Source: Octopus vulgaris (lineage: Eukaryota). Taken from it: a DNA stretch of 64,000 nucleotides. Of the stretch, positions 1 through 64,000 are shown piece by piece; position 1 is the stretch's first letter; each line of letters starts with the position of its first letter. The stretch lies in the NCBI GenBank assembly GCA_951406725.2, contig OX597826.1, positions 38,006,001 through 38,070,000 of the forward strand. Direction: 5' to 3'. The notes below the pieces were generated by a model. The model had not been told where the DNA came from. It saw only the letters and a list, made by a program, of their open reading frames with translations, and made no database searches. The position numbers and the translations under genes are program-made.

Positions 1-246
1 CGGCAGACGTGTCCGAGCCAGCGCAGTCGTCTCCGCACGAGGAGGGCATGTATGCTTGGCATATTAGTCTGTTCTAGGATGACTCCGAATATATATATAT
101 ATTTATAGAATACGAATGAGGACCTTCAGAGGATGCTTGCACATCAAGTTCTACCTCCTATATAAGGGAGAATATAGTGAAATAACCACAGAACTTCAAC
201 ACCCAACCAATACGCTAAGTAAATCAACAGCTAAATAAATAAATTC

Positions 247-283
<37 letters not shown>

Positions 284-504
284 CCGATATCCATGGCATT
301 CTACAAATTTTATACAGCAATGATAACAGACTGACGCACGGCGGTGCCCCAGCATGGCCACAGTCTCAGAGTTGAAACATAGAAAAGAATAAAAGTATAG
401 AAGAATACAAAGGATGCCAGACTAACTGCATAAGAACGTGCGCGCACGTACCTTAAACAAGCATAGGGCCACTAGCCAGCCCATCAATATTTTAATAGGG
501 TTAA

Positions 505-733
505 GGCGGCGAGCTGGCAGAATCGTTTGCACGCCAGGCGAAATGCGTAGGCGTATTTCGTCTGCTGTTACGTTCTGAGTTCAAATTCCGCCGAGGTCAA
601 GTTTGCCTTTCATCCTTTCGGGGGTCGATAAATTAAGCACCAGTTACGCACTGGGGTCGATGTAATCGACTTAATCCGTTCGTCTGTCCTTGTTTGTCCC
701 CTCTGTGTTTAGCCCCTTGTGGGTAGTAAAGAA
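505..733 (+). mobile_element. tRNA-derived SINE, family A (central domain resembles the MetaSINE Meta domain)
   Basis: A-box-like TGGCAGAATCG, B-box GAGTTCAAATTCC, then GCCTTTCATCCTTTCGGGGGTCGATAAA; close copies at 5865, 50634, 52366. Confidence 0.85.
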
Positions 734-1489
734 TCAGAAAGTCGCGCGAATCAGAAAGTCACACAGATACAATTTCCTTTAGAAAACACAGGACGGATTG
801 TTGCAACCATACAGAGCTCTTGTATTAACGACTGTGAGACATTGTTAAAGAAAGTGTGTGTTTGGAGGAGAGAGAGGAGGGGGAAAGAAAGAAAGAAAGA
901 AAGAAAGACGATAGACCAGTAATGACTTTTAATTACACGCACAGACGCACACACTCACACTCACACACACATAAGGAGACTATAATTCCGCTATATACAG
1001 ATCTTCCATTAATGGCTGTGACATATCATTTCCTCTCTCTTTGTCTTTCTCTCTTTCTCTTTCTCTCTTTCTCTTTCTCTCTTTCTCTCCCTCTCTTACA
1101 GACAGACCGGAAATAAATTCTAATTCAATATCAACCAAGTGACAAATGGTGTATAATTACATTTTCCAATTAAGCCACAAAATAAATATGTCATTTACTG
1201 TAACTAAACTGTGTTTAACAGACATATCTGTGAACAATAGCGCCGTTGGTTATAGATTCCTAATAGGCCAATCACTGCTTCACTATATTTAACAGCAGGC
1301 GTAACAAAGGAGCGTCTGCGCAACACATGCAGAACAGTTATCACGAGGGACATTGCTTGAAAGCACCTGCTTAATGATTTTCCAGTAGACATTTACGTCA
1401 ATCTCCAATATCTGTTTCCGAAATATATATATATTTCTCATATGTATGTATATATGTATGTACGTATGTATGTATGTGTGTGTGTGCGT

Positions 1490-1565
<76 letters not shown>

Positions 1566-1807
1566 AGAGTGTTCGAACTAAATTTGACGTTATTTTATGT
1601 CCCCCGTTTTTTTTTGGGGGGGGTTTCAGAAGCAGTTTCGTGTATTGATAGAGTGTCAGCGGCTTTGGTTAACTGACGTGGAGGACGGACTGGAAACTAT
1701 GTGGAAGCATCTGAACATTGGAGAAGAGTTATCGTATCATAGTGATTCGTGCTGGGTATCAAAGCGCCGACATCATGATGCTGCTCAATGCTCCGTGGAC
1801 ATGGTAA

Positions 1808-2280
1808 TCATCATCATTGTTCGACCGTGGTCGAGATAATGGAATTTACTATGTTACGCCAGACTTCATCATAGCATTACAGAGGTCCTGTTGCTGGATG
1901 CCTGTATCCCTGGAGATTACATCAGGGTAGGAGAGTGTGCGCCCTCTGGTATTGCGAGCAGTTGGCTTCCAGAGGAGAAGAGTAGAAATTACCTCGTTTT
2001 CAGCTCTACAACAATGTCCAGCAAACTGGACTCTTCTACCTTTCACAAGAGATGATGCAGGTGGTAGTTTCCCATATATTTGTACTTTGGTTGGATGACG
2101 CTTCCACGAGAGATTTTGAGCTCTCATAAGGAGGTGAGTGTAAGTTCCATCCAACCGCCTCTCAAGCTTCTTTGAAAACGTCCAGGTTTCTGAGCCATAT
2201 AGTAGAATTGGTTCGACTGTGGCTTTGAAGATTTTAAGCTTGAAATCTCTACTTAGATTTGATGACTAGATCTTGATGTA
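1808..2280 (-). mobile_element. 5'-truncated RTE-clade LINE 3' end
   Basis: Minus frame reads LKIFKATVEPILLYGSETW...LDGTYTHLL...FAGHCCR...LLLWKP, the typical RTE RT C-terminus; short (TGA)n tail at 1808-1819. Confidence 0.85.
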
Positions 2281-2282
2281 TC

Positions 2283-2504
2283 GTGGAAACCAAATTCCCT
2301 TAAACTAAGATGGTCTTTGCTTGTTTCTCCAGAAAGAGTGACGTCATGCCACCCCACATCTTTGAACAGAACTTTAAACTCAATTCAGAAAGCTAAGGGA
2401 AGCTGGTGGAAACTGTAATCAAACCCTTGTTTGAGAAGGTTGCTACTCGAAGGCCATATGTGTGAAAGTAGGATTCGACTCCTTGCCATATTTCCGAAAA
2501 GAGA
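2283..2504 (+). pseudogene. Decayed Tc1/mariner (maT/DD37D-like) transposase fragment
   Basis: Reads TKFP*TKMVFACFS..DVMPPHIFEQNFKLNSES*..VETVIKP..EKVATRRPYV*K*DSTPCH, matching the VMV..MPPHFF...YVWQQDSAPCH pattern; 4 stops. Confidence 0.8.
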
Positions 2505-2967
2505 TTGACATCTTCTCAACTCTGAAGACAGAAACCAAATTTATGGTCATCTTTATATACATCCACTACTGGTTGCATACTCTGACTGCTTTTGCATGCT
2601 CCATCAGCCAGCATTTCAACTAATACGTAGTTCCGAGCCCCAGAAACAGCTGTCGGGCCTGAAATACCATGTTCTCTCCCCTTAGTTTTCTGTATTTTTT
2701 GCACTCCATGTAAATCTGTTCTGTAAATATATAAATATCTTTTGGCTTATACGTGAACGCTCATCTTCTGAATATTTTCAGTTTTTGCTTCTTTCTTTCT
2801 CTCTCACTCTCTCTCTCTCTCTCTCTCTTTCTCTTTCTCTCTCTCTCTCTCTCTCTTCATATGTATATATATATATATCCCAATATATATCTGTGTGTAT
2901 GTTTTATATATCAAGCGCAAGCGTGTTTATTCGTTTATTTGCACCGTTAGCTATCAGTCAATCCATC

Positions 2968-3042
<75 letters not shown>

Positions 3043-3259
3043 ACAGACATACAGATATAGATACATATATATATATATAGACATAGATGCAGACATATAT
3101 ATACACACACGTATATATATAAATGTGGGGGGGGGCTGTGAAAATGTACATATCCTTATAAATATATGTACATATACATATACACATATATTATATATAT
3201 GCATATATATTCATATATATACATATATGTATATATATATATATATATATGTATACATA

Positions 3260-3354
<95 letters not shown>

Positions 3355-3771
3355 TTGTATAATATATACACATATATATGCCTGAATATATGTATGCATA
3401 ATTGTTTATATATCGCTATGCGTCATTATATTTCATTATTACTGTTTTGTATTGTTATCACTATTTACTATCATATCATCGATATTCAGTTTATATGTTT
3501 GTTATTTTAATAATATATATTATGAATCAATATTTCAACTTGAATTACGAAGGATTGTTACTGTGTAAATACAATAGCAATCAATTTTATTGAATTCAAT
3601 TGAATAATTGAATAAAATATTTTTGAAAAAAAAAGATCGAGTGAATGTCCCTCGCAGGCATTACGATTGTTAGAAGTACCATTCTTTAAAAGTATTTCTT
3701 CTAAATACTGCTCTGAAGATGATTTGTTTCATTCGCTCTTTCTGTCTCTTACTCTCTTACTTTCGATTTCC

Positions 3772-3810
<39 letters not shown>

Positions 3811-3894
3811 TTCTTTTTTCTCTTTCTTTCTCTCTGTTTCTCTATCTGTTCCCAGAAAAGCGTTGGATTACACGAAGGTCCCTTCAAGAGTAGA

Positions 3895-3970
<76 letters not shown>

Positions 3971-4196
3971 TTATACATATCTATCTCTATATATATCTAC
4001 CTATCGATCTATCAATCTATATACATATATATATATATGTGTGTGTGTGTGTGTATACACTCATATGTTATATTTACATACATATGCATATATATGCACA
4101 GACAGATACGCATAGATAGATAGATACATACATACATACATACGCTCTCTTCTTTCAATAAACTTATGCTTCTTTCATATTTGTCTCTCCCTCTCG

Positions 4197-4261
<65 letters not shown>

Positions 4262-5254
4262 TTCCGCTCCTTCTCAATTATTGGTACGCGTGTATGATGC
4301 ATGTATGGGGTATGTCTATAAATACGTATCTATGCATGAAGGTACATATATAAATATGTACGTTCGTAAATTCTTTCGTGTACATGTTGTTTGTTTGCAC
4401 CTATTTATTTGTGAATACATAAATATTCGTTTGCATGTGAGCATGCATATGATTGCATGTGAGCTTATCTTTTTGCTTTATATTTAATCACGTGTTCATA
4501 AAATTATATCTTCATTTCTATAAAGATATATTACAGTCTAAAATTCAAGGATATTTTACATATCATCGCAATTTTGCGTGTGATTCTTAATTCAACTATT
4601 TTCGTTTGATGAAACCCTGGTTTTTAACATTTGCCGTAGTACCGCAATAATTACAGGTATAAATATAGCGCTATAGAAATGGAGGGGGGGGGCAGAATAT
4701 CTCTAGATTTCTCATTAGCTCTCTTATCAACCATTAGTTCGCAATAGATGTCTTCTTTATCTTTTATATTTAACATTATATAAACATCTGTTGAATCTCG
4801 ATACAAATTCTGCATCGGCCATCTTGTTGCTGAATCACAAAGCCTTAGACTTCAAAGTGAAAGTTACTTTACCAGCCCGTGATCCAAGATAGACGACTTT
4901 CTACATCGATGTCACTGTTACTTTGAGGGTTTTTACCAATATAACAATGCAAGACCATGTGGTAGAGCTGTGTAACCTCTGTGGTTGTGTTTCCCTGGTT
5001 GTCAGTCTGCGAGTTATTTCTGAGGAGACACTTTACAACTCTCACGATGTTATCTTTCTCTCATTTATGCCTGAGAATTTGATCCATGAATGCTTCTCTT
5101 CTGAATGCTCTTCGATGTTTCATGGTCAAAAGATGTTGTCGAAGGTGAGGCAAAATAAGCTTCAGAGATGCTTTGTCCCATGCAGAAACTGCAGAAGATA
5201 CTCAGAAGTTTTGCAAGCACTTCTGAATACATTACAAAGCAAGAAACCCTTCTC

Positions 5255-5518
5255 TATCGTCAGTAGGTGTCTCAGGGTCACAGGTGTTTCGCTCCTTCGC
5301 CTGTATACTTCACCTAAGTAGGACAGCGCGGACTGAGACAGTCTTCACTTACACAAAGGTTTCACTTGCGGCCTCTTATCAACCATAGCCATCTTGTATT
5401 AGTTTCCTTGATGGCATTCTTCAGTTGCCTAGGTCCCAGACTTATGTTCTGCAGGAAATAGCACACTGATTTAAGATGGAAAGTCGCGGCAGCCAACTTT
5501 CAACGGCCCCGTCGTCTT
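5255..5518 (-). mobile_element. Decayed HERO/R2-type non-LTR retrotransposon C-terminus and 3' UTR
   Basis: Minus reads PLKVGCRDFPS / KSVCYFLQNI..RQLKNAIKE..RWLWLIR*, like the PVEVGCRGF...SRWLWLKR end of HERO restriction-like endonucleases; one frameshift. Confidence 0.65.
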
Positions 5519-5864
5519 AGTCCTGATATTTCAATTTATTTACCTGAAATATTCAAAGACTGTTTTAATTTACGTTAAGCACCCACACCTTCCTTGTGCT
5601 TCTTCTAGCTATCGGTTTTGATGTAGACATTTCTGATGTTGATCAACAGTTTCATGGTTTAGCATCAATAGCTCAGATCCAATGGAATAGTCGTAATAGT
5701 ACCAAGAGCACGGATATAGTGACAGATCGTGGGCCGCGAAATATTTCTATGCGAACAGCTCTGAGAACCATTTTTTAATCTTTTTTGTATTTTATCAGGC
5801 TGTTATATTTCTTAATTGCGCATTCCTTGTGACAAGTATTGTCACAGAATTCATAGGTATACAC

Positions 5865-6087
5865 GAGCCGGCAGAATCGTTAGCACGCCGGGCGAAATGC
5901 GAAGCCGTATTTCGTCTGCCGTTACGTTCTGAGTTCAAATTCCGCCGAGGTCGACTTTGCCTTTCAGCCTTTCGGAGTCGATTAAATAAGTACCAGTTAC
6001 GCACCGAAGGTCGATATAATCGACTTCATCCGTTTGTCTGTCCTTGTTTGTCCTCTCTGTGTTTAGCCCCTTGTGGGTGGTAAAGAA
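5865..6087 (+). mobile_element. SINE family A with 12-bp target-site duplication
   Basis: Same body as 505-733; ATAGGTATACAC at 5853-5864 and 6088-6099. Confidence 0.88.
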
Positions 6088-6175
6088 ATAGGTATACACA
6101 CACACACGCACGCACGTACGCACACATGCACACACACAAACGCACACACATGCATACATACGCATACACACATGC

Positions 6176-6267
<92 letters not shown>

Positions 6268-6368
6268 GTAGGTATGTATGTATGTATGTATGTATCACAT
6301 ACATATATGTGTCACTTCTATTTTTTCGAACGGGAATTCAGCCATGCCAACTAGCCAAGCAGCTACTC

Positions 6369-6407
6369 TGTGCTGATAAAGAGCAATAACTCAGAAACCG
6401 GTCCACA
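6369..6407 (+). ncRNA. Degenerate minimal type I hammerhead motif (PLE type)
   Basis: tgtg CTGATAA a gag caataa ctc a GAAA ccgg TC caca: stem I, stem II and palindromic CCGG stem III are present; the C3.A8 mismatch suggests it is inactive. Confidence 0.55.
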
Positions 6408-6635
6408 TATGTTCTTTTGTGCTGGATGGGGATGCTGGGCCCCCTGTTCGAATATATAAGATATTGTGTCGTATAGCCAGCTGGGAACGATGTTTCCTGG
6501 GGCTAAACAACAGTAACATTAGTGCCATCCAGGACAGCCACATGATGTTGGCAAATAGTTTTTACTTAAAAAAATTGTTACTAAATATCTCCCTTTCAAA
6601 GGTTTAGAAATAATAATGTTTATATATATATATGT

Positions 6636-6744
<109 letters not shown>

Positions 6745-7695
6745 TAGGTAAGTAGATAGATACATACATACATATATACATATATACATATATGCATATA
6801 TACATACATATATATATATATACATATACATATGCGTATACATATATGCATGACTAGACAGACAGACAGAGAAAGCATGTATATATGTACATGACAATAT
6901 ATACGTGGACGTTAATAGCAAGTTTAATATATATGTGTGTGTGCGTTTGTATTTCTATGCACCTGTACGTTTGTGATTTTATGTATATATGTGTATGTGT
7001 GTATGTGTGTGTATGTGCGTGTGCGTGTATGTGTGTATGTATGTATGCGCATAGTCATCAGCGTATAGGTCTATATGTATGTAATGTTTCCACATGGTTG
7101 TCTATTTGCCGATCTCTCTCGTTGTTTTCGTATCCATCTGTCTTTCCACTGCTCTTAATTTAAAATGAGAAAATAAGCTGGAACTTGCAGAAAAACAATG
7201 ATTAGTTTAGCTCTAATCAAATCTAACAAACCATTCTATAAAATCATATTTTCTCATTAATGGCATAAAATTCTTATCGTGTGAAACGATGGAAGAATAA
7301 ATGTTTGGCGAGGCAACATATAAAAATAAGAAAACACGAAATGGAGACAAACTAAATCAAGAAATAATTGGAGAATAATGGGGAGGGGATAGAAGAGCAA
7401 AACTGGGGATAAAGACAATATAAAGAGAGAGGAGGGAAAGAGGAAGACGAGCGCTAAAACAAAAGGGAAATGATTCGATACTTGAAGAAAACAGACAATC
7501 AAATCATTTGGTTTTATATCTAGTGAAATACTTTGTGTGTACCTGCATACGCACACACGCTCACACACACAAACACACACATACACACACACACATATAT
7601 ATATACATATACATATACACATTTATATATACATATGTATATCTATATATAGAGAGAGAAAGAGGAAAAGGAGGTAGTCAGAATTTCGGATAATT

Positions 7696-7740
7696 CTTTA
7701 TTAGCGCTTTCGTTCGTTTTTCGAACTCGTCAAGACAAAA
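7696..7740 (-). ncRNA. Minimal hammerhead-like motif, left arm
   Basis: Minus: ttttgt CTTGACGA gttcg aaaaa cgaac GAAA gcgc TA ataaag; variant core (extra U or C3U). Confidence 0.55.
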
Positions 7741-8380
7741 TCAAAATCAAAATGATAAAAACAGAACGCTTCGTTGTTTATTTATATGAATCTGATGCTT
7801 TTTTGCTTTGTTTAAAAGAGGAGAAAATTGTTTTTGTCCTTTATTTTTTTTGTTTTGTTTTGTTTGTTTGTTTTTTGTTTTTTGGAAAAAGGAGAGGGAG
7901 AAAGAAAAGCAAAGGTGGTGGAACTTATATAGAGAGAAGTTTCAAAACAATCAAGAAAGGGAAGAAAAATAATAATAAAGGATAGGGAAAGGAGAGTAGA
8001 TAGATAGAGAGAGAGAGAGAGAGAGATAAGCAAACAGAGAGAGGGGGAGTTCTTTACAATTTGATGTGGTCAATTCATTGAAATTTCATTACAAAGCATT
8101 TTGTCTTTCTCCTTTCTTTTTTTCTTTCCATTGTATACCTATCAGCACATTAGTAAATAAAAACATTTTCTCTCAAGGTCTGGTGACCTTTCAAAGATAT
8201 CAGTTTTAGGAAGTAGAATGGAAGAAATAAGAAAATTAACTATTTGAAAGAGGAACAGAGGAACTACATTTTTATTATAATTTTTTAATAGTAATGATGA
8301 TGGATGAAGAGAAAATATTTATATTACACTATTATTGTAGTTTCTGAATGTTAATAATATGATACTCATCTCTATAAATA

Positions 8381-8417
<37 letters not shown>

Positions 8418-9466
8418 CATTGGGATTTTGACAACTGTTGTTCTTATAGAACTTACATATACCTCGAAAGAATACTAGAACCATTCTACCACTGATAAGG
8501 AAAGATAACTAATGTAGCTACTTGGCGAAGTAATTTGTGAAAAAGATGTCTTTTGAATTCTCTTATCCATACAAGAAGCAGAAAAATAATCCTACAAAAC
8601 GATGAAAGATACTCAAAATAATATATTTAAGCATACCCTGCTTTGTTATATAATTTATATCCTACAGAGTGGCCTCCAGCTAAATATACAATATACATAC
8701 AAACTCATTTATATGTTTCATTAAATGTACATCGAAAATAATAAACAGTACCAAATTATTTTCTTATATTCTGACTTTATTTTCCTAATTTATGAATATT
8801 TTACTAATATTTGATGTTTGTTCATACAGAACATGGAATTACACAGAATATAGGACTTGACTCTACAAGTGTAAAGGAATATACATTTTCATGGGACTTT
8901 GAACTTTGAACTCTATTTTTTTTACTTTTCAGTGATGACCACACCCTCCAACTTTTATTTCTTTCATCCTACCTCCTAAAATTGACATTTTAGAAGGGTT
9001 ACCAGCTTTTTGTGAATAAATGTGTCTATTTACAAATATGTTGATACGTATAAAATGGAAAGAAAAAAGAAAAATGCTTTGTAATGAAATTTCAATGAAT
9101 TGACCACATCAAATTGAAAAGAAACCGCTCTTCCTCACTCCCTCTCTTTCTCCCTAGCTATCTATCTATTTATCTATCTACCTGTCTGTCTATCTATCTA
9201 TCGATCTATCTATCTGTCTGTCTATCTATCTGTCTATCTGTCTGTCTATCTATCTATCTATCTATATATCCTGTCCTTATTTTTTATTACAATTTTTTTT
9301 CCTCTTTCTTGATTGTCCTGAAACCTCTCTCTCCGTCTCTCTCTGTCAACTCCCCCACCTTGCTTTTCTTTCTCTCTTTCCTCTTTTTTCCCAAAAACAA
9401 AGCAAAAAGTACCCGATTCATATAAATGAGCAAAGAAACGTTCTGTTTTTATCATTTTGATTTTGA

Positions 9467-9511
9467 TTTTGTCTTGACGAGTTCTAAAAACGAACGAAAG
9501 CGCTACTAAAA
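9467..9511 (+). ncRNA. Minimal hammerhead-like motif, right arm
   Basis: ttttgt CTTGACGA gttc taaaaac gaac GAAA gcgc TA ctaaaa; stem I weaker than in the left copy. Confidence 0.5.
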
Positions 9512-9605
9512 TATTATTCAAAATTCTGACATCCTCCTTTTTCTCTATGTACAATATCTGTAGATCACTTCAAACACCCTATAATTACACACACACACAC
9601 ACACG

Positions 9606-9728
<123 letters not shown>

Positions 9729-10055
9729 ATAGATACACATTCATACATATATACTTACAATAAACATATACATGCATTATATACACACAGATACATTACA
9801 TTGTATACACACTTTATATTATATACCTACATGCTTACACACAGATTGCATGTACACATACACACACACACATGTAAATACATAGATATATATGTGTGTG
9901 TATGTATGTATATACCTACAAAAATATGTAAAAGAACTATATATTTCAATCTATCTCAAAAATTAGATGATAGAATAGACAGAGTTAAAATTGGTTGAGG
10001 TGCGGTCGTAATTGCGTACCATTGTATCTTCTCAAACAGTTACATATCTTACATG

Positions 10056-10091
<36 letters not shown>

Positions 10092-10488
10092 CATACACAT
10101 ACGTATATATATGTATATATGTATATATATATACATTCATACATACATACGCATATATTATACTATCATCTCTTCTCCATTTTTATCAAAATTCTTCAGT
10201 TTTATGGGATTTCTTTCCATAAAATCACAACACACCATATGCAAATATATACATACTATATTGTATATTGATATATATGTGTGTATGTGTGTGTATACAC
10301 GTACATTTATACCTATATATATATATATATATATACCAATTAAGGACTGAACACGAAAAGTGGACAGTCAACATGCTAGATATAGACGTCAAATCGTCAT
10401 TCACCACAAAAGATTATGTTCTCAGATCAAACTCAACACAAAACCATAGCAATAAACAAGTGAAAAATATACGAAATAAAATAATTAC

Positions 10489-10553
10489 CCATGTACTAAC
10501 TTAGTTTCAGCTGTTATTTTCCGCAAGGAAAACTGCAGCCATCATCAGCATGG
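10489..10553 (-). ncRNA. Type I hammerhead ribozyme, copy 1
   Basis: Exact reverse complement of 11089-11153. Confidence 0.85.
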
Positions 10554-11088
10554 TCCGTTATAAATGTAATTTGCTGGACTAGATGCAAACACGATACCGA
10601 AATATCGCGTGCATGGAGTTCAGCCTATTACATTTGAATATATCTTTCAAATGCCTTTACTTTGGCGCGTTGAAACCCGAGGAAACTAGCCTGCAGCTAA
10701 TAATTAGCAGCAGTTAATTTATCGGTTAGAGAACATATTTATTTATATAAAATTAATTAAGGGTAGAAATTGATATTTATCAATTAAGACCAGTGGTCTA
10801 GCATATTAAAAAAGAATCCGAAGATTAAAATATTTATATATACCAATTAAGGACTGAACACGAAAAGTGGACAGTCAACATGCTAGATATAGACGTCAAA
10901 TCGTCATTCACCACAAAAGATTATGTTCTCAGATCAAACTCAAAGCTAATTATTAGCTGCAGGCTAGTTTCCTGCGCCAAAGTAAAGGCATTTGAAAGAT
11001 ATATTCAAATGTAATAGGCTGAACTCCAAGCACGCGATATTTCGGTATCGTGTTTGCATCTAGTCCAGCAAATTACATTTATAACGGA

Positions 11089-11153
11089 CCATGCTGATGA
11101 TGGCTGCAGTTTTCCTTGCGGAAAATAACAGCTGAAACTAAGTTAGTACATGG
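11089..11153 (+). ncRNA. Type I hammerhead ribozyme, copy 2
   Basis: ccatg CTGATGA t ggctg (ca gttttcc ttgc ggaaaat aa) cagct GAAA cta agt tag TA catgg: stems I-III pair, core intact, GUA cleavage triplet at 11146-11148. Confidence 0.85.
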
Positions 11154-11594
11154 GTAATTATTTTATTTCGTATATTTTTCACTTGTTTATTGCTATGGTT
11201 TTGTGTTGAGTTTGATCTGAGAACATAATCTTTTGTGGTGAATGACGATTTGACGTCTATATCTAGCATGTTGACTGTCCACTTTTCGTGTTCAGTCCTT
11301 AATTGGTATATATAAATATTTTAATCTTCGGATTCTTTTTTAATATGCTAGACCACTGGTCTTAATTGATAAATATCAATTTCTACCCTTAATTAATTTT
11401 ATATAAATAAATATGTTCTCTAACCGATAAATTAACTGCTGCTAATTATTAGCTGCAGGCTAGTTTCTCGGGTTTCAACGCGCCAAAGTAAAGGCATTTG
11501 AAAGATATATTCAAATGTAATAGGCTGAACTCCATGCACGCGATATTTCGGTATCGTGTTTGCATCTAGTCCAGCAAATTACATTTATAACGGA

Positions 11595-11659
11595 CCATGC
11601 TGATGATGGCTGCAGTTTTCCTTGCGGAAAATAACAGCTGAAACTAAGTTAGTACATGG
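11595..11659 (+). ncRNA. Type I hammerhead ribozyme, copy 3
   Basis: Identical to copy 2, 506 bp downstream. Confidence 0.85.
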
Positions 11660-11897
11660 GTAATTATTTTATTTCGTATATTTTTCACTTGTTTATTGCT
11701 ATGGTTTTGTGTTGAGTTTGATCTGAGAACATAATCTTTTGTGGTGAATGACGATTTGACGTCTATATCTAGCATGTTGACTGTCCACTTTTCGTGTTCA
11801 GTCCTTAATTGGTATATATAAATATTTTAATCTTCGGATTCTTTTTTAATATGCTAGACCACTGGTCTTAATTGATAAATATCAATTTCTACCCTTA

Positions 11898-11957
<60 letters not shown>

Positions 11958-12023
11958 ACACTTGCCAAAGATGCCCATGTGGTAGGTGAGCAAACTTGCT
12001 ACCACACAGCCACAGGGATAGAT

Positions 12024-12130
<107 letters not shown>

Positions 12131-12380
12131 CAAACATACATTAACAAACACATATATTTACATTTAAATATACATATATGCATATATACGTATACACACA
12201 TAAACACACATCGCTACTAACATCATCACTGCAACAGTAGTCTCTCTAATACAACCACAGGTTCTATCCTCTTATCACAACCACATATTATTGGTCTTGA
12301 ACCCTTCTAAGACTCTCACCTTTTTAAACACACTTCGCCCTTTAACCCTTATTATTTAAGTACTCACATAAATTCTCCTA

Positions 12381-12658
12381 CTGACCAAACTGTGTCAGTG
12401 GATTTCGAAGATGGAACCTGAAAGAGGCCTGTCATGTGCGTGTGCGTGTGTGTGTGTGTGTTTGTGTTTCCCATCAGCGCTTGGCAACTGGTGTTAGTGT
12501 TTTTACGTCCTCGTATCGGCTTAAGAAGCCGATACAATAAGTACTAAGCGTTAAAAAATAAATACTGGCTCAGTTCACTCGACTAGAAAATAATTCTCCA
12601 AGGCGGTGCCCCAGCATGGCCGCAGTCTTATGACTACAGACACATGAAAGATAAAATA
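12381..12658 (+). mobile_element. Diverged partial SINE family B
   Basis: Ends in AAGGCGGTGCCCCAGCATGGCCGCAGTC like 59958-60350. Confidence 0.7.
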
Positions 12659-12914
12659 AACTTCACTGTTTACAAAATGCAATACATAGACCTTATAGAA
12701 CCATAACAAAAGAAAAACAATAACCTAAGCCCTCGATAATCAGAAGTTGGTATTCCGGTGGGTCGGTTCCGGAAAAGGCAAGTTCGTCCTTGCTGCTGAC
12801 CCACCAGGTATGATTCAGCACCTGGAAAGAGATTTCGACAGCTAGTAACAGTGTGGTCTGTTGCTGGATCAATGACACTGGTAAGGAGTTTGTGTCCTGG
12901 TTCAGTTGAGAGTT

Positions 12915-13809
12915 CCTTCGTTAGTCACCTAACCTTTCCGAAGATGGTTAGTCACATGATTAGTCACATGGTTAGTCACATGGGCTATTTACACACCCCG
13001 ATGCAAAAATGTTTATAGCTTTATGTTGTGTCTGGGGAGAGACATTCTCTTTTGGTTCCTTATAATTTAACACCTTCACCGGTAATATTTCTACTGATTT
13101 CTTTTTTATATATATATTTCTAAAATTTTTGTTGCATCTTGCAACCTTTTCAATAGTTGTTGACTCTACTGGAAAGGTTGCAAGACGCATTCAGAAAAAT
13201 AATAAGAAATAAGTGGAAATTTTACCGGTGAAGGTGTTAACTTATAAGGCTCTAAAAGAGAATGACTCTCCCCAGACAGAACAGAATATGCTTCAACACA
13301 CAAACTCACATAAAGAATCTTGCAAACCGAATCCCAAAATGAAATTTATAGTTTTAATATTATCCTCATTTCTGTGGGTTCAGGATTTATCTGCAATCAC
13401 TGCTGTGGGGTTTGAAACCTTTGTAGCTGATTGATATTAATATAAAACAATGCAATAAAATAAATTATAAAATTAAAGGAAAACTAAAAAAAAAATTGAA
13501 TTCTGATTATATTTATTTTGATAATACCTACAGAATACACCATTTTCTGGAATTTTTTTAATATATGGTGAATATTAGCATTAAAAACATAACCTAACAG
13601 GCAATCTCCGTTAAAATATGCATTCAATCAAAACTTGAACTGCGCTAGTCACGTGGAGTGACTAAACAAAAGCGACCTCTATCTCCCGTGAGAGCTGAGC
13701 CACGACGGCAATACACCCTCACTATGTCAGAAGAGCTGAGGAAGGGAGCAAAACAAGTTGCCAACTAGAAATTACGAGCATTTAAAATATTTGGGGTGAC
13801 TAACGAAGG
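12915..13809. mobile_element. Non-autonomous DNA transposon, piggyBac-like
   Basis: Perfect 15-bp TIRs CCTTCGTTAGTCACC (12915-12929) and GGTGACTAACGAAGG (13795-13809); TTAA at 13811-13814 (left TSD not intact); subterminal TTAGTCACATG x3; internal 260-bp hairpin. Confidence 0.65.
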
Positions 13810-14260
13810 TTTAAAGAGATGAAGTGGGACGAGATTACAAAAATGGACTAAGAAATAGTCATATGTGAAAGGTCGGGCTGACGTGTCGGACATTAACATC
13901 ACATACAACTTCTGACTGTCGCGTCTTGTTCTATGTTGCCTCTAACCAGACCAGATTACAGTGTCCATTGAGGTGTGACATCTCTGGAGATTCTCAGACG
14001 CTGAAGCAGAGTGGTCAACCTTTGTAAAGTATATTCTTCAACAGTTCGTCTTTTTAAAGGAGCTGCAGTCTTTGATCAATTCTTGGTTAGTGTTTTTTCA
14101 ATGGTCGGTCAGTGCCTTAGAAGTGGTTGACAAAAGGATTCTAAAACTCAAAGGAATTCATTAAGCAACCACTCTAGCTTCCTCCACATACGTACATATA
14201 TGTGTGTGTGAGCGTGCGAGCGTAAGTGTTTGTATGTTCTTTTATTTTTTTATTCTTTTT

Positions 14261-14455
14261 CTTGTTTCAGTCGTTTGACTGCGGCCATGCTGGGACACAG
14301 CCTTTAGTCGAGCAAATCAACCCCAGGACTTATTCTTAGTAAGCCAAGTACTTATTCTATCTGTCTCTTTTGCCGAAACGCTAAGTTACGGGAACGTAAA
14401 TACTCCAGCATCGGTTGTCAAGCGATGTTCGGGGGACAAACACAGACACACAAAC

Positions 14456-14508
<53 letters not shown>

Positions 14509-14670
14509 ACAGGCTTCTTTCAATTTCCGTCTACAAAATTCCCTCACAAGGCTTTGGTCGGCAGGTGGCTACAGTAGAAGACACTTGCCCAAGGTACCAC
14601 GCAGTGGGACTGAACCCAGAACAATGTGGTTAGGAAGCAAGCTACTTACCACACACCCACTCCTGCGCCT
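14261..14670 (-). mobile_element. Full-length SINE family B (tRNA head, CORE-like domain)
   Basis: Revcomp of 59958-60350; CCTTGGGCAAGTGTCTT CORE-like motif; internal TA/CA tract. Confidence 0.88.
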
Positions 14671-15507
14671 ATATATATGTTTATGTATTTGCTTTGAAAG
14701 ATTCCTGACCATTCCTAAATATAAATATATATCCATACATTTACACACACACACACAATCACGTATTTACCTCTACATACCGCTCCCCACAAATACTCAG
14801 CCACGTGCCACAGATTACACGCATTCGGTCACATACACACACACACACTATTCACCTATATGCAAACTTACATATACATGCCCACACACACACACACATA
14901 TACACACGCACGCACACACACACGCACACATACACACACATGCACACACACACACACTAACTACATAGATTCGTTTCAATCATTTCCTCCCCTTTTTTGT
15001 TGTTGTTTTCCTTTTTTATTTACGTTCTGGTCTTTGTTGATTTTCTCATTATCATCAGCAGCATCAGCATCGTATTCAACAACACCGCCACCATCATTTC
15101 CATCGCCGCCACCGTCCTACTCATCCCTCGTCACCACACTCTACCACCCTCATCATCAACACACCCCGTCACCATCACCACGTCTCCACTACTAACATAA
15201 CCAATTACCCCCCACCGCTACCATCGTCTCCACCATCCCTACCAACACCTCCACTACCACCAATCACTACAACACTGTCCACAACCGACAACAGCCGCCA
15301 CCACTACCATCACCATTGCGACACCACTGCAACTACCACCACCACTACCATCTCCAAGACCACCACTACTGTCACAGCCACCGAAACTGCCAATAATATC
15401 GATGTAGTTATTGCTATATTCTTTAATATCAAAATCAATTTTAAAAATACCTCTCTTTCTCTCCCTCTCACTCACTATTTGTCTCTCTCACTCTCTCTCC
15501 CACTCTC

Positions 15508-15579
<72 letters not shown>

Positions 15580-15708
15580 CTGTTTACCGTAATTGAAGAG
15601 AAATGGTTAGAAATTTAAAGAAGTAGAATAAAACAAATTTGTGCCACAACCTACTGGAAGCCTTTTTCTCGCTCTGTCTCCGTTTCTCTATCTCCCTCTC
15701 TCTCTCTC

Positions 15709-15758
<50 letters not shown>

Positions 15759-16483
15759 CCTTCACATTTTATTTCGAACCATTTCCCGCTATTAATGGAC
15801 AACCAAAAAACAACGTTTACTAGACATATTTTCAACAAACCAATCAGATCACTACACAAAATTACTTCCATTTTCATCAATTTTACTACTACCACCACCA
15901 CTACCACTACCACTATGACTACCACCTCTGCTACCACCACCACCGCCACTATTGCTACTACTACTACTACTACTACTAATTATTATTATTATTATTATCA
16001 TCATCATCATCATCATCATTATAATCATTTTCATTGGTTAAAAATTAATTCTATTCTGAATGGTCGCCCGTTTCCCTTGTATAGTTTCACAATAAAATTC
16101 CTCTTATCAATAGGCAGCCTTAAGGTATTTCAAAGAATTCTACCTTTTCTTTCTGTACAGCAGATGTCTGACAGAGAGAGAGAGAAAGAGAGAGACAGAC
16201 GGACAGACAGGCAGAAGAGAGAGTGTAAGAGAGAGAGATAAAGAGAGAGAGAGAGTGATAGAGGGGAAGTTTTGAGTGTCTTGTGTTTAATAAACATGGT
16301 TTTTCGCGATTGCTCTTGTATTTCACAGTTATTAGTTTATTTCTACAAGATTGCTTAGCTAGTTCACTGTCATTACCATTATTAGTGTAATCATCATCAT
16401 CATTATCATCTTTGTCATCGCTGTCATCATCATCATCATCATCATCATCATTATTATTATTATTATCATTATCATTATTTTAA

Positions 16484-16536
<53 letters not shown>

Positions 16537-17265
16537 CTTGTTGTATTCTTTGTTGCCATTTCTATCTTCAATTGTTATGAGATTTATTTGTGTCTGGATT
16601 TAATTTTGGCTGGTTTATTCTTTATTTAATCAATTTAAAATGAGATTTTCTGTAAATTTATCGTTTTATTGAAGATTTGTAGTCGTCTAGGAATAATCTG
16701 GGAGGAATTTGGTTTATAGAAAAAAAATTACAGCTGTGACTTGTGAGGACTAGGTCGTTTATCCGTCGCTACGCTGCCGGTAAAAAAAATTTGTTAATCG
16801 TGCACGTACCATCATAAAATTTTCAACGTGAAATCCGCGTTGTGTTGTCTAAATGTTGAAAGAAGCGTGCATACACACAGACACTCACAAACAAACAAAC
16901 AACCCAAAACTAACTACTTATATAATATATATACAAATAACTTCTTTTTAATTTTGTGCTGTGTTGTGTCGACAGATTTGCACTTAAAATTCCCGCGTTT
17001 ATTAACAAAACTTGTCAGTTACTATGTTGACAACACTACCTGTCTATCTATCATTCACTCTCTCTTTCGCTCTCACACTTTCTGTCTCTCTCTCTTGCTC
17101 TCTCTCTCTCTCTTTCTATCTATCTATCTATCTCTATCTCTATCTTTCTCTCTCAATCTCTCTTTATATTTCTCTCTCACAAACATCTTTTCTCCTCACT
17201 TCTATTCATAATGGGAATCTTTTAAATTCTATGTTGCATTGTCTATACTTTGAAAGACACAGTAG

Positions 17266-17319
<54 letters not shown>

Positions 17320-17501
17320 TTGAAAGTAACCATATTGCATTAATCGTCTTAACATATATATTCTCCTTTGTTTGTCGTAATATTTTCTTTTGTGTTGTCG
17401 ACAAAAGTCGGCTAGAATTCATCCATAAAAAGCATATTCTTCAACAGTGATATTAACACCTCAATATTCCCCACGTCTATTTTTGCCCCTCTTCCCCTCC
17501 C

Positions 17502-17536
<35 letters not shown>

Positions 17537-17987
17537 ACCTTCTTTCTCTCCTTTTGAAGAACAAGTGTCCAAAACTTTCCACTTTTTACACCTCACAAGT
17601 AATTACTGCACATTAGTTTGCTTTCTACACATCTATAATAATGAAAGTAATGTTTCGTAAAGAATGGTATTTTTAACGGAGATTTGGTGTGAAGTTAACA
17701 ACCTTTCAGGAGACTTCAAAAGAATCCGTCATCAGCTTTCTGAGATGTCATTTCAATAGCAGGGCCAACAAGGGCTTTTACCATCTAAAAATGAAAAAGT
17801 TCCACCATACAATTTATTTCACTTTGTTTTGATTGTTCTTAAAGCAATGATTGAACCATGTGGTTAGTTCTTTCATCTCGTGTAGGAGAAAAGAAGCATG
17901 TGAAGAATATAAATCGTTCTTTTACTCTCGGTAATAAAGAAAAATTCAAAGAAATGTATATTTTTTCATACATATTTACTTAAGTGT

Positions 17988-18033
17988 CTCTACAGACAGT
18001 TGTTTCAATATATCGTACCTCATCAGTCCAAAG
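17988..18033 (-). ncRNA. Old hammerhead motif with intact core and decayed stems
   Basis: Minus: ctttgga CTGATGA ggta cgata tatt GAAA caactg TC tgtagag; the stems rely on G.U pairs and one mismatch. Confidence 0.5.
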
Positions 18034-18649
18034 AGCTTGATCATTTTTTATACTCGTATTATATTCAAACAGCTCAACATGCAAGAAGAATAGATGACAA
18101 TTGATAAATTGGTTTTTAAAATTGATTAGTAACGTTTTCCAATAGTAAGAACAATTTAAAATGACAGAATTTTTTAACGTAAAGAAGCAAAGAATGAAGA
18201 ATGAAAGCTACATAATTTCCGCTGCTATAGATTTAAAGAAGCTGATCACACGTTCAAATCTTGAGGAAATTTGGAAAAATTATCCATTGCAACATATTAT
18301 TTTACCACAAATTTTATAATAAATGTAAATGTTTTCAACGATTGTACAAGTTTTGAAACAGATAATTAACTTTGTGATAAAATATTTAACTTGAAGAGAA
18401 TATAAAAAAATTAGTAATATGCGACGGACAAAAACCGTGAACAACTTATTGAAAATATTCGTTCCTTTGTCTCGACGTATAACATTCCAGGTGTGACTAT
18501 TTTCTGCCCTAGTGTTTATCTTGCTTCTAGTTTGCAGCAGTATACATGAATGCAGACTAGTGCCAGTGAGGCGCTCGTTCCGCTGGATATTAAATGCACA
18601 TCCCAAGTATATATGCATGTATATATATATGTGTGTGTGTGTATGTGTG

Positions 18650-18698
<49 letters not shown>

Positions 18699-18700
<2 letters not shown>

Positions 18701-19040
18701 CGCATGGCTCAGTGGTTAGAGCGTCGAGCTTACGATCGTGAGGTTGTGAGCTCGAATCCCGGACGGGGCTGCGTGTTGTGTTCTTGAGCAAGGCACTTTA
18801 TTTCACGTTGCTCCAGTTCACTCAGCTGTAGAAATGAGTTGCGACGTCACAGGTGCCAAGCTGTATCGGCCCTTGCCTTTCCCTTGGACAACATCGGTGA
18901 CGTGGAGAGGGGAGGCCGGTATGCATGGGCGACTGCTGGTCTTCCATAAAACAACCTTGCCCAGAATTGTGCCTCAGAGGGTATCTCTCTAGGTGCAAAC
19001 CCATGGTCAGTGCCTGACCGAAGGGGGTCTTTACCCTTTA
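18699..19040 (+). mobile_element. tRNA-derived SINE family C inserted in (TA)n
   Basis: A box TGGCTCAGTGG, B box GAGCTCGAATCCC, CORE-like GTGTTCTTGAGCAAGGCACTT. Confidence 0.85.
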
Positions 19041-19075
19041 TATATATATATATATATACATATATGTATATATAT

Positions 19076-19206
<131 letters not shown>

Positions 19207-19845
19207 GTATCATATATCAGATGAAATGCATTCGAGAAAACTTCTTCCGAAATGATTGTCTATTTGAATCCATAAAATCATTCATCTTCCGACGTGCTCA
19301 ACATCTGAACTTGTTTACTTACCTACATTTCATAATATGAAATTTGCATATTGTACGAAGATAATTTTGCATATATTTAGCGCTTCTCCAGTTTTGCAAT
19401 TGTAAGGCCTTCACTTAAGAGCGTTTTACTTTACCCCGAAAAAATTCTGTCCAATAGTCTTAAGGCCACATGTGTCATTTCTCCCAGTGACTGAGGGACC
19501 GGTGCATGCGTCTCATTTTCGGTAATGTCTTTAACTTGGTTGATAAATCTTCATTCAAAGAGAATCTGTTATTCGCTGATGCTTACATTCTATGGTAATA
19601 TTTATCTGCGAAAGTTACAAACATAAACGCATACATATAAATACGTTTACATAGTCTTATAAACATAGGTTCATATATGTATATACACAAAAACACATAA
19701 AGGGGATTGATGGGAGGCAAGTGGTTGGAAGGAATGACGAATGAATGTATATATATACATACATATTCATATATATATGCATGTATATATACATAGAGAG
19801 AGATAGGTAGATATATAGGTAGATAGATACGCATATGTGTGTGTT

Positions 19846-19895
<50 letters not shown>

Positions 19896-20364
19896 TGTAT
19901 GTAGGTATACATATGCATAAAATATATACATATATACATACATATAATTATGCATGTATGTATTCATCCATGTATGTATGTGTATTTGCCTACCTGCTTG
20001 TTTTTCTCTTTTACTGAGAAATCAATGATAACATTTTAATATTTTGGTAAAATATTAGTAAAATGTCATGAATCAACTAAAAGAGAAGAAATTTTGACTT
20101 GGATTTAATATCATCTGAAATGATTCTAAAACTCACTCTTTTACTTTATTCAATGCACTAAAATGGACAGTCAGGTATTTTAGTTTTCAAAGGTGAAATT
20201 ACTTAACTCCTCTATTCCAAAAATATTCCCCAAAAGCAAACTATTTTGAAATAATATTCTTATGAATGCAATCTTCAATTTTCAACATAAAAGATTTTCT
20301 GAAATTGAAATGATGCCTTTGATGGTAAGAAAAAGTAAAACGAATTCCTTGTGTAAATACATAC

Positions 20365-20435
<71 letters not shown>

Positions 20436-22670
20436 TATATACACACATATATATGTATGTATATATGCATGGATATTTTTATGTAAACATACATATGGAC
20501 ATATATATTTATATATATATACATACATACCATACATACATACTTATATTTGTATATATACATATGTATGTATTCATGCCTATATTTATGTATTTATGCA
20601 TGTATGTATTTATGTATACCCTTTAGTGTTTCAGAAACAAATAATAAAATAGATATCTTAAATAAAACCACTTCTTTCTTCTTTATTATGATAAATTTGA
20701 TTAGAATGTAGAACTTTTTTGCATTTATTACTTTCAGAGTAAAACATTTTAGAAATAAATAGCTATTTCCTTTGTATGTTGATAATAAATTATTAGGAAT
20801 TTATTTCCAGATTTTTATATTTATTTTTGCGTTTTCGTTTTCAACGCCAATTTCGGAAGTCAATTGGGCATGTATTTTGAAAGATTTTTATTACATTCCT
20901 TCATTTTTAGCATTTTACTGAAGATATGTAATAATTTCTTCAATTTTACCTAGCAATGGCAAAGACAGGTGAATGCTTTGATAGTTTTGTAAACATTTTC
21001 TCAATTAATAAAAAAATAACTAGATTTAAGTTGGTTCTCCTCTTGATGTAATTTCTATAAATATTCAACAGCACATACATTTTTTTATTTATTTTTTGTC
21101 ACAAACATGTAAATAATATTCACAGTGTACTGTTAATATTTCAAAAACTGGCAACATTTTCAGAAAAGATTCCAAATGGCTTGTTCTACACATTGTCTTT
21201 CTGTAGAATACTTTGAGCCAACTTTTAACTGCTAAATTATCTTAAGGTCAAAATTCTTAAACATTTTCTTCCAATAAAGTCCCCGAGGCTTCTTTATATT
21301 CTTTTTAACTAGTCAACAAAGTAATGACCTTGTCGTATAAAGACATACTTTACCATTCAAATATTTTTCTTAGACTTGATATAATACTTTTTTATGCTCT
21401 ACCGTTTATTTCAAATTATACAGATTCTGCCAGTTTTAATGATGGCACTAGGACGTTACTTTAAACAACAGGTCCCTCTGTCTAATATTGGTGGCTTATA
21501 AATACTAGTTGAGTCCCAAAGGATGGATTTTCCAACTATCAGAAAGGCTGTGGTAGGAGACGGGATTTGATCTCAGAACATGAAGAGACGAGACAGATAC
21601 CCACAAGCTACTTCATCCGAGACTCTGACGATTGTGTCAAACCACCTCTCTTATTTGCTACTTTATTTTTTGACCCCTAGAACAATGACATAAAGAGTTA
21701 ACTGGAGGTGAATTTGATCTTTGAATGCAGAGATCACATTCGGATACTGCAAAGCATTCCATCCGATGCTTTAACGATTCAGCCATGTCACAACCTTCCA
21801 CTATTTTGATTTTACCTCATCAAATCAACTAGTCAGGATGGCAAGATTCTTAACGGATCATTTGTCATTTCAAAAATATAATTATATTTTTCTGAGAACC
21901 GAGAGTGTTTTGTCATATCTCTTATGTACCAAACGCGAATGAATTTTCAAAAATTATTCCATGGAACAAACTGGGGCATTGGTTGCGAACTTAAATTACA
22001 ATACATACTTTTCACTCACATAAACTTAACCCCTTTTTATTTAAAAATAATTCTACAAAAGAAGGGAGTCTAAACAAGCAGATGATCTTCCTACAAACAA
22101 GAGCCAAATCTCTCTCAAATCAAATCATTTCGTTATAAGATAAGGAAATACAATTTGGATAATGTATTTCTAGATGCACCATGTTTGGATGAAAGATGTG
22201 TTGATCATAGATGGAACCTTCGGTCATAGAGTTACTGGATAAGGACGAAACTGGAGGTAAGAGTTAACTTTGTGATATACAGCAATGATTGTTGATTAGA
22301 AATATACTAAGGTATTATTCTTTACAGAATTCGACAAATAATTACTTTGATACATAAACATTTGTAAAAGAATTGTATATCAAAGTGACTACCTATAACA
22401 TTTTGTGTACCTTGACTGAGTCCCTACTGATGAGACGATTCCCTCAAAAAATGGAAAAATGTTGAATGAGAGGTTGGCAATTCCTTGTCATCTAAGATGA
22501 TACATAAAGCCTCCAAAGAAATCGGATGTGGCTGGCAAGGACCAATATGAACGGTTCAGAACGACTAAGAATTTGGGAAATATATTTTACTTTCGATAAT
22601 GTTAATTTTGATACTTTAAAATGTAATATAAGATAATATTAATTTCGATATTTTAAAATACATTGATTTT

Positions 22671-22845
22671 GGCACAAGACCAGCAAGCTCAGGATAGGAG
22701 GGTAAATCGATTACATTGACCCCAGTGCATCCGTATGGATGAAAAGCAAAGGCGACCTCAGTGGAATTTGAACTGAGAACGTAAAAACGGACGAAATGCC
22801 ACCAAGCATTTTGTCCGGCGTACTAACGATTCTGCCATCTCGCCG
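22671..22845 (-). mobile_element. Diverged SINE family A variant
   Basis: GACCTCAGTGGAATTTGAACT...AACGATTCTGCCATCTCGCC is the reverse of the family A head; the tail variant is shared with 37947 and 49380. Confidence 0.75.
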
Positions 22846-23735
22846 CATTATTTTAAGATATAATATTGGACAATGTTAATTCTGATATTTTAAAATATAT
22901 TTGATAATGTTAATTTTAATATGCACAAGAAATAGAGTAAAGTGATGAATGACAGCAGGTATCCATTGGTCGGGAATGACGGAGGAAACTTTGAGAATCT
23001 CAGTAATAAGGTGTAAGAATCGTGACATGACAGACTCAGGCTATATGATTAGGTGTGCTGTATGAAGCTCCCAGCGGATGACGTCAGCAAAGAAAAAACA
23101 CAGATGCTATGACGATGATGATGGGGACAATGTTGGAAATACCATTTATGAAAAAAATCGTTTTATTGCAAATGAAATATAATTGGTCAAATTTTGATGT
23201 TTACTTTCCTATTAGTGTTTTTATGCTATAATACATTTTACTTGTCTACCTTAAAATGTTAGCACATCGTAAAAGGCATTTAAAACCATAACCAAGATAC
23301 AATTATCCATTCATGAAATATTAGAGTACATAATATTCTATTATTTCTCTATGAGAGTTCAATAAAATATTTCTATTAAATATATTGAAGGAAATAGCGT
23401 AAGCTTTTAAATGATCTATTAAATTGTAATCTAGATAAGTCATGGTTTTTTAGACACTTTTTTTAATGTCTGAGCAATGCTTTTAAAGAGATCAAGACAA
23501 AATGAAACATATGATCTTGTCAAAGACCAAAAGTATTAGAATACAGCGATGATTGCTAGCTGTCATCAATCAAAAACGAATTCAGCTTCTCTTTACCAAT
23601 TTTTATTACATTAGCGGTTGGACCTGTGTAGAGGGCACAGGAAAGGGCAGGAATATATTTTATTAAAGAAATTTCTTTTCCGTACAGAACTAACTGTATT
23701 ATCTTTCACACCTTCCTAACGATAGTGTGTGTATA

Positions 23736-23892
<157 letters not shown>

Positions 23893-26718
23893 AAATAACT
23901 GCTGGCTGAGACAATAGAATGGTGTCCAACCAGTCTGAAAGCTTCATGGTTCATATAATGGTACTAACACTACACAAATCAATGTAGCAACATTTATGTA
24001 TTTGCTCCATCTACTAGAAATAGCAGTCAAACCGCTGTCAGATTGTTGTCATAGAAAAAGGACACATTACATAACCTAAAATGATTTAAATCTACCAACT
24101 AAACACATGCCTACTATTAGTGGGATCGAATCTGTCACCTTCCTGAAAATAACTGTTTTTTCTCATCAGCGTCAGAGGCCCTTGACAGGTTCATGGGCAA
24201 CAGCCGTTTCTCTTGTGTCTTAGCCTTTCAAAAACTAAATATTTGGCATGGTTATATCTGGGAATGCCTTTGTTCACAGGTTTACAGGATCATAATTCAC
24301 ACCTAACTGAGCAATGATAACAACTCTATACTGGATTGATGACCAAGACATTTAACTCTCAATAATCCTATTGACATTGTTCAAGGAATGATGAACTCCA
24401 TGTTCTAAGTACCACAACCGCTGTGTAAGTAATAAAAGTTTTCTTATTGTCCAGACTTAATTTCACTATAGAAGTAAGCGTTATACCTTTGCGAATGAGG
24501 TTTAATAAATCCGAAATACGTGTGGTTTTCACAGTGTCTGAAAAAGTTTAATAAAACCTAAGCATATCTTGAATTATCTCCCTTGTCTTCAAAAGATCGG
24601 GCTATTTTCAGCATCACCATATTAATTATTTACTGAAGAAGTCTAATAGGCCTCAAAAATCTCAGAGTTATCACCCCTTGCCTGCTAAAGATCCCACTGT
24701 TACTCTCACTGAGAGTTATCGGTACTTGTCTACTAAAGAACAGGCTACTTTCTCCCTCACTGCGTTATATAATCCCACAAGTCAAGGAAGGAACCTCTTC
24801 ATGTTTAAGCTGCTAAAATTAGTTACCTAATATCCCTCAAATTACACATTATCCTTCTTAGAAAAGACACTTTTGGACAACACTGGTTTTCCTACACATA
24901 GTAAAAGAAGGGATGGCCATGGCTGGAATTTCTTTGAGCAAAGTACATCTCAGTCTTGGCTAAGGTGGACCTAAACAAATTATTTAATTAATTGTAACTC
25001 CGGTGCATCAATTCATTAAATTTTTTTTTTAGTTGTTCTCCTTGATTATGTTTGGTTTAGTTAACCTTTGTTCAACAAAGCTCACTGTCTTAAATACAAA
25101 GCATTGATTAATTAAATTATTTGTGGTCAGCACATAAATTAAGTTAGACCTTTGTTAATTTTCCACAATAAAGTAATTGGAAGCCGACGTGTATAAATAG
25201 TAGTTCTGTCACCCAAAGAGTTGTGGAATTCATTTTCAAATGTTAAATATCAGTTTTTCATGAAATGTGATATTTGTCATCATTTCGAATCCAAAGACAT
25301 CACCTCCAAAATATCATTGAGTGACATTTCCGTTAGTGGACCCCTAGGAGTACGTTGTGTGAAAATATTCGCATTGTTTCTCTTGGTATCCGATGCTGAT
25401 GAAAGCAAATGAGTTTAAAATGCATTCATGAGTTCGACAGATGGCGCTATGAGCTGATTTGGTATTTTAACACTTTTTTGTGACAAGCGAGAATATTTTA
25501 TTCATAACAAACTGCAGTGAAAAGCCTGTTCCAAGCTCAAATATTTCTCACCCATATTTTAATTGATCTAAAATTCGTATCTCGTTTTTTATGTATTCGT
25601 TTACAGATCTTGATAAGACAGTTTGATTATGTTACAGTTTTTGAATAATGGCATCGATATCGTTCTGTGGTTAAAGCTGTTTCAAGCACAGCACTCGAAC
25701 TTATATTAAAGCTTTCGATTGCCTTTGATTTTATCCCATTGTTAACATTGCTTAAAGCGTACAACTCACACACATATTGTGGCAATTAGAATAACACTTT
25801 AGACTGCCTTTTCTATACTCGCTGCTCTACATGTCATAACGCATACTTTTTAATTGTTTTTCACTGTGTGAAAATATTTTCCTTATCTATTCTCTAACAC
25901 ATTCTAATTTTCACATGTATTCAAGTAACTTTTATAAATATATTTAGTGACTCTCTTATCATAACTAACTCCGACTAATACAGCAAAGTCTGTGCCTCAC
26001 TGAGAAGGTCTAATAAGGAACAAACATATACAAATTTAACTCCTATAGTTGTCGGAATAAATCAATATTTGAATCGTTAACTAGTATTATAATAATTCCT
26101 ATTTCTAGTTAACTTTTTTTAATATACTCATGCTGACACAAACCATTCTCTAGTTCTTCAAATTGAGATTCAATTTATGGCGAGATTGTCGAGTGTATCA
26201 AGCTTTTTTTCCTTTTTCCTTCATTTAAAAAACTAAAGATTGGAATTTAGTTGATGCAGATTCAATGAATCATCTTAGACTATTGTCTGAAAACATTAGA
26301 ATATGCTTGGAAATATTTCCAATTTTACCAAAATTAATTCAAATACAGAATTTGATTTAATTGAATTGTTATAAGTAGAATAAAGAATAAATATAGTTAG
26401 CAATAGTTCCAGAACACTTTATTTATTGAGCAATTTACAATAGATTTGCTTTAGATTTGTGTGAATGAAAATGTGTTCTAGATAGGTACATATATGTACA
26501 GAATCGTGAGGTAGATATAAAGATAGATAGATAGATACATACATACATACATACATACATACATACATACATACATACATACATACATACATACATACAT
26601 ACATACATACATACATACATACATAAATACATACATACAAACATACATACATACAAACATACATACATACATACATACATACATACATACATACATACAT
26701 ACATACATTGACAGATGT

Positions 26719-27208
<490 letters not shown>

Positions 27209-27388
27209 CAGGCACCCTTCGAAATGAAATATTATTTTGAAGGCCACATCGTGGTACTCGAAGTAAACAACTGCTGAAATCTCAGTTCTTCTACTGTTGC
27301 TCTTTCCTTTATCTCAACTTTATATGTTGAGTACTATCTCCTTACGTTTATATTAATAAGGATGTGTGTATGTGTATGAATATATACA

Positions 27389-27399
<11 letters not shown>

Positions 27400-27424
<25 letters not shown>

Positions 27425-27565
27425 TGTATGTATGTATGTATGTATGTGTATGTATGTGTATATATATACGTTTATATATATACATATATATATACATATA
27501 TGCACGCACACACACACATATATATATATTCTCTGTGTGTGTACGCGTGTACGTGCGTATGTGTG

Positions 27566-27597
<32 letters not shown>

Positions 27598-27745
27598 TGT
27601 ATGTATGTGTGTGTGTATGTATGTGTATGTATGTGTATATATATACGTTTATATATATACATATATATATATACATATATGCACGCACACACACACATAT
27701 ATATTCTCCGTGTGTGTACGCGTGTACGTGCGTATGTGTGTATAT
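27400..27745. repeat. Tandem duplication (period about 175 bp) of a compound microsatellite
   Basis: GTACGCGTGTACGTGCGTATGTGTGTATATG at 27541 and 27716 with matching upstream context. Confidence 0.8.
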
Positions 27746-29148
27746 GTGTCTGTGCGTGTGTGTGTATGTGTGTGTGTCTGTCTGTATAAAGAAGGAGAGT
27801 GGCTGCAGGAGAGAGAATTGTCCATGTTTTATTACCTATTACATCCCTGCATCTAAAACGTGTCTTTAAAGCAAGTTTTCTTTCTTATCTCTTGTTGTTA
27901 TTGTTTTGTTATGTTTCTTTATTTATTTACGAAATTATTTATATATTAATTTATTTATTTGTCATGTGCTAATGACAAATATTTATCTTATCTCCCACAA
28001 CATCCAATACAAGAAGTTTAGAAAATCGGAATTGTCGTTTAGTTTGTAAAACCAGGGCAAACTTTCAAATGTTGCAAATAATTTTAGCACAATTCCTGAT
28101 AGAAGACATATTCTTCCGCTTGTGTTCTGACATTCCGAAACATCGCTGTGCTTAACGAGACTCTATCTCCGCCTGTCGAGGTCTTAGAGAACGATTATGT
28201 TGGAAACACAAATAAACATAGAATTTTGGAACGCATAACGATGTAGATATGAACGACAAGGGTACTTTTTCAGGCAGTATAGCTTTGGCCATGGTGAACA
28301 TCATTAAATAAGCATCTATAAAAACAGATTTGCTACCGTTTAACTCCTTTCGTTGGCGATCCCGGAAAGGCCTCAAATCTATGTTGAAACCAACGGCCAA
28401 TACATTGCCAGAATAGCATTTTAAAAACACACACACACACACACATACAAACACACACACACACACACACACACACATCGCGATAACCTGATTCGAGTAA
28501 TTCTATCGATCCATGTTTCTTATTTCAAACGAATATATTTTGTCATCAATTAGAATTAAATAATTTCTTTGAAAATCGTTGTTTTAAAGTAGAACGTTCT
28601 TTCGCAACAAGAAAATAGAAATCTTATGGAAGATTAAAAGTCTTAAAATATTGAAAACCAATTTGGTAAAGATTTTCAGATTAATAATCATGATTGTTCT
28701 GCTAGTTAGTTGTGGCGTTGTTTCTATTGTTGCTGTGTTTATTCTAACAGCTGCTATTCCTATCATTTTTGTACTTCAATCATCAACTATTTCTGATACT
28801 TTCTCTACAGTCGCGTTTCTCTCTGTTTACTTTTGTTGCGTTATAAACCAGTTCATTTTCCTTTATCACTGCACTTAATTCTCTCCTGTTTCAATGTGCC
28901 ATGTGTGAATGCGTATAAACGCACATACACACAACTACGTATATATATATATATATAAGTACATATATACATGTAGATATAATACATATACACATAGGTT
29001 TGTGCGCGCGCGAGAGAGAGAGAAAGAGAGAGAGAGAGAGTTCTCTTGTCTATGCATTTATATTTATATGGATAAATATGAGTTTGAGACACAGAAGAAT
29101 ATATGTATATGGGAGTGTACGAGTGTAGAGAAAATTATATATTCATAT

Positions 29149-29315
<167 letters not shown>

Positions 29316-29466
29316 TGTATACAATTGTTTATAATTTCTACATGTATTCTTATGTTCATATATGTGTATGTGTGTATGCGTGTGTGTGTATATATATATG
29401 TGTATATATATATATATATATATACAACATATATGTGTGTGTACATACGTGTGTGTGTGTACGTGT

Positions 29467-29529
<63 letters not shown>

Positions 29530-30869
29530 CGCGCATACGTACATATGTATCAATATATATACTGATTTGTATTGTTTCCATGTATGTACATGCATACACG
29601 TATGCGATGCATGCGTGCGAATGAATGCTACCATAAATATTAACCGAAATACGTTCTCTGTAATATAATCAATGAATTTTAAATAAATATAATAAAAATA
29701 AAACATGATTGAGTTATTATTTCAGGAAGATTACGTTGGAAATACAAGTAAATATAGAAATAAATGTATTGAACGAATAACGACTTAGGGAAATGTGCAT
29801 TCTTGTGCAAGAGTTCAGATTAGTGCTGATGGGAATCGTGTAAAAGATAAACGGATGTGAACTGAATGAAAGACAAAATATTAGGAACAATTATGTTGAT
29901 AGTTTGAATTGTTGTGCTCAGTTTTGAGTAGATAAAGCTGCAGCTTGTAATAGTCACGCCTCAAGGGCACACAGTGACATAACATTACACAGACGTATCT
30001 TAAACTTGGAATATCGAGAAGCCATAAGTTTTTGAATTAATTTTCTAGATGCTATCTTGAGGATTTTCGAGTGATAAAGACTGAAGAATTGAGAAGAGAA
30101 TTTATATTGTAACATAGAATATCATTCGAGGGAAACCTTGTTGAGGATGGAATATAAAAGCAGGTAAATAATTAATAACTGGAGGCTTTAATGAGAAATT
30201 TCAAGGGTGTTAATATGATCGTGTTGTTAAAGTATATATATTGAAATTATCTCAGGGAAAATATATATCTAGGTATATCTAGATTTGTGTAGATATATCC
30301 AGGTGTAGTTAGTTATACATAGATATACATAGATGTATCTAGGCGGCTATAGCTGGATCGCATGAGGTTCTTCAAGGCAGTGAGTGAGGCTATACGAGGT
30401 GAGGTGTGACTGACTGTCATATCATAATCTTTGTAAAAGCTTCTGAAGTAATAAATCAATTGAGAAGTTTTGTGTTGGTTAGAAGTGATTATCTTTGGTG
30501 AAAGATGTGTGTATGTCTGTGTGTATGTGTCTGTGTGTGTGCGTGTGTGTATTCAAATTTATGTGTACATAGATGTATTTTAGCTTTGAAGGTTGAAATA
30601 TGTATATACGTGTGTGTATATATATATATATATATCCGTACGTATATGCATGTATATACATGTATATAAATACAATTATATACACGCATCTATATGAATA
30701 TATGAATATGGAAACACTTATACATACATGCATATATAGTGATAATATGCACTTAGGTGAAAAAAATATGTGTGCATACATACACATATATACACACACA
30801 AACACACACACACACAACTGCCCCAAGGCACATTCCTAACACGCCAGCTGAGTTTAATTCGTCCTAGTC

Positions 30870-31287
<418 letters not shown>

Positions 31288-31670
31288 TGTATGTACGTAT
31301 ATATTCATGTTTGTATTTATAGGGTGGCAGATCTCCGTTCAGTCGGAGATGATGACTGGGTTGTTTGATCAACTGAATTATCTGGTCGTAAGTAGCTGAG
31401 TATTACACAGACACTTGAGTATACCCTTGACATAATTCTTAGGTAGAATAAACAGCTACAATCCAGCCTTTTGGCTCCTCTACAATTTCCGTCCATCCAC
31501 CTACGTTCACAAGGCACGGTTCCACTCTAATAGCAAGAAAATTATACTTTCCCAAGTCACCACATTGCGAACGCAATTTTTGCGGGCAGGATTTATTAAA
31601 CACACGGTCGTACTGTGCTTACATGGGTACACACTCACACACGGGCGCGTGCACACATGCAAATATATGC

Positions 31671-31706
<36 letters not shown>

Positions 31707-31759
31707 GGCATGTGGCTTCTAAAACAGCCTTTATTTTGCCATAAAATTACTACTCCAAT

Positions 31760-32341
31760 CCGAAGAGCGGAATTGAACGTACAAATGATGCACTCCGATC
31801 TTCTATCTGTGAGTAATCTTCTGAGAATCGGCCGACAGAGATCAGCAATATGTGCCTGCTAGCACCAATCAAGAATCTTGATATATACAATTCTTTATAA
31901 TAGTATGCCGTATTCTGCTTTGTTATTACTGTCAGAAAACTAGATATCCTCATTAAGGATCATGTCCACACAACTACAACCTTTAGGATACTATGATTAC
32001 CATCAACAAAGCAAAATAGAATATCGGTCCTTTGAGTATCAAGGAGGCCATCCTCATCCATAAAATGAATCCAAGTATTCATAATAGTTGCGATCTGCAT
32101 TCGCCGAGTGACGTAAACCTGTTTATCTGTGAAAAATATACCAGTTCGTGAACACTCTTGATTTTCTTTTGATAAAGGGTTTAAAACCCGAAATATTGAA
32201 ATATAAGTTTAAAGGTATGAACTGTTTTTTTTCTTCTTTATTTCTGATTTCTCTCCATTATTTCCAATTTGCTTAGAACTGGCTTTTAAAACAACTTTAA
32301 CAACTTTGTTTCACAATGCTTCATTCAAAAATACTCTTTCA
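31760..32341 (+). mobile_element. Decayed Penelope-like element 3' end (GIY-YIG C-terminus plus pLTR)
   Basis: LSIKEAILIHKMNPSIHN near 32032-32085; HHR-like TTGATAA a gggtt taa aaccc GAAA tatt at 32169-32197; ends at a TA-rich tract. Confidence 0.7.
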
Positions 32342-32512
32342 ATATATATGAATGTGTGTCTAGGTGTGTTTGTGTGTATATGTGTATATGTGTCTGTGTG
32401 TGTTATATCTTTTATGTCTTTGTAAGACCAAAATTTTTGTGCATACATATGTATGCTATATATATAAATATATTATATATGTATATACATGTGTCTGTCT
32501 AAATATATATGT

Positions 32513-32564
<52 letters not shown>

Positions 32565-32633
32565 ATATATATTTATATGTATATAAATATGCCTATATAT
32601 ATATATATGTATATTTCTGTGTATGAGTGTATG

Positions 32634-32745
<112 letters not shown>

Positions 32746-33915
32746 TGTGTATACTTATGTGTGTGTGTGTGTATCTTTTGAATTCTCTGAATGATGATAT
32801 ACTGACTAATTAAGCATTGTTAAACAACTCTGTATTCTTAGAAGAATATGAAGAGGCGATTATTTTGCTGCTTTTCTTATTGTTTGTTTTTGTTGTCTTC
32901 TTAACCTTGGAACGTAGAAACGTAGTGTTAACAAACATTTCTATTGTGGACAATAGTAAGTAAAGTCATTTGTAAGTCACTGAATACAACAAATCGTCTC
33001 TCAACTCATACAAAATATCTCGGCATTCATTTTTATCATCTTTTGAAGTGAACAACAATTTCCAGCGAAAATTTTCTTTATTCTCTTTCCAATTTTAAAA
33101 TACATTAAATCTCATTTATTTACTTATTCATTTATTTATTCATTTATCTATTTATTTATTTAACAAATATTTGTTCATTTCCATTAAAGGTAGATTTCAA
33201 AACTGCAGAATCATTAGAGAAATGAACAAATGCCATACGACAATTGTGCTGATTCACTGCGCTCCTAGTTCGAATTTCGTCGATTTTGACTCTGCCTTTG
33301 ATATTTCGGGTGGAGATCACTTCGTTAAATAAACCATCAGTCCAGCAAGGGTTTCGATTCTTTGTTTCTTCTCTTTCCGTCTTTCTCTATCTATCTAGTT
33401 CTCTTATTCTTGCTAGCAAGCTTTTTCACTCGCTCTCTCTCTTTCTCCTTATCTCTCTCTCTCACACACACATACACATACCCATGTTGTATCTAAGCGT
33501 GTAAATTCTATGTTGCGCTATGTGAAGGTCTTTTCTGCCAAGATTTTTTAAATGGCTGAGCAAAGGCCCAGTTACCTATTTTCACTTAGTATACCATAAA
33601 AACTGCCAAAGACACCAAACAACATGGTAGGCGTGGATGGACAGGTGTGCTAGTCATGGATGTCTGTCATATTGTCTGAAATTCTATACATGGACGAAGT
33701 AGTTTTCATTTTAGACAAACAATACAATAAATCATATTTATATATTATATGAGAAGTACGCTTCCAATTACATGGTCTGTGGTTCGTCCCCATAGTATAG
33801 CACTTTAGAAAATGTCTTATTGTATAGCTCCGAGGCGAGCAAAGTTTTGTGGGTGGATTTCGTAAACAAAACTTGAAAGAAGTTTATTGTATATGTGTAT
33901 GCTTATATATATAAA

Positions 33916-34825
33916 CTAGCAGTATCGCCCGGCGTTGCTCGGGTTTGTAAGGGAAATAACTATATAAGCATTTTTAGTGAGTTATAGCAAAAGAATAGCA
34001 AAAAAATGCATTAAAAATGGAATAAAAAATGATGGTAATTTTTTTTTTTTAATCGTTGACTCATCGTAGACATTTTTAGAGAGTTACTTCCCTTATATAA
34101 TAGCGAAAAAATGCATTAAAATGGAAAAAATGATGGTAATTTTTTTTTAAATCGTAGACTCATCGTAGACGCGCGCTAATACCCAGGAGGGCTCGATATG
34201 AATCACGACTATAAGATACCCGGTTTTGGTTAAACTGCACCGCAAAATGTGGGAGTAGTTAGGAATCTAAATCGTAGGAGACAGACACGCAACTTCACTT
34301 TTATATATAAAGATTTGTGCAACAACTAAAACATTCGGTTGTGCAAATTGTTTGCACAGGAAACCTGCCCTGTGTGGCGGTTTTTGCCGTTTTTGTGGAT
34401 CTGTTTCAGCTTTTTTAGCAATTTCTGTTTTGGCGACTTCAAGCCATGAAGTCGTTGTTCTAAAAGAACGCTGGTCTCCTTGACAACGCTTTACGACGTT
34501 GATTTCCCTACCCTGCCTTCTCCACAGCTTCACGAGGGAGGGAAGATGGGGGAGAAGCAACACAGATGCAGGTGTGAGCATGGACGCCAACTCCGCCGCC
34601 ATCGACACACGAAAAAATTGGAAGAAATGGAAAAAAATAATGTTAAATTATTTTTAAAATCGTAGACTCATCGTAGACGCGCGCTAATACCCAGACGGGC
34701 TCGATATAAATCACGACTATAAGATACCCGAATTTGGTTAAACTGCACCACAAAATGTGGGAGTAGTTAGGAATCTAAATCGTAGGAGACAGACACTCAC
34801 ACAACTTCACTTTTATACATATAGA
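33916..34825 (-). mobile_element. Composite non-autonomous Helitron with two 5' termini
   Basis: Minus 3' end: hairpin CCCGAGCAACGCCGGG then CTAG (33916-33919); 5'-TC termini at 34313 and 34825; a 5' block of about 190 bp is duplicated. Confidence 0.8.
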
Positions 34826-34828
34826 TAT

Positions 34829-34960
34829 GTGTCCCTTTCTGTAGAAGAGCATAGGCTCGAAACGTAAAAGACATTTTCTATTCCTGAGCGTTATACTAAT
34901 ACATCTGTTTGTTTTGAACACCACCTGTCTTCGTCTTTTGTTTTTGAAGTAAACTCTCCC
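34829..34960 (+). mobile_element. Short PLE-type terminus with minimal HHR-like motif (34835-34870)
   Basis: cttt CTGTAGA a gagc atag gctc GAAA cg TA aaag (A6U variant); ends in (TA)n; second copy at 37361-37466 (-). Confidence 0.65.
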
Positions 34961-35001
<41 letters not shown>

Positions 35002-35029
35002 TGAGTGAGAGAGTGAGTGAGAGAGAGAG

Positions 35030-35099
35030 GATAAGAAATGGAGCAATTAACAGTGAGAAGTGGATCATTCGATCACTGTTAATTGCTCCACTTCTTGTC
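35030..35099. repeat. Short inverted repeat (27-bp arms)
   Basis: GATAAGAAATGGAGCAATTAACAGTGA ... TCACTGTTAATTGCTCCACTTCTTGTC. Confidence 0.8.
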
Positions 35100-35214
35100 G
35101 TCTCTATATATTAAACCACGATTTTACCTTTTAAATTACCTACAACCGTATACCTTACAAGGACCAAATGTAATACCAGAAGTGCCTATATGTGTATTTA
35201 TATATATATATGTA

Positions 35215-35337
<123 letters not shown>

Positions 35338-35355
35338 TGCGACCTTTTTATAGAT

Positions 35356-35400
35356 GTACCTGAAGAGGCCTTGAACGACGGGTCGAAACATGCATTGTAC
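35356..35400 (+). ncRNA. HHR-like motif in a ~90-bp insert within (TA)n
   Basis: gtac CTGAAGA ggcc ... ggtc GAAA catgca tt gtac; stem III imperfect; AATAAA follows. Confidence 0.55.
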
Positions 35401-35425
35401 CTTATAAAGTCTAATAAACATTCCA

Positions 35426-35526
<101 letters not shown>

Positions 35527-35944
35527 TATATATCAAGCAAGTGTCACCGATATAGTGGGGGGGTCCTTTGTAATCATTCGTAAAAACATGTCCGCCCGTA
35601 GAAAATCTCACTCAATGAATTCAGTCCGACACATACCGATGACACTGCTAGAAACACATATACGGTAGAGGCCCGTGAAATATATTGAATGAACTGAGAT
35701 TATCAATGCAATAAATATAAAACATCAGCCGCTGTTCCCAATCTAAAAACCACAAATAGGAAATATATTTCGAACAATATCAGCGAATAGAAATTTTTTA
35801 TACTAAGAACAAGGCAGACGACAGTAGATTTGTTTTTAAGATCAACTGATAATAGCAATGACCATATTTCGATATTATAAGTCCTTCTCAGTGAAAGATA
35901 ATTAGGTTAGAAAAACTTAGAAAATTGTCAATATTTAAAAAATA

Positions 35945-36125
35945 TAGGTATAGCAAGAAATAACGGCCACATCTTTTACAAATCACGCCCTACTGTCTTA
36001 AAAGTTGAAGGACACGCGCGATAAAGTAGTCATAAATACTTTGCCAGGAAAAGTATTCATGACTGAAATAACTCTGATCATTAGTCTGCTCGGTAAAAGC
36101 TGGCCTGGGGCTATACAACTACAAC
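35945..36125 (-). repeat. Ancient unclassified interspersed repeat (representative copy)
   Basis: Related motifs (GATTTGGCTGCTATTTC, ATTCCAGCCATGACCATC) recur near 22090, 24910, 40380, 43120, 51955, 59720, 61430. Confidence 0.55.
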
Positions 36126-37360
36126 AGCGACGACGACGACAACTACAACAACATCAACAACAATGAGAATCAAGGTAATGGTTTTACCACAGAGAGGAGT
36201 CCCGTAATTATTTTAGAGCGTGTAGATGGCGGCTCTATCGTGGTTTCATTGTAAATTATACATATTTTAGCTTCATTCTCTGCTAAACACATTGATTTAA
36301 ACACCTCTTCTTTTTTTCACTCATAAATTTGGCCAATATACCATTAACACAACAAACCAGTAATGGTGAAAACCTTTCTGTAAAATGACCTCTACACTTT
36401 AGTTCCTCGTTCCTCGATTTACCAATATCAGTTTTGAATTAACTCATCATAAAATATTGTTGCCACCTTTATACTGCCATAAGTGCACATAATAGCTTTT
36501 CCCTCTATTTACCTTTCATATTCAATGTCGTTTTTACTGAAATATTCAATAAGCTTACTTCACACATCCATTTTCAGACCTTTAGGCTATAGTTTCATGC
36601 TAGGTAGAAGGCTTTGTTGAAATATCAGTCAAAATTGATTCTTTATCTTTTAAGCAGCATCTCACGTTAGCTCCATTTTCCCAAACAGTCTGTTTTATAC
36701 CTCATTACGACCATTCATAGCTGGTCAAATAGCAGAGTGGTTGAAGCGTCGAACAAACACTATGGTTAATTGTTCTGAATCTTGGTGTTTTGAGTTCAAA
36801 TAACGCCATGCTCAACTTTACTTTTCACCCATCCAGAGCTGATAAATAAACTCCAAGTAAAGTTCTTCGTTCGCTTCTTCTTCGTCTTTTCCTTTGTCTT
36901 TCCTGCCATCTGTCTACCTATCTATCTATTGTATGAATGACGAAGCCACCTTGACTATGATTCTATGAACCATAAAAATTAATACAGAGAGTTGCTTATT
37001 TGCAAAAAAAAATAAAAGAAATATAACATGTGACTTCATTGACCGAGGTTACCGTGGTCTTTTCCGTAGGCTTTTCTTTCCACGGGTAAACCTCACCTGT
37101 CCTCCCCTTTACACTTCATATTGACATTTCTGTGATAACGATCCCTATTGATCAATTTTTTCCTCTCCCCCTTTTTTTAACCCCCCCCCCTTTTTTGTCC
37201 TCTTTCTCTCCTTTTACGATCCCTTTTGATCGAACACACCCCCTTTTTTTTACCTTCAAAAGAAAAGCTCTACCTTGTAATTTGTTCTATCTGTGTGCAG
37301 CCATGTGTGGCTAATAAAGAAACATATCTATTTATATACATTTATACTGATATATATATA

Positions 37361-37466
37361 GGGAGAGTTTACGAAAAAAAACAAAAGACAAAGACAGGTG
37401 GTGTACAAAACAAACAGATGTATTAGTATAACTCTGAGGAATAGAAAAAGTATTTTACGTTTCGAG
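37361..37466 (-). mobile_element. Truncated copy of the 34829-34960 family in (TA)n
   Basis: Revcomp match; breaks inside the HHR at CTCGAAACGTA. Confidence 0.8.
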
Positions 37467-37495
<29 letters not shown>

Positions 37496-37498
<3 letters not shown>

Positions 37499-37734
37499 CC
37501 GTGTAATAAGGTTCAGCAAAAAGAGTACTCCATTTGGTGAGAGTAAAATATTGTTTTATACGATCACCTCACATGCATAAACCACGCATCTCAATAGTTT
37601 CACATACATGGAAACCCAAGTACGTTCTTCAGGCTACTATTAGTAGCGTGGTTTATGCATGTGAGGTGATCGTATAAAACAATATTTTACTCTCACCAAA
37701 TGGAGTACTCTTTTTGCTGAACCTTATTACACGG

Positions 37735-37737
<3 letters not shown>
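37496..37737. mobile_element. Head-to-head inverted PLE-type terminus pair with HHR at 37586-37634 (-)
   Basis: Perfect 92-bp arms (37496-37587, 37646-37737); spacer on minus: gc CTGAAGA acgtac ... gtatgt GAAA ctattgag; (TA)n on both sides. Confidence 0.85.
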
Positions 37738-37809
<72 letters not shown>

Positions 37810-37946
37810 GTATATATATAGAATATAGAATATATATATATAGAATATATAATATAATATATATACATACATATCCCACATCGCCGGGAGCACTACATCT
37901 TTTGTGAGATGTAGAAAATGTTCCATAATTTTTTTTTTTTACTCTA

Positions 37947-38072
37947 GGCACAAGTCCTGAAATTTTTTTGTGGAGGAGGGGGCCAGTCAATTAGATCTAC
38001 CCCAGTACTTGACTGATATTTATCGACCCCGAAAGGATGAAAGACAAAGTCGACCTCGGCGGAATTTGAACT
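37947..38072 (-). mobile_element. Partial SINE family A variant
   Basis: ATCGACCCCGAAAGGATGAAAGACAAAGTCGACCTCGGCGGAATTTGAACT. Confidence 0.8.
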
Positions 38073-38074
38073 GC

Positions 38075-38432
38075 ACAAATGATGCTGGCATCAATTTTAA
38101 AATCCACCCAAGACTTGGCCCCCGTGCTATCCACCACAACAAAAATCGAACTCGGGACACATAACATTATGTCACAACTACTTTACTTGAACCGGTCCAG
38201 CTCTCTTTAATACCATACCAAAATACACCAAAACAGAAATGGATCCCATAAAATTGAAAATTTTACTAGACAACTTTCTTCAAAAAATCTGAACAACATC
38301 CTACATCCGGATATGTCTCCAATAATAATAACTCTTTGCTAGAGTGGCCATGGTGCCCCATATATGACTGAAAGACTTCATCAGGTGGTGCTATTAAGTT
38401 AGACATGGTTTGGCCCTATACTGGCCGAAACC

Positions 38433-38433
<1 letters not shown>
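38075..38433 (+). mobile_element. CR1-like LINE 3' end, decayed
   Basis: Reads HPRLGPRA...GPALFNTIPK...LLDNFLQKI...GYVSNNNNSLLEW, typical of CR1-group ORF2 ends; abuts (ATAG)n. Confidence 0.7.
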
Positions 38434-38510
<77 letters not shown>

Positions 38511-38554
38511 CACACACACACACACACACACATAAACACATATATATACATGTA

Positions 38555-38770
38555 TGTCGTGTTCGTCCGGCAAAGTGGCCTGTTACTTCAGAGTGTAGTA
38601 ACAGTTCCTTAGACACAGTGCAGTTCGTTCCTTAGACTCTGCCGTGGTCTTCTCTGAATAACCGATTCCCCGTTATCTCTGAAGTTGCTTGCCTCTCTAT
38701 CGGTCGAAATAAACTATCGCACTCCACATTTGACTAGAAATATCACCTATCTACTCATACCAACGTGTCA
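38555..38770 (+). mobile_element. Possible solo LTR
   Basis: TGTCGTGTT...AACGTGTCA termini and internal AATAAA near 38708; no TSD seen. Confidence 0.3.
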
Positions 38771-39633
38771 CTTGTTTATACACACAAACATACACACACA
38801 CACATATATATAAATACACACGGAAACAGATGCACATACGCATATAAGCACACGTATATATACACACACACAGACACATATATATGCATAATAGTATATT
38901 TATATATACACATATATGTGTGTGTGTATATATACATATAAATATATGTGTATGTATGTATAATGTCCCAGAGAATGTACCACTTAAGCTCTATCGATCG
39001 TAATATTTCTTGATCTATAAAAACTAAATTTTCATAAGAGTTACATTTTTATTTTCTAAATACCACAAATTAAATAATATTATCCAACATCAAAAAAACA
39101 ACATTATCAGTAAAAACAATTTCATTTTCGTTCTTGCCATTGTTTGTTTTTTTGTTTTGTTTTTGGGCGCTTTTTGTGGGTTTTTTTCGTTTTCACAGTT
39201 ATTCTATTGTTTATTTTTATTTTTTACCTCCAATTTTTATTTTTTATTTTCTTTCCGATATTTTCGGTGAGAATAGAATTTTATATTCAGAAATTTTTCT
39301 GCATGACTATCCATATTTCTGCTGATACCCAGGAGACATATAATGAATCGAGCTAAGATTAAAAAAACAAAAATTATGTAAAAACAGTAAATTAAGAATC
39401 AAAATTCGAAAATGAAAAAAAAAAGTAAACAAAGGCCAATACTTTTTTTTCAGTATTTCATTTTAATCATAAATTTTTTTTCATCAAATACACTCTAATT
39501 TATTTATTTGATAATAGTAAGAAGAAAAGAACGACAACAACCATAAAGGTTATAAAAATGAAGATAATGACGATGATGATGATGGGAACGATAATAATAC
39601 AATTATGATAATGATGATGGCAGTAACAACGAC

Positions 39634-39690
<57 letters not shown>

Positions 39691-40142
39691 CTGGTAATGA
39701 ATTCTTGCCGTAACCTCTAATTAAACAATGGTATTATTTGGACAATTTATAGCTTCCTGCCAGACTCAGTCAAAAGGTAATCATTTTTTCTCCCCTCTTT
39801 TTATTTTTGTTTTTATTTTTTCATTTTATTATTATTATTATTATTATTTGGCAACCAAATTCCAATTAAAATCCAACCTTTCTAATGAGATTAATTCTTT
39901 GGTCTTCGTGGCCTTTTTTTTATTTATTTGTATATTTATTTGTTTATCTTTTGTTTTGTTTTTATTTATTCTTCGATTTCATCTTATTTTCTTAAATTTC
40001 CTTTCCTGGTATCGACTTTGTGGAACCATCTTCGAGTCAATTCTTCTACCTATTGTCTACCAAAAACCTAGTGCCATGTCTTTCACTGACCATCTTCAAT
40101 CAACCGCACGAAACACTTTCATACCACCCTCTTTAGATAAGT

Positions 40143-40143
40143 G

Positions 40144-40208
<65 letters not shown>

Positions 40209-40227
40209 TGTTGTTGTTGTTGTTGTT

Positions 40228-40299
<72 letters not shown>
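40143..40299. repeat. (TAG)n/(TTG)n microsatellite
   Basis: Direct reading. Confidence 0.95.
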
Positions 40300-40599
40300 T
40301 AATTATGAATAGTATAGATGTGGTGATGGCTGTTTAGCTGTTTAGCCATTAGTCAGCGTTTTCACCATGTTGATCTACATTCAAGGGCTTTCCAACCATA
40401 ACCATCCTGCAGTACGATTTGATTTGTGGAAGATTTAGCATTTATTTTTCACATATTTACCCAGAGACAGTGTTCACCATCTTTTGATATTAAAATTTTA
40501 CACGGATACTGCCATCATCAAGGAAAAGTGAATATTTTGCGGCGATCTTCGGTAATGAGATTATAAATTTTATTGTGTGAGAGAGACTAACAATTATTA

Positions 40600-40995
40600 T
40601 ACTCTTCTACTCTTCTACTTGTTTCAGTCATTTGACTGCGGCCATGCTGGAGCACCACCTTTAGTCGAGCAAATCGACCCCGGGACTTATTCTTTGTAAG
40701 CCCAGTGCTTATTCTATCGGTCTCTTTTGCCGAACCGCTAAGTGACGGGGACGTAAACACACCAGCATCGGTGGTCAAGCAATGCTAGGGGGGCCAAACA
40801 CAAACACACAAACACGCACATACATATATATATACATATATACGACAGGCTTCTTTCAGTTTCCGTCTACCAAATCCACTCACAAGGCATTGGTCGGCCC
40901 GGGACTATAGTAGAAGACACTTGCCCAAGGTGCCACGCAGTGGGACTGAACCCGGAACCATGTGGTTGGTTAGCAAGCTACTTACCACACAGCCA
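40600..40995 (-). mobile_element. SINE family B, young copy
   Basis: Very close reverse complement of 59958-60350. Confidence 0.9.
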
Positions 40996-41021
40996 AGTTT
41001 CTTTTATTTTATTTTTGAGAA

Positions 41022-41331
41022 GGCGCGTGGCTTAGTGGTTAGGGAATTTGGATCACGATCGTAAGGTCGTGAGTTCAATTCCCGGTGACGTGTTGTGTCC
41101 TTGAGCAAGACATTATTTTCACGTTGCTCCAGCAAGCAAAAATAAGTAGTACCTGTATTTCAAAGGGCCAGCCTGGTCACACTCTGTGTCACGCTGAATC
41201 TCCCTGAGAACTACGTTAAGGGTACACGTGTCTGAGGAGTGCTTAGCCACTTGCACGTTAATTTCGCGAGCAAGCTATTCTGTTGATCGTATCAGCTGGG
41301 ACCCTCGTCGTCGTAACCGACGGAGTGCTCC
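41022..41331 (+). mobile_element. tRNA-derived SINE family D (head shared with family C, different tail)
   Basis: TGGCTTAGTGG A box, GAGTTCAATTCCC B box, GTGTCCTTGAGCAAGACA; diverges from the 18699 copy after TTTCACGTTGCTCCAG. Confidence 0.82.
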
Positions 41332-41471
41332 TATTGTTTTGTACTTATTTAAAGTGAAAATAAGCTTAAAAAATTATCCTTAAAGACAAGATAAATTTTG
41401 GGAGATTTTGTTTCCTCGATTGACACACACATTTACGTAACTCATTACCGCCGTCTAAAAGTAAGAAAACA

Positions 41472-41630
41472 CTGGCTCTCCGTCGATTGCGACGATGAAT
41501 GTTCAAGTTGATCCGATCAAGGGAACTGCCTGCTTGTGAAATTAACGTCCAAGGGATCGAGCAATCCAAACACGCGTGTCCTTAACCTGGGTTCCAGGGA
41601 CATTCAGCGTAATGTGATAAGGCTGGTCCC
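41472..41630 (-). mobile_element. Diverged inverted tail of SINE family D
   Basis: Revcomp aligns with about 41165-41330. Confidence 0.75.
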
Positions 41631-41749
41631 AGAGTGTTTTGGCTGTTGGTTATGACACCATGGGTCGGTGCAGTTTTCTCTGCTATATGCAGCAGAAGTA
41701 CGATATATTTTCCGAGGGCTCAGTTATATATATATATATTATCTTATTC

Positions 41750-42055
41750 TTTACGTGTTTCAGTCATTTGTGTGCGGCCATACTGAAGGACAGTTTTATT
41801 TTTTAAGCCTAGTACTTATTCTATCGGTCTCTTTTGCCAAACTGCCTAGCTATGTGTTGTCACCGGTTGTCAAGCAGTGATGGGGGACAAATGCAGATAC
41901 AAAGACACACACACATATATCCATATATAAATATATACGACGGGCTTCTTTCAGTTTCTGTCTATGAAATCCACTCACAAGGCCTTGCCTTGTGAGTGGA
42001 GTTCAATGGGACGGAACCCGGAACCATGTGGTTGGGAAGCAAGATTTTTACCACA
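41750..42055 (-). mobile_element. Deleted, diverged SINE family B
   Basis: Retains GTACTTATTCTATCGGTCTCTTTTGCC and GAACCCGGAACCATGTGGTTGG blocks. Confidence 0.75.
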
Positions 42056-42491
42056 TTAAAGACACTGTGAAAATATATAAAATATTGAAGAAATTTGCAT
42101 ATGCCAGAGAGACATTCTCAATATGTCGTTGTAGTTCTTTTTTAATAATTTGTTTCCTTGCGTCCGCAGAATGTTGACCAAATAAATGGTAGGGCAACGA
42201 CGGAAGCTTCTTTATTGAACTTTTCACATAACTGAGTCAAAGAGACAGGCAGACAAACAAAGAGACAGACAGGCAGACAGACAGGCAGACATACAGACTG
42301 GCAGACAAACTGACAAATAGACAGTGAGACATAGAGAGGAAGAAAGAAAGAAATTTTTTTCACGTAAGTACAGCTCTGACAGGATATATATTTTTTTTTT
42401 CTTTTTCTTGTTTCAGTCATTTGACTGAGGCCATGCTGGAGCACCGCCTTAAAATGTTTTAAATCGAAGAAATCGACCCCAGAACTTATTC

Positions 42492-42551
<60 letters not shown>

Positions 42552-42556
42552 CATAC

Positions 42557-42621
<65 letters not shown>

Positions 42622-42692
42622 CTCGGCTGGTAATCCGTTACAGCACTTATCTAGTGTACCTAATCGTTTAGATCACGCCCATCCCCATACTG

Positions 42693-42770
<78 letters not shown>

Positions 42771-44559
42771 TATGTATGTATGCATGTATGTGTATATGTA
42801 TTTATATAAAGTTAAATTTTCTTATGAAGTATGCTTTTAAGTATACTTCACAATATATGGACTGTATTAAGAAGTGCTCATTGCGAGACAAATCGAAGGA
42901 TAAGAGAAATTATAGAAGGAACACATCCAGGGAATCAATACAAATTCCAAAGCATAATTTGATGATGACAACGAATTGTTATAAAAATAACCGCAAATAT
43001 GATGATGACAAGTGTGGGGGGGGTGCGCGCGTGCGTGGGGGTTTGTGCGTTCTATGTACAAGTTAACTAGGACGACACTATCCTATTTTGTTACAGCGAT
43101 ATAGGTTCGATTTGATAGGGATTTGGCTGCTATTTCCAGAAGATCTAAAAACTACATAAACGCTTCTTCGGGTATTTGATCATATTTCGATGTGTGTATG
43201 TGTGTGCGAGTGTGTGCGTTTAAGTGTACATACATTCGGACACATATACATATACACACACACGCATACCCACACGCACACAGATATACAAATACACACT
43301 CGCATATGCATACATATACACACATATGCGCGCACACATGCAAACACACGCATACACAGCACATGCACACTTACATACACACTCACAAACATACACATGC
43401 ATACATACATATATACATACATACATGTATGTGTCTGTCCGTGTGTGTGTGGGTATGTGTATGTGTTTAATTATTGTTTTTCCGAACTTAATAAACGTCT
43501 CAAGAAACTTCCGGAATCTTTTGTTTGACTTCCACAAAAAGATAAATGAAATACAAAATAAAATGGGAAAAAAATCTAAGAAATGAAACCAATTTCTGCA
43601 AATTGTTCCAGGAGTCACTGAATAAATAGCAATTCTATAGAAATGTTCATTGTTCTACCATTAATAACTGACGCAACTTAAAGAACTTATTATGGAAGCG
43701 AAAACAAATGATGAAGCGCCATCTTCATCAAAACATATCACTGAATTCATACAATGGAATCAAATGAAGAATTTGTCAGAAATCATAACAGATATTGTTG
43801 AATTCGAATTACACACACATACACACACAAATACACCGAGAAAGACAGAAAGAGAGAGAAGGGTAGAAAGCGGTATTAACATGACATGAAGAGAAAACGT
43901 ATAATGAAAGTTCTGTGGGGAAGTGAACAAAAAAGGATAAAATTAACATATATAATAAATACATATATATATATATATACATATTTCTATATAGATATGT
44001 GCGTGTATGTGTGTATGTGTGTGTGTGCACGTAAGTACGTATGAGTGTGTGTATATATATATATATGTATATGTATATCTTTAGCCACGTTGCATCTTAT
44101 TTGTCCCGTTAGTTTCTTTAAACTAACATTATACAAAAAAATCCCTTGACCCCAACAAAAGATCCTCCAGAGGAGGTTTTACTTATAAATGTGTTGAGTA
44201 ACATACTGAATTGTAGAAAACTCATTCACGTCATTATTGTTCTCCTTACAGAAATTACATTGACCTTTCTGTTTACCTTGACCTGGAAACTCAAACTTTA
44301 GATTATTGATTAAACATGTGACAACTACGTGCCCAGTTTAACTTACCCACCTGGTCCTATTGTACTGTTTGTAGAGTCTCCTGTCATACATTCGTTTGTG
44401 CCAGGTGTCTGGTCTGAGAAAAATCTCCCCATTTCTTCCCAACAGTCACTGAAACTCTAATTAAATTCATGGGCCCTACTCTTCTAAGTTTAACTCATTA
44501 AAATCATTTGAGTCACAAGCGTATGTTTTCAATCTGGCAGGATGAGGTGTAGGTTTTAA

Positions 44560-44625
<66 letters not shown>

Positions 44626-44655
44626 CCATGTATACACTTGTAAATATACATATAT

Positions 44656-44726
<71 letters not shown>

Positions 44727-45801
44727 CATGTGTATGTATGTATGTATGTATATAAATATATATATTAGTTTGCATGTGCGCTCGTGTGTATATACATACA
44801 TACAGATGTGTGCATGTATGTGTATGCATATATAAATAAATGCATACATACATACACACGCACACATATACACACACACACATTACATACACACACTTAG
44901 ATATAAACACACACGTGTGTCAGCAGTGTGCGCACACAGACACAGGCGCGTACAAACACGCGCACACACAAACTCCCTCTCACACACACACATACACACA
45001 CACACACAGAAACACGCACAAGGTTTGGCAGCAGAAAAGGAAATTAGTTTTTCAATGATAAAACACAAGTTAATGGCTATGTCAGCAATTGCTTTAAAGA
45101 ATATCAATTCAGATCAGAAACAAAAGTATTTTTTTAGCACGTTTTCTGTATATTTTTTTAATAAATAATATATCAGAAAAAAAAAAATAAAATACGAAAT
45201 AGGTGTTATCTTTAAGAAATAGGACTTATCAGTTAAGAACATGAACTAGAGGTTATCAATAAGTAATGGCAGTTACAAAAAGTGTTCCGAAGGACAATAT
45301 CATAAAGAGAAACAGCGATTAAAGAAAAAGAACACAGAAGACACGATATTTTGGGGAATTATTTTTCGAGTTTGGTATTGGAACTGACCTAAGACGAATC
45401 TTTGCCATTGACGGTTATTTCAAATTTTCAACTGAGTTGAAATTTTCAGCCTTTGGTTGATTCAAAACCTGGTTTCTCAGACAGGTAGAGTTTGCCTATA
45501 TAACTTAATGGAAACCTGCAGACGTCCTATCAACGATATTGCAGATTGTACTGAGACAGCTATGCTATTGCTCTCTAAGCTTAGCTTTCAAATGAAATTC
45601 TACAAACAACCTAAAAGTATGTCGATGCTAGTTGTACCGTACTTTAAAGATACTGAAAGAGAGACCTGTGTTGTTCCTTTAACTACTATCTGGAGAAATA
45701 AGTGTAGTTGTGTTTAAAACTGCCTTGAAGGACAAAATGCCCTTAGATTTTGGTTGAATAGTTATTGGCAAATCTACTCCAGCACAAGATTACTTGGCAA
45801 G

Positions 45802-46247
<446 letters not shown>

Positions 46248-46680
46248 TACATTTATATACACATTTTCATCAGAAACATAGTTCAATTCCCCAAAAAAGG
46301 ATATATAGAATACGTCTTTATTTTTTTATGTAAGTGCCTAGTTTTAAATCGTGGTACAAAATATTTTTCCTTCATAGATTTAGATTTCCTTGTGTATAAG
46401 TCGCATTCAAGTTTTTTTTAGTTAAAATCAAGTAAAAAACAGCACGACTAACTTTTACACGAGCAAACACAGTATTATATATTTCCGCTGAGAATTTCAG
46501 CTTTTTTTTTTTTAGTGGAGATGGGCGTATTGAATCCTTGTCTAAACTTTTCCATGAAAAAATATTATCACTGTAGCTAGGAAATATTTATTCCTTCAAG
46601 TAATATGTAGGTATAGGTGTGTGTGTGTATATATATATGTGTGTATCTATGTATGTATATGTATATATGTATATATATGC

Positions 46681-46712
<32 letters not shown>

Positions 46713-46890
46713 TATACATATATTATGTATATATATATAGTATATATAATATATATAAAATATATATATATATTATATATATATTTATGTGTTTAGTTTT
46801 CGTCTCACTCTTCTTGTATACTTTCTGTTCAAACATTGATATATATATATGTATGTATGTATACATATATGTGAGTGTGTGAGTATATGT

Positions 46891-46931
<41 letters not shown>

Positions 46932-47306
46932 GTGTGTGTGTGTAAATATAGTAAATATATGTATGGCAATGATTAACAGTGAGTTTAGTGTTGAGCATGT
47001 TTTCGTCACGAATGATGCCATTATGCATCAGAAGCAGTGAAATGAAGGGAATCAGTTTAGGTCTGGCGACTTCGGCTGGCTAAATTGGCGGCAACTGATA
47101 TTACATGCTAATGAGGCTAGTGTTTATTTGCTGTGGTACAATTTCACTCCAATGGGATCTTTAAATGATGCATGGGATACATGCTGCGTGATTAAATGGA
47201 CTTTGTAATGCTATATCATCGCCGTGGACACTCACAGCATTTCATTGAATCTCAGATAAGAGATTTGCCTTCATTAATTTATATGTGTATATATATATGT
47301 GGGTGG

Positions 47307-47337
<31 letters not shown>

Positions 47338-47423
47338 TAGGAATAGTTTATATCACTATATATTACATATAATTCTAAACTTGGTTGCAGTTGAGATACA
47401 TATAAGTATGTATATATGTCTAC

Positions 47424-47455
<32 letters not shown>

Positions 47456-47588
47456 GAAGAGAAACTGTGTGTGTGTGAATGTGTTTGTGTTTGTGTGTGT
47501 GTGTGTCAATATATTGCATACTTAAATACTTTTAAACTCTAAAAGATAGGTGTAATATATATGTATGCATATATATATATATATATAT

Positions 47589-47623
<35 letters not shown>

Positions 47624-48283
47624 ACTATATATATATGTGTATGTATATGAATATATGTGTGTGTGTGTGTATGGATATATATATATGCTCATTATAAATG
47701 TATATGTGTATGTGTGCGTCTGTGCGCGCATACACAGAGACATGTACACATTCATACATACATGCACTTACACGCACATGTATGTTTATATATATATATA
47801 TGTATGTATGTATGTATATTATGCGTTAATATAACTAAATACGTGTAGAAGCATGTATTTGTATTTGAGTACCAGTGTGTATGCGAGAGCATGCGTGTGC
47901 GTGTGTGCGTGTGTACGTGTGTGTATGTGTGCGTGTGTGTGTGTGTGTGAGAGAGTGTGTGTCAGTCGCTGTCAAAAACAACTAGAACTATCTTAATAGA
48001 CATTTTTATTGAGAAATGCAGCATCGGGTGCTCATTACTTATGCTGCTGCTGCTTAAAGCCTTCCCTGGACAAGACACCAATCCGTCCCAGGGTGAACTG
48101 GTGGTGGTGGCGGTGGTGATCGTCGTCGTAGCGGCGGTGGTGATAGCTGCTGTAGTAGTACTGGTAGTGGTGGTACTCATTTTCCGCTGTATGGAGAGAG
48201 TATCGTAAAATGAAATGCATTGATGTAGAACAAAACGCGTAATCTAACGACTAGCTAATATATACACACATTAATGTTTGTAT

Positions 48284-48342
<59 letters not shown>

Positions 48343-48393
48343 CTATAGCATAGTATATTATGATTAATATATCATATTCATGAATGTAAACTG

Positions 48394-48425
<32 letters not shown>

Positions 48426-48454
48426 CATGTATGTACGTATGTATGCATGCATGT

Positions 48455-48509
<55 letters not shown>

Positions 48510-49379
48510 GTTTGTATGTGTGTCTGTATGCATACATGTATGTATGTATGTATGTATGTATGTATGTATGTATGTATGTATGTATGTATGTATGTATGTA
48601 TGTATGTACACACATACATTTATATATAGGTGAGAATGTAATTAGTTCCCATCGAGACATAATCATGTCGTTATAATGTAATAAATGTTGCTGCTTCAGA
48701 AAATAAAAACACAATTTTTTCGTTGATAGTTCAGAAAAAGTAGGTAATTTCTATAATCTTTTGTTTATCGAACTAGAAATATTGTTAGGTTCTGCAAATT
48801 ATTGCAGACTTCCAACATGTTCTTACTTTCAAAATAATGTCCAATATATAGAAAAAAAAATCACATATTCTTTTGCCAATCTGATTCACTTATCAATTTT
48901 TCGTTTATTATCTTTGGATACTATTTATGAAGTATTACGTTCTGTATATCCACCATATTTGTAAAAAGAAAAAAATGGCTGTGTTCAGCAGATGTCTCCG
49001 TATATTTCTTTAAACTATGAACTTACATCTAGAAATTCTCCCAGATTCACATTGGCCTTGGTTAGGTGTATCGTTTATAGAAAACTAGACTTTTCCCACG
49101 CATCCACAGTGTGCCATCTCTCTGCCACTGAAACTATCTAAGAGATAATAAGGACTGGTACAGCCTGACAGTGGGGTCTTCAGAAACTTTGCTGTCCAAA
49201 CCAAAGAATTTTGGCATGAGGCATCTGGTTCTAACAGCTCTACCAAACCACTTGCCTGGAAGGGTACTTTATATCCTTAAATGTCGACTTCAAAACAAGA
49301 GAAAGTCAAATACCATTTTTTTTCTATCCGACGTTCTGGTAAGTCTTCTAATTCACTTGTGCCCAAGTAACGTAGTATG

Positions 49380-49558
49380 TATGTTAGCACACCGGACAAA
49401 ATGCTCAGCAGCATTTCGTCCGTATTTATGTCCTGTGTTCAAGTTCCCCCGAATTTAACTTTACCCGTTACTCTTTCGAGGTACCTGTGGAGCACTGGGG
49501 TCAATGTAATCGACTTGGCCTCCCTTAAAATTTCTGGCCTTGAGCCAAGATTTGAAAC
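49380..49558 (+). mobile_element. Diverged SINE family A variant
   Basis: GTTAGCACACCGGACAAAATGC...CACTGGGGTCAATGTAATCGAC. Confidence 0.7.
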
Positions 49559-49584
49559 TAATACATACATATATATATATATAT

Positions 49585-49800
49585 AAAGTTAATCCAAACA
49601 AGAAAGCACAAAAAAACACAACAACGCGAGGACGTGGAACAAATATAGTATTATTGGACGCTCAGGAAAGAAGGAAAGAAGGAGGGTTTAACGTTTCGAG
49701 CGGAGCTCTTCGTCGGAAACATAGGAGAAGGAAAGATCCAGAGAAGGGAAGACAGAGGGAAAAAATCGCCAACGGTACACACGAGGTCGCATTTTGAAAG
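49585..49800 (-). mobile_element. PLE-type terminus with minimal HHR (49686-49720)
   Basis: Minus: gttt CCGACGA a gagc tcc gctc GAAA cg TT aaac; related to the 34835 motif; inside (TA)n. Confidence 0.7.
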
Positions 49801-49812
49801 ATATATATATAT

Positions 49813-50031
49813 GACAACAAAAGAATGAATGAGACCTCGATGTTATGTAAAATAGATGAATTTATCTATGAATATAATATGTGACAATTAGTTAGTTGTC
49901 ATAATAAAACTTAGAGTTTCGGATGCTAGGGCTGAAGTCTGCTCCAGCATCTTATCATAAGATGTGCGAGCATATTTCAGCCCCGGTATCCGAAACTCTG
50001 AGTTTTATTATGATAACCTCCTAATTGTCAC

Positions 50032-50036
<5 letters not shown>
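49813..50036. mobile_element. Head-to-head PLE-type terminus palindrome (49876-50036) joined within the HHR core
   Basis: Arms of about 80 bp, centre 49956; arms carry gatg...atcc GAAA ctc t (g/a)ag TT; arms only about 80% identical. Confidence 0.7.
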
Positions 50037-50065
<29 letters not shown>

Positions 50066-50073
<8 letters not shown>

Positions 50074-50218
50074 AATGAGGTAATCAGATCGGATGGTTCA
50101 TATTTATAGATATTTATTTATATATTACATTTTTTACATATATATCATATCATTCAGATCATATCATTCGGATTAGCGCTTTCTCCCAATCGAGTGGGCT
50201 TTTCAAATCAAATCAAAT
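50066..50218 (-). mobile_element. PLE-type terminus with HHR-like motif (50171-50209)
   Basis: Minus: gat TTGAAAA gccca ctcgat tggga GAAA gcgc TA atc; inside (TA)n. Confidence 0.6.
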
Positions 50219-50225
50219 ATATATA

Positions 50226-50307
<82 letters not shown>

Positions 50308-50633
50308 TGTGTGTGTGTGTGTGTGTGTAGGGTTAAGCAACAAGTTGCTTAGCCACATACCGAAAATTTAGAAATAGCAGTCAAAGATCGCTTATTCCTA
50401 TTTTCTACAAATATAGCTCTAGATATAACATTTACTTGCAATTCACATATGCAAAAAGAAGGGAAAATAACAAAATCAAACAGTCTTCGGTTTATTGTGG
50501 ACGCGTTTCTGGGTTAGAATTATAAAGAACTCATTCCCGTCTTCAGCACAAATGCTATTTACCTACCTTTTGCACCTCGATCCCGTGGGAGAGAGAGAAA
50601 GAGAAAGAGAGAAAGAGTTTAAAACTAGATATT

Positions 50634-51054
50634 TATTTCTTTATTGCCCACAAGGGGCTAAACATAGAGAGCACAAATAAGGACAGACAAAGGGATTAAG
50701 TCGATTACATCGACCCCAGTGCGTAACTGGTACTTATTTAATCGACCCCGAAAGGATGTAATGCAAAGTCGACCTTGGCGGAATTTGAACTGAGAACGTA
50801 GCAGCAGACGAAATACCTGTTTCTCTATTACCTACCCACAAGGGGCTAAACATAGAGGGGTCAAACAAGGACAGACAAACGGATTAAGTCGATTACATCG
50901 ACCCCAGTGCTTAACTGGTACTTAATTTATCGACCCCGAAAGGATGAAAGGTAAAGTCGACCACGGCGTAATTTGAACTCAGAACGTAACGGCAGACGAA
51001 ATATCGGTAATCCTTTCGCCCGGCGTCCTAATGATTCTGCCAGCTCACCGCCCT
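50634..51054 (-). mobile_element. Dimeric SINE family A insertion with 17-bp TSD
   Basis: Full copy about 50819-51054 plus headless copy about 50634-50818; GTTTAAAACTAGATATT at 50617-50633 and 51055-51071. Confidence 0.88.
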
Positions 51055-51329
51055 GTTTAAAACTAGATATTGAATATTCAATGATAGACAAGGTAATAGA
51101 CGTGATAGTGTAGAAATAAGGTGGGGGAGAAGGAGGAGGAAGAGAAGAAGTAGAAGAGGCGGAGGCAGAGAAGGAGGAGGAAGAGGAGAGCGACGACGAC
51201 GAGAAGAGCAACAATAATAGCAACAGCAAAGCGAGCGGAGAAGAGGGAAAAGAACAGGAAGAACAGCAACAATGAGAAAGTGGAGGAGGGAGAAGAACAA
51301 GAACTATACCAGTAGTGGCAGTAGTAGTT

Positions 51330-51361
<32 letters not shown>

Positions 51362-51446
51362 AGAAGAAGAAGAAGAAGAAGAAGAAGAAGAAGAAGAAGA
51401 AGAAGAAGAAGAAGAAGAAGAAGAAGAAGAAGAAGAAGAAGAAGAA
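51330..51446. repeat. (CAG)n(GAA)n microsatellite
   Basis: Direct reading. Confidence 0.95.
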
Positions 51447-52365
51447 GGCAATGGATATTTTAGTTGTATCATGACGCTAAAACAAACCATCATCATATTT
51501 GTAGAAACATCGGAGCATTAGAAAGATTTCATTGCAGTATTTACCTTGGCTCCCAGTTCTCTGGGTTCAATTCCTGTCGAAGTAGATTTCATCTTTCGTT
51601 GGTTTTGTTTTGTTTTTTTTTTGTTGTTTTTTTTATCTTGGTCTATTAAATAAGATATCAGTCAAACATCAGCTACGTTTATGTTCCCCCTTCTGTTTCT
51701 CTCCCTTTCTCCCTTTCTCTTTCTCTCTTCCTGTGACAGAAAATAAAATACCAGAACACACTGAATCTATCCGACGCTCTACCGATCCCGTTAATTCACC
51801 ACCCTACAAGTTCACTATGACAACATAAACATACCAAGCAGCACAAGCAAATTTGTAAATTAGCAATTTTTCTCTAATTCATATTTAATACTTGATGTTG
51901 TTGATGTTGTTGTTTAACTGCAGATTAAGTCCTATTGAACAGTCCTATAATCAAAAGCATTCCAGCCATGACCATCTCACCTTTTTAGTGGTTTGTAATG
52001 TGCCAGAGAACGTATCTAAAATTTATTAAGCAACAGATTGTGTTACGACGATTGGAACTGATGCGTCCACACATTGTATCCAAGAACAGAAAATGGGTGA
52101 ACAGCTGCATATTCGTTTCGACTTTTGTTCGAATCGTTGCCAGCAACAGGGTACCTTCCTGAACTATCCACGGACACATTGCGTATAAATCATTATTGTT
52201 AACACGTTTGCATTTTAATGCTCGATCTAGCTGCCTGAAAAAGTATTAAATATGCAAACTGGTCTCTTACATATGTAAATTGGTCTATTTTTGTCTTTAA
52301 CAGTTAAAAGGAGTGAGTTTATAAATATTGTCTGTGGATAGTTGAGGACGGTAAACAGTTGCTGA

Positions 52366-52584
52366 ATCGTTAACAGGCCGGGCAAATTGTGTAGCCGTAT
52401 TTCGTCTGCCTCTATGTTCTGAGTTCAAATTCCGCCGAGGTCGACTTTGCCTTTCATCCTTTCGGGGTCGATTAAATAAGTACCAGTTACGCTCTGGGGT
52501 CGATGTAATCGACTTAATCCGTTTGTCTGTCCTTGTTTGTCCCCTCTGTGTTTAGCCCCTTGTGGGTAGTAAAGAAATAGGTAC
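52366..52584 (+). mobile_element. SINE family A with 11-bp TSD
   Basis: ACAGTTGCTGA at 52355-52365 and 52585-52595. Confidence 0.88.
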
Positions 52585-52788
52585 ACAGTTGCTGACTACA
52601 ATCCCAACAAGTGTTGAAACGTATGTACAGTTGCCCCCTGTTTTTCCCGTTAACAAACTTACTGTATGGAAAAATTGTTTACAACCATCCTAATACAATT
52701 TTCGCAACTAAATCTATAGATATGCTCTACAGTACATTAGAGGAACACTGTCAGCACCCCAGTAATACAAGATCTATTTATATTATTT

Positions 52789-53020
52789 ACATTTGATCTT
52801 GAGCTGCTATGATAAGCCCTTCTGTTTCAGATTTTAAGCCAGAGAACATTAGCCATTGATGGGTCAGGGCTTTGTCAACATCTGCATTATTCGCTCTCCT
52901 TGGGTATTTGCCATAGAGAGGTTTTTCTTGCCATTTATCATTCAGAATATCTAAGGCGGCAGTTTTAGCACGGGTTTTCATGCGTTTGGCTTTTTCCGTG
53001 CTTGTTTCTTGTATGTCTAA
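52789..53020 (-). mobile_element. R4/Dong-clade non-LTR retrotransposon fragment
   Basis: KWQEKPLYGKYPRR...VDKALTHQWL..GLKSETEGLIIAAQDQ is the characteristic post-RT motif of R4/Dong elements. Confidence 0.82.
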
Positions 53021-53401
53021 CTAGCAGTATCGCCCGGCGTTGCTCAGGTTTGTAAGGGAAATAACTATAAAGCATTTTTAGAGAGTTATAGCCAAAATAT
53101 AGCAAAAAAATGGGAAAAAAATGATGGTAAATTTTTTGAGAGTTAAAAAGGTGGAGTTGCGTCCCCTAGACGGTCTGTGGTTTGGGTTTCTGATTCTCGA
53201 CCCCATGTCGAATTTATCGATTTTTTTCAGAACTGGGGGAACTTTTCAAAATTTTCGCTGCGTTAGTTTTGAATTATGACATTGGGCTACGTGTGTGTCA
53301 AGTTTCATCAGAATCGGTTGAAAGCCGTGGCCAGGGTGAGGGTACGAGAAAACAGACACACAGAAAACGCACAGACAAACTGCCGTTTATATAGAGAGAG
53401 A
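53021..53401 (-). mobile_element. Non-autonomous Helitron inserted in the R4/Dong fragment
   Basis: 5'-TC at 53401, 3' hairpin plus CTAG at 53021-53024, between host A and T; the 3' ~110 bp is shared with the 33916 element. Confidence 0.82.
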
Positions 53402-53427
53402 TTTCGTATTATTATTATTATTATTAA

Positions 53428-53464
<37 letters not shown>

Positions 53465-53484
53465 TTATTATTAGTATTAGTATT

Positions 53485-53516
<32 letters not shown>

Positions 53517-53519
53517 CAT

Positions 53520-53585
53520 TCAGGTCACTGCCTGGAATCGAACTCAGAATCTTGGGGTTAGTAGCCCGTGCTCTTAACCACTACG
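53520..53585 (-). other. tRNA-like module followed by (AAT)n
   Basis: Minus: CGTAGTGGTTAAGAGCAC GGG CTACTAA CCC CAAGATTCTGAGTTCGATTCCAGG; A/B boxes and anticodon arm present, acceptor stem incomplete. Confidence 0.65.
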
Positions 53586-53613
53586 TGGGCAATTATGGAG
53601 TGAAGTTTAGGGC

Positions 53614-53805
53614 TTATAAATCTAATATTTTCCTATCCTTCCTTAATACCGGTTCCCATATGCTGCTCATATCTGCACTCGGTCTGCTTAGGAGGTTGTT
53701 GTGTTCCAGCATATGTGCTGATTCTTTTAGTTTTCGTATTTTCCAGTGGTGTTCTCTTTCTATTATTTTAACTTCATCCAACAGGTGGAGGTGGTCTCCA
53801 ATATT
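53614..53805 (-). mobile_element. Penelope-like GIY-YIG endonuclease C-terminal fragment
   Basis: DEVKIIEREHHWKIRKLKESAHM...MSSIWEPVL matches the (K)ILD.E..W..R.IKEA..I...LS..W.P.L pattern of PLE endonucleases. Confidence 0.78.
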
Positions 53806-54527
53806 CGTCAAATGTAAATAATGTACATAATTCCTCATCTCTTAGATACAGAACTGTATTATACAAGATCTAATTGTGTTTTACTGTTTTAATATTGTAC
53901 GGGAGGGATTTTAAAGTATTTTAGTGGGTGGTGGGAAGGGATATTGGGTGACAAAAAGGCCTTGAAAAATTCTCATACTCAGCAAAGAGAAAAATGAGGA
54001 CGTTAATTCTTTATTACAAAAAAAAATTGGTCACAGAACAAGGAATAAAGCTTCGTATGTGCTTTTTTCCCCTGTAGAAATACAACAATCATAGAATAAA
54101 ACACCTACAAGAGATGCTCCTTCTGGGAACAAGATTTTTTGACCTTGAAAACAAACAGACTAACACAGGAAGAAATGCATTCAATCACCCGAAACAACTG
54201 ATAAAATAAACAAATATTTCACATATTGACATTTTCTAAGAATGAGAAAAAATGGTATATAACCAAGAAAATGGTAATTCTAAAGCAAGAACTATGCTGC
54301 TCTTTTTTTTTTTACTTTGATGTTGAATCTAAACAAACATACGTGTTTTCTTAGAAGCCGTGCTTGGTTCATGAGCAATAGCTGAAGGCTGCATCGTTGC
54401 ATCTGAAAGCGGTTTTTAGAAAATAGTTGATGAATAACAACAGACTTAGATCAAAGAGAACAACATGAATTAATTAAAACATGGCAGTGTTTTTATTTGC
54501 GTGTGTGTGTGTGTGTGTATGTGTATT

Positions 54528-54567
<40 letters not shown>

Positions 54568-55432
54568 TGTGTGTGAATTCTGTCAGAATGGATCCTAATC
54601 AAAGAATTTTACAACAACTGCAAGGATGGAAGTAGCTCTCAGAATAATTTTGTGAACATCTTCAATGCTCATGGATTCTTTTGCTGGTTTTTTGGTATTG
54701 CCACCAGCAATAGATTTGTCTCGTACATGGCAAAGCAGATAGAGACTTCAAGAAGTCTGCGCAGCAAATTGCCAAAGAAACAAATTTTGGAGAAGATATT
54801 TAAAAAAAAAAAGGATGGAAACAAAATATACTTAAACCAGCAAAACACGAGAAGTTATTTAAAATAGATTTGGGGAAATAAAAGAACCAGTCAGGAGAAA
54901 GTAAAAAAAAAAAAAAGACGATAAAATAATACTTTTTATTTATTTTAGGTCGTTTTTATTTTATATTTTCTAGAGCCCAAATTAAGAAGAGAAATGTCTC
55001 TGCGATGAGCAAAATACAAATGTAAAATAAGCGACAAACCATTTTCTTCAACAGAAATACATTCTAAACATGTTGCTAAAGATCACTGTCAAAATTGTTT
55101 GTATTCTTATATTACTTATTGTTGCTATTAACAGCTGCTGCTACTGCTACTACTACTACTTCTAGCACTAGTATTATTATCATCATCATTATTATTATTG
55201 TTATCGCTATGTTGTTGCTGTTGTTGTCGTTGTTGTTGTTCTTTCTCTTATTTCACAGAACTGGTATTGTACCCGGTTTAATTATGCATCTTATTCAACT
55301 CGTGGTCTAAGATGGAATATTTTGTGTCTTCTATTGAAAACGTTTTTGTTTTTGTTTTTTTCGCTTTGATCTTCTTGTCTTTTACCTCTTCTTACTTTGT
55401 ATTGGGGACTTTGTGAACGATCGTTAACATTA

Positions 55433-55440
55433 ATATTATC

Positions 55441-55520
<80 letters not shown>

Positions 55521-55552
55521 CATCATTATTATTATTATTATTATTATCATTA

Positions 55553-55601
<49 letters not shown>

Positions 55602-55609
55602 TATCATCA

Positions 55610-55678
<69 letters not shown>
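55433..55678. repeat. (ATT)n/(ATC)n microsatellite
   Basis: Direct reading. Confidence 0.95.
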
Positions 55679-55680
<2 letters not shown>

Positions 55681-57912
55681 TTCATCACATTTTTTCCAGT
55701 TGGTATAAGATGAACAATTTGATTGTGATTCTTGATTCTGTAGATTTGGTGTAGTTTTTAATTGCCTCCTATGAATTGTAATAAAGTCTGCTACTGCGGT
55801 CTTTTAATGTTATTTAAGAAGAGATAAATTGTTCTTTATTACCAAAAGCTCGTTTCTTCTCTAGAATACATTATAACAGACAGAGAGATTATGAAGTCTG
55901 TGTTAAAAATAATAAATACATTACAACTTGAGGTTTGAGATACTAAAATATTAAAACATTCCAAAAGTAAATAAAAGGGAAAACTTTCAGAAAAACTTTC
56001 CAAAGCTTAAGCAATTTTATCTTTAACTTTGTATAGTTCATTTACAAATGAAGAAAATCCAAGTTTACATGTAATATAGGTGACCATGCTGAAGTCAATT
56101 ATAAATAGACATACACTGGTGCCAAAGATAGGATTATAGTTTTTAAATTGTCGAAGTTGATGAGAAACTAATATCATTCCGAAGTTTTTTCAGTTCTTAA
56201 CCAACTTCGTCACAGAAATTAATCAGACTTGAAGACTTCTAATTCCATAATTTGACAATTTCTGTTTAAAACTATAATTTGATTTCTCTACATTGCTCTC
56301 AAAAGGAATATTGTTATTTAGCTAACTGTAAATTAATATCTTTAGAAACATTGGGACTGCATTTACCTTTATACACGTTGTTGTGAAAAATATTTGAAAA
56401 CGAGATGGTGGTGCTGTTGCCCCAGAAAGCTGTTTCACTGTTCACATCATGGTTTCATATTTACAAAGCTTTTATCACCTACTCACTGAATATCTTCAAG
56501 TGAAGTGTATTGTCATTGCATTTGTTGATGAAGTAAAAGTATGATGATAAATATTCCAACAATAAACATCCCTTGGTCACAACCACAATTTCTTTGATAA
56601 CTCTTTTGACATTGCAAAGTCAAATTAAAACATCACGCAGAAGATTTTATGCGAAATAAGCCTTGAGGTAAAATAAAGAAAATAGAGGATCGTAACGTAA
56701 CGTTGAGGAGAGCTTCCAACATATTTTAAAGTGAATTTACTCTGAATGCAAAGATGTTGGTAGCGGTGTGTTAGAAAGACAACCTAATTAAGGAAAGAAA
56801 TCATTAGAAATTTTAATTAATTACATTCGGAGAAATTTGAATTAATTACATTCGAATCGGTTCACTTTGACCTTATCTTTGGACAAACAATGGTGTCCGA
56901 CCAACAAACTTACTCTGTTTATTTGCATATGTCTTCATCATATCAACCCAATTATTTCCACTTTCACGGTAAGCGGGTAATTATAAAGCGAAGAAATCCC
57001 CAGACCATAATCGTTTAATTCTCCTTAACTTTCGCCATAACAATGTTTCGAAGCTTTATATACTCAGACCGACATCGCCAGGTTTATTTTAAACTTTTAT
57101 GTCCAATATTTCCAGCTTCATATGACATCAATAATTTATAATATCTTGTTACAGTCCATCCTTTCCCCCTCGCCAGTAGGTACCCTTTCACCCACCCCCC
57201 CCCCCCCACTGACAATAATAAATGCACTTTTAAGAGCCTCCTCTGAGGATTTTTCGTTTTTGCATGTGCTCTTTTTCACGATGTTTTATCTCCCTTTGGA
57301 AACTTCAAAAGAGTCATCTTTTTCTAATGATATTCCGTAGAATAGAAATAATTTGCATATCGTACAGAGATAAATATGAAAAATTATTTTAATGCTGCGT
57401 TAGATGATTCATTGAACATTTTATTGGACGAGGTCTTTGTCCTTTAAATAGAATTATCTGGATATGTGCATGATTATGCATGTATGTGTGTTTGGGGTTA
57501 GCAGAGAGAGCGAGAGATATTAATAAAGAAGTGATCCAAGGGGGATGGAGAATTAGCAAGTAATACAGCGGTGCAAAAGTAGGAGTGTATCCGTTAACAG
57601 CTGGCCTGGTGCAATCCCATCGTTACTCAAGCAACGAGATCAGAGCAACAATTACAGACCGAAATACAAATGGTGACAGAAGAAGGTTTGAGTATATTTA
57701 ACAGGGACAGGTTTTATGCTTCTCCATGGATAATATCGATCAGTGATTAGGGGGCAGCACAATAGAGAGATGACATGGTACTGAATACGTAAAAAAAAAT
57801 TGTTAAAAATGATTGAAAAAACCAAATACGTGTACACCTTTATGTGTGAATGTATGTTGGCGTCTGTCTACACACACACACACACACACACACATATAAG
57901 CACACATGCATA

Positions 57913-58016
57913 TATAATTTAGGGTATCTAAGAGATACTGTATTACTTAATGTGGTTTGGGAGTCAGATTTTGGCTGCTATTTCCAGCGTGGCGGTATCT
58001 CTTAGATACCCTAAAT

Positions 58017-58020
<4 letters not shown>
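57913..58020. repeat. Short inverted repeat (26-28-bp arms)
   Basis: TATAATTTAGGGTATCTAAGAGATAC ... GTATCTCTTAGATACCCTAAATTATA. Confidence 0.85.
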
Positions 58021-58050
<30 letters not shown>

Positions 58051-58348
58051 CATGCATATACATATACGCATAAAACGTGCGTACGTGCATATATACATAT
58101 ATACATACACACACATATATATACATACATACATACATACATACATACATACATACATACATACATACACGCATACGTTCATACATTCATGCATACATAT
58201 GAATTATGTTGTACGAATGTATGAAATAATATACCCCACTATATAAAGTCCAGTATTTGTAATATACATATTTTATATCTAAAGTATGCATATGTGAGTG
58301 GGTATATGTGTGTTTGTGTGAGTGCGTGTGTGTGTTTGTGTGTGTGTG

Positions 58349-58404
<56 letters not shown>

Positions 58405-58571
58405 TAAGGGATATCCTGTTCTGAGAGCTATTATTATTCCTGTCATAATTTCCAGCTGCATTTTGAAATTGTTCGCTATAATATCTTTGTTATTGCGTAT
58501 TGTGTTAAAGAAAAGAAAACTATACAAGATCAATAAAACATTTACTTTAAACAGTAATTTATTGATTGCTC

Positions 58572-58603
<32 letters not shown>

Positions 58604-58683
58604 CTTAGGTTCGTGCAGGTTTGTGAGCAGGTGACACTTTGTGTGTAATCACATGCATATTAATATAAAGATTTATATCTATG

Positions 58684-58741
<58 letters not shown>

Positions 58742-59957
58742 CATATATACATATATATGCATATTCACATATATATATATGCATATATATACAGTCACGT
58801 ATTCACGTATTTACACATATGCATTTATATTCGTTATACTGTGTGTGTATGTGTGTGTGTGTGTGTGTGCACCCGTCACTCATACACACTAACACATATG
58901 CATATCCTACGCTATTACCTGTTGGGGCCCATCTTTGCTTCTGTTTCTTGACTTTTAATTTCCTTTCGCTTTTTCTCTTCAAGAATTTTTCATTTTCTTC
59001 ATCTTTGCCTTTTAATATTAACTTTAGAAATTAAAAATATTTTAGATTTTCCACGTCGTATTTACATTATCTTTTTTATTTTTATTTATTTCCTTTTTTT
59101 GTTGTTCTTTTTATCATACCTTTATTTTTATTATATGTTTATATGTTTATAACACATTTTCTTTATTCCTTCCCCCCACCCCACACTTCATATTTGGCCA
59201 TCTCCCATTATTCTCAAACATGAAATGCTGTTCATAGTATTTTTATGACATTTTGTAATGATCAGCTTGTCTAATCCAATTTCTAGCAGAAAGAATGCGA
59301 TTATTATTAAAATTATATCTACCCGTTACTGTAGTAACCGTGCGGTTTTGTTGGCATAGTAAACTGCCATTTTGGGTTATTATTGTACGTTTCGAAGTCC
59401 AATAGCCATGATACCCACCACCTTTCATTAAGTACTTTCATAACCAACACTGAATCAGCGTTTATTAGAATCCTTCTGTTATAGTTTCAAGTCTAGCTAC
59501 AGGAAATTCGTTTCAGCCTGAATGGAGCTAAGACCAATAAAATAGATACCAGTAATATACTGCCATTGCTTCTACCAGCGACTGGGGTTTTCCTACAAAA
59601 TCGAGTTTTATCACAAGTCAATAAAAAAATGATTTTTTTTTCGGGTAATGAAATTTTTGTTGCTATTGTTATTGTTTTGTTCCTTAATCCTAGGCTAAAA
59701 TGGACCGGCAATGAAAATATTCCAACCATGACCATTTGGTCATCTTTACATATATAGTGTATCAAAGACTCATTATCCAAGGTACTTTCTAGTTTCTAAG
59801 ATGGTTGATGTGATTTCAACTTTACTACTATTTCTAGCAATGCAAATGACCACATAGAGGCGTCTTTATTGTCTTACAGCTATAGACGGTTGTACTTACT
59901 TAGTCAACTTCTCTGTGACTTTCACGGATGTGTTTCTTTGAGAAATTATTGTAACGT

Positions 59958-60350
59958 AGGCGCTGGAGTGGCTGTGTGGTAAGTAGCTTGCTAACCAACC
60001 ACATGGTCCCGGGTTCAGTCCCACTGCGTGGCATCTTGGGCAAGTGTCTTCTGCTATAGTCCCGGGCCGACCAATGCCTTGTGAGTGGATTTGGTAGACG
60101 GAAACTGAAAGAAGCCTGTCGTATATATGTATATATATATATGTGTGTATGTGTGTGTGTTTGTCCCCCTAGCATTGCTTGACAACTGATACTGGTGTGT
60201 TTACGTCCCCGTCACTTAGCGGTTCGGCAAAAGAGACCGATAGAATAAGTACTGGGCTTACAAAGAATAAGTCCCGGGGTCGATTTGCTCGACTAAAGGC
60301 GGTGCTCCAGCATGGCCGCAGTCAAATGACTGAAACAAGTAAAAGAGTAA
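59958..60350 (+). mobile_element. Full-length SINE family B (tRNA head, CORE-like domain)
   Basis: TGGCTGTGTGG A box, GGGTTCAGTCCC B box, CTTGGGCAAGTGTCTT, tail GGCGGTGCTCCAGCATGGCCGCAGTC. Confidence 0.9.
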
Positions 60351-60361
60351 GTATACATATC

Positions 60362-60565
60362 CCGCTCAACGATGTCAGGTTTGCTGCCCTTTATCTTTCT
60401 GTCAGTGCTGACGGGCATCTCCCAGAGGATAGTAACATTGTTACTGTCAGTGGCCATGTATGGCTAATGTTCAGACCACTTTTCAGCTGTCTTGACTTAA
60501 CAATTTTCCAGTGTAAATACGCTGCTGACTTGCTTTACCTGTAGATGTATTCCATGTTTGCTAGC
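60362..60565 (-). mobile_element. Decayed R4/Dong restriction-like endonuclease fragment
   Basis: Minus reads AAYLHWKI / KTAEKWSEH*P...NVTILWEMPVSTDRKIKGSKPDIV, like IHW..C..KWYEH.P...ILWD..I.TDR.I.ANRPDIV. Confidence 0.78.
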
Positions 60566-62904
60566 TTTAAGCATTCAGAGACAAAGTTATCATCTTTCAA
60601 CTTTCACAGTAGATGACGCCCTCCTCCATTCATTACACGTATTATAAGGAATTGTAATTTCATGGTCGTAGTGGGATAACTCCAGCCGTCAGTGAGAATT
60701 GAACTCTGGGTGTAAAGATGCATACCACATACTGTAAGACAGTTTGATGTTCTAACAACTCCATAAATCAACCACCCAAGAATTGTACTTTATTTATCGA
60801 TCCCAAATGGATGAAAGGTAAAACTGACTTCGGCAGAAGTTGAACACGGAACACAAAGTCAGAACAAAGACGAAATTCTGCCTAAAACTTCATAAGCTCT
60901 AACAACTCATCTGTATTTTTGTTCAAATATTTTTAAATTCTTCAAAAGCTCGTAAAAATTTCAGTTTATATTTTTATTTCTTACTTTTATATTTATAATT
61001 ACATTTTCACAATTAATATAATTACAATTTTCAGTGTATTTAATAAAGTTTTCTTTTATCTCCTCTTTATTATATTACATTTCATTCAACAGAGTCTTCG
61101 AATATAAAACGGTAACCCTCACCTGATCTATAACATAAACAGTCTCGTCGTGGAATTAATTCTGTGAATTATCCACCATATTCTTGTCCACAGCACCGCT
61201 ATACTTACTGATAGGGGTCTAATCTTGGATTTAATAATTCCTGCCAGAGTTTGTTTCAATCTGCAGTTGCGATGCGGTGTGGGCGGCGTGGAGGAGACAG
61301 ATCATGGTTACATAGGAAATTCTTCCTGTGGGTTAATACAAGGTGAGGCTGACTGTTAGATAAATCATATTATTTATGTTGTTGTTGATTATTAACCGTA
61401 GGTCAATCCTGAGTACACATATTATCGACGGCGTTCTAACTGTGACCACCTCGTTATATTCACAGTTGAGGTATATTGACGAATATCCTTTCTTAAAAAA
61501 CAGTAAGTTGTGGTTTAGATTCGAGAGAGAATTTCTCGTGTTTATGAACAAGTTCGGGCTAAAAATATCAACCAAGTAGAAGTGCCTTCATTGATTTCCT
61601 ATTACACATTACTCAATGTGTCTTTCCTTTACGAAGGTATCATGGCTACTATGTCTGGTAGTCATAATGACCACATGAAGGCTCCGTTGAAAGTCTTCAG
61701 CAGTAGACATATATTCGTATATCATTCACTTCACTCTCGTCATCATCTCACAGGATGGTGGATAAAGTGGAGAGAAGTGGGGATGTGAAATAGCAAGTTA
61801 GATGGATAGTACAGGGAATAGAAGTAGGTGAGTGGGAAGGAGAGAATCAGACAGAGATTGAGAGAAAGGCAAGGAGAGAGATAGGGAGGAAGAAAGAGAG
61901 AAAGAGACAGAGAGACAGACTGACTGGAGGACAAATAGAAAGCAGACAGACAGGCAGACAGACAGATCGGCATACAGAATGGGAGAAAGACAAGAAGAGA
62001 GATAGGGAAGAAGAAAGAGAGACTGACTGACAGAAAGTAGATAGACTAACAGACAGACAGACGGACAGACAAACAGAAAGTAGGCAGAAAGTCTGAGAGA
62101 GAGCAAGAGACGCAGCAGAGAACATAATGTAAAATACAAGTGTGCAACTGCAGCCATGTGCACATACAACTGCTGCGCATTTAAATTATGTGAGAAGCTA
62201 CAGTTATTTACACATGCAATTTTCTATTTAAACTGAATGCATCAGTTCAGTTGCGACCTTTTGCGCATACAGTTGTTTATTTAAATGCAATACAAGGGTA
62301 CATCTGAATTTACATACAGATCTGCAGATATAAATGTAATACAAGACTTCATCTGCAGCCATTTTACTCATAGCTGCAAGCTGAATGTAACACAAGTGTA
62401 CAGCTACAACCATTTATAGAAAACTGCACATTTCCATGGAATACATACCTGCAACTATCTACATATGCAGCTGCAGATTTTAGCCACTTTTCATGACAGG
62501 TAAGTGCATCGCAGGTTACATTTCCTAATGTGGACGCAATCTGAGGCAGATTTTGCTGTCATTTACGGCAACCCATCCAACTACATAAATACATCCATGT
62601 GGACTTGCTACTATTTTATGGGCCTCTCCCTTATTCAGAAAAGAAGTAACAATTTTTCCCTTTACTGATAAGGGACTTCGTCCAAAACCTCACAAACTAT
62701 ACATTAAATGATTTTACATTTATAGAGATAAATACCATTTTTCCAAACGCACATTACAACAAGTGTCTTTGGATGTTTTTATTGTATTTTTCTGATTTAT
62801 TTAAATTTGTTTTCACCAACAGACATCTGTACCCTGCATCCTTACTGGTATTTGTTGTAGCACGGCATCAGTGAAGCGACATAATTTTAACAATGCAATG
62901 TACA

Positions 62905-63070
62905 TAATGCATCATTTATAATACAGCATTAATAATGCATTATTCATAAAGCATTATTCATAATGCACCATTCATAATACATTATTCGTAATGCATTATT
63001 CATAATGCACCATTCATAATGCATTATTCATATTGTATTATTCATAATCCATTATTCTTAATGCACCATC
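62905..63070. repeat. 14-bp minisatellite TAATGCATTATTCA, about 12 copies
   Basis: Direct reading. Confidence 0.9.
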
Positions 63071-63673
63071 CTTTTGTACAGCGATGCCACAGTGATGGTG
63101 AATACATAGAATCTATGATGATCAAAGTAGAATCTAGTCACTTGGATCTGCCATGTGAAGATTAAAAGACAGTTTGAGGCTCGACTTCAAAATCAAACAT
63201 CAGTCTATGTGTGCAAGAGCGATAATTACAGGTATCGGCGAATTATGTGATGTGAGGAGCCATATTGGATAAGATTCTATGAGTTGATGATGGAGAGTGT
63301 TCAAAAGTGAAATGAAGAAAAATTTGTGATGAAGTAGCTGAATTAGACAGACGTAGATGAGACAACACAGATGAGACGATGAAGACTCAAAGACACACAG
63401 AATCATGCTGCATTGAATAACGGTATAATAGAAATTGGAAGTGAAAATAATATGAAGAAGAATAGGAAAAAGAGAGAGAAGTATAGGAGAGCTATCGTCA
63501 GTTTCTCAATGTAGACAGAGCACATAAATCATTTTAGTTTCCATTAAAGACTAATAGTGGCTTGATTTTAATCAAGCAATCTGTAGAAACGCATCGATAT
63601 GAAAGCAAACCTCTATCTCTTACTCTCTCTCTCTACATACATTCGCATATACATCTTTATCTCTGTGTGTGTG

Positions 63674-63712
<39 letters not shown>

Positions 63713-63941
63713 GTTTACCTGCCTATCAATCTCTATTATCTTCCGTAGTCTCCATTTCTACAAGTGCTAAAAAAAGACAGATTCACTGAAAGAAACTGAA
63801 ATGAATTAAAAATAAAGTTTTAGAAAACAATCAACAGAAGATAAATACGCAGCTTTACTTATATTACTCTCGTAAGCCCACATATACACACACACACACA
63901 CACATATGTACATGTATATATATGTGTGTGTGTGGGGGGTG

Positions 63942-63974
<33 letters not shown>

Positions 63975-64000
63975 ATATTTCAATTCATCCTATTCTGTAA

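Follow-up and report, generated by a model that had tools for sequence, protein, structure and literature searches.

The window, a 64-kb stretch of Octopus vulgaris DNA (contig OX597826.1, positions 38,006,001 to 38,070,000), contains a pair of inverted arms that are separated by a spacer and bounded by microsatellites. The features of the locus are the following:

7552..7660, no strand: left flank, a (CA)n/(TA)n microsatellite
7661..8230, minus strand: left arm by sequence alignment, likely a second, tail-less copy of the element's 3' end, inverted and truncated on its 5' side
7702..7733, minus strand: left hammerhead-like motif, with a U3/G8 core (or C3 plus one extra U), a 4-bp helix II, GAAA, GCGC and CUA
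7702..7768, minus strand: left 67-bp block, a U-rich/Inr-like stretch plus the hammerhead-like motif
7750..7786, minus strand: left TATA/Inr-like pair (TATAAAT at 7786-7780, TCATTT at 7755-7750), putative in function
8057..8102, minus strand: left 46-bp block, an exact match to the right copy
8231..8954, plus strand: spacer, itself multi-copy family sequence and likely the main copy's upstream portion
8955..9546, plus strand: right arm by sequence alignment, likely the 3' end of the main copy (pLTR-like part)
9071..9116, plus strand: right 46-bp block, an exact match to the left copy
9421..9457, plus strand: right TATA/Inr-like pair (TATAAAT at 9421-9427, TCATTT at 9452-9457), putative in function
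9439..9505, plus strand: right 67-bp block, counterpart of the left one
9474..9505, plus strand: right hammerhead-like motif, with the first helix I pair broken in both registers
9547..9579, plus strand: one-sided "tail," an extension of ~33 bp on the right arm only, which family contigs have
9580..9735, no strand: right flank, a TATA, (AC)n and (TAGA)n microsatellite

The sequence-only reading had described an inverted duplication with two well-preserved blocks, and alignment recovered the arms (7661-8230 and 8955-9546) and both blocks. The 46-bp blocks have no mismatches between the arms; the 67-bp blocks consist of 46 and 20 exact bases around a single mismatch, which falls on the opening base of loop II (the stem II/loop II edge of the earlier description). 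The two motif copies face outward, away from the spacer, as described. The spacer is present, but by its boundaries it measures 724 bp and not the 710 bp given before. An arm identity of ~75 to 80% had been reported; we obtained 83 to 89.5% without gaps (inner segment, 146/166 or 88%; middle, 86/104 or 83%; outer, 136/152 or 89.5%), and gapped BLAST pieces of the arm pair are 88.9, 76, and 75% identical. The element also reaches beyond position 9547, to ~9579.

Translation of the spacer in all six frames matched no Pfam family and gave no reverse transcriptase (RT) or GIY-YIG remnant. A coding exon was considered because short open frames span the outer block in both arms, but it is improbable in a region that is a repeat. 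A search of the whole window against Rfam returned, among the best 150 of 403 matches, nearly only microsatellite-driven miRNA families, none of them at the gathering score. We rejected a microRNA hairpin reading of the blocks, as six folds around the 67-bp block and four around the 46-bp block gave no long hairpin. A scan for sigma-70 promoters, a bacterial signal irrelevant in an animal, found 10 against 11.0 expected and was likewise dismissed as chance. The 46-bp block contains words that we take to resemble Sox, POU, TCF, and Runx motifs.

The arms and the spacer belong to a multi-copy family. At least 20 of 24 listed public runs contain part of the stretch; five runs with a share of 0.05 to 0.06 were given no weight as evidence. 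We aligned contigs from four runs of four organisms to positions 7655-9150 at 80% likeness. In the four runs, 131, 1,126, 753, and 1,646 contigs matched the arms and spacer, most of them 80 to 95% alike; only 11, 101, 54, and 107, respectively, were at least 99% alike. The spacer is no less well covered than the arms, and depth peaks at the outer end in every run; because the aligned stretch ended at 9150, the left arm also collects contigs that belong to the outer part of the right one, and summed contig depth is not copy number. Among the best 32 of 4,053 pieces, the mean difference from the window is 13.0% over 25 spacer pieces (range, 9 to 18%), a mean that excludes one identical 199-bp piece, probably the orthologue; six block-spanning pieces are treated apart below. 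Thirteen of the best 40 of 457 family differences fall within the arms. At 11 of these 13, the family letter is the letter of the opposite arm, and the other 2 lie on alignment gaps. This match among the listed differences suggests that the arms began as one sequence and then drifted. The locus is one old copy of a dispersed repeat. The sequence-only reading had treated the blocks as a single-locus module and had named membership in a recent high-copy repeat as what would speak against it; the blocks do lie within a high-copy repeat, although an old one, with ~13% difference between copies.

Among the BLAST matches listed, no further family copies lie inside the 64-kb window, and exact-pattern scans of metagenome contigs gave no matches in either of two scans. 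We also considered transcription on the basis of the run with 131 contigs, which was only guessed to be RNA, and set it aside: 11 of the 131 contigs are at least 99% alike, the 8 listed pieces differ by ~10 to 15%, and the run is uninformative on this locus. None of the papers listed in a literature search pointed to a prior description of the repeat family.

The order of sequences within the family differs from that at the locus. In all four runs, contig depth in the bin 8205-8254 is about half that in 8155-8204, and family cover ends at ~8230 to 8235, the inner end of the left arm; a private indel might also halt cover at 8231. Five of the best 15 of 181 joints, all five from one run, connect 8227-8237 with 8903-8949 on opposite strands, and none of these 15 crosses the left junction on the same strand. 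These joints indicate that the family order runs from spacer to arm, with the left arm apparently an inverted copy made only once; other family copies read continuously from the spacer into the right arm. Among the joints listed and by the drop in depth, the inverted 5'-truncated copy thus has an insertion-specific junction. The outer ends differ as well. The extension at 9547-9579, within the 30- to 40-bp range, occurs only on the right arm, and family loose ends at 7662/7666 resemble it in all four runs, although a left copy may have decayed. Left positions 7646-7660 faintly resemble the right tail, which might instead be an element terminus, its left counterpart having decayed into microsatellite. 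No target site duplication (TSD) is recognizable at the insertion, and a direct pLTR tandem is absent from this copy.

The earlier reading had presented the 67-bp block as a hammerhead; only 32 of its 67 bases (9474-9505; 7733-7702) are hammerhead-like. Both copies of this motif have a helix II of GUUC/GAAC closed by G10.1-C11.1, followed by GAAA, a palindromic GCGC, and a CUA triplet. The Watson-Crick 3-8 pair (C3-G8 or U3-A8) is missing, the core having either U3 with G8 or C3 plus one inserted U. The first pair of helix I is broken in three of the four combinations of copy and register, and only the left copy, read with the extra U, can form helix I, with six weak pairs, two of them G-U. 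The non-canonical core and weak stem I noted before are borne out, with no Watson-Crick 3-8 pair and helix I out of register. The proposal that the block folds as a minimal hammerhead stands for the helix II, GAAA, GCGC, and CUA parts but fails for the fold: the two copies are equalled or surpassed in folding by 188 and 103 of 200 shuffles, and the best Rfam match, HH9, scored 13.7 bits (E, 9.4) against a gathering score of 52. The motif is not a member of the canonical type-I hammerheads. A U3-G8 wobble would be expected to cripple hammerhead cleavage. The part of PMC6155905 that was available contains nothing on its effect.

How often such motifs arise by chance depends on the descriptor. 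A tight one (Watson-Crick helix II, G10.1, palindromic helix III), which was fitted post hoc, had no match in one 20-Mb simulation and a single match in another. With relaxed descriptors, the chance expectation is 0.10 to 0.27 per 128 kb, and it is 0.82 per 128 kb for one-deviation motifs without helix I. Family loose ends at 7719, judged by eye, suggest relatives with an altered position 7 and loop II in which helix II is kept. From its context, at the position expected of a hammerhead in a pLTR, the motif is likely the relic of a retroelement ribozyme, a decayed or variant hammerhead of a Penelope-like element (PLE), and to this extent the hammerhead lead of the sequence-only reading proved useful. 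Upstream of the motif in both arms sits the TATA/Inr-like pair, with an equal spacing of 33 nt from the first T of TATAAAT to the A of TCATTT.

Together, these features make it probable that the locus is a decayed, 5'-truncated PLE that inserted along with a second copy of its 3' end in the opposite orientation. The assignment to PLEs is suggested by anatomy, no RT or endonuclease having been found, and the lack of an RT or GIY-YIG remnant in the spacer is expected for a short 3' fragment. The main copy would be 8231-9579 on the plus strand. At integration, a truncated inverted copy (7661-8230) would have been joined head to head to its 5' end, so that both arms would have been identical at the start, and each arm would afterwards have drifted independently. 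The TATA/Inr-like pair would correspond to the pLTR promoter and the hammerhead-like motif to its RNA-processing ribozyme, which may have cut tandem transcripts of the parent element weakly and as a dimer. The motif would then have been carried as ordinary element cargo and not kept by the host. Several results count against the PLE reading. Besides the missing RT and GIY-YIG remnant, the motif has neither a Watson-Crick 3-8 pair nor a helix I in register, a kind of motif that arises by chance at the 0.82 per 128 kb given above, and the element has no detectable homology to the other hammerhead elements of the window (P, 0.07 to 0.45 in four of four comparisons).

The anatomy agrees with published accounts, as far as their accessible parts go. 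Those of Craig et al. (10.1101/2021.04.23.441226) describe PLE copies in which an inverted 5'-truncated copy creates flanking inverted repeats, a tail of 30 to 40 bp usually at one end only, hammerheads in canonical PLE pLTRs, and a bias of Naiads and Chlamys toward microsatellites. The available portion of Arkhipova et al. (PMC3846280) reports a pLTR with TATA plus Inr, a 31-bp tail, units arranged head to head, and truncated copies that lack a TSD, and the excerpts of PMC8969392 and PMC6765202 are consistent with the described PLE anatomy. Like the EN+ PLEs with an inverted pLTR (Penelope/Poseidon, Neptune, Nematis, and Hydra), the locus has head-to-head inverted repeats, a one-sided 30- to 40-bp tail, a TATA plus Inr-like pair, a hammerhead-like motif near the 3' end, microsatellite flanks, and cover that is highest at the 3' end. 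Unlike them, this copy is without an ORF remnant, a direct pLTR tandem, or a recognizable TSD, and its parent element was not found.

The motif itself resembles the minimal type-I hammerheads of metazoan PLEs. In the consulted part of Cervera and De la Pena (PMC4209133), these occur as opposite-strand pairs 100 to 700 bp apart, include a U3-A8 variant, and have low activity even as dimers. Shared features are G10.1-C11.1, the 4-bp helix II, GAAA, the palindromic helix III, the NUH triplet, and the arrangement in opposite-strand pairs; here, however, U3 is combined with G8 (or an extra core U is present) and not with A8 as in the reported variant, there is no bulge between positions 9 and 10.1, and helix I is not in register. 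The animal non-LTR retrozymes, as presented in the accessible section of 10.64898/2026.07.22.740005, are likewise non-coding and hammerhead-bearing and are proposed pLTR derivatives; theirs form tandem arrays, whereas at the present locus two inverted units enclose a spacer of 724 bp that is itself family sequence.

Long inverted arms around a non-coding interior would also fit a non-autonomous Tc1/mariner-type DNA transposon with TIRs of ~600 bp, in which the blocks would be transposase-binding sites and the likeness to a hammerhead a matter of chance. Long-TIR MITEs are known, and the right end, read inward, is a TA followed by a heptamer one base off CAGGGTG, with which some Rhodnius mariner and MITE TIRs start (available parts of PMC4678618 and PMC3814204); long arms, a non-coding interior, and a TA-flanked end near CAGGGTG are all shared with Rpmar49 (PMC4678618, same part). 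Element ends are over-represented among family contigs, and loose ends at 7698 and 7733 reveal other subfamilies that have only the core at ~7698-7733 in common. For such an element, however, both inner TIR junctions should recur among copies, and only the right one does so among the joints listed, with cover dropping at the left. The left terminus is absent or decayed, with TA at the right end only, so that, unlike the Rpmar49-type MITEs in the accessible text of PMC4678618, the locus has one terminus, a left junction absent from other copies, and a hammerhead-like motif. The spacer has no trace of a transposase (Pfam, six of six frames), the CCCTATA end is not diagnostic, being found as well on the element with a hammerhead at 34839-34964 and on that element's relative at 37363, and selection on binding sites would stop after insertion. 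We consider a DNA transposon unlikely. The private left junction, which is compatible with any one-off inversion, would also be accounted for by an unclassified non-coding repeat (SINE-like or of another type) in which a single local inverted duplication took place. In that case the hammerhead and TATA likenesses would be chance, in line with the failure of the motif in Rfam and in folding z-scores and with the 0.1 to 0.8 chance matches per 128 kb for relaxed descriptors. It would leave the one-sided ~33-bp tail unexplained, though, and the rarity of the compact motif in the 20-Mb simulations (with the post hoc descriptor) and the by-eye variants at 7719 that keep helix II also count against it; we regard it as quite unlikely.

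The preservation of two blocks within otherwise drifted arms had been attributed to purifying selection on a domesticated ribozyme or regulatory module. The patchiness is real under a uniform-drift model: two exact runs of at least 46 bp arose in 15 of 100,000 column shuffles of the inner and outer segments (P, ~1.5 × 10^-4) and in 6 of 100,000 with all three segments. Under patchy-rate simulations, P ranged from 0.004 to 0.50 over 12 settings. Single runs of at least 46 bp are present in 3 of the window's 16 control repeat pairs, and two such runs in only 1, a pair that is 96% identical. None of the best 40 of 457 family differences lies inside either block. This last result favors host selection, under which the two blocks would be maintained as paired enhancers or divergent promoter/ribozyme units, perhaps recruited from this repeat, as do the rarity of double runs and the TATA/Inr-like spacing preserved in both arms. 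The six block-spanning pieces, however, differ by 12.9% across the 67-bp block against 13.0% in the spacer, with 91 differences in 706 bases (expected, 91.9 at the spacer rate, 67 if ancestral-like, and 42.5 if invariant); these pieces are non-independent, share the window's own changes, and come in five of six cases from one run, which makes the comparison weak. A ribozyme under selection would be expected to retain its helix I as well, yet helix I falls outside the block and is not alike in the two arms. Moreover, the sequence is multi-copy where a low copy number would be expected, and no long non-repetitive ORF adjoins either end of the element (small exons may still exist). We find domestication very improbable, and purifying selection on such a module is unsupported. 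A combined account, in which an old PLE insertion was co-opted, selection holds the promoter-plus-hammerhead and 46-bp blocks, and two divergent transcripts are cut by a dimeric hammerhead with the eight-base CUUGACGA core, appears more improbable still. For the clean blocks taken by themselves, later arm-to-arm gene conversion, which the sequence-only reading had named as an alternative, has about an even chance of being the cause, chance with uneven mutation rates is a possible though less probable one, and selection is improbable. The rate in the block-spanning pieces speaks weakly for conversion or for letters of the parent subfamily. Conversion predicts shared derived letters in the blocks, and their absence from the 40 listed differences counts against it; even so, we rate conversion between the arms, or chance, above domestication.

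As a decayed PLE, the locus would be ordinary and matter little, as inverted pLTRs with hammerheads are already known and octopus repeat surveys (accessible parts of PMC13282606 and PMC8967140) list PLEs. Annotation can be misled by insertions of this type, which look like long-TIR DNA transposons or "conserved divergent promoters." Among the papers listed in our literature search, none was on octopus hammerheads by its title or abstract, a weak basis for calling them undescribed. The hammerhead-like motifs of the window, with their differing one-base core changes, could be used to test the core tolerance of dimeric PLE hammerheads.

Several other hammerhead elements lie in the window. At 10323-11920, 750 bp away, a young PLE- or retrozyme-like insertion with the same layout sits between (TA)n runs; it consists of one inverted and two tandem units that are 97 to 99.7% identical, and an assembly artefact is possible. 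It carries canonical-core type-I hammerheads at 10548 (minus strand), 11094 (plus), and 11600 (plus), each with a 5-bp helix I and a long helix II that is preceded by a bulged base. The one at 11600 folds better than 200 of 200 shuffles, and these three would be better candidates for cleavage than the motifs at 7702 and 9474. A short repeat is present in two copies, 91% alike, at 34827-34964 (plus) and 37356-37466 (minus), the second cut within the motif; the minimal hammerhead at 34839 has A6 changed to U and lies ~95 nt ahead of a (TA)n end. Another short element, at 49584-49800 (minus), ends in (TA)n and is followed by an 81% palindrome at 49852-50060; its minimal hammerhead, at 49716, has C in place of U4 and a helix I of 4 bp. 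The motifs at 34839 and 49716 are both compact, with a single core change and four pairs in helix I, a combination expected 0.05 times per 128 kb. An island of ~95 bp in (TA)n runs, at 35335-35428 (plus), is centered on a canonical-core hammerhead-like motif at 35360, and a descriptor match at 18026 (minus) is probably chance.

Among the other repeats, a 138-amino-acid open frame at 1849-2265 (minus) presumably resembles the end of a LINE reverse transcriptase. Two SINE-like families, each with copies 88 to 96% alike, were used as the controls above; one has copies at 502-733, 5864-6095, 50634-51052, and 52361-52583, and the second has copies at 14261-14671, 40598-40995, and 59957-60349. A direct repeat pair, 92 to 94% alike, lies at 34149-34319 and 34657-34831.

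Follow-up and report, generated by a model that had tools for sequence, protein, structure and literature searches.

An ORF-free 506-nt unit occupies positions 10328-11911 of the window, the 64,000-nt stretch of Octopus vulgaris DNA analysed here. It forms two arms that meet head-to-head within (TA)n, an inverted one of 616 nt and a direct one of 967 nt. We consider it probable that this array is a recent insertion of a non-autonomous Penelope-derived repeat (a non-LTR retrozyme), copied in trans by a Penelope-like reverse transcriptase (RT)/GIY-YIG enzyme from an RNA longer than the unit, with reverse transcription starting at internal UA tracts and not at the ribozyme cut. The class of non-LTR retrozymes is already known, and its derivation from Penelope-like elements (PLEs) has already been argued in print (10.64898/2026.07.22.740005). 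The array is ordinary in this class, and an unusually clean young insertion that makes the questions of partner and template testable. Which enzyme moves animal retrozymes, and whether a circle serves as the template, are the questions it addresses, as it retains an inverted head in the manner of PLEs, a pair of fixed ends inside the unit and its (TA)n target, singles out individual nucleotides (x166, x257 and the helix III palindrome) and offers in its unit a small substrate on which circular and uncleaved linear templates can be compared with purified PLE protein.

As far as literature searches reach, this would be the first retrozyme family described in octopus: the literature searched, with subscription journals, repeat libraries and some supplements outside its scope, contained no report of retrozymes or hammerhead elements in cephalopods, the papers listed for hammerheads or Penelope-like elements being Craig et al. 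and one on twister. The supplement of PMC7229834, which shows further invertebrate retrozymes, could hold a cephalopod example, and the unit may already be present as a repeat-library entry. The repeat annotation of O. vulgaris includes 31 recently active Penelope-like families, and the words 'hammerhead' and 'ribozyme' are absent from it.

Architecture and age of the array

The unit repeats with a period of 506 nt; its numbering, x1-506, begins with the first base past the predicted cut (window 11149-11654; Table 1). The arms are joined 5'-to-5', so that both 3' ends face outward into (TA)n (10314-10335 and 11906-11955). These flanks, (TA)11 and (TA)25, leave no discernible target duplication. 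Differences between copies amount to three events in 1,583 nt, namely an extra C at 10682 (left arm) and 10971 (first part of the right arm) that the middle unit lacks, an 11-nt deletion between 10973 and 10974 (x321-331) in the right arm, and T>A at 11029. This one substitution in 1,583 nt points to a young insertion, and the octopus rate given in PMC13282606 would put its age at about 0.2 My, provided that the copies were not homogenised by conversion. On the circularised unit no stretch free of stops exceeds 36 aa on the plus or 60 aa on the minus strand.

The observations of the original prediction, which was made from the letters of the stretch, stood up to this mapping, and its interpretation did so in part. 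Three identical type I hammerheads, two of them head-to-tail 506 nt apart and one inverted, were recovered by motif coordinates and descriptor, as were the lack of an ORF and the (TA)n flanks, and the description as a young, non-autonomous, hammerhead-bearing tandem of the non-LTR retrozyme kind is supported. The units are indeed nearly identical, although they differ by slightly more than the few bases that had been stated; likewise the place was correct and the extent (10336..11906) too short, as element-derived letters reach 10328 and 11911.

Two further observations concern the surroundings of these features. Just 3' of the cleavage site, ATGG|GTAATT (11149-11160) resembles a 5' splice donor and is followed by a U-rich stretch; the 5' regions of PLEs often carry an intron near the ribozyme. 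To the right of (TA)25 lies a short interspersed repeat fragment (11956-12016), which the ORF listings also show at about 14500, 40850 and 59950, and the (TA)n target may itself lie within this older repeat.

Table 1. Features of the array in window coordinates (x, position in the 506-nt unit).
Feature	Position	Strand	Remarks
Left (TA)n run	10314..10335	.	shares its inner 8 nt with the first TATATATA tract of the unit (x159-166)
Inverted arm, 616 nt, 1.2 units	10328..10943	-	x58-506, then x1-166
Hammerhead motif 3	10489..10553	-	predicted cleavage between 10494 and 10493
One-base head-to-head junction	10944	.	links x58 (left arm) with x293 (right arm)
Direct arm, 967 nt, 1.9 units	10945..11911	+	x293-506 with 11-nt deletion, x1-506, x1-257
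Hammerhead motif 1	11089..11153	+	helix I 11089-93/11149-53; CUGAUGA 11094-11100; extra U 11101; helix II 11102-11133; GAAA 11134-37; near-palindromic helix III strand 11137-47; GUA 11146-48
Cleavage-to-cleavage monomer, 506 nt, 33% GC, 66% paired as circle	11149..11654	+	fold z about -7 to -8
First insertion-end site, CTTAATT then TATATATA (x159-166)	11298..11314	+	used by left arm
91-nt segment between end sites	11315..11405	+	ends in second site CTTAATT..TATATA (x252-257), used by right arm
Hammerhead motif 2	11595..11659	+	predicted cleavage after 11654
Right (TA)25 run	11906..11955	.	shares its first 6 nt with the second TATATA tract of the unit

A PLE-type hammerhead ribozyme

The three identical motifs read CCATG-CTGATGA-T-helix II-GAAA-CTAAGTTAGTA|CATGG. 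Their cores begin at 11094 (+), 11600 (+) and 10548 (-), and cleavage is predicted after 11148, after 11654 and, on the minus strand, after 10494. As RNA they comprise CCAUG / CUGAUGA / U / helix II (5 bp, 2x2 loop, 7 bp) / GAAA / CUAAGUUA-GUA / CAUGG. A stricter descriptor requiring helices I, II and III matched exactly three times in the window and not once in 30 block-shuffled windows. Rfam returned no hammerhead family over the whole window at the gathering score, and at E<=10 over 10300-11960 it gave no hammerhead and six chance snoRNA/miRNA matches; the hammerhead call therefore rests on the descriptor and the folds. A 20-nt ribozyme pattern was found at no locus in metagenome contigs or in viral contigs.

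PLE-type (minimal) hammerheads are distinguished by an extra base inserted after position 9 and before 10.1, a long helix II, a helix I of 4-5 bp and a palindromic helix III (PMC4209133). The octopus motifs have the extra base (U after A9), the long helix II, a 5-bp helix I and the palindromic helix III, while the conserved G10.1-C11.1 pair of this type is replaced by a G-U wobble at 11102/11133, a departure that speaks against activity. The stems had originally been thought fuller than those of minimal PLE motifs; compared with the motifs of PMC4209133, the ribozyme instead bears the hallmarks of that minimal type. Since such hammerheads cleave weakly even as dimers (PMC4209133) and eight of nine predicted Xenopus retrozyme dimers showed no cleavage in vitro (10.64898/2026.07.22.740005), cleavage activity of the octopus ribozyme is far from certain.

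Predicted folding of the unit

Ribozyme folding was predicted with ViennaRNA, whose models are free of tertiary contacts. In a single motif the core CUGA pairs with UUAG of helix III (P 0.91-0.93) and the active helix III reaches only 0.02, so that a lone ribozyme is predicted to block itself. For a two-copy RNA (11080-11670) the minimum free energy structure is a double hammerhead, with P 0.68-0.73 for the helix III duplex, 0.01 for a monomeric helix III and 0.53-0.62 for the crossed helices I, while in the circular monomer the core block returns (P about 0.79). The ribozyme is thus predicted to be inactive as a single motif and to form a double hammerhead in two-copy RNA. The ends of the monomer are held together by helix I in the predicted fold.

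The linear monomer folds at -146 kcal/mol (z -7.0, 100 shuffles), and the circle gives z -7.9 on the plus and -7.2 on the minus strand (40 shuffles each). The minus-strand value is nearly as strong, which we count against the Penelope-retrozyme reading; on the other hand, the plus fold contains 19 G-U pairs and one A-C mismatch versus five and four in the minus fold, and 19 versus 5 G-U pairs point to selection on a plus-strand RNA, beyond DNA palindromes alone. All four inverted pairs that had been proposed as hairpins exist as sequence, two of them with loops of 1 and 2 nt as written; AGACCA/TGGTCT is absent from the centroid fold.

Insertion ends and target

None of the four arm ends lies at the cleavage site (x0). 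The outer ends sit at two internal TATATA tracts 91 nt apart (x159-166 and x252-257), which are, among the three alternating-AT tracts of the unit, the two preceded by CTTAATT. The 91-nt segment between them is, by analogy, a putative counterpart of the PLE 'tail' (cf. PMC11167929). The second end site recurs in other copies with other flanks in public runs. Within the window, the motif CCT[TA]AATT precedes (TA)n in 3 of 144 strand-counted runs, two of these being the array itself and one independent (0.17 expected), a lead only, as the motif was widened after its independent site was seen. The TATATA-tract ends could also stem from microsatellite seeding or from recombination with (TA)n. The predicted fold pairs x55-62 with x326-333 and thereby places the stop of the left arm and the deletion of the right arm in the same helix, which, speculatively, may mark structure-induced stalling of the RT.

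A multi-copy family in public sequence runs

Of 24 public runs listed, 20 contain at least half of the unit's words; they come from 8 studies and carry 4 organism labels. The contigs of four of the 20 word-positive runs (X1, X2, X9 and X16) were compared with one permuted unit. The two DNA runs yielded 1,974 and 1,839 contigs with identities from 99+% down to below 90%; these are contig counts and not copy numbers. The roughly 1,900 contigs in each DNA run, which grade in identity and have differing flanks at the same end, indicate that the unit is repeated at other loci as a multi-copy family, the diverged relatives of which retain its hairpins. No difference at >=5% was listed for the catalytic core in the four runs. 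Helix III stays self-complementary despite alterations in its middle (11142 G>T, loss of 11142, an A inserted after 11139), one X2 contig has two both-sided changes in distal helix II and is also without the extra U, and diverged versions of the tetraloop hairpin retain a short stem around TCCG.

For exits of contigs from the unit, 21 of 279 loose ends were listed. Among these, exits at 11409-11414 lead into TA-led flanks unlike those of this window in ten contigs of X9 (with mixed flanks), one of X2 and two of X16, and exits at 11319 lead into (AT)n in one contig of X2 and three of X16, which could be this same locus. X16 exits at 11300 and 11391 lead into unlike sequence; the other well-supported exits listed for the DNA runs lead into divergent forms of the same unit, and the share running on into unlike sequence is 0 in both DNA runs. 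Pieces bridging the second end by at least 31 letters on each side were two of the eight shown for X9 and none of the eight shown for X1, with 6 and 18 other letters. Diverged copies thus also continue past the second end into a following unit, so that the short closed form cannot be a deletion private to this locus. A strand-change joint for the inversion (10943/10945) was not listed among the contigs of the four runs. X2 and X16, which may be RNA or DNA runs, contain near-identical contigs across the ribozyme; these show neither strand nor ends and were set aside as evidence of expression. Among the listed word-positive runs none is recorded as RNA. A joint that 'goes back 506' was rejected as evidence of circles, since it reflects where the unit was cut and occurs in DNA runs too. 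Contig depth, which cannot rank parts of the unit, peaks upstream of both end sites.

Relation to retrozymes, satellites and autonomous elements

Judged by its sequence, the array falls under the working definition of a non-LTR retrozyme: it consists of consecutive complete type I hammerhead units without coding capacity, the unit is small, low in GC and self-paired, and it occurs at other loci. As in the metazoan non-LTR retrozymes of coral, mussel and axolotl and of a vertebrate survey, the tandem is ORF-free with one type I hammerhead per unit and belongs to a multi-copy family, and no LTR, PBS or PPT is seen. The 506-nt unit lies within the 51-972 bp of the 2026 survey (10.64898/2026.07.22.740005) and exceeds the 170-400 nt of the circles in PMC7229834. 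Monomeric cleavage is reported for most invertebrate retrozyme motifs (PMC7761336), whereas the octopus ribozyme is of PLE type and predicted to act as a dimer only; its core is moreover predicted to be self-blocked in the circle. The inverted head and the two fixed internal ends are absent from the retrozyme descriptions examined. According to a 2020 review (PMC7761336), metazoan retrozyme repeats have no conserved motif pointing to a partner; the two end sites of the array are a candidate for such a partner-recognition motif.

A further counterpart is found in non-autonomous Chlamys elements such as MRC1, which like the array are PLE satellites with pLTRs and multicopy head-to-tail insertions, but which belong to a green alga, mostly have no canonical hammerheads and target (CA)n/(C)n (PMC8557442). 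A plant-type LTR retrozyme (type III hammerhead in LTRs, PBS, PPT, 4-bp TSD) was rejected, as the hammerhead here is of type I and the unit runs back into itself. In Dolichopoda pDo500, with a unit of about 500 bp, and in newt satellites a hammerhead also lies within the satellite unit, but these form long satellite arrays, in contrast to the three-copy dispersed insertion with inverted head described here. The newt motif cleaves as a dimer (PMC7229834).

An ORF with RT and GIY-YIG, as expected of an autonomous EN+ PLE, was found neither in the unit nor among the 148 of 189 window ORFs of higher complexity, which gave no Pfam match to RT or GIY-YIG and three weak matches below the cut-off. From its sequence, the array is thus not an autonomous PLE and appears to work like a PLE passenger.

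Mobilising enzyme and template

EN+ PLE insertions show partial tandems, an adjacent inverted 5'-truncated copy and an optional tail of 30-40 bp, and their microsatellite bias hides target duplications (Craig et al., 2021, PMC8557442). For one PLE, the protein was shown to cut AT-rich DNA on both strands and to extend each of them, and reverse transcription has two internal starts downstream of the ribozyme, which define the tail, with uncleaved RNA as the main template (Frangieh et al., 2024, PMC11167929). The octopus array likewise combines a PLE-type ribozyme, a partial tandem next to which lies an inverted 5'-truncated copy, a choice of two 3' ends located downstream of the ribozyme, a microsatellite, AT-rich (TA)n target and no discernible TSD. 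Its differences are the missing RT/GIY-YIG ORF, a tail of 91 nt versus 30-40 bp and the G-U at the base of helix II; furthermore its two ends are TA tracts matching the target, whereas the RT start of the anole PLE is not homologous to the cut DNA. As the inverted 5'-truncated copy, the two alternative ends and the (TA)n target are published marks of PLEs, the mobilising enzyme was, by this analogy, very likely a Penelope RT/endonuclease. Mobilisation by a PLE RT, which the original prediction had considered, is the most likely route.

We propose that a tandem source array would be transcribed on the plus strand into a multimer, in which adjacent copies could pair their palindromic helix III strands into the double hammerhead of the folding prediction; this would release a 506-nt monomer that a host ligase could circularise. 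Following PLE biochemistry, the PLE protein would then nick both (TA)n strands and prime from each nick at x166 and x257, where the UA tracts of the RNA match the target. That both start sites match the target suggests that nicked (TA)n ends anneal to these tracts and so act as primers. The resulting copies of 616 and 967 nt, joined 5'-to-5', cross one and two cleavage sites unbroken, as can be read from the locus. A cleaved linear monomer is therefore ruled out as the template.

The present locus fits linear-multimer and circle templates alike. In the linear version one uncleaved RNA of 3.4 units would have been primed twice, with 126 nt missing between the arms, and we lean slightly towards it; in the other version a circle would have been copied more than once round, for which we see a sizeable chance that falls short of an even one. 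A more elaborate account, in which the locus is the fresh trace left when a Penelope enzyme reverse-transcribed a circular RNA, with a multimer-only ribozyme, a self-locking 506-nt circle, and two UA tracts behind CTTAATT that anneal telomerase-like to nicked (TA)n so that both strands are primed 91 nt apart, is unlikely in its entirety. If true, the circle-template and UA-tract reading would supply the recognition signal that animal retrozymes reportedly lack and identify the mobilising machinery.

Alternative explanations

The full model of the original prediction, a sub-case of the explanation preferred here, takes the arms as rolling-circle cDNAs of a 506-nt closed RNA made by double-hammerhead cleavage and host ligation. 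It is possible, if doubtful: both arms are longer than the unit, have arbitrary start points and run through cleavage sites without a break, helix I holds the monomer ends, the predicted core block (P about 0.79) would keep a circle from re-cutting, and the retrozymes of coral, mussel and axolotl yield abundant circles (PMC7229834). The same map results, however, without strand displacement from an uncleaved 3.4-unit linear multimer primed twice, uncleaved RNA was the main template of the one PLE tested in vitro (PMC11167929), and the three differences between successive passes over shared positions fit a heterogeneous linear template or later mutation slightly better than one circle. That the unit represents no more than the pseudo-LTR region of an autonomous PLE, and the locus a heavily 5'-truncated stack of termini, strikes us as quite improbable. 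PLE-type ribozyme, tail-like double end and inverted head all mark autonomous PLE insertions (PMC8557442, PMC4209133) and the listed X16 exits at 11300 and 11391 enter unlike sequence; yet the sequence beyond the tail reaches the same ribozyme within 190 nt without an ORF, overlapping diverged contigs tile this stretch and two of the eight X9 pieces shown bridge the tail end, and the best-supported exits in the DNA runs are diverged units or TA flanks, with no share of unlike sequence in either.

Growth at the DNA level, by unequal exchange or fold-back repair of a satellite or fold-back repeat in which the ribozyme is an inert relic, would agree with the many short DNA palindromes of the unit and its good folding on both strands, and satellite growth by unequal crossover has been discussed for retrozymes (10.64898/2026.07.22.740005). 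We nevertheless hold it to be very improbable in view of the G-U asymmetry in favour of the plus-strand RNA, the compensatory helix II change and intact core in relatives, the dispersed copies with differing flanks at the same end, and a head-to-head junction whose asymmetry fits double priming. This asymmetry (x58 to x293) also speaks against an artefact of assembly or long-read fold-back, by which only the tandem would be real, as do the different end sites of the arms with different unique flanks and the description of inverted heads as a feature of PLEs. Such structures do cause assembly trouble (PMC8557442), and the four runs listed no strand-change joint, but a joint from a single locus is easily lost among about 1,900 contigs, and an artefact can be given hardly any weight.

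Other elements in the window

Hammerhead-like sequences occur at two further places on the minus strand. The one at 50490-50555 is a single CUGAAGA...GAAACGCGUC motif with a 5-bp helix I, a palindromic helix III and a weak helix II, likely a remnant of another PLE terminus; the variant at 49680-49720 has a CCGACGA core, a 4-bp hairpin and GAAACGUUA, and fails the descriptor. A 138-aa fragment at 1852-2265 (-) has 195 homologues with up to 88% identity and presumably corresponds to the C-terminal part of a LINE RT protein. At 49870-50045 a short element with imperfect inverted arms of about 64 nt adjoins a (TA)n run. A tiny fold-back element of a different family lies at 57910-58035, with two identical 26-nt inverted arms that face outward into microsatellite; its right end is 85% identical over 33 nt to the second end site of the array and is followed by (TA)n, repeating the anatomy of the array in miniature.
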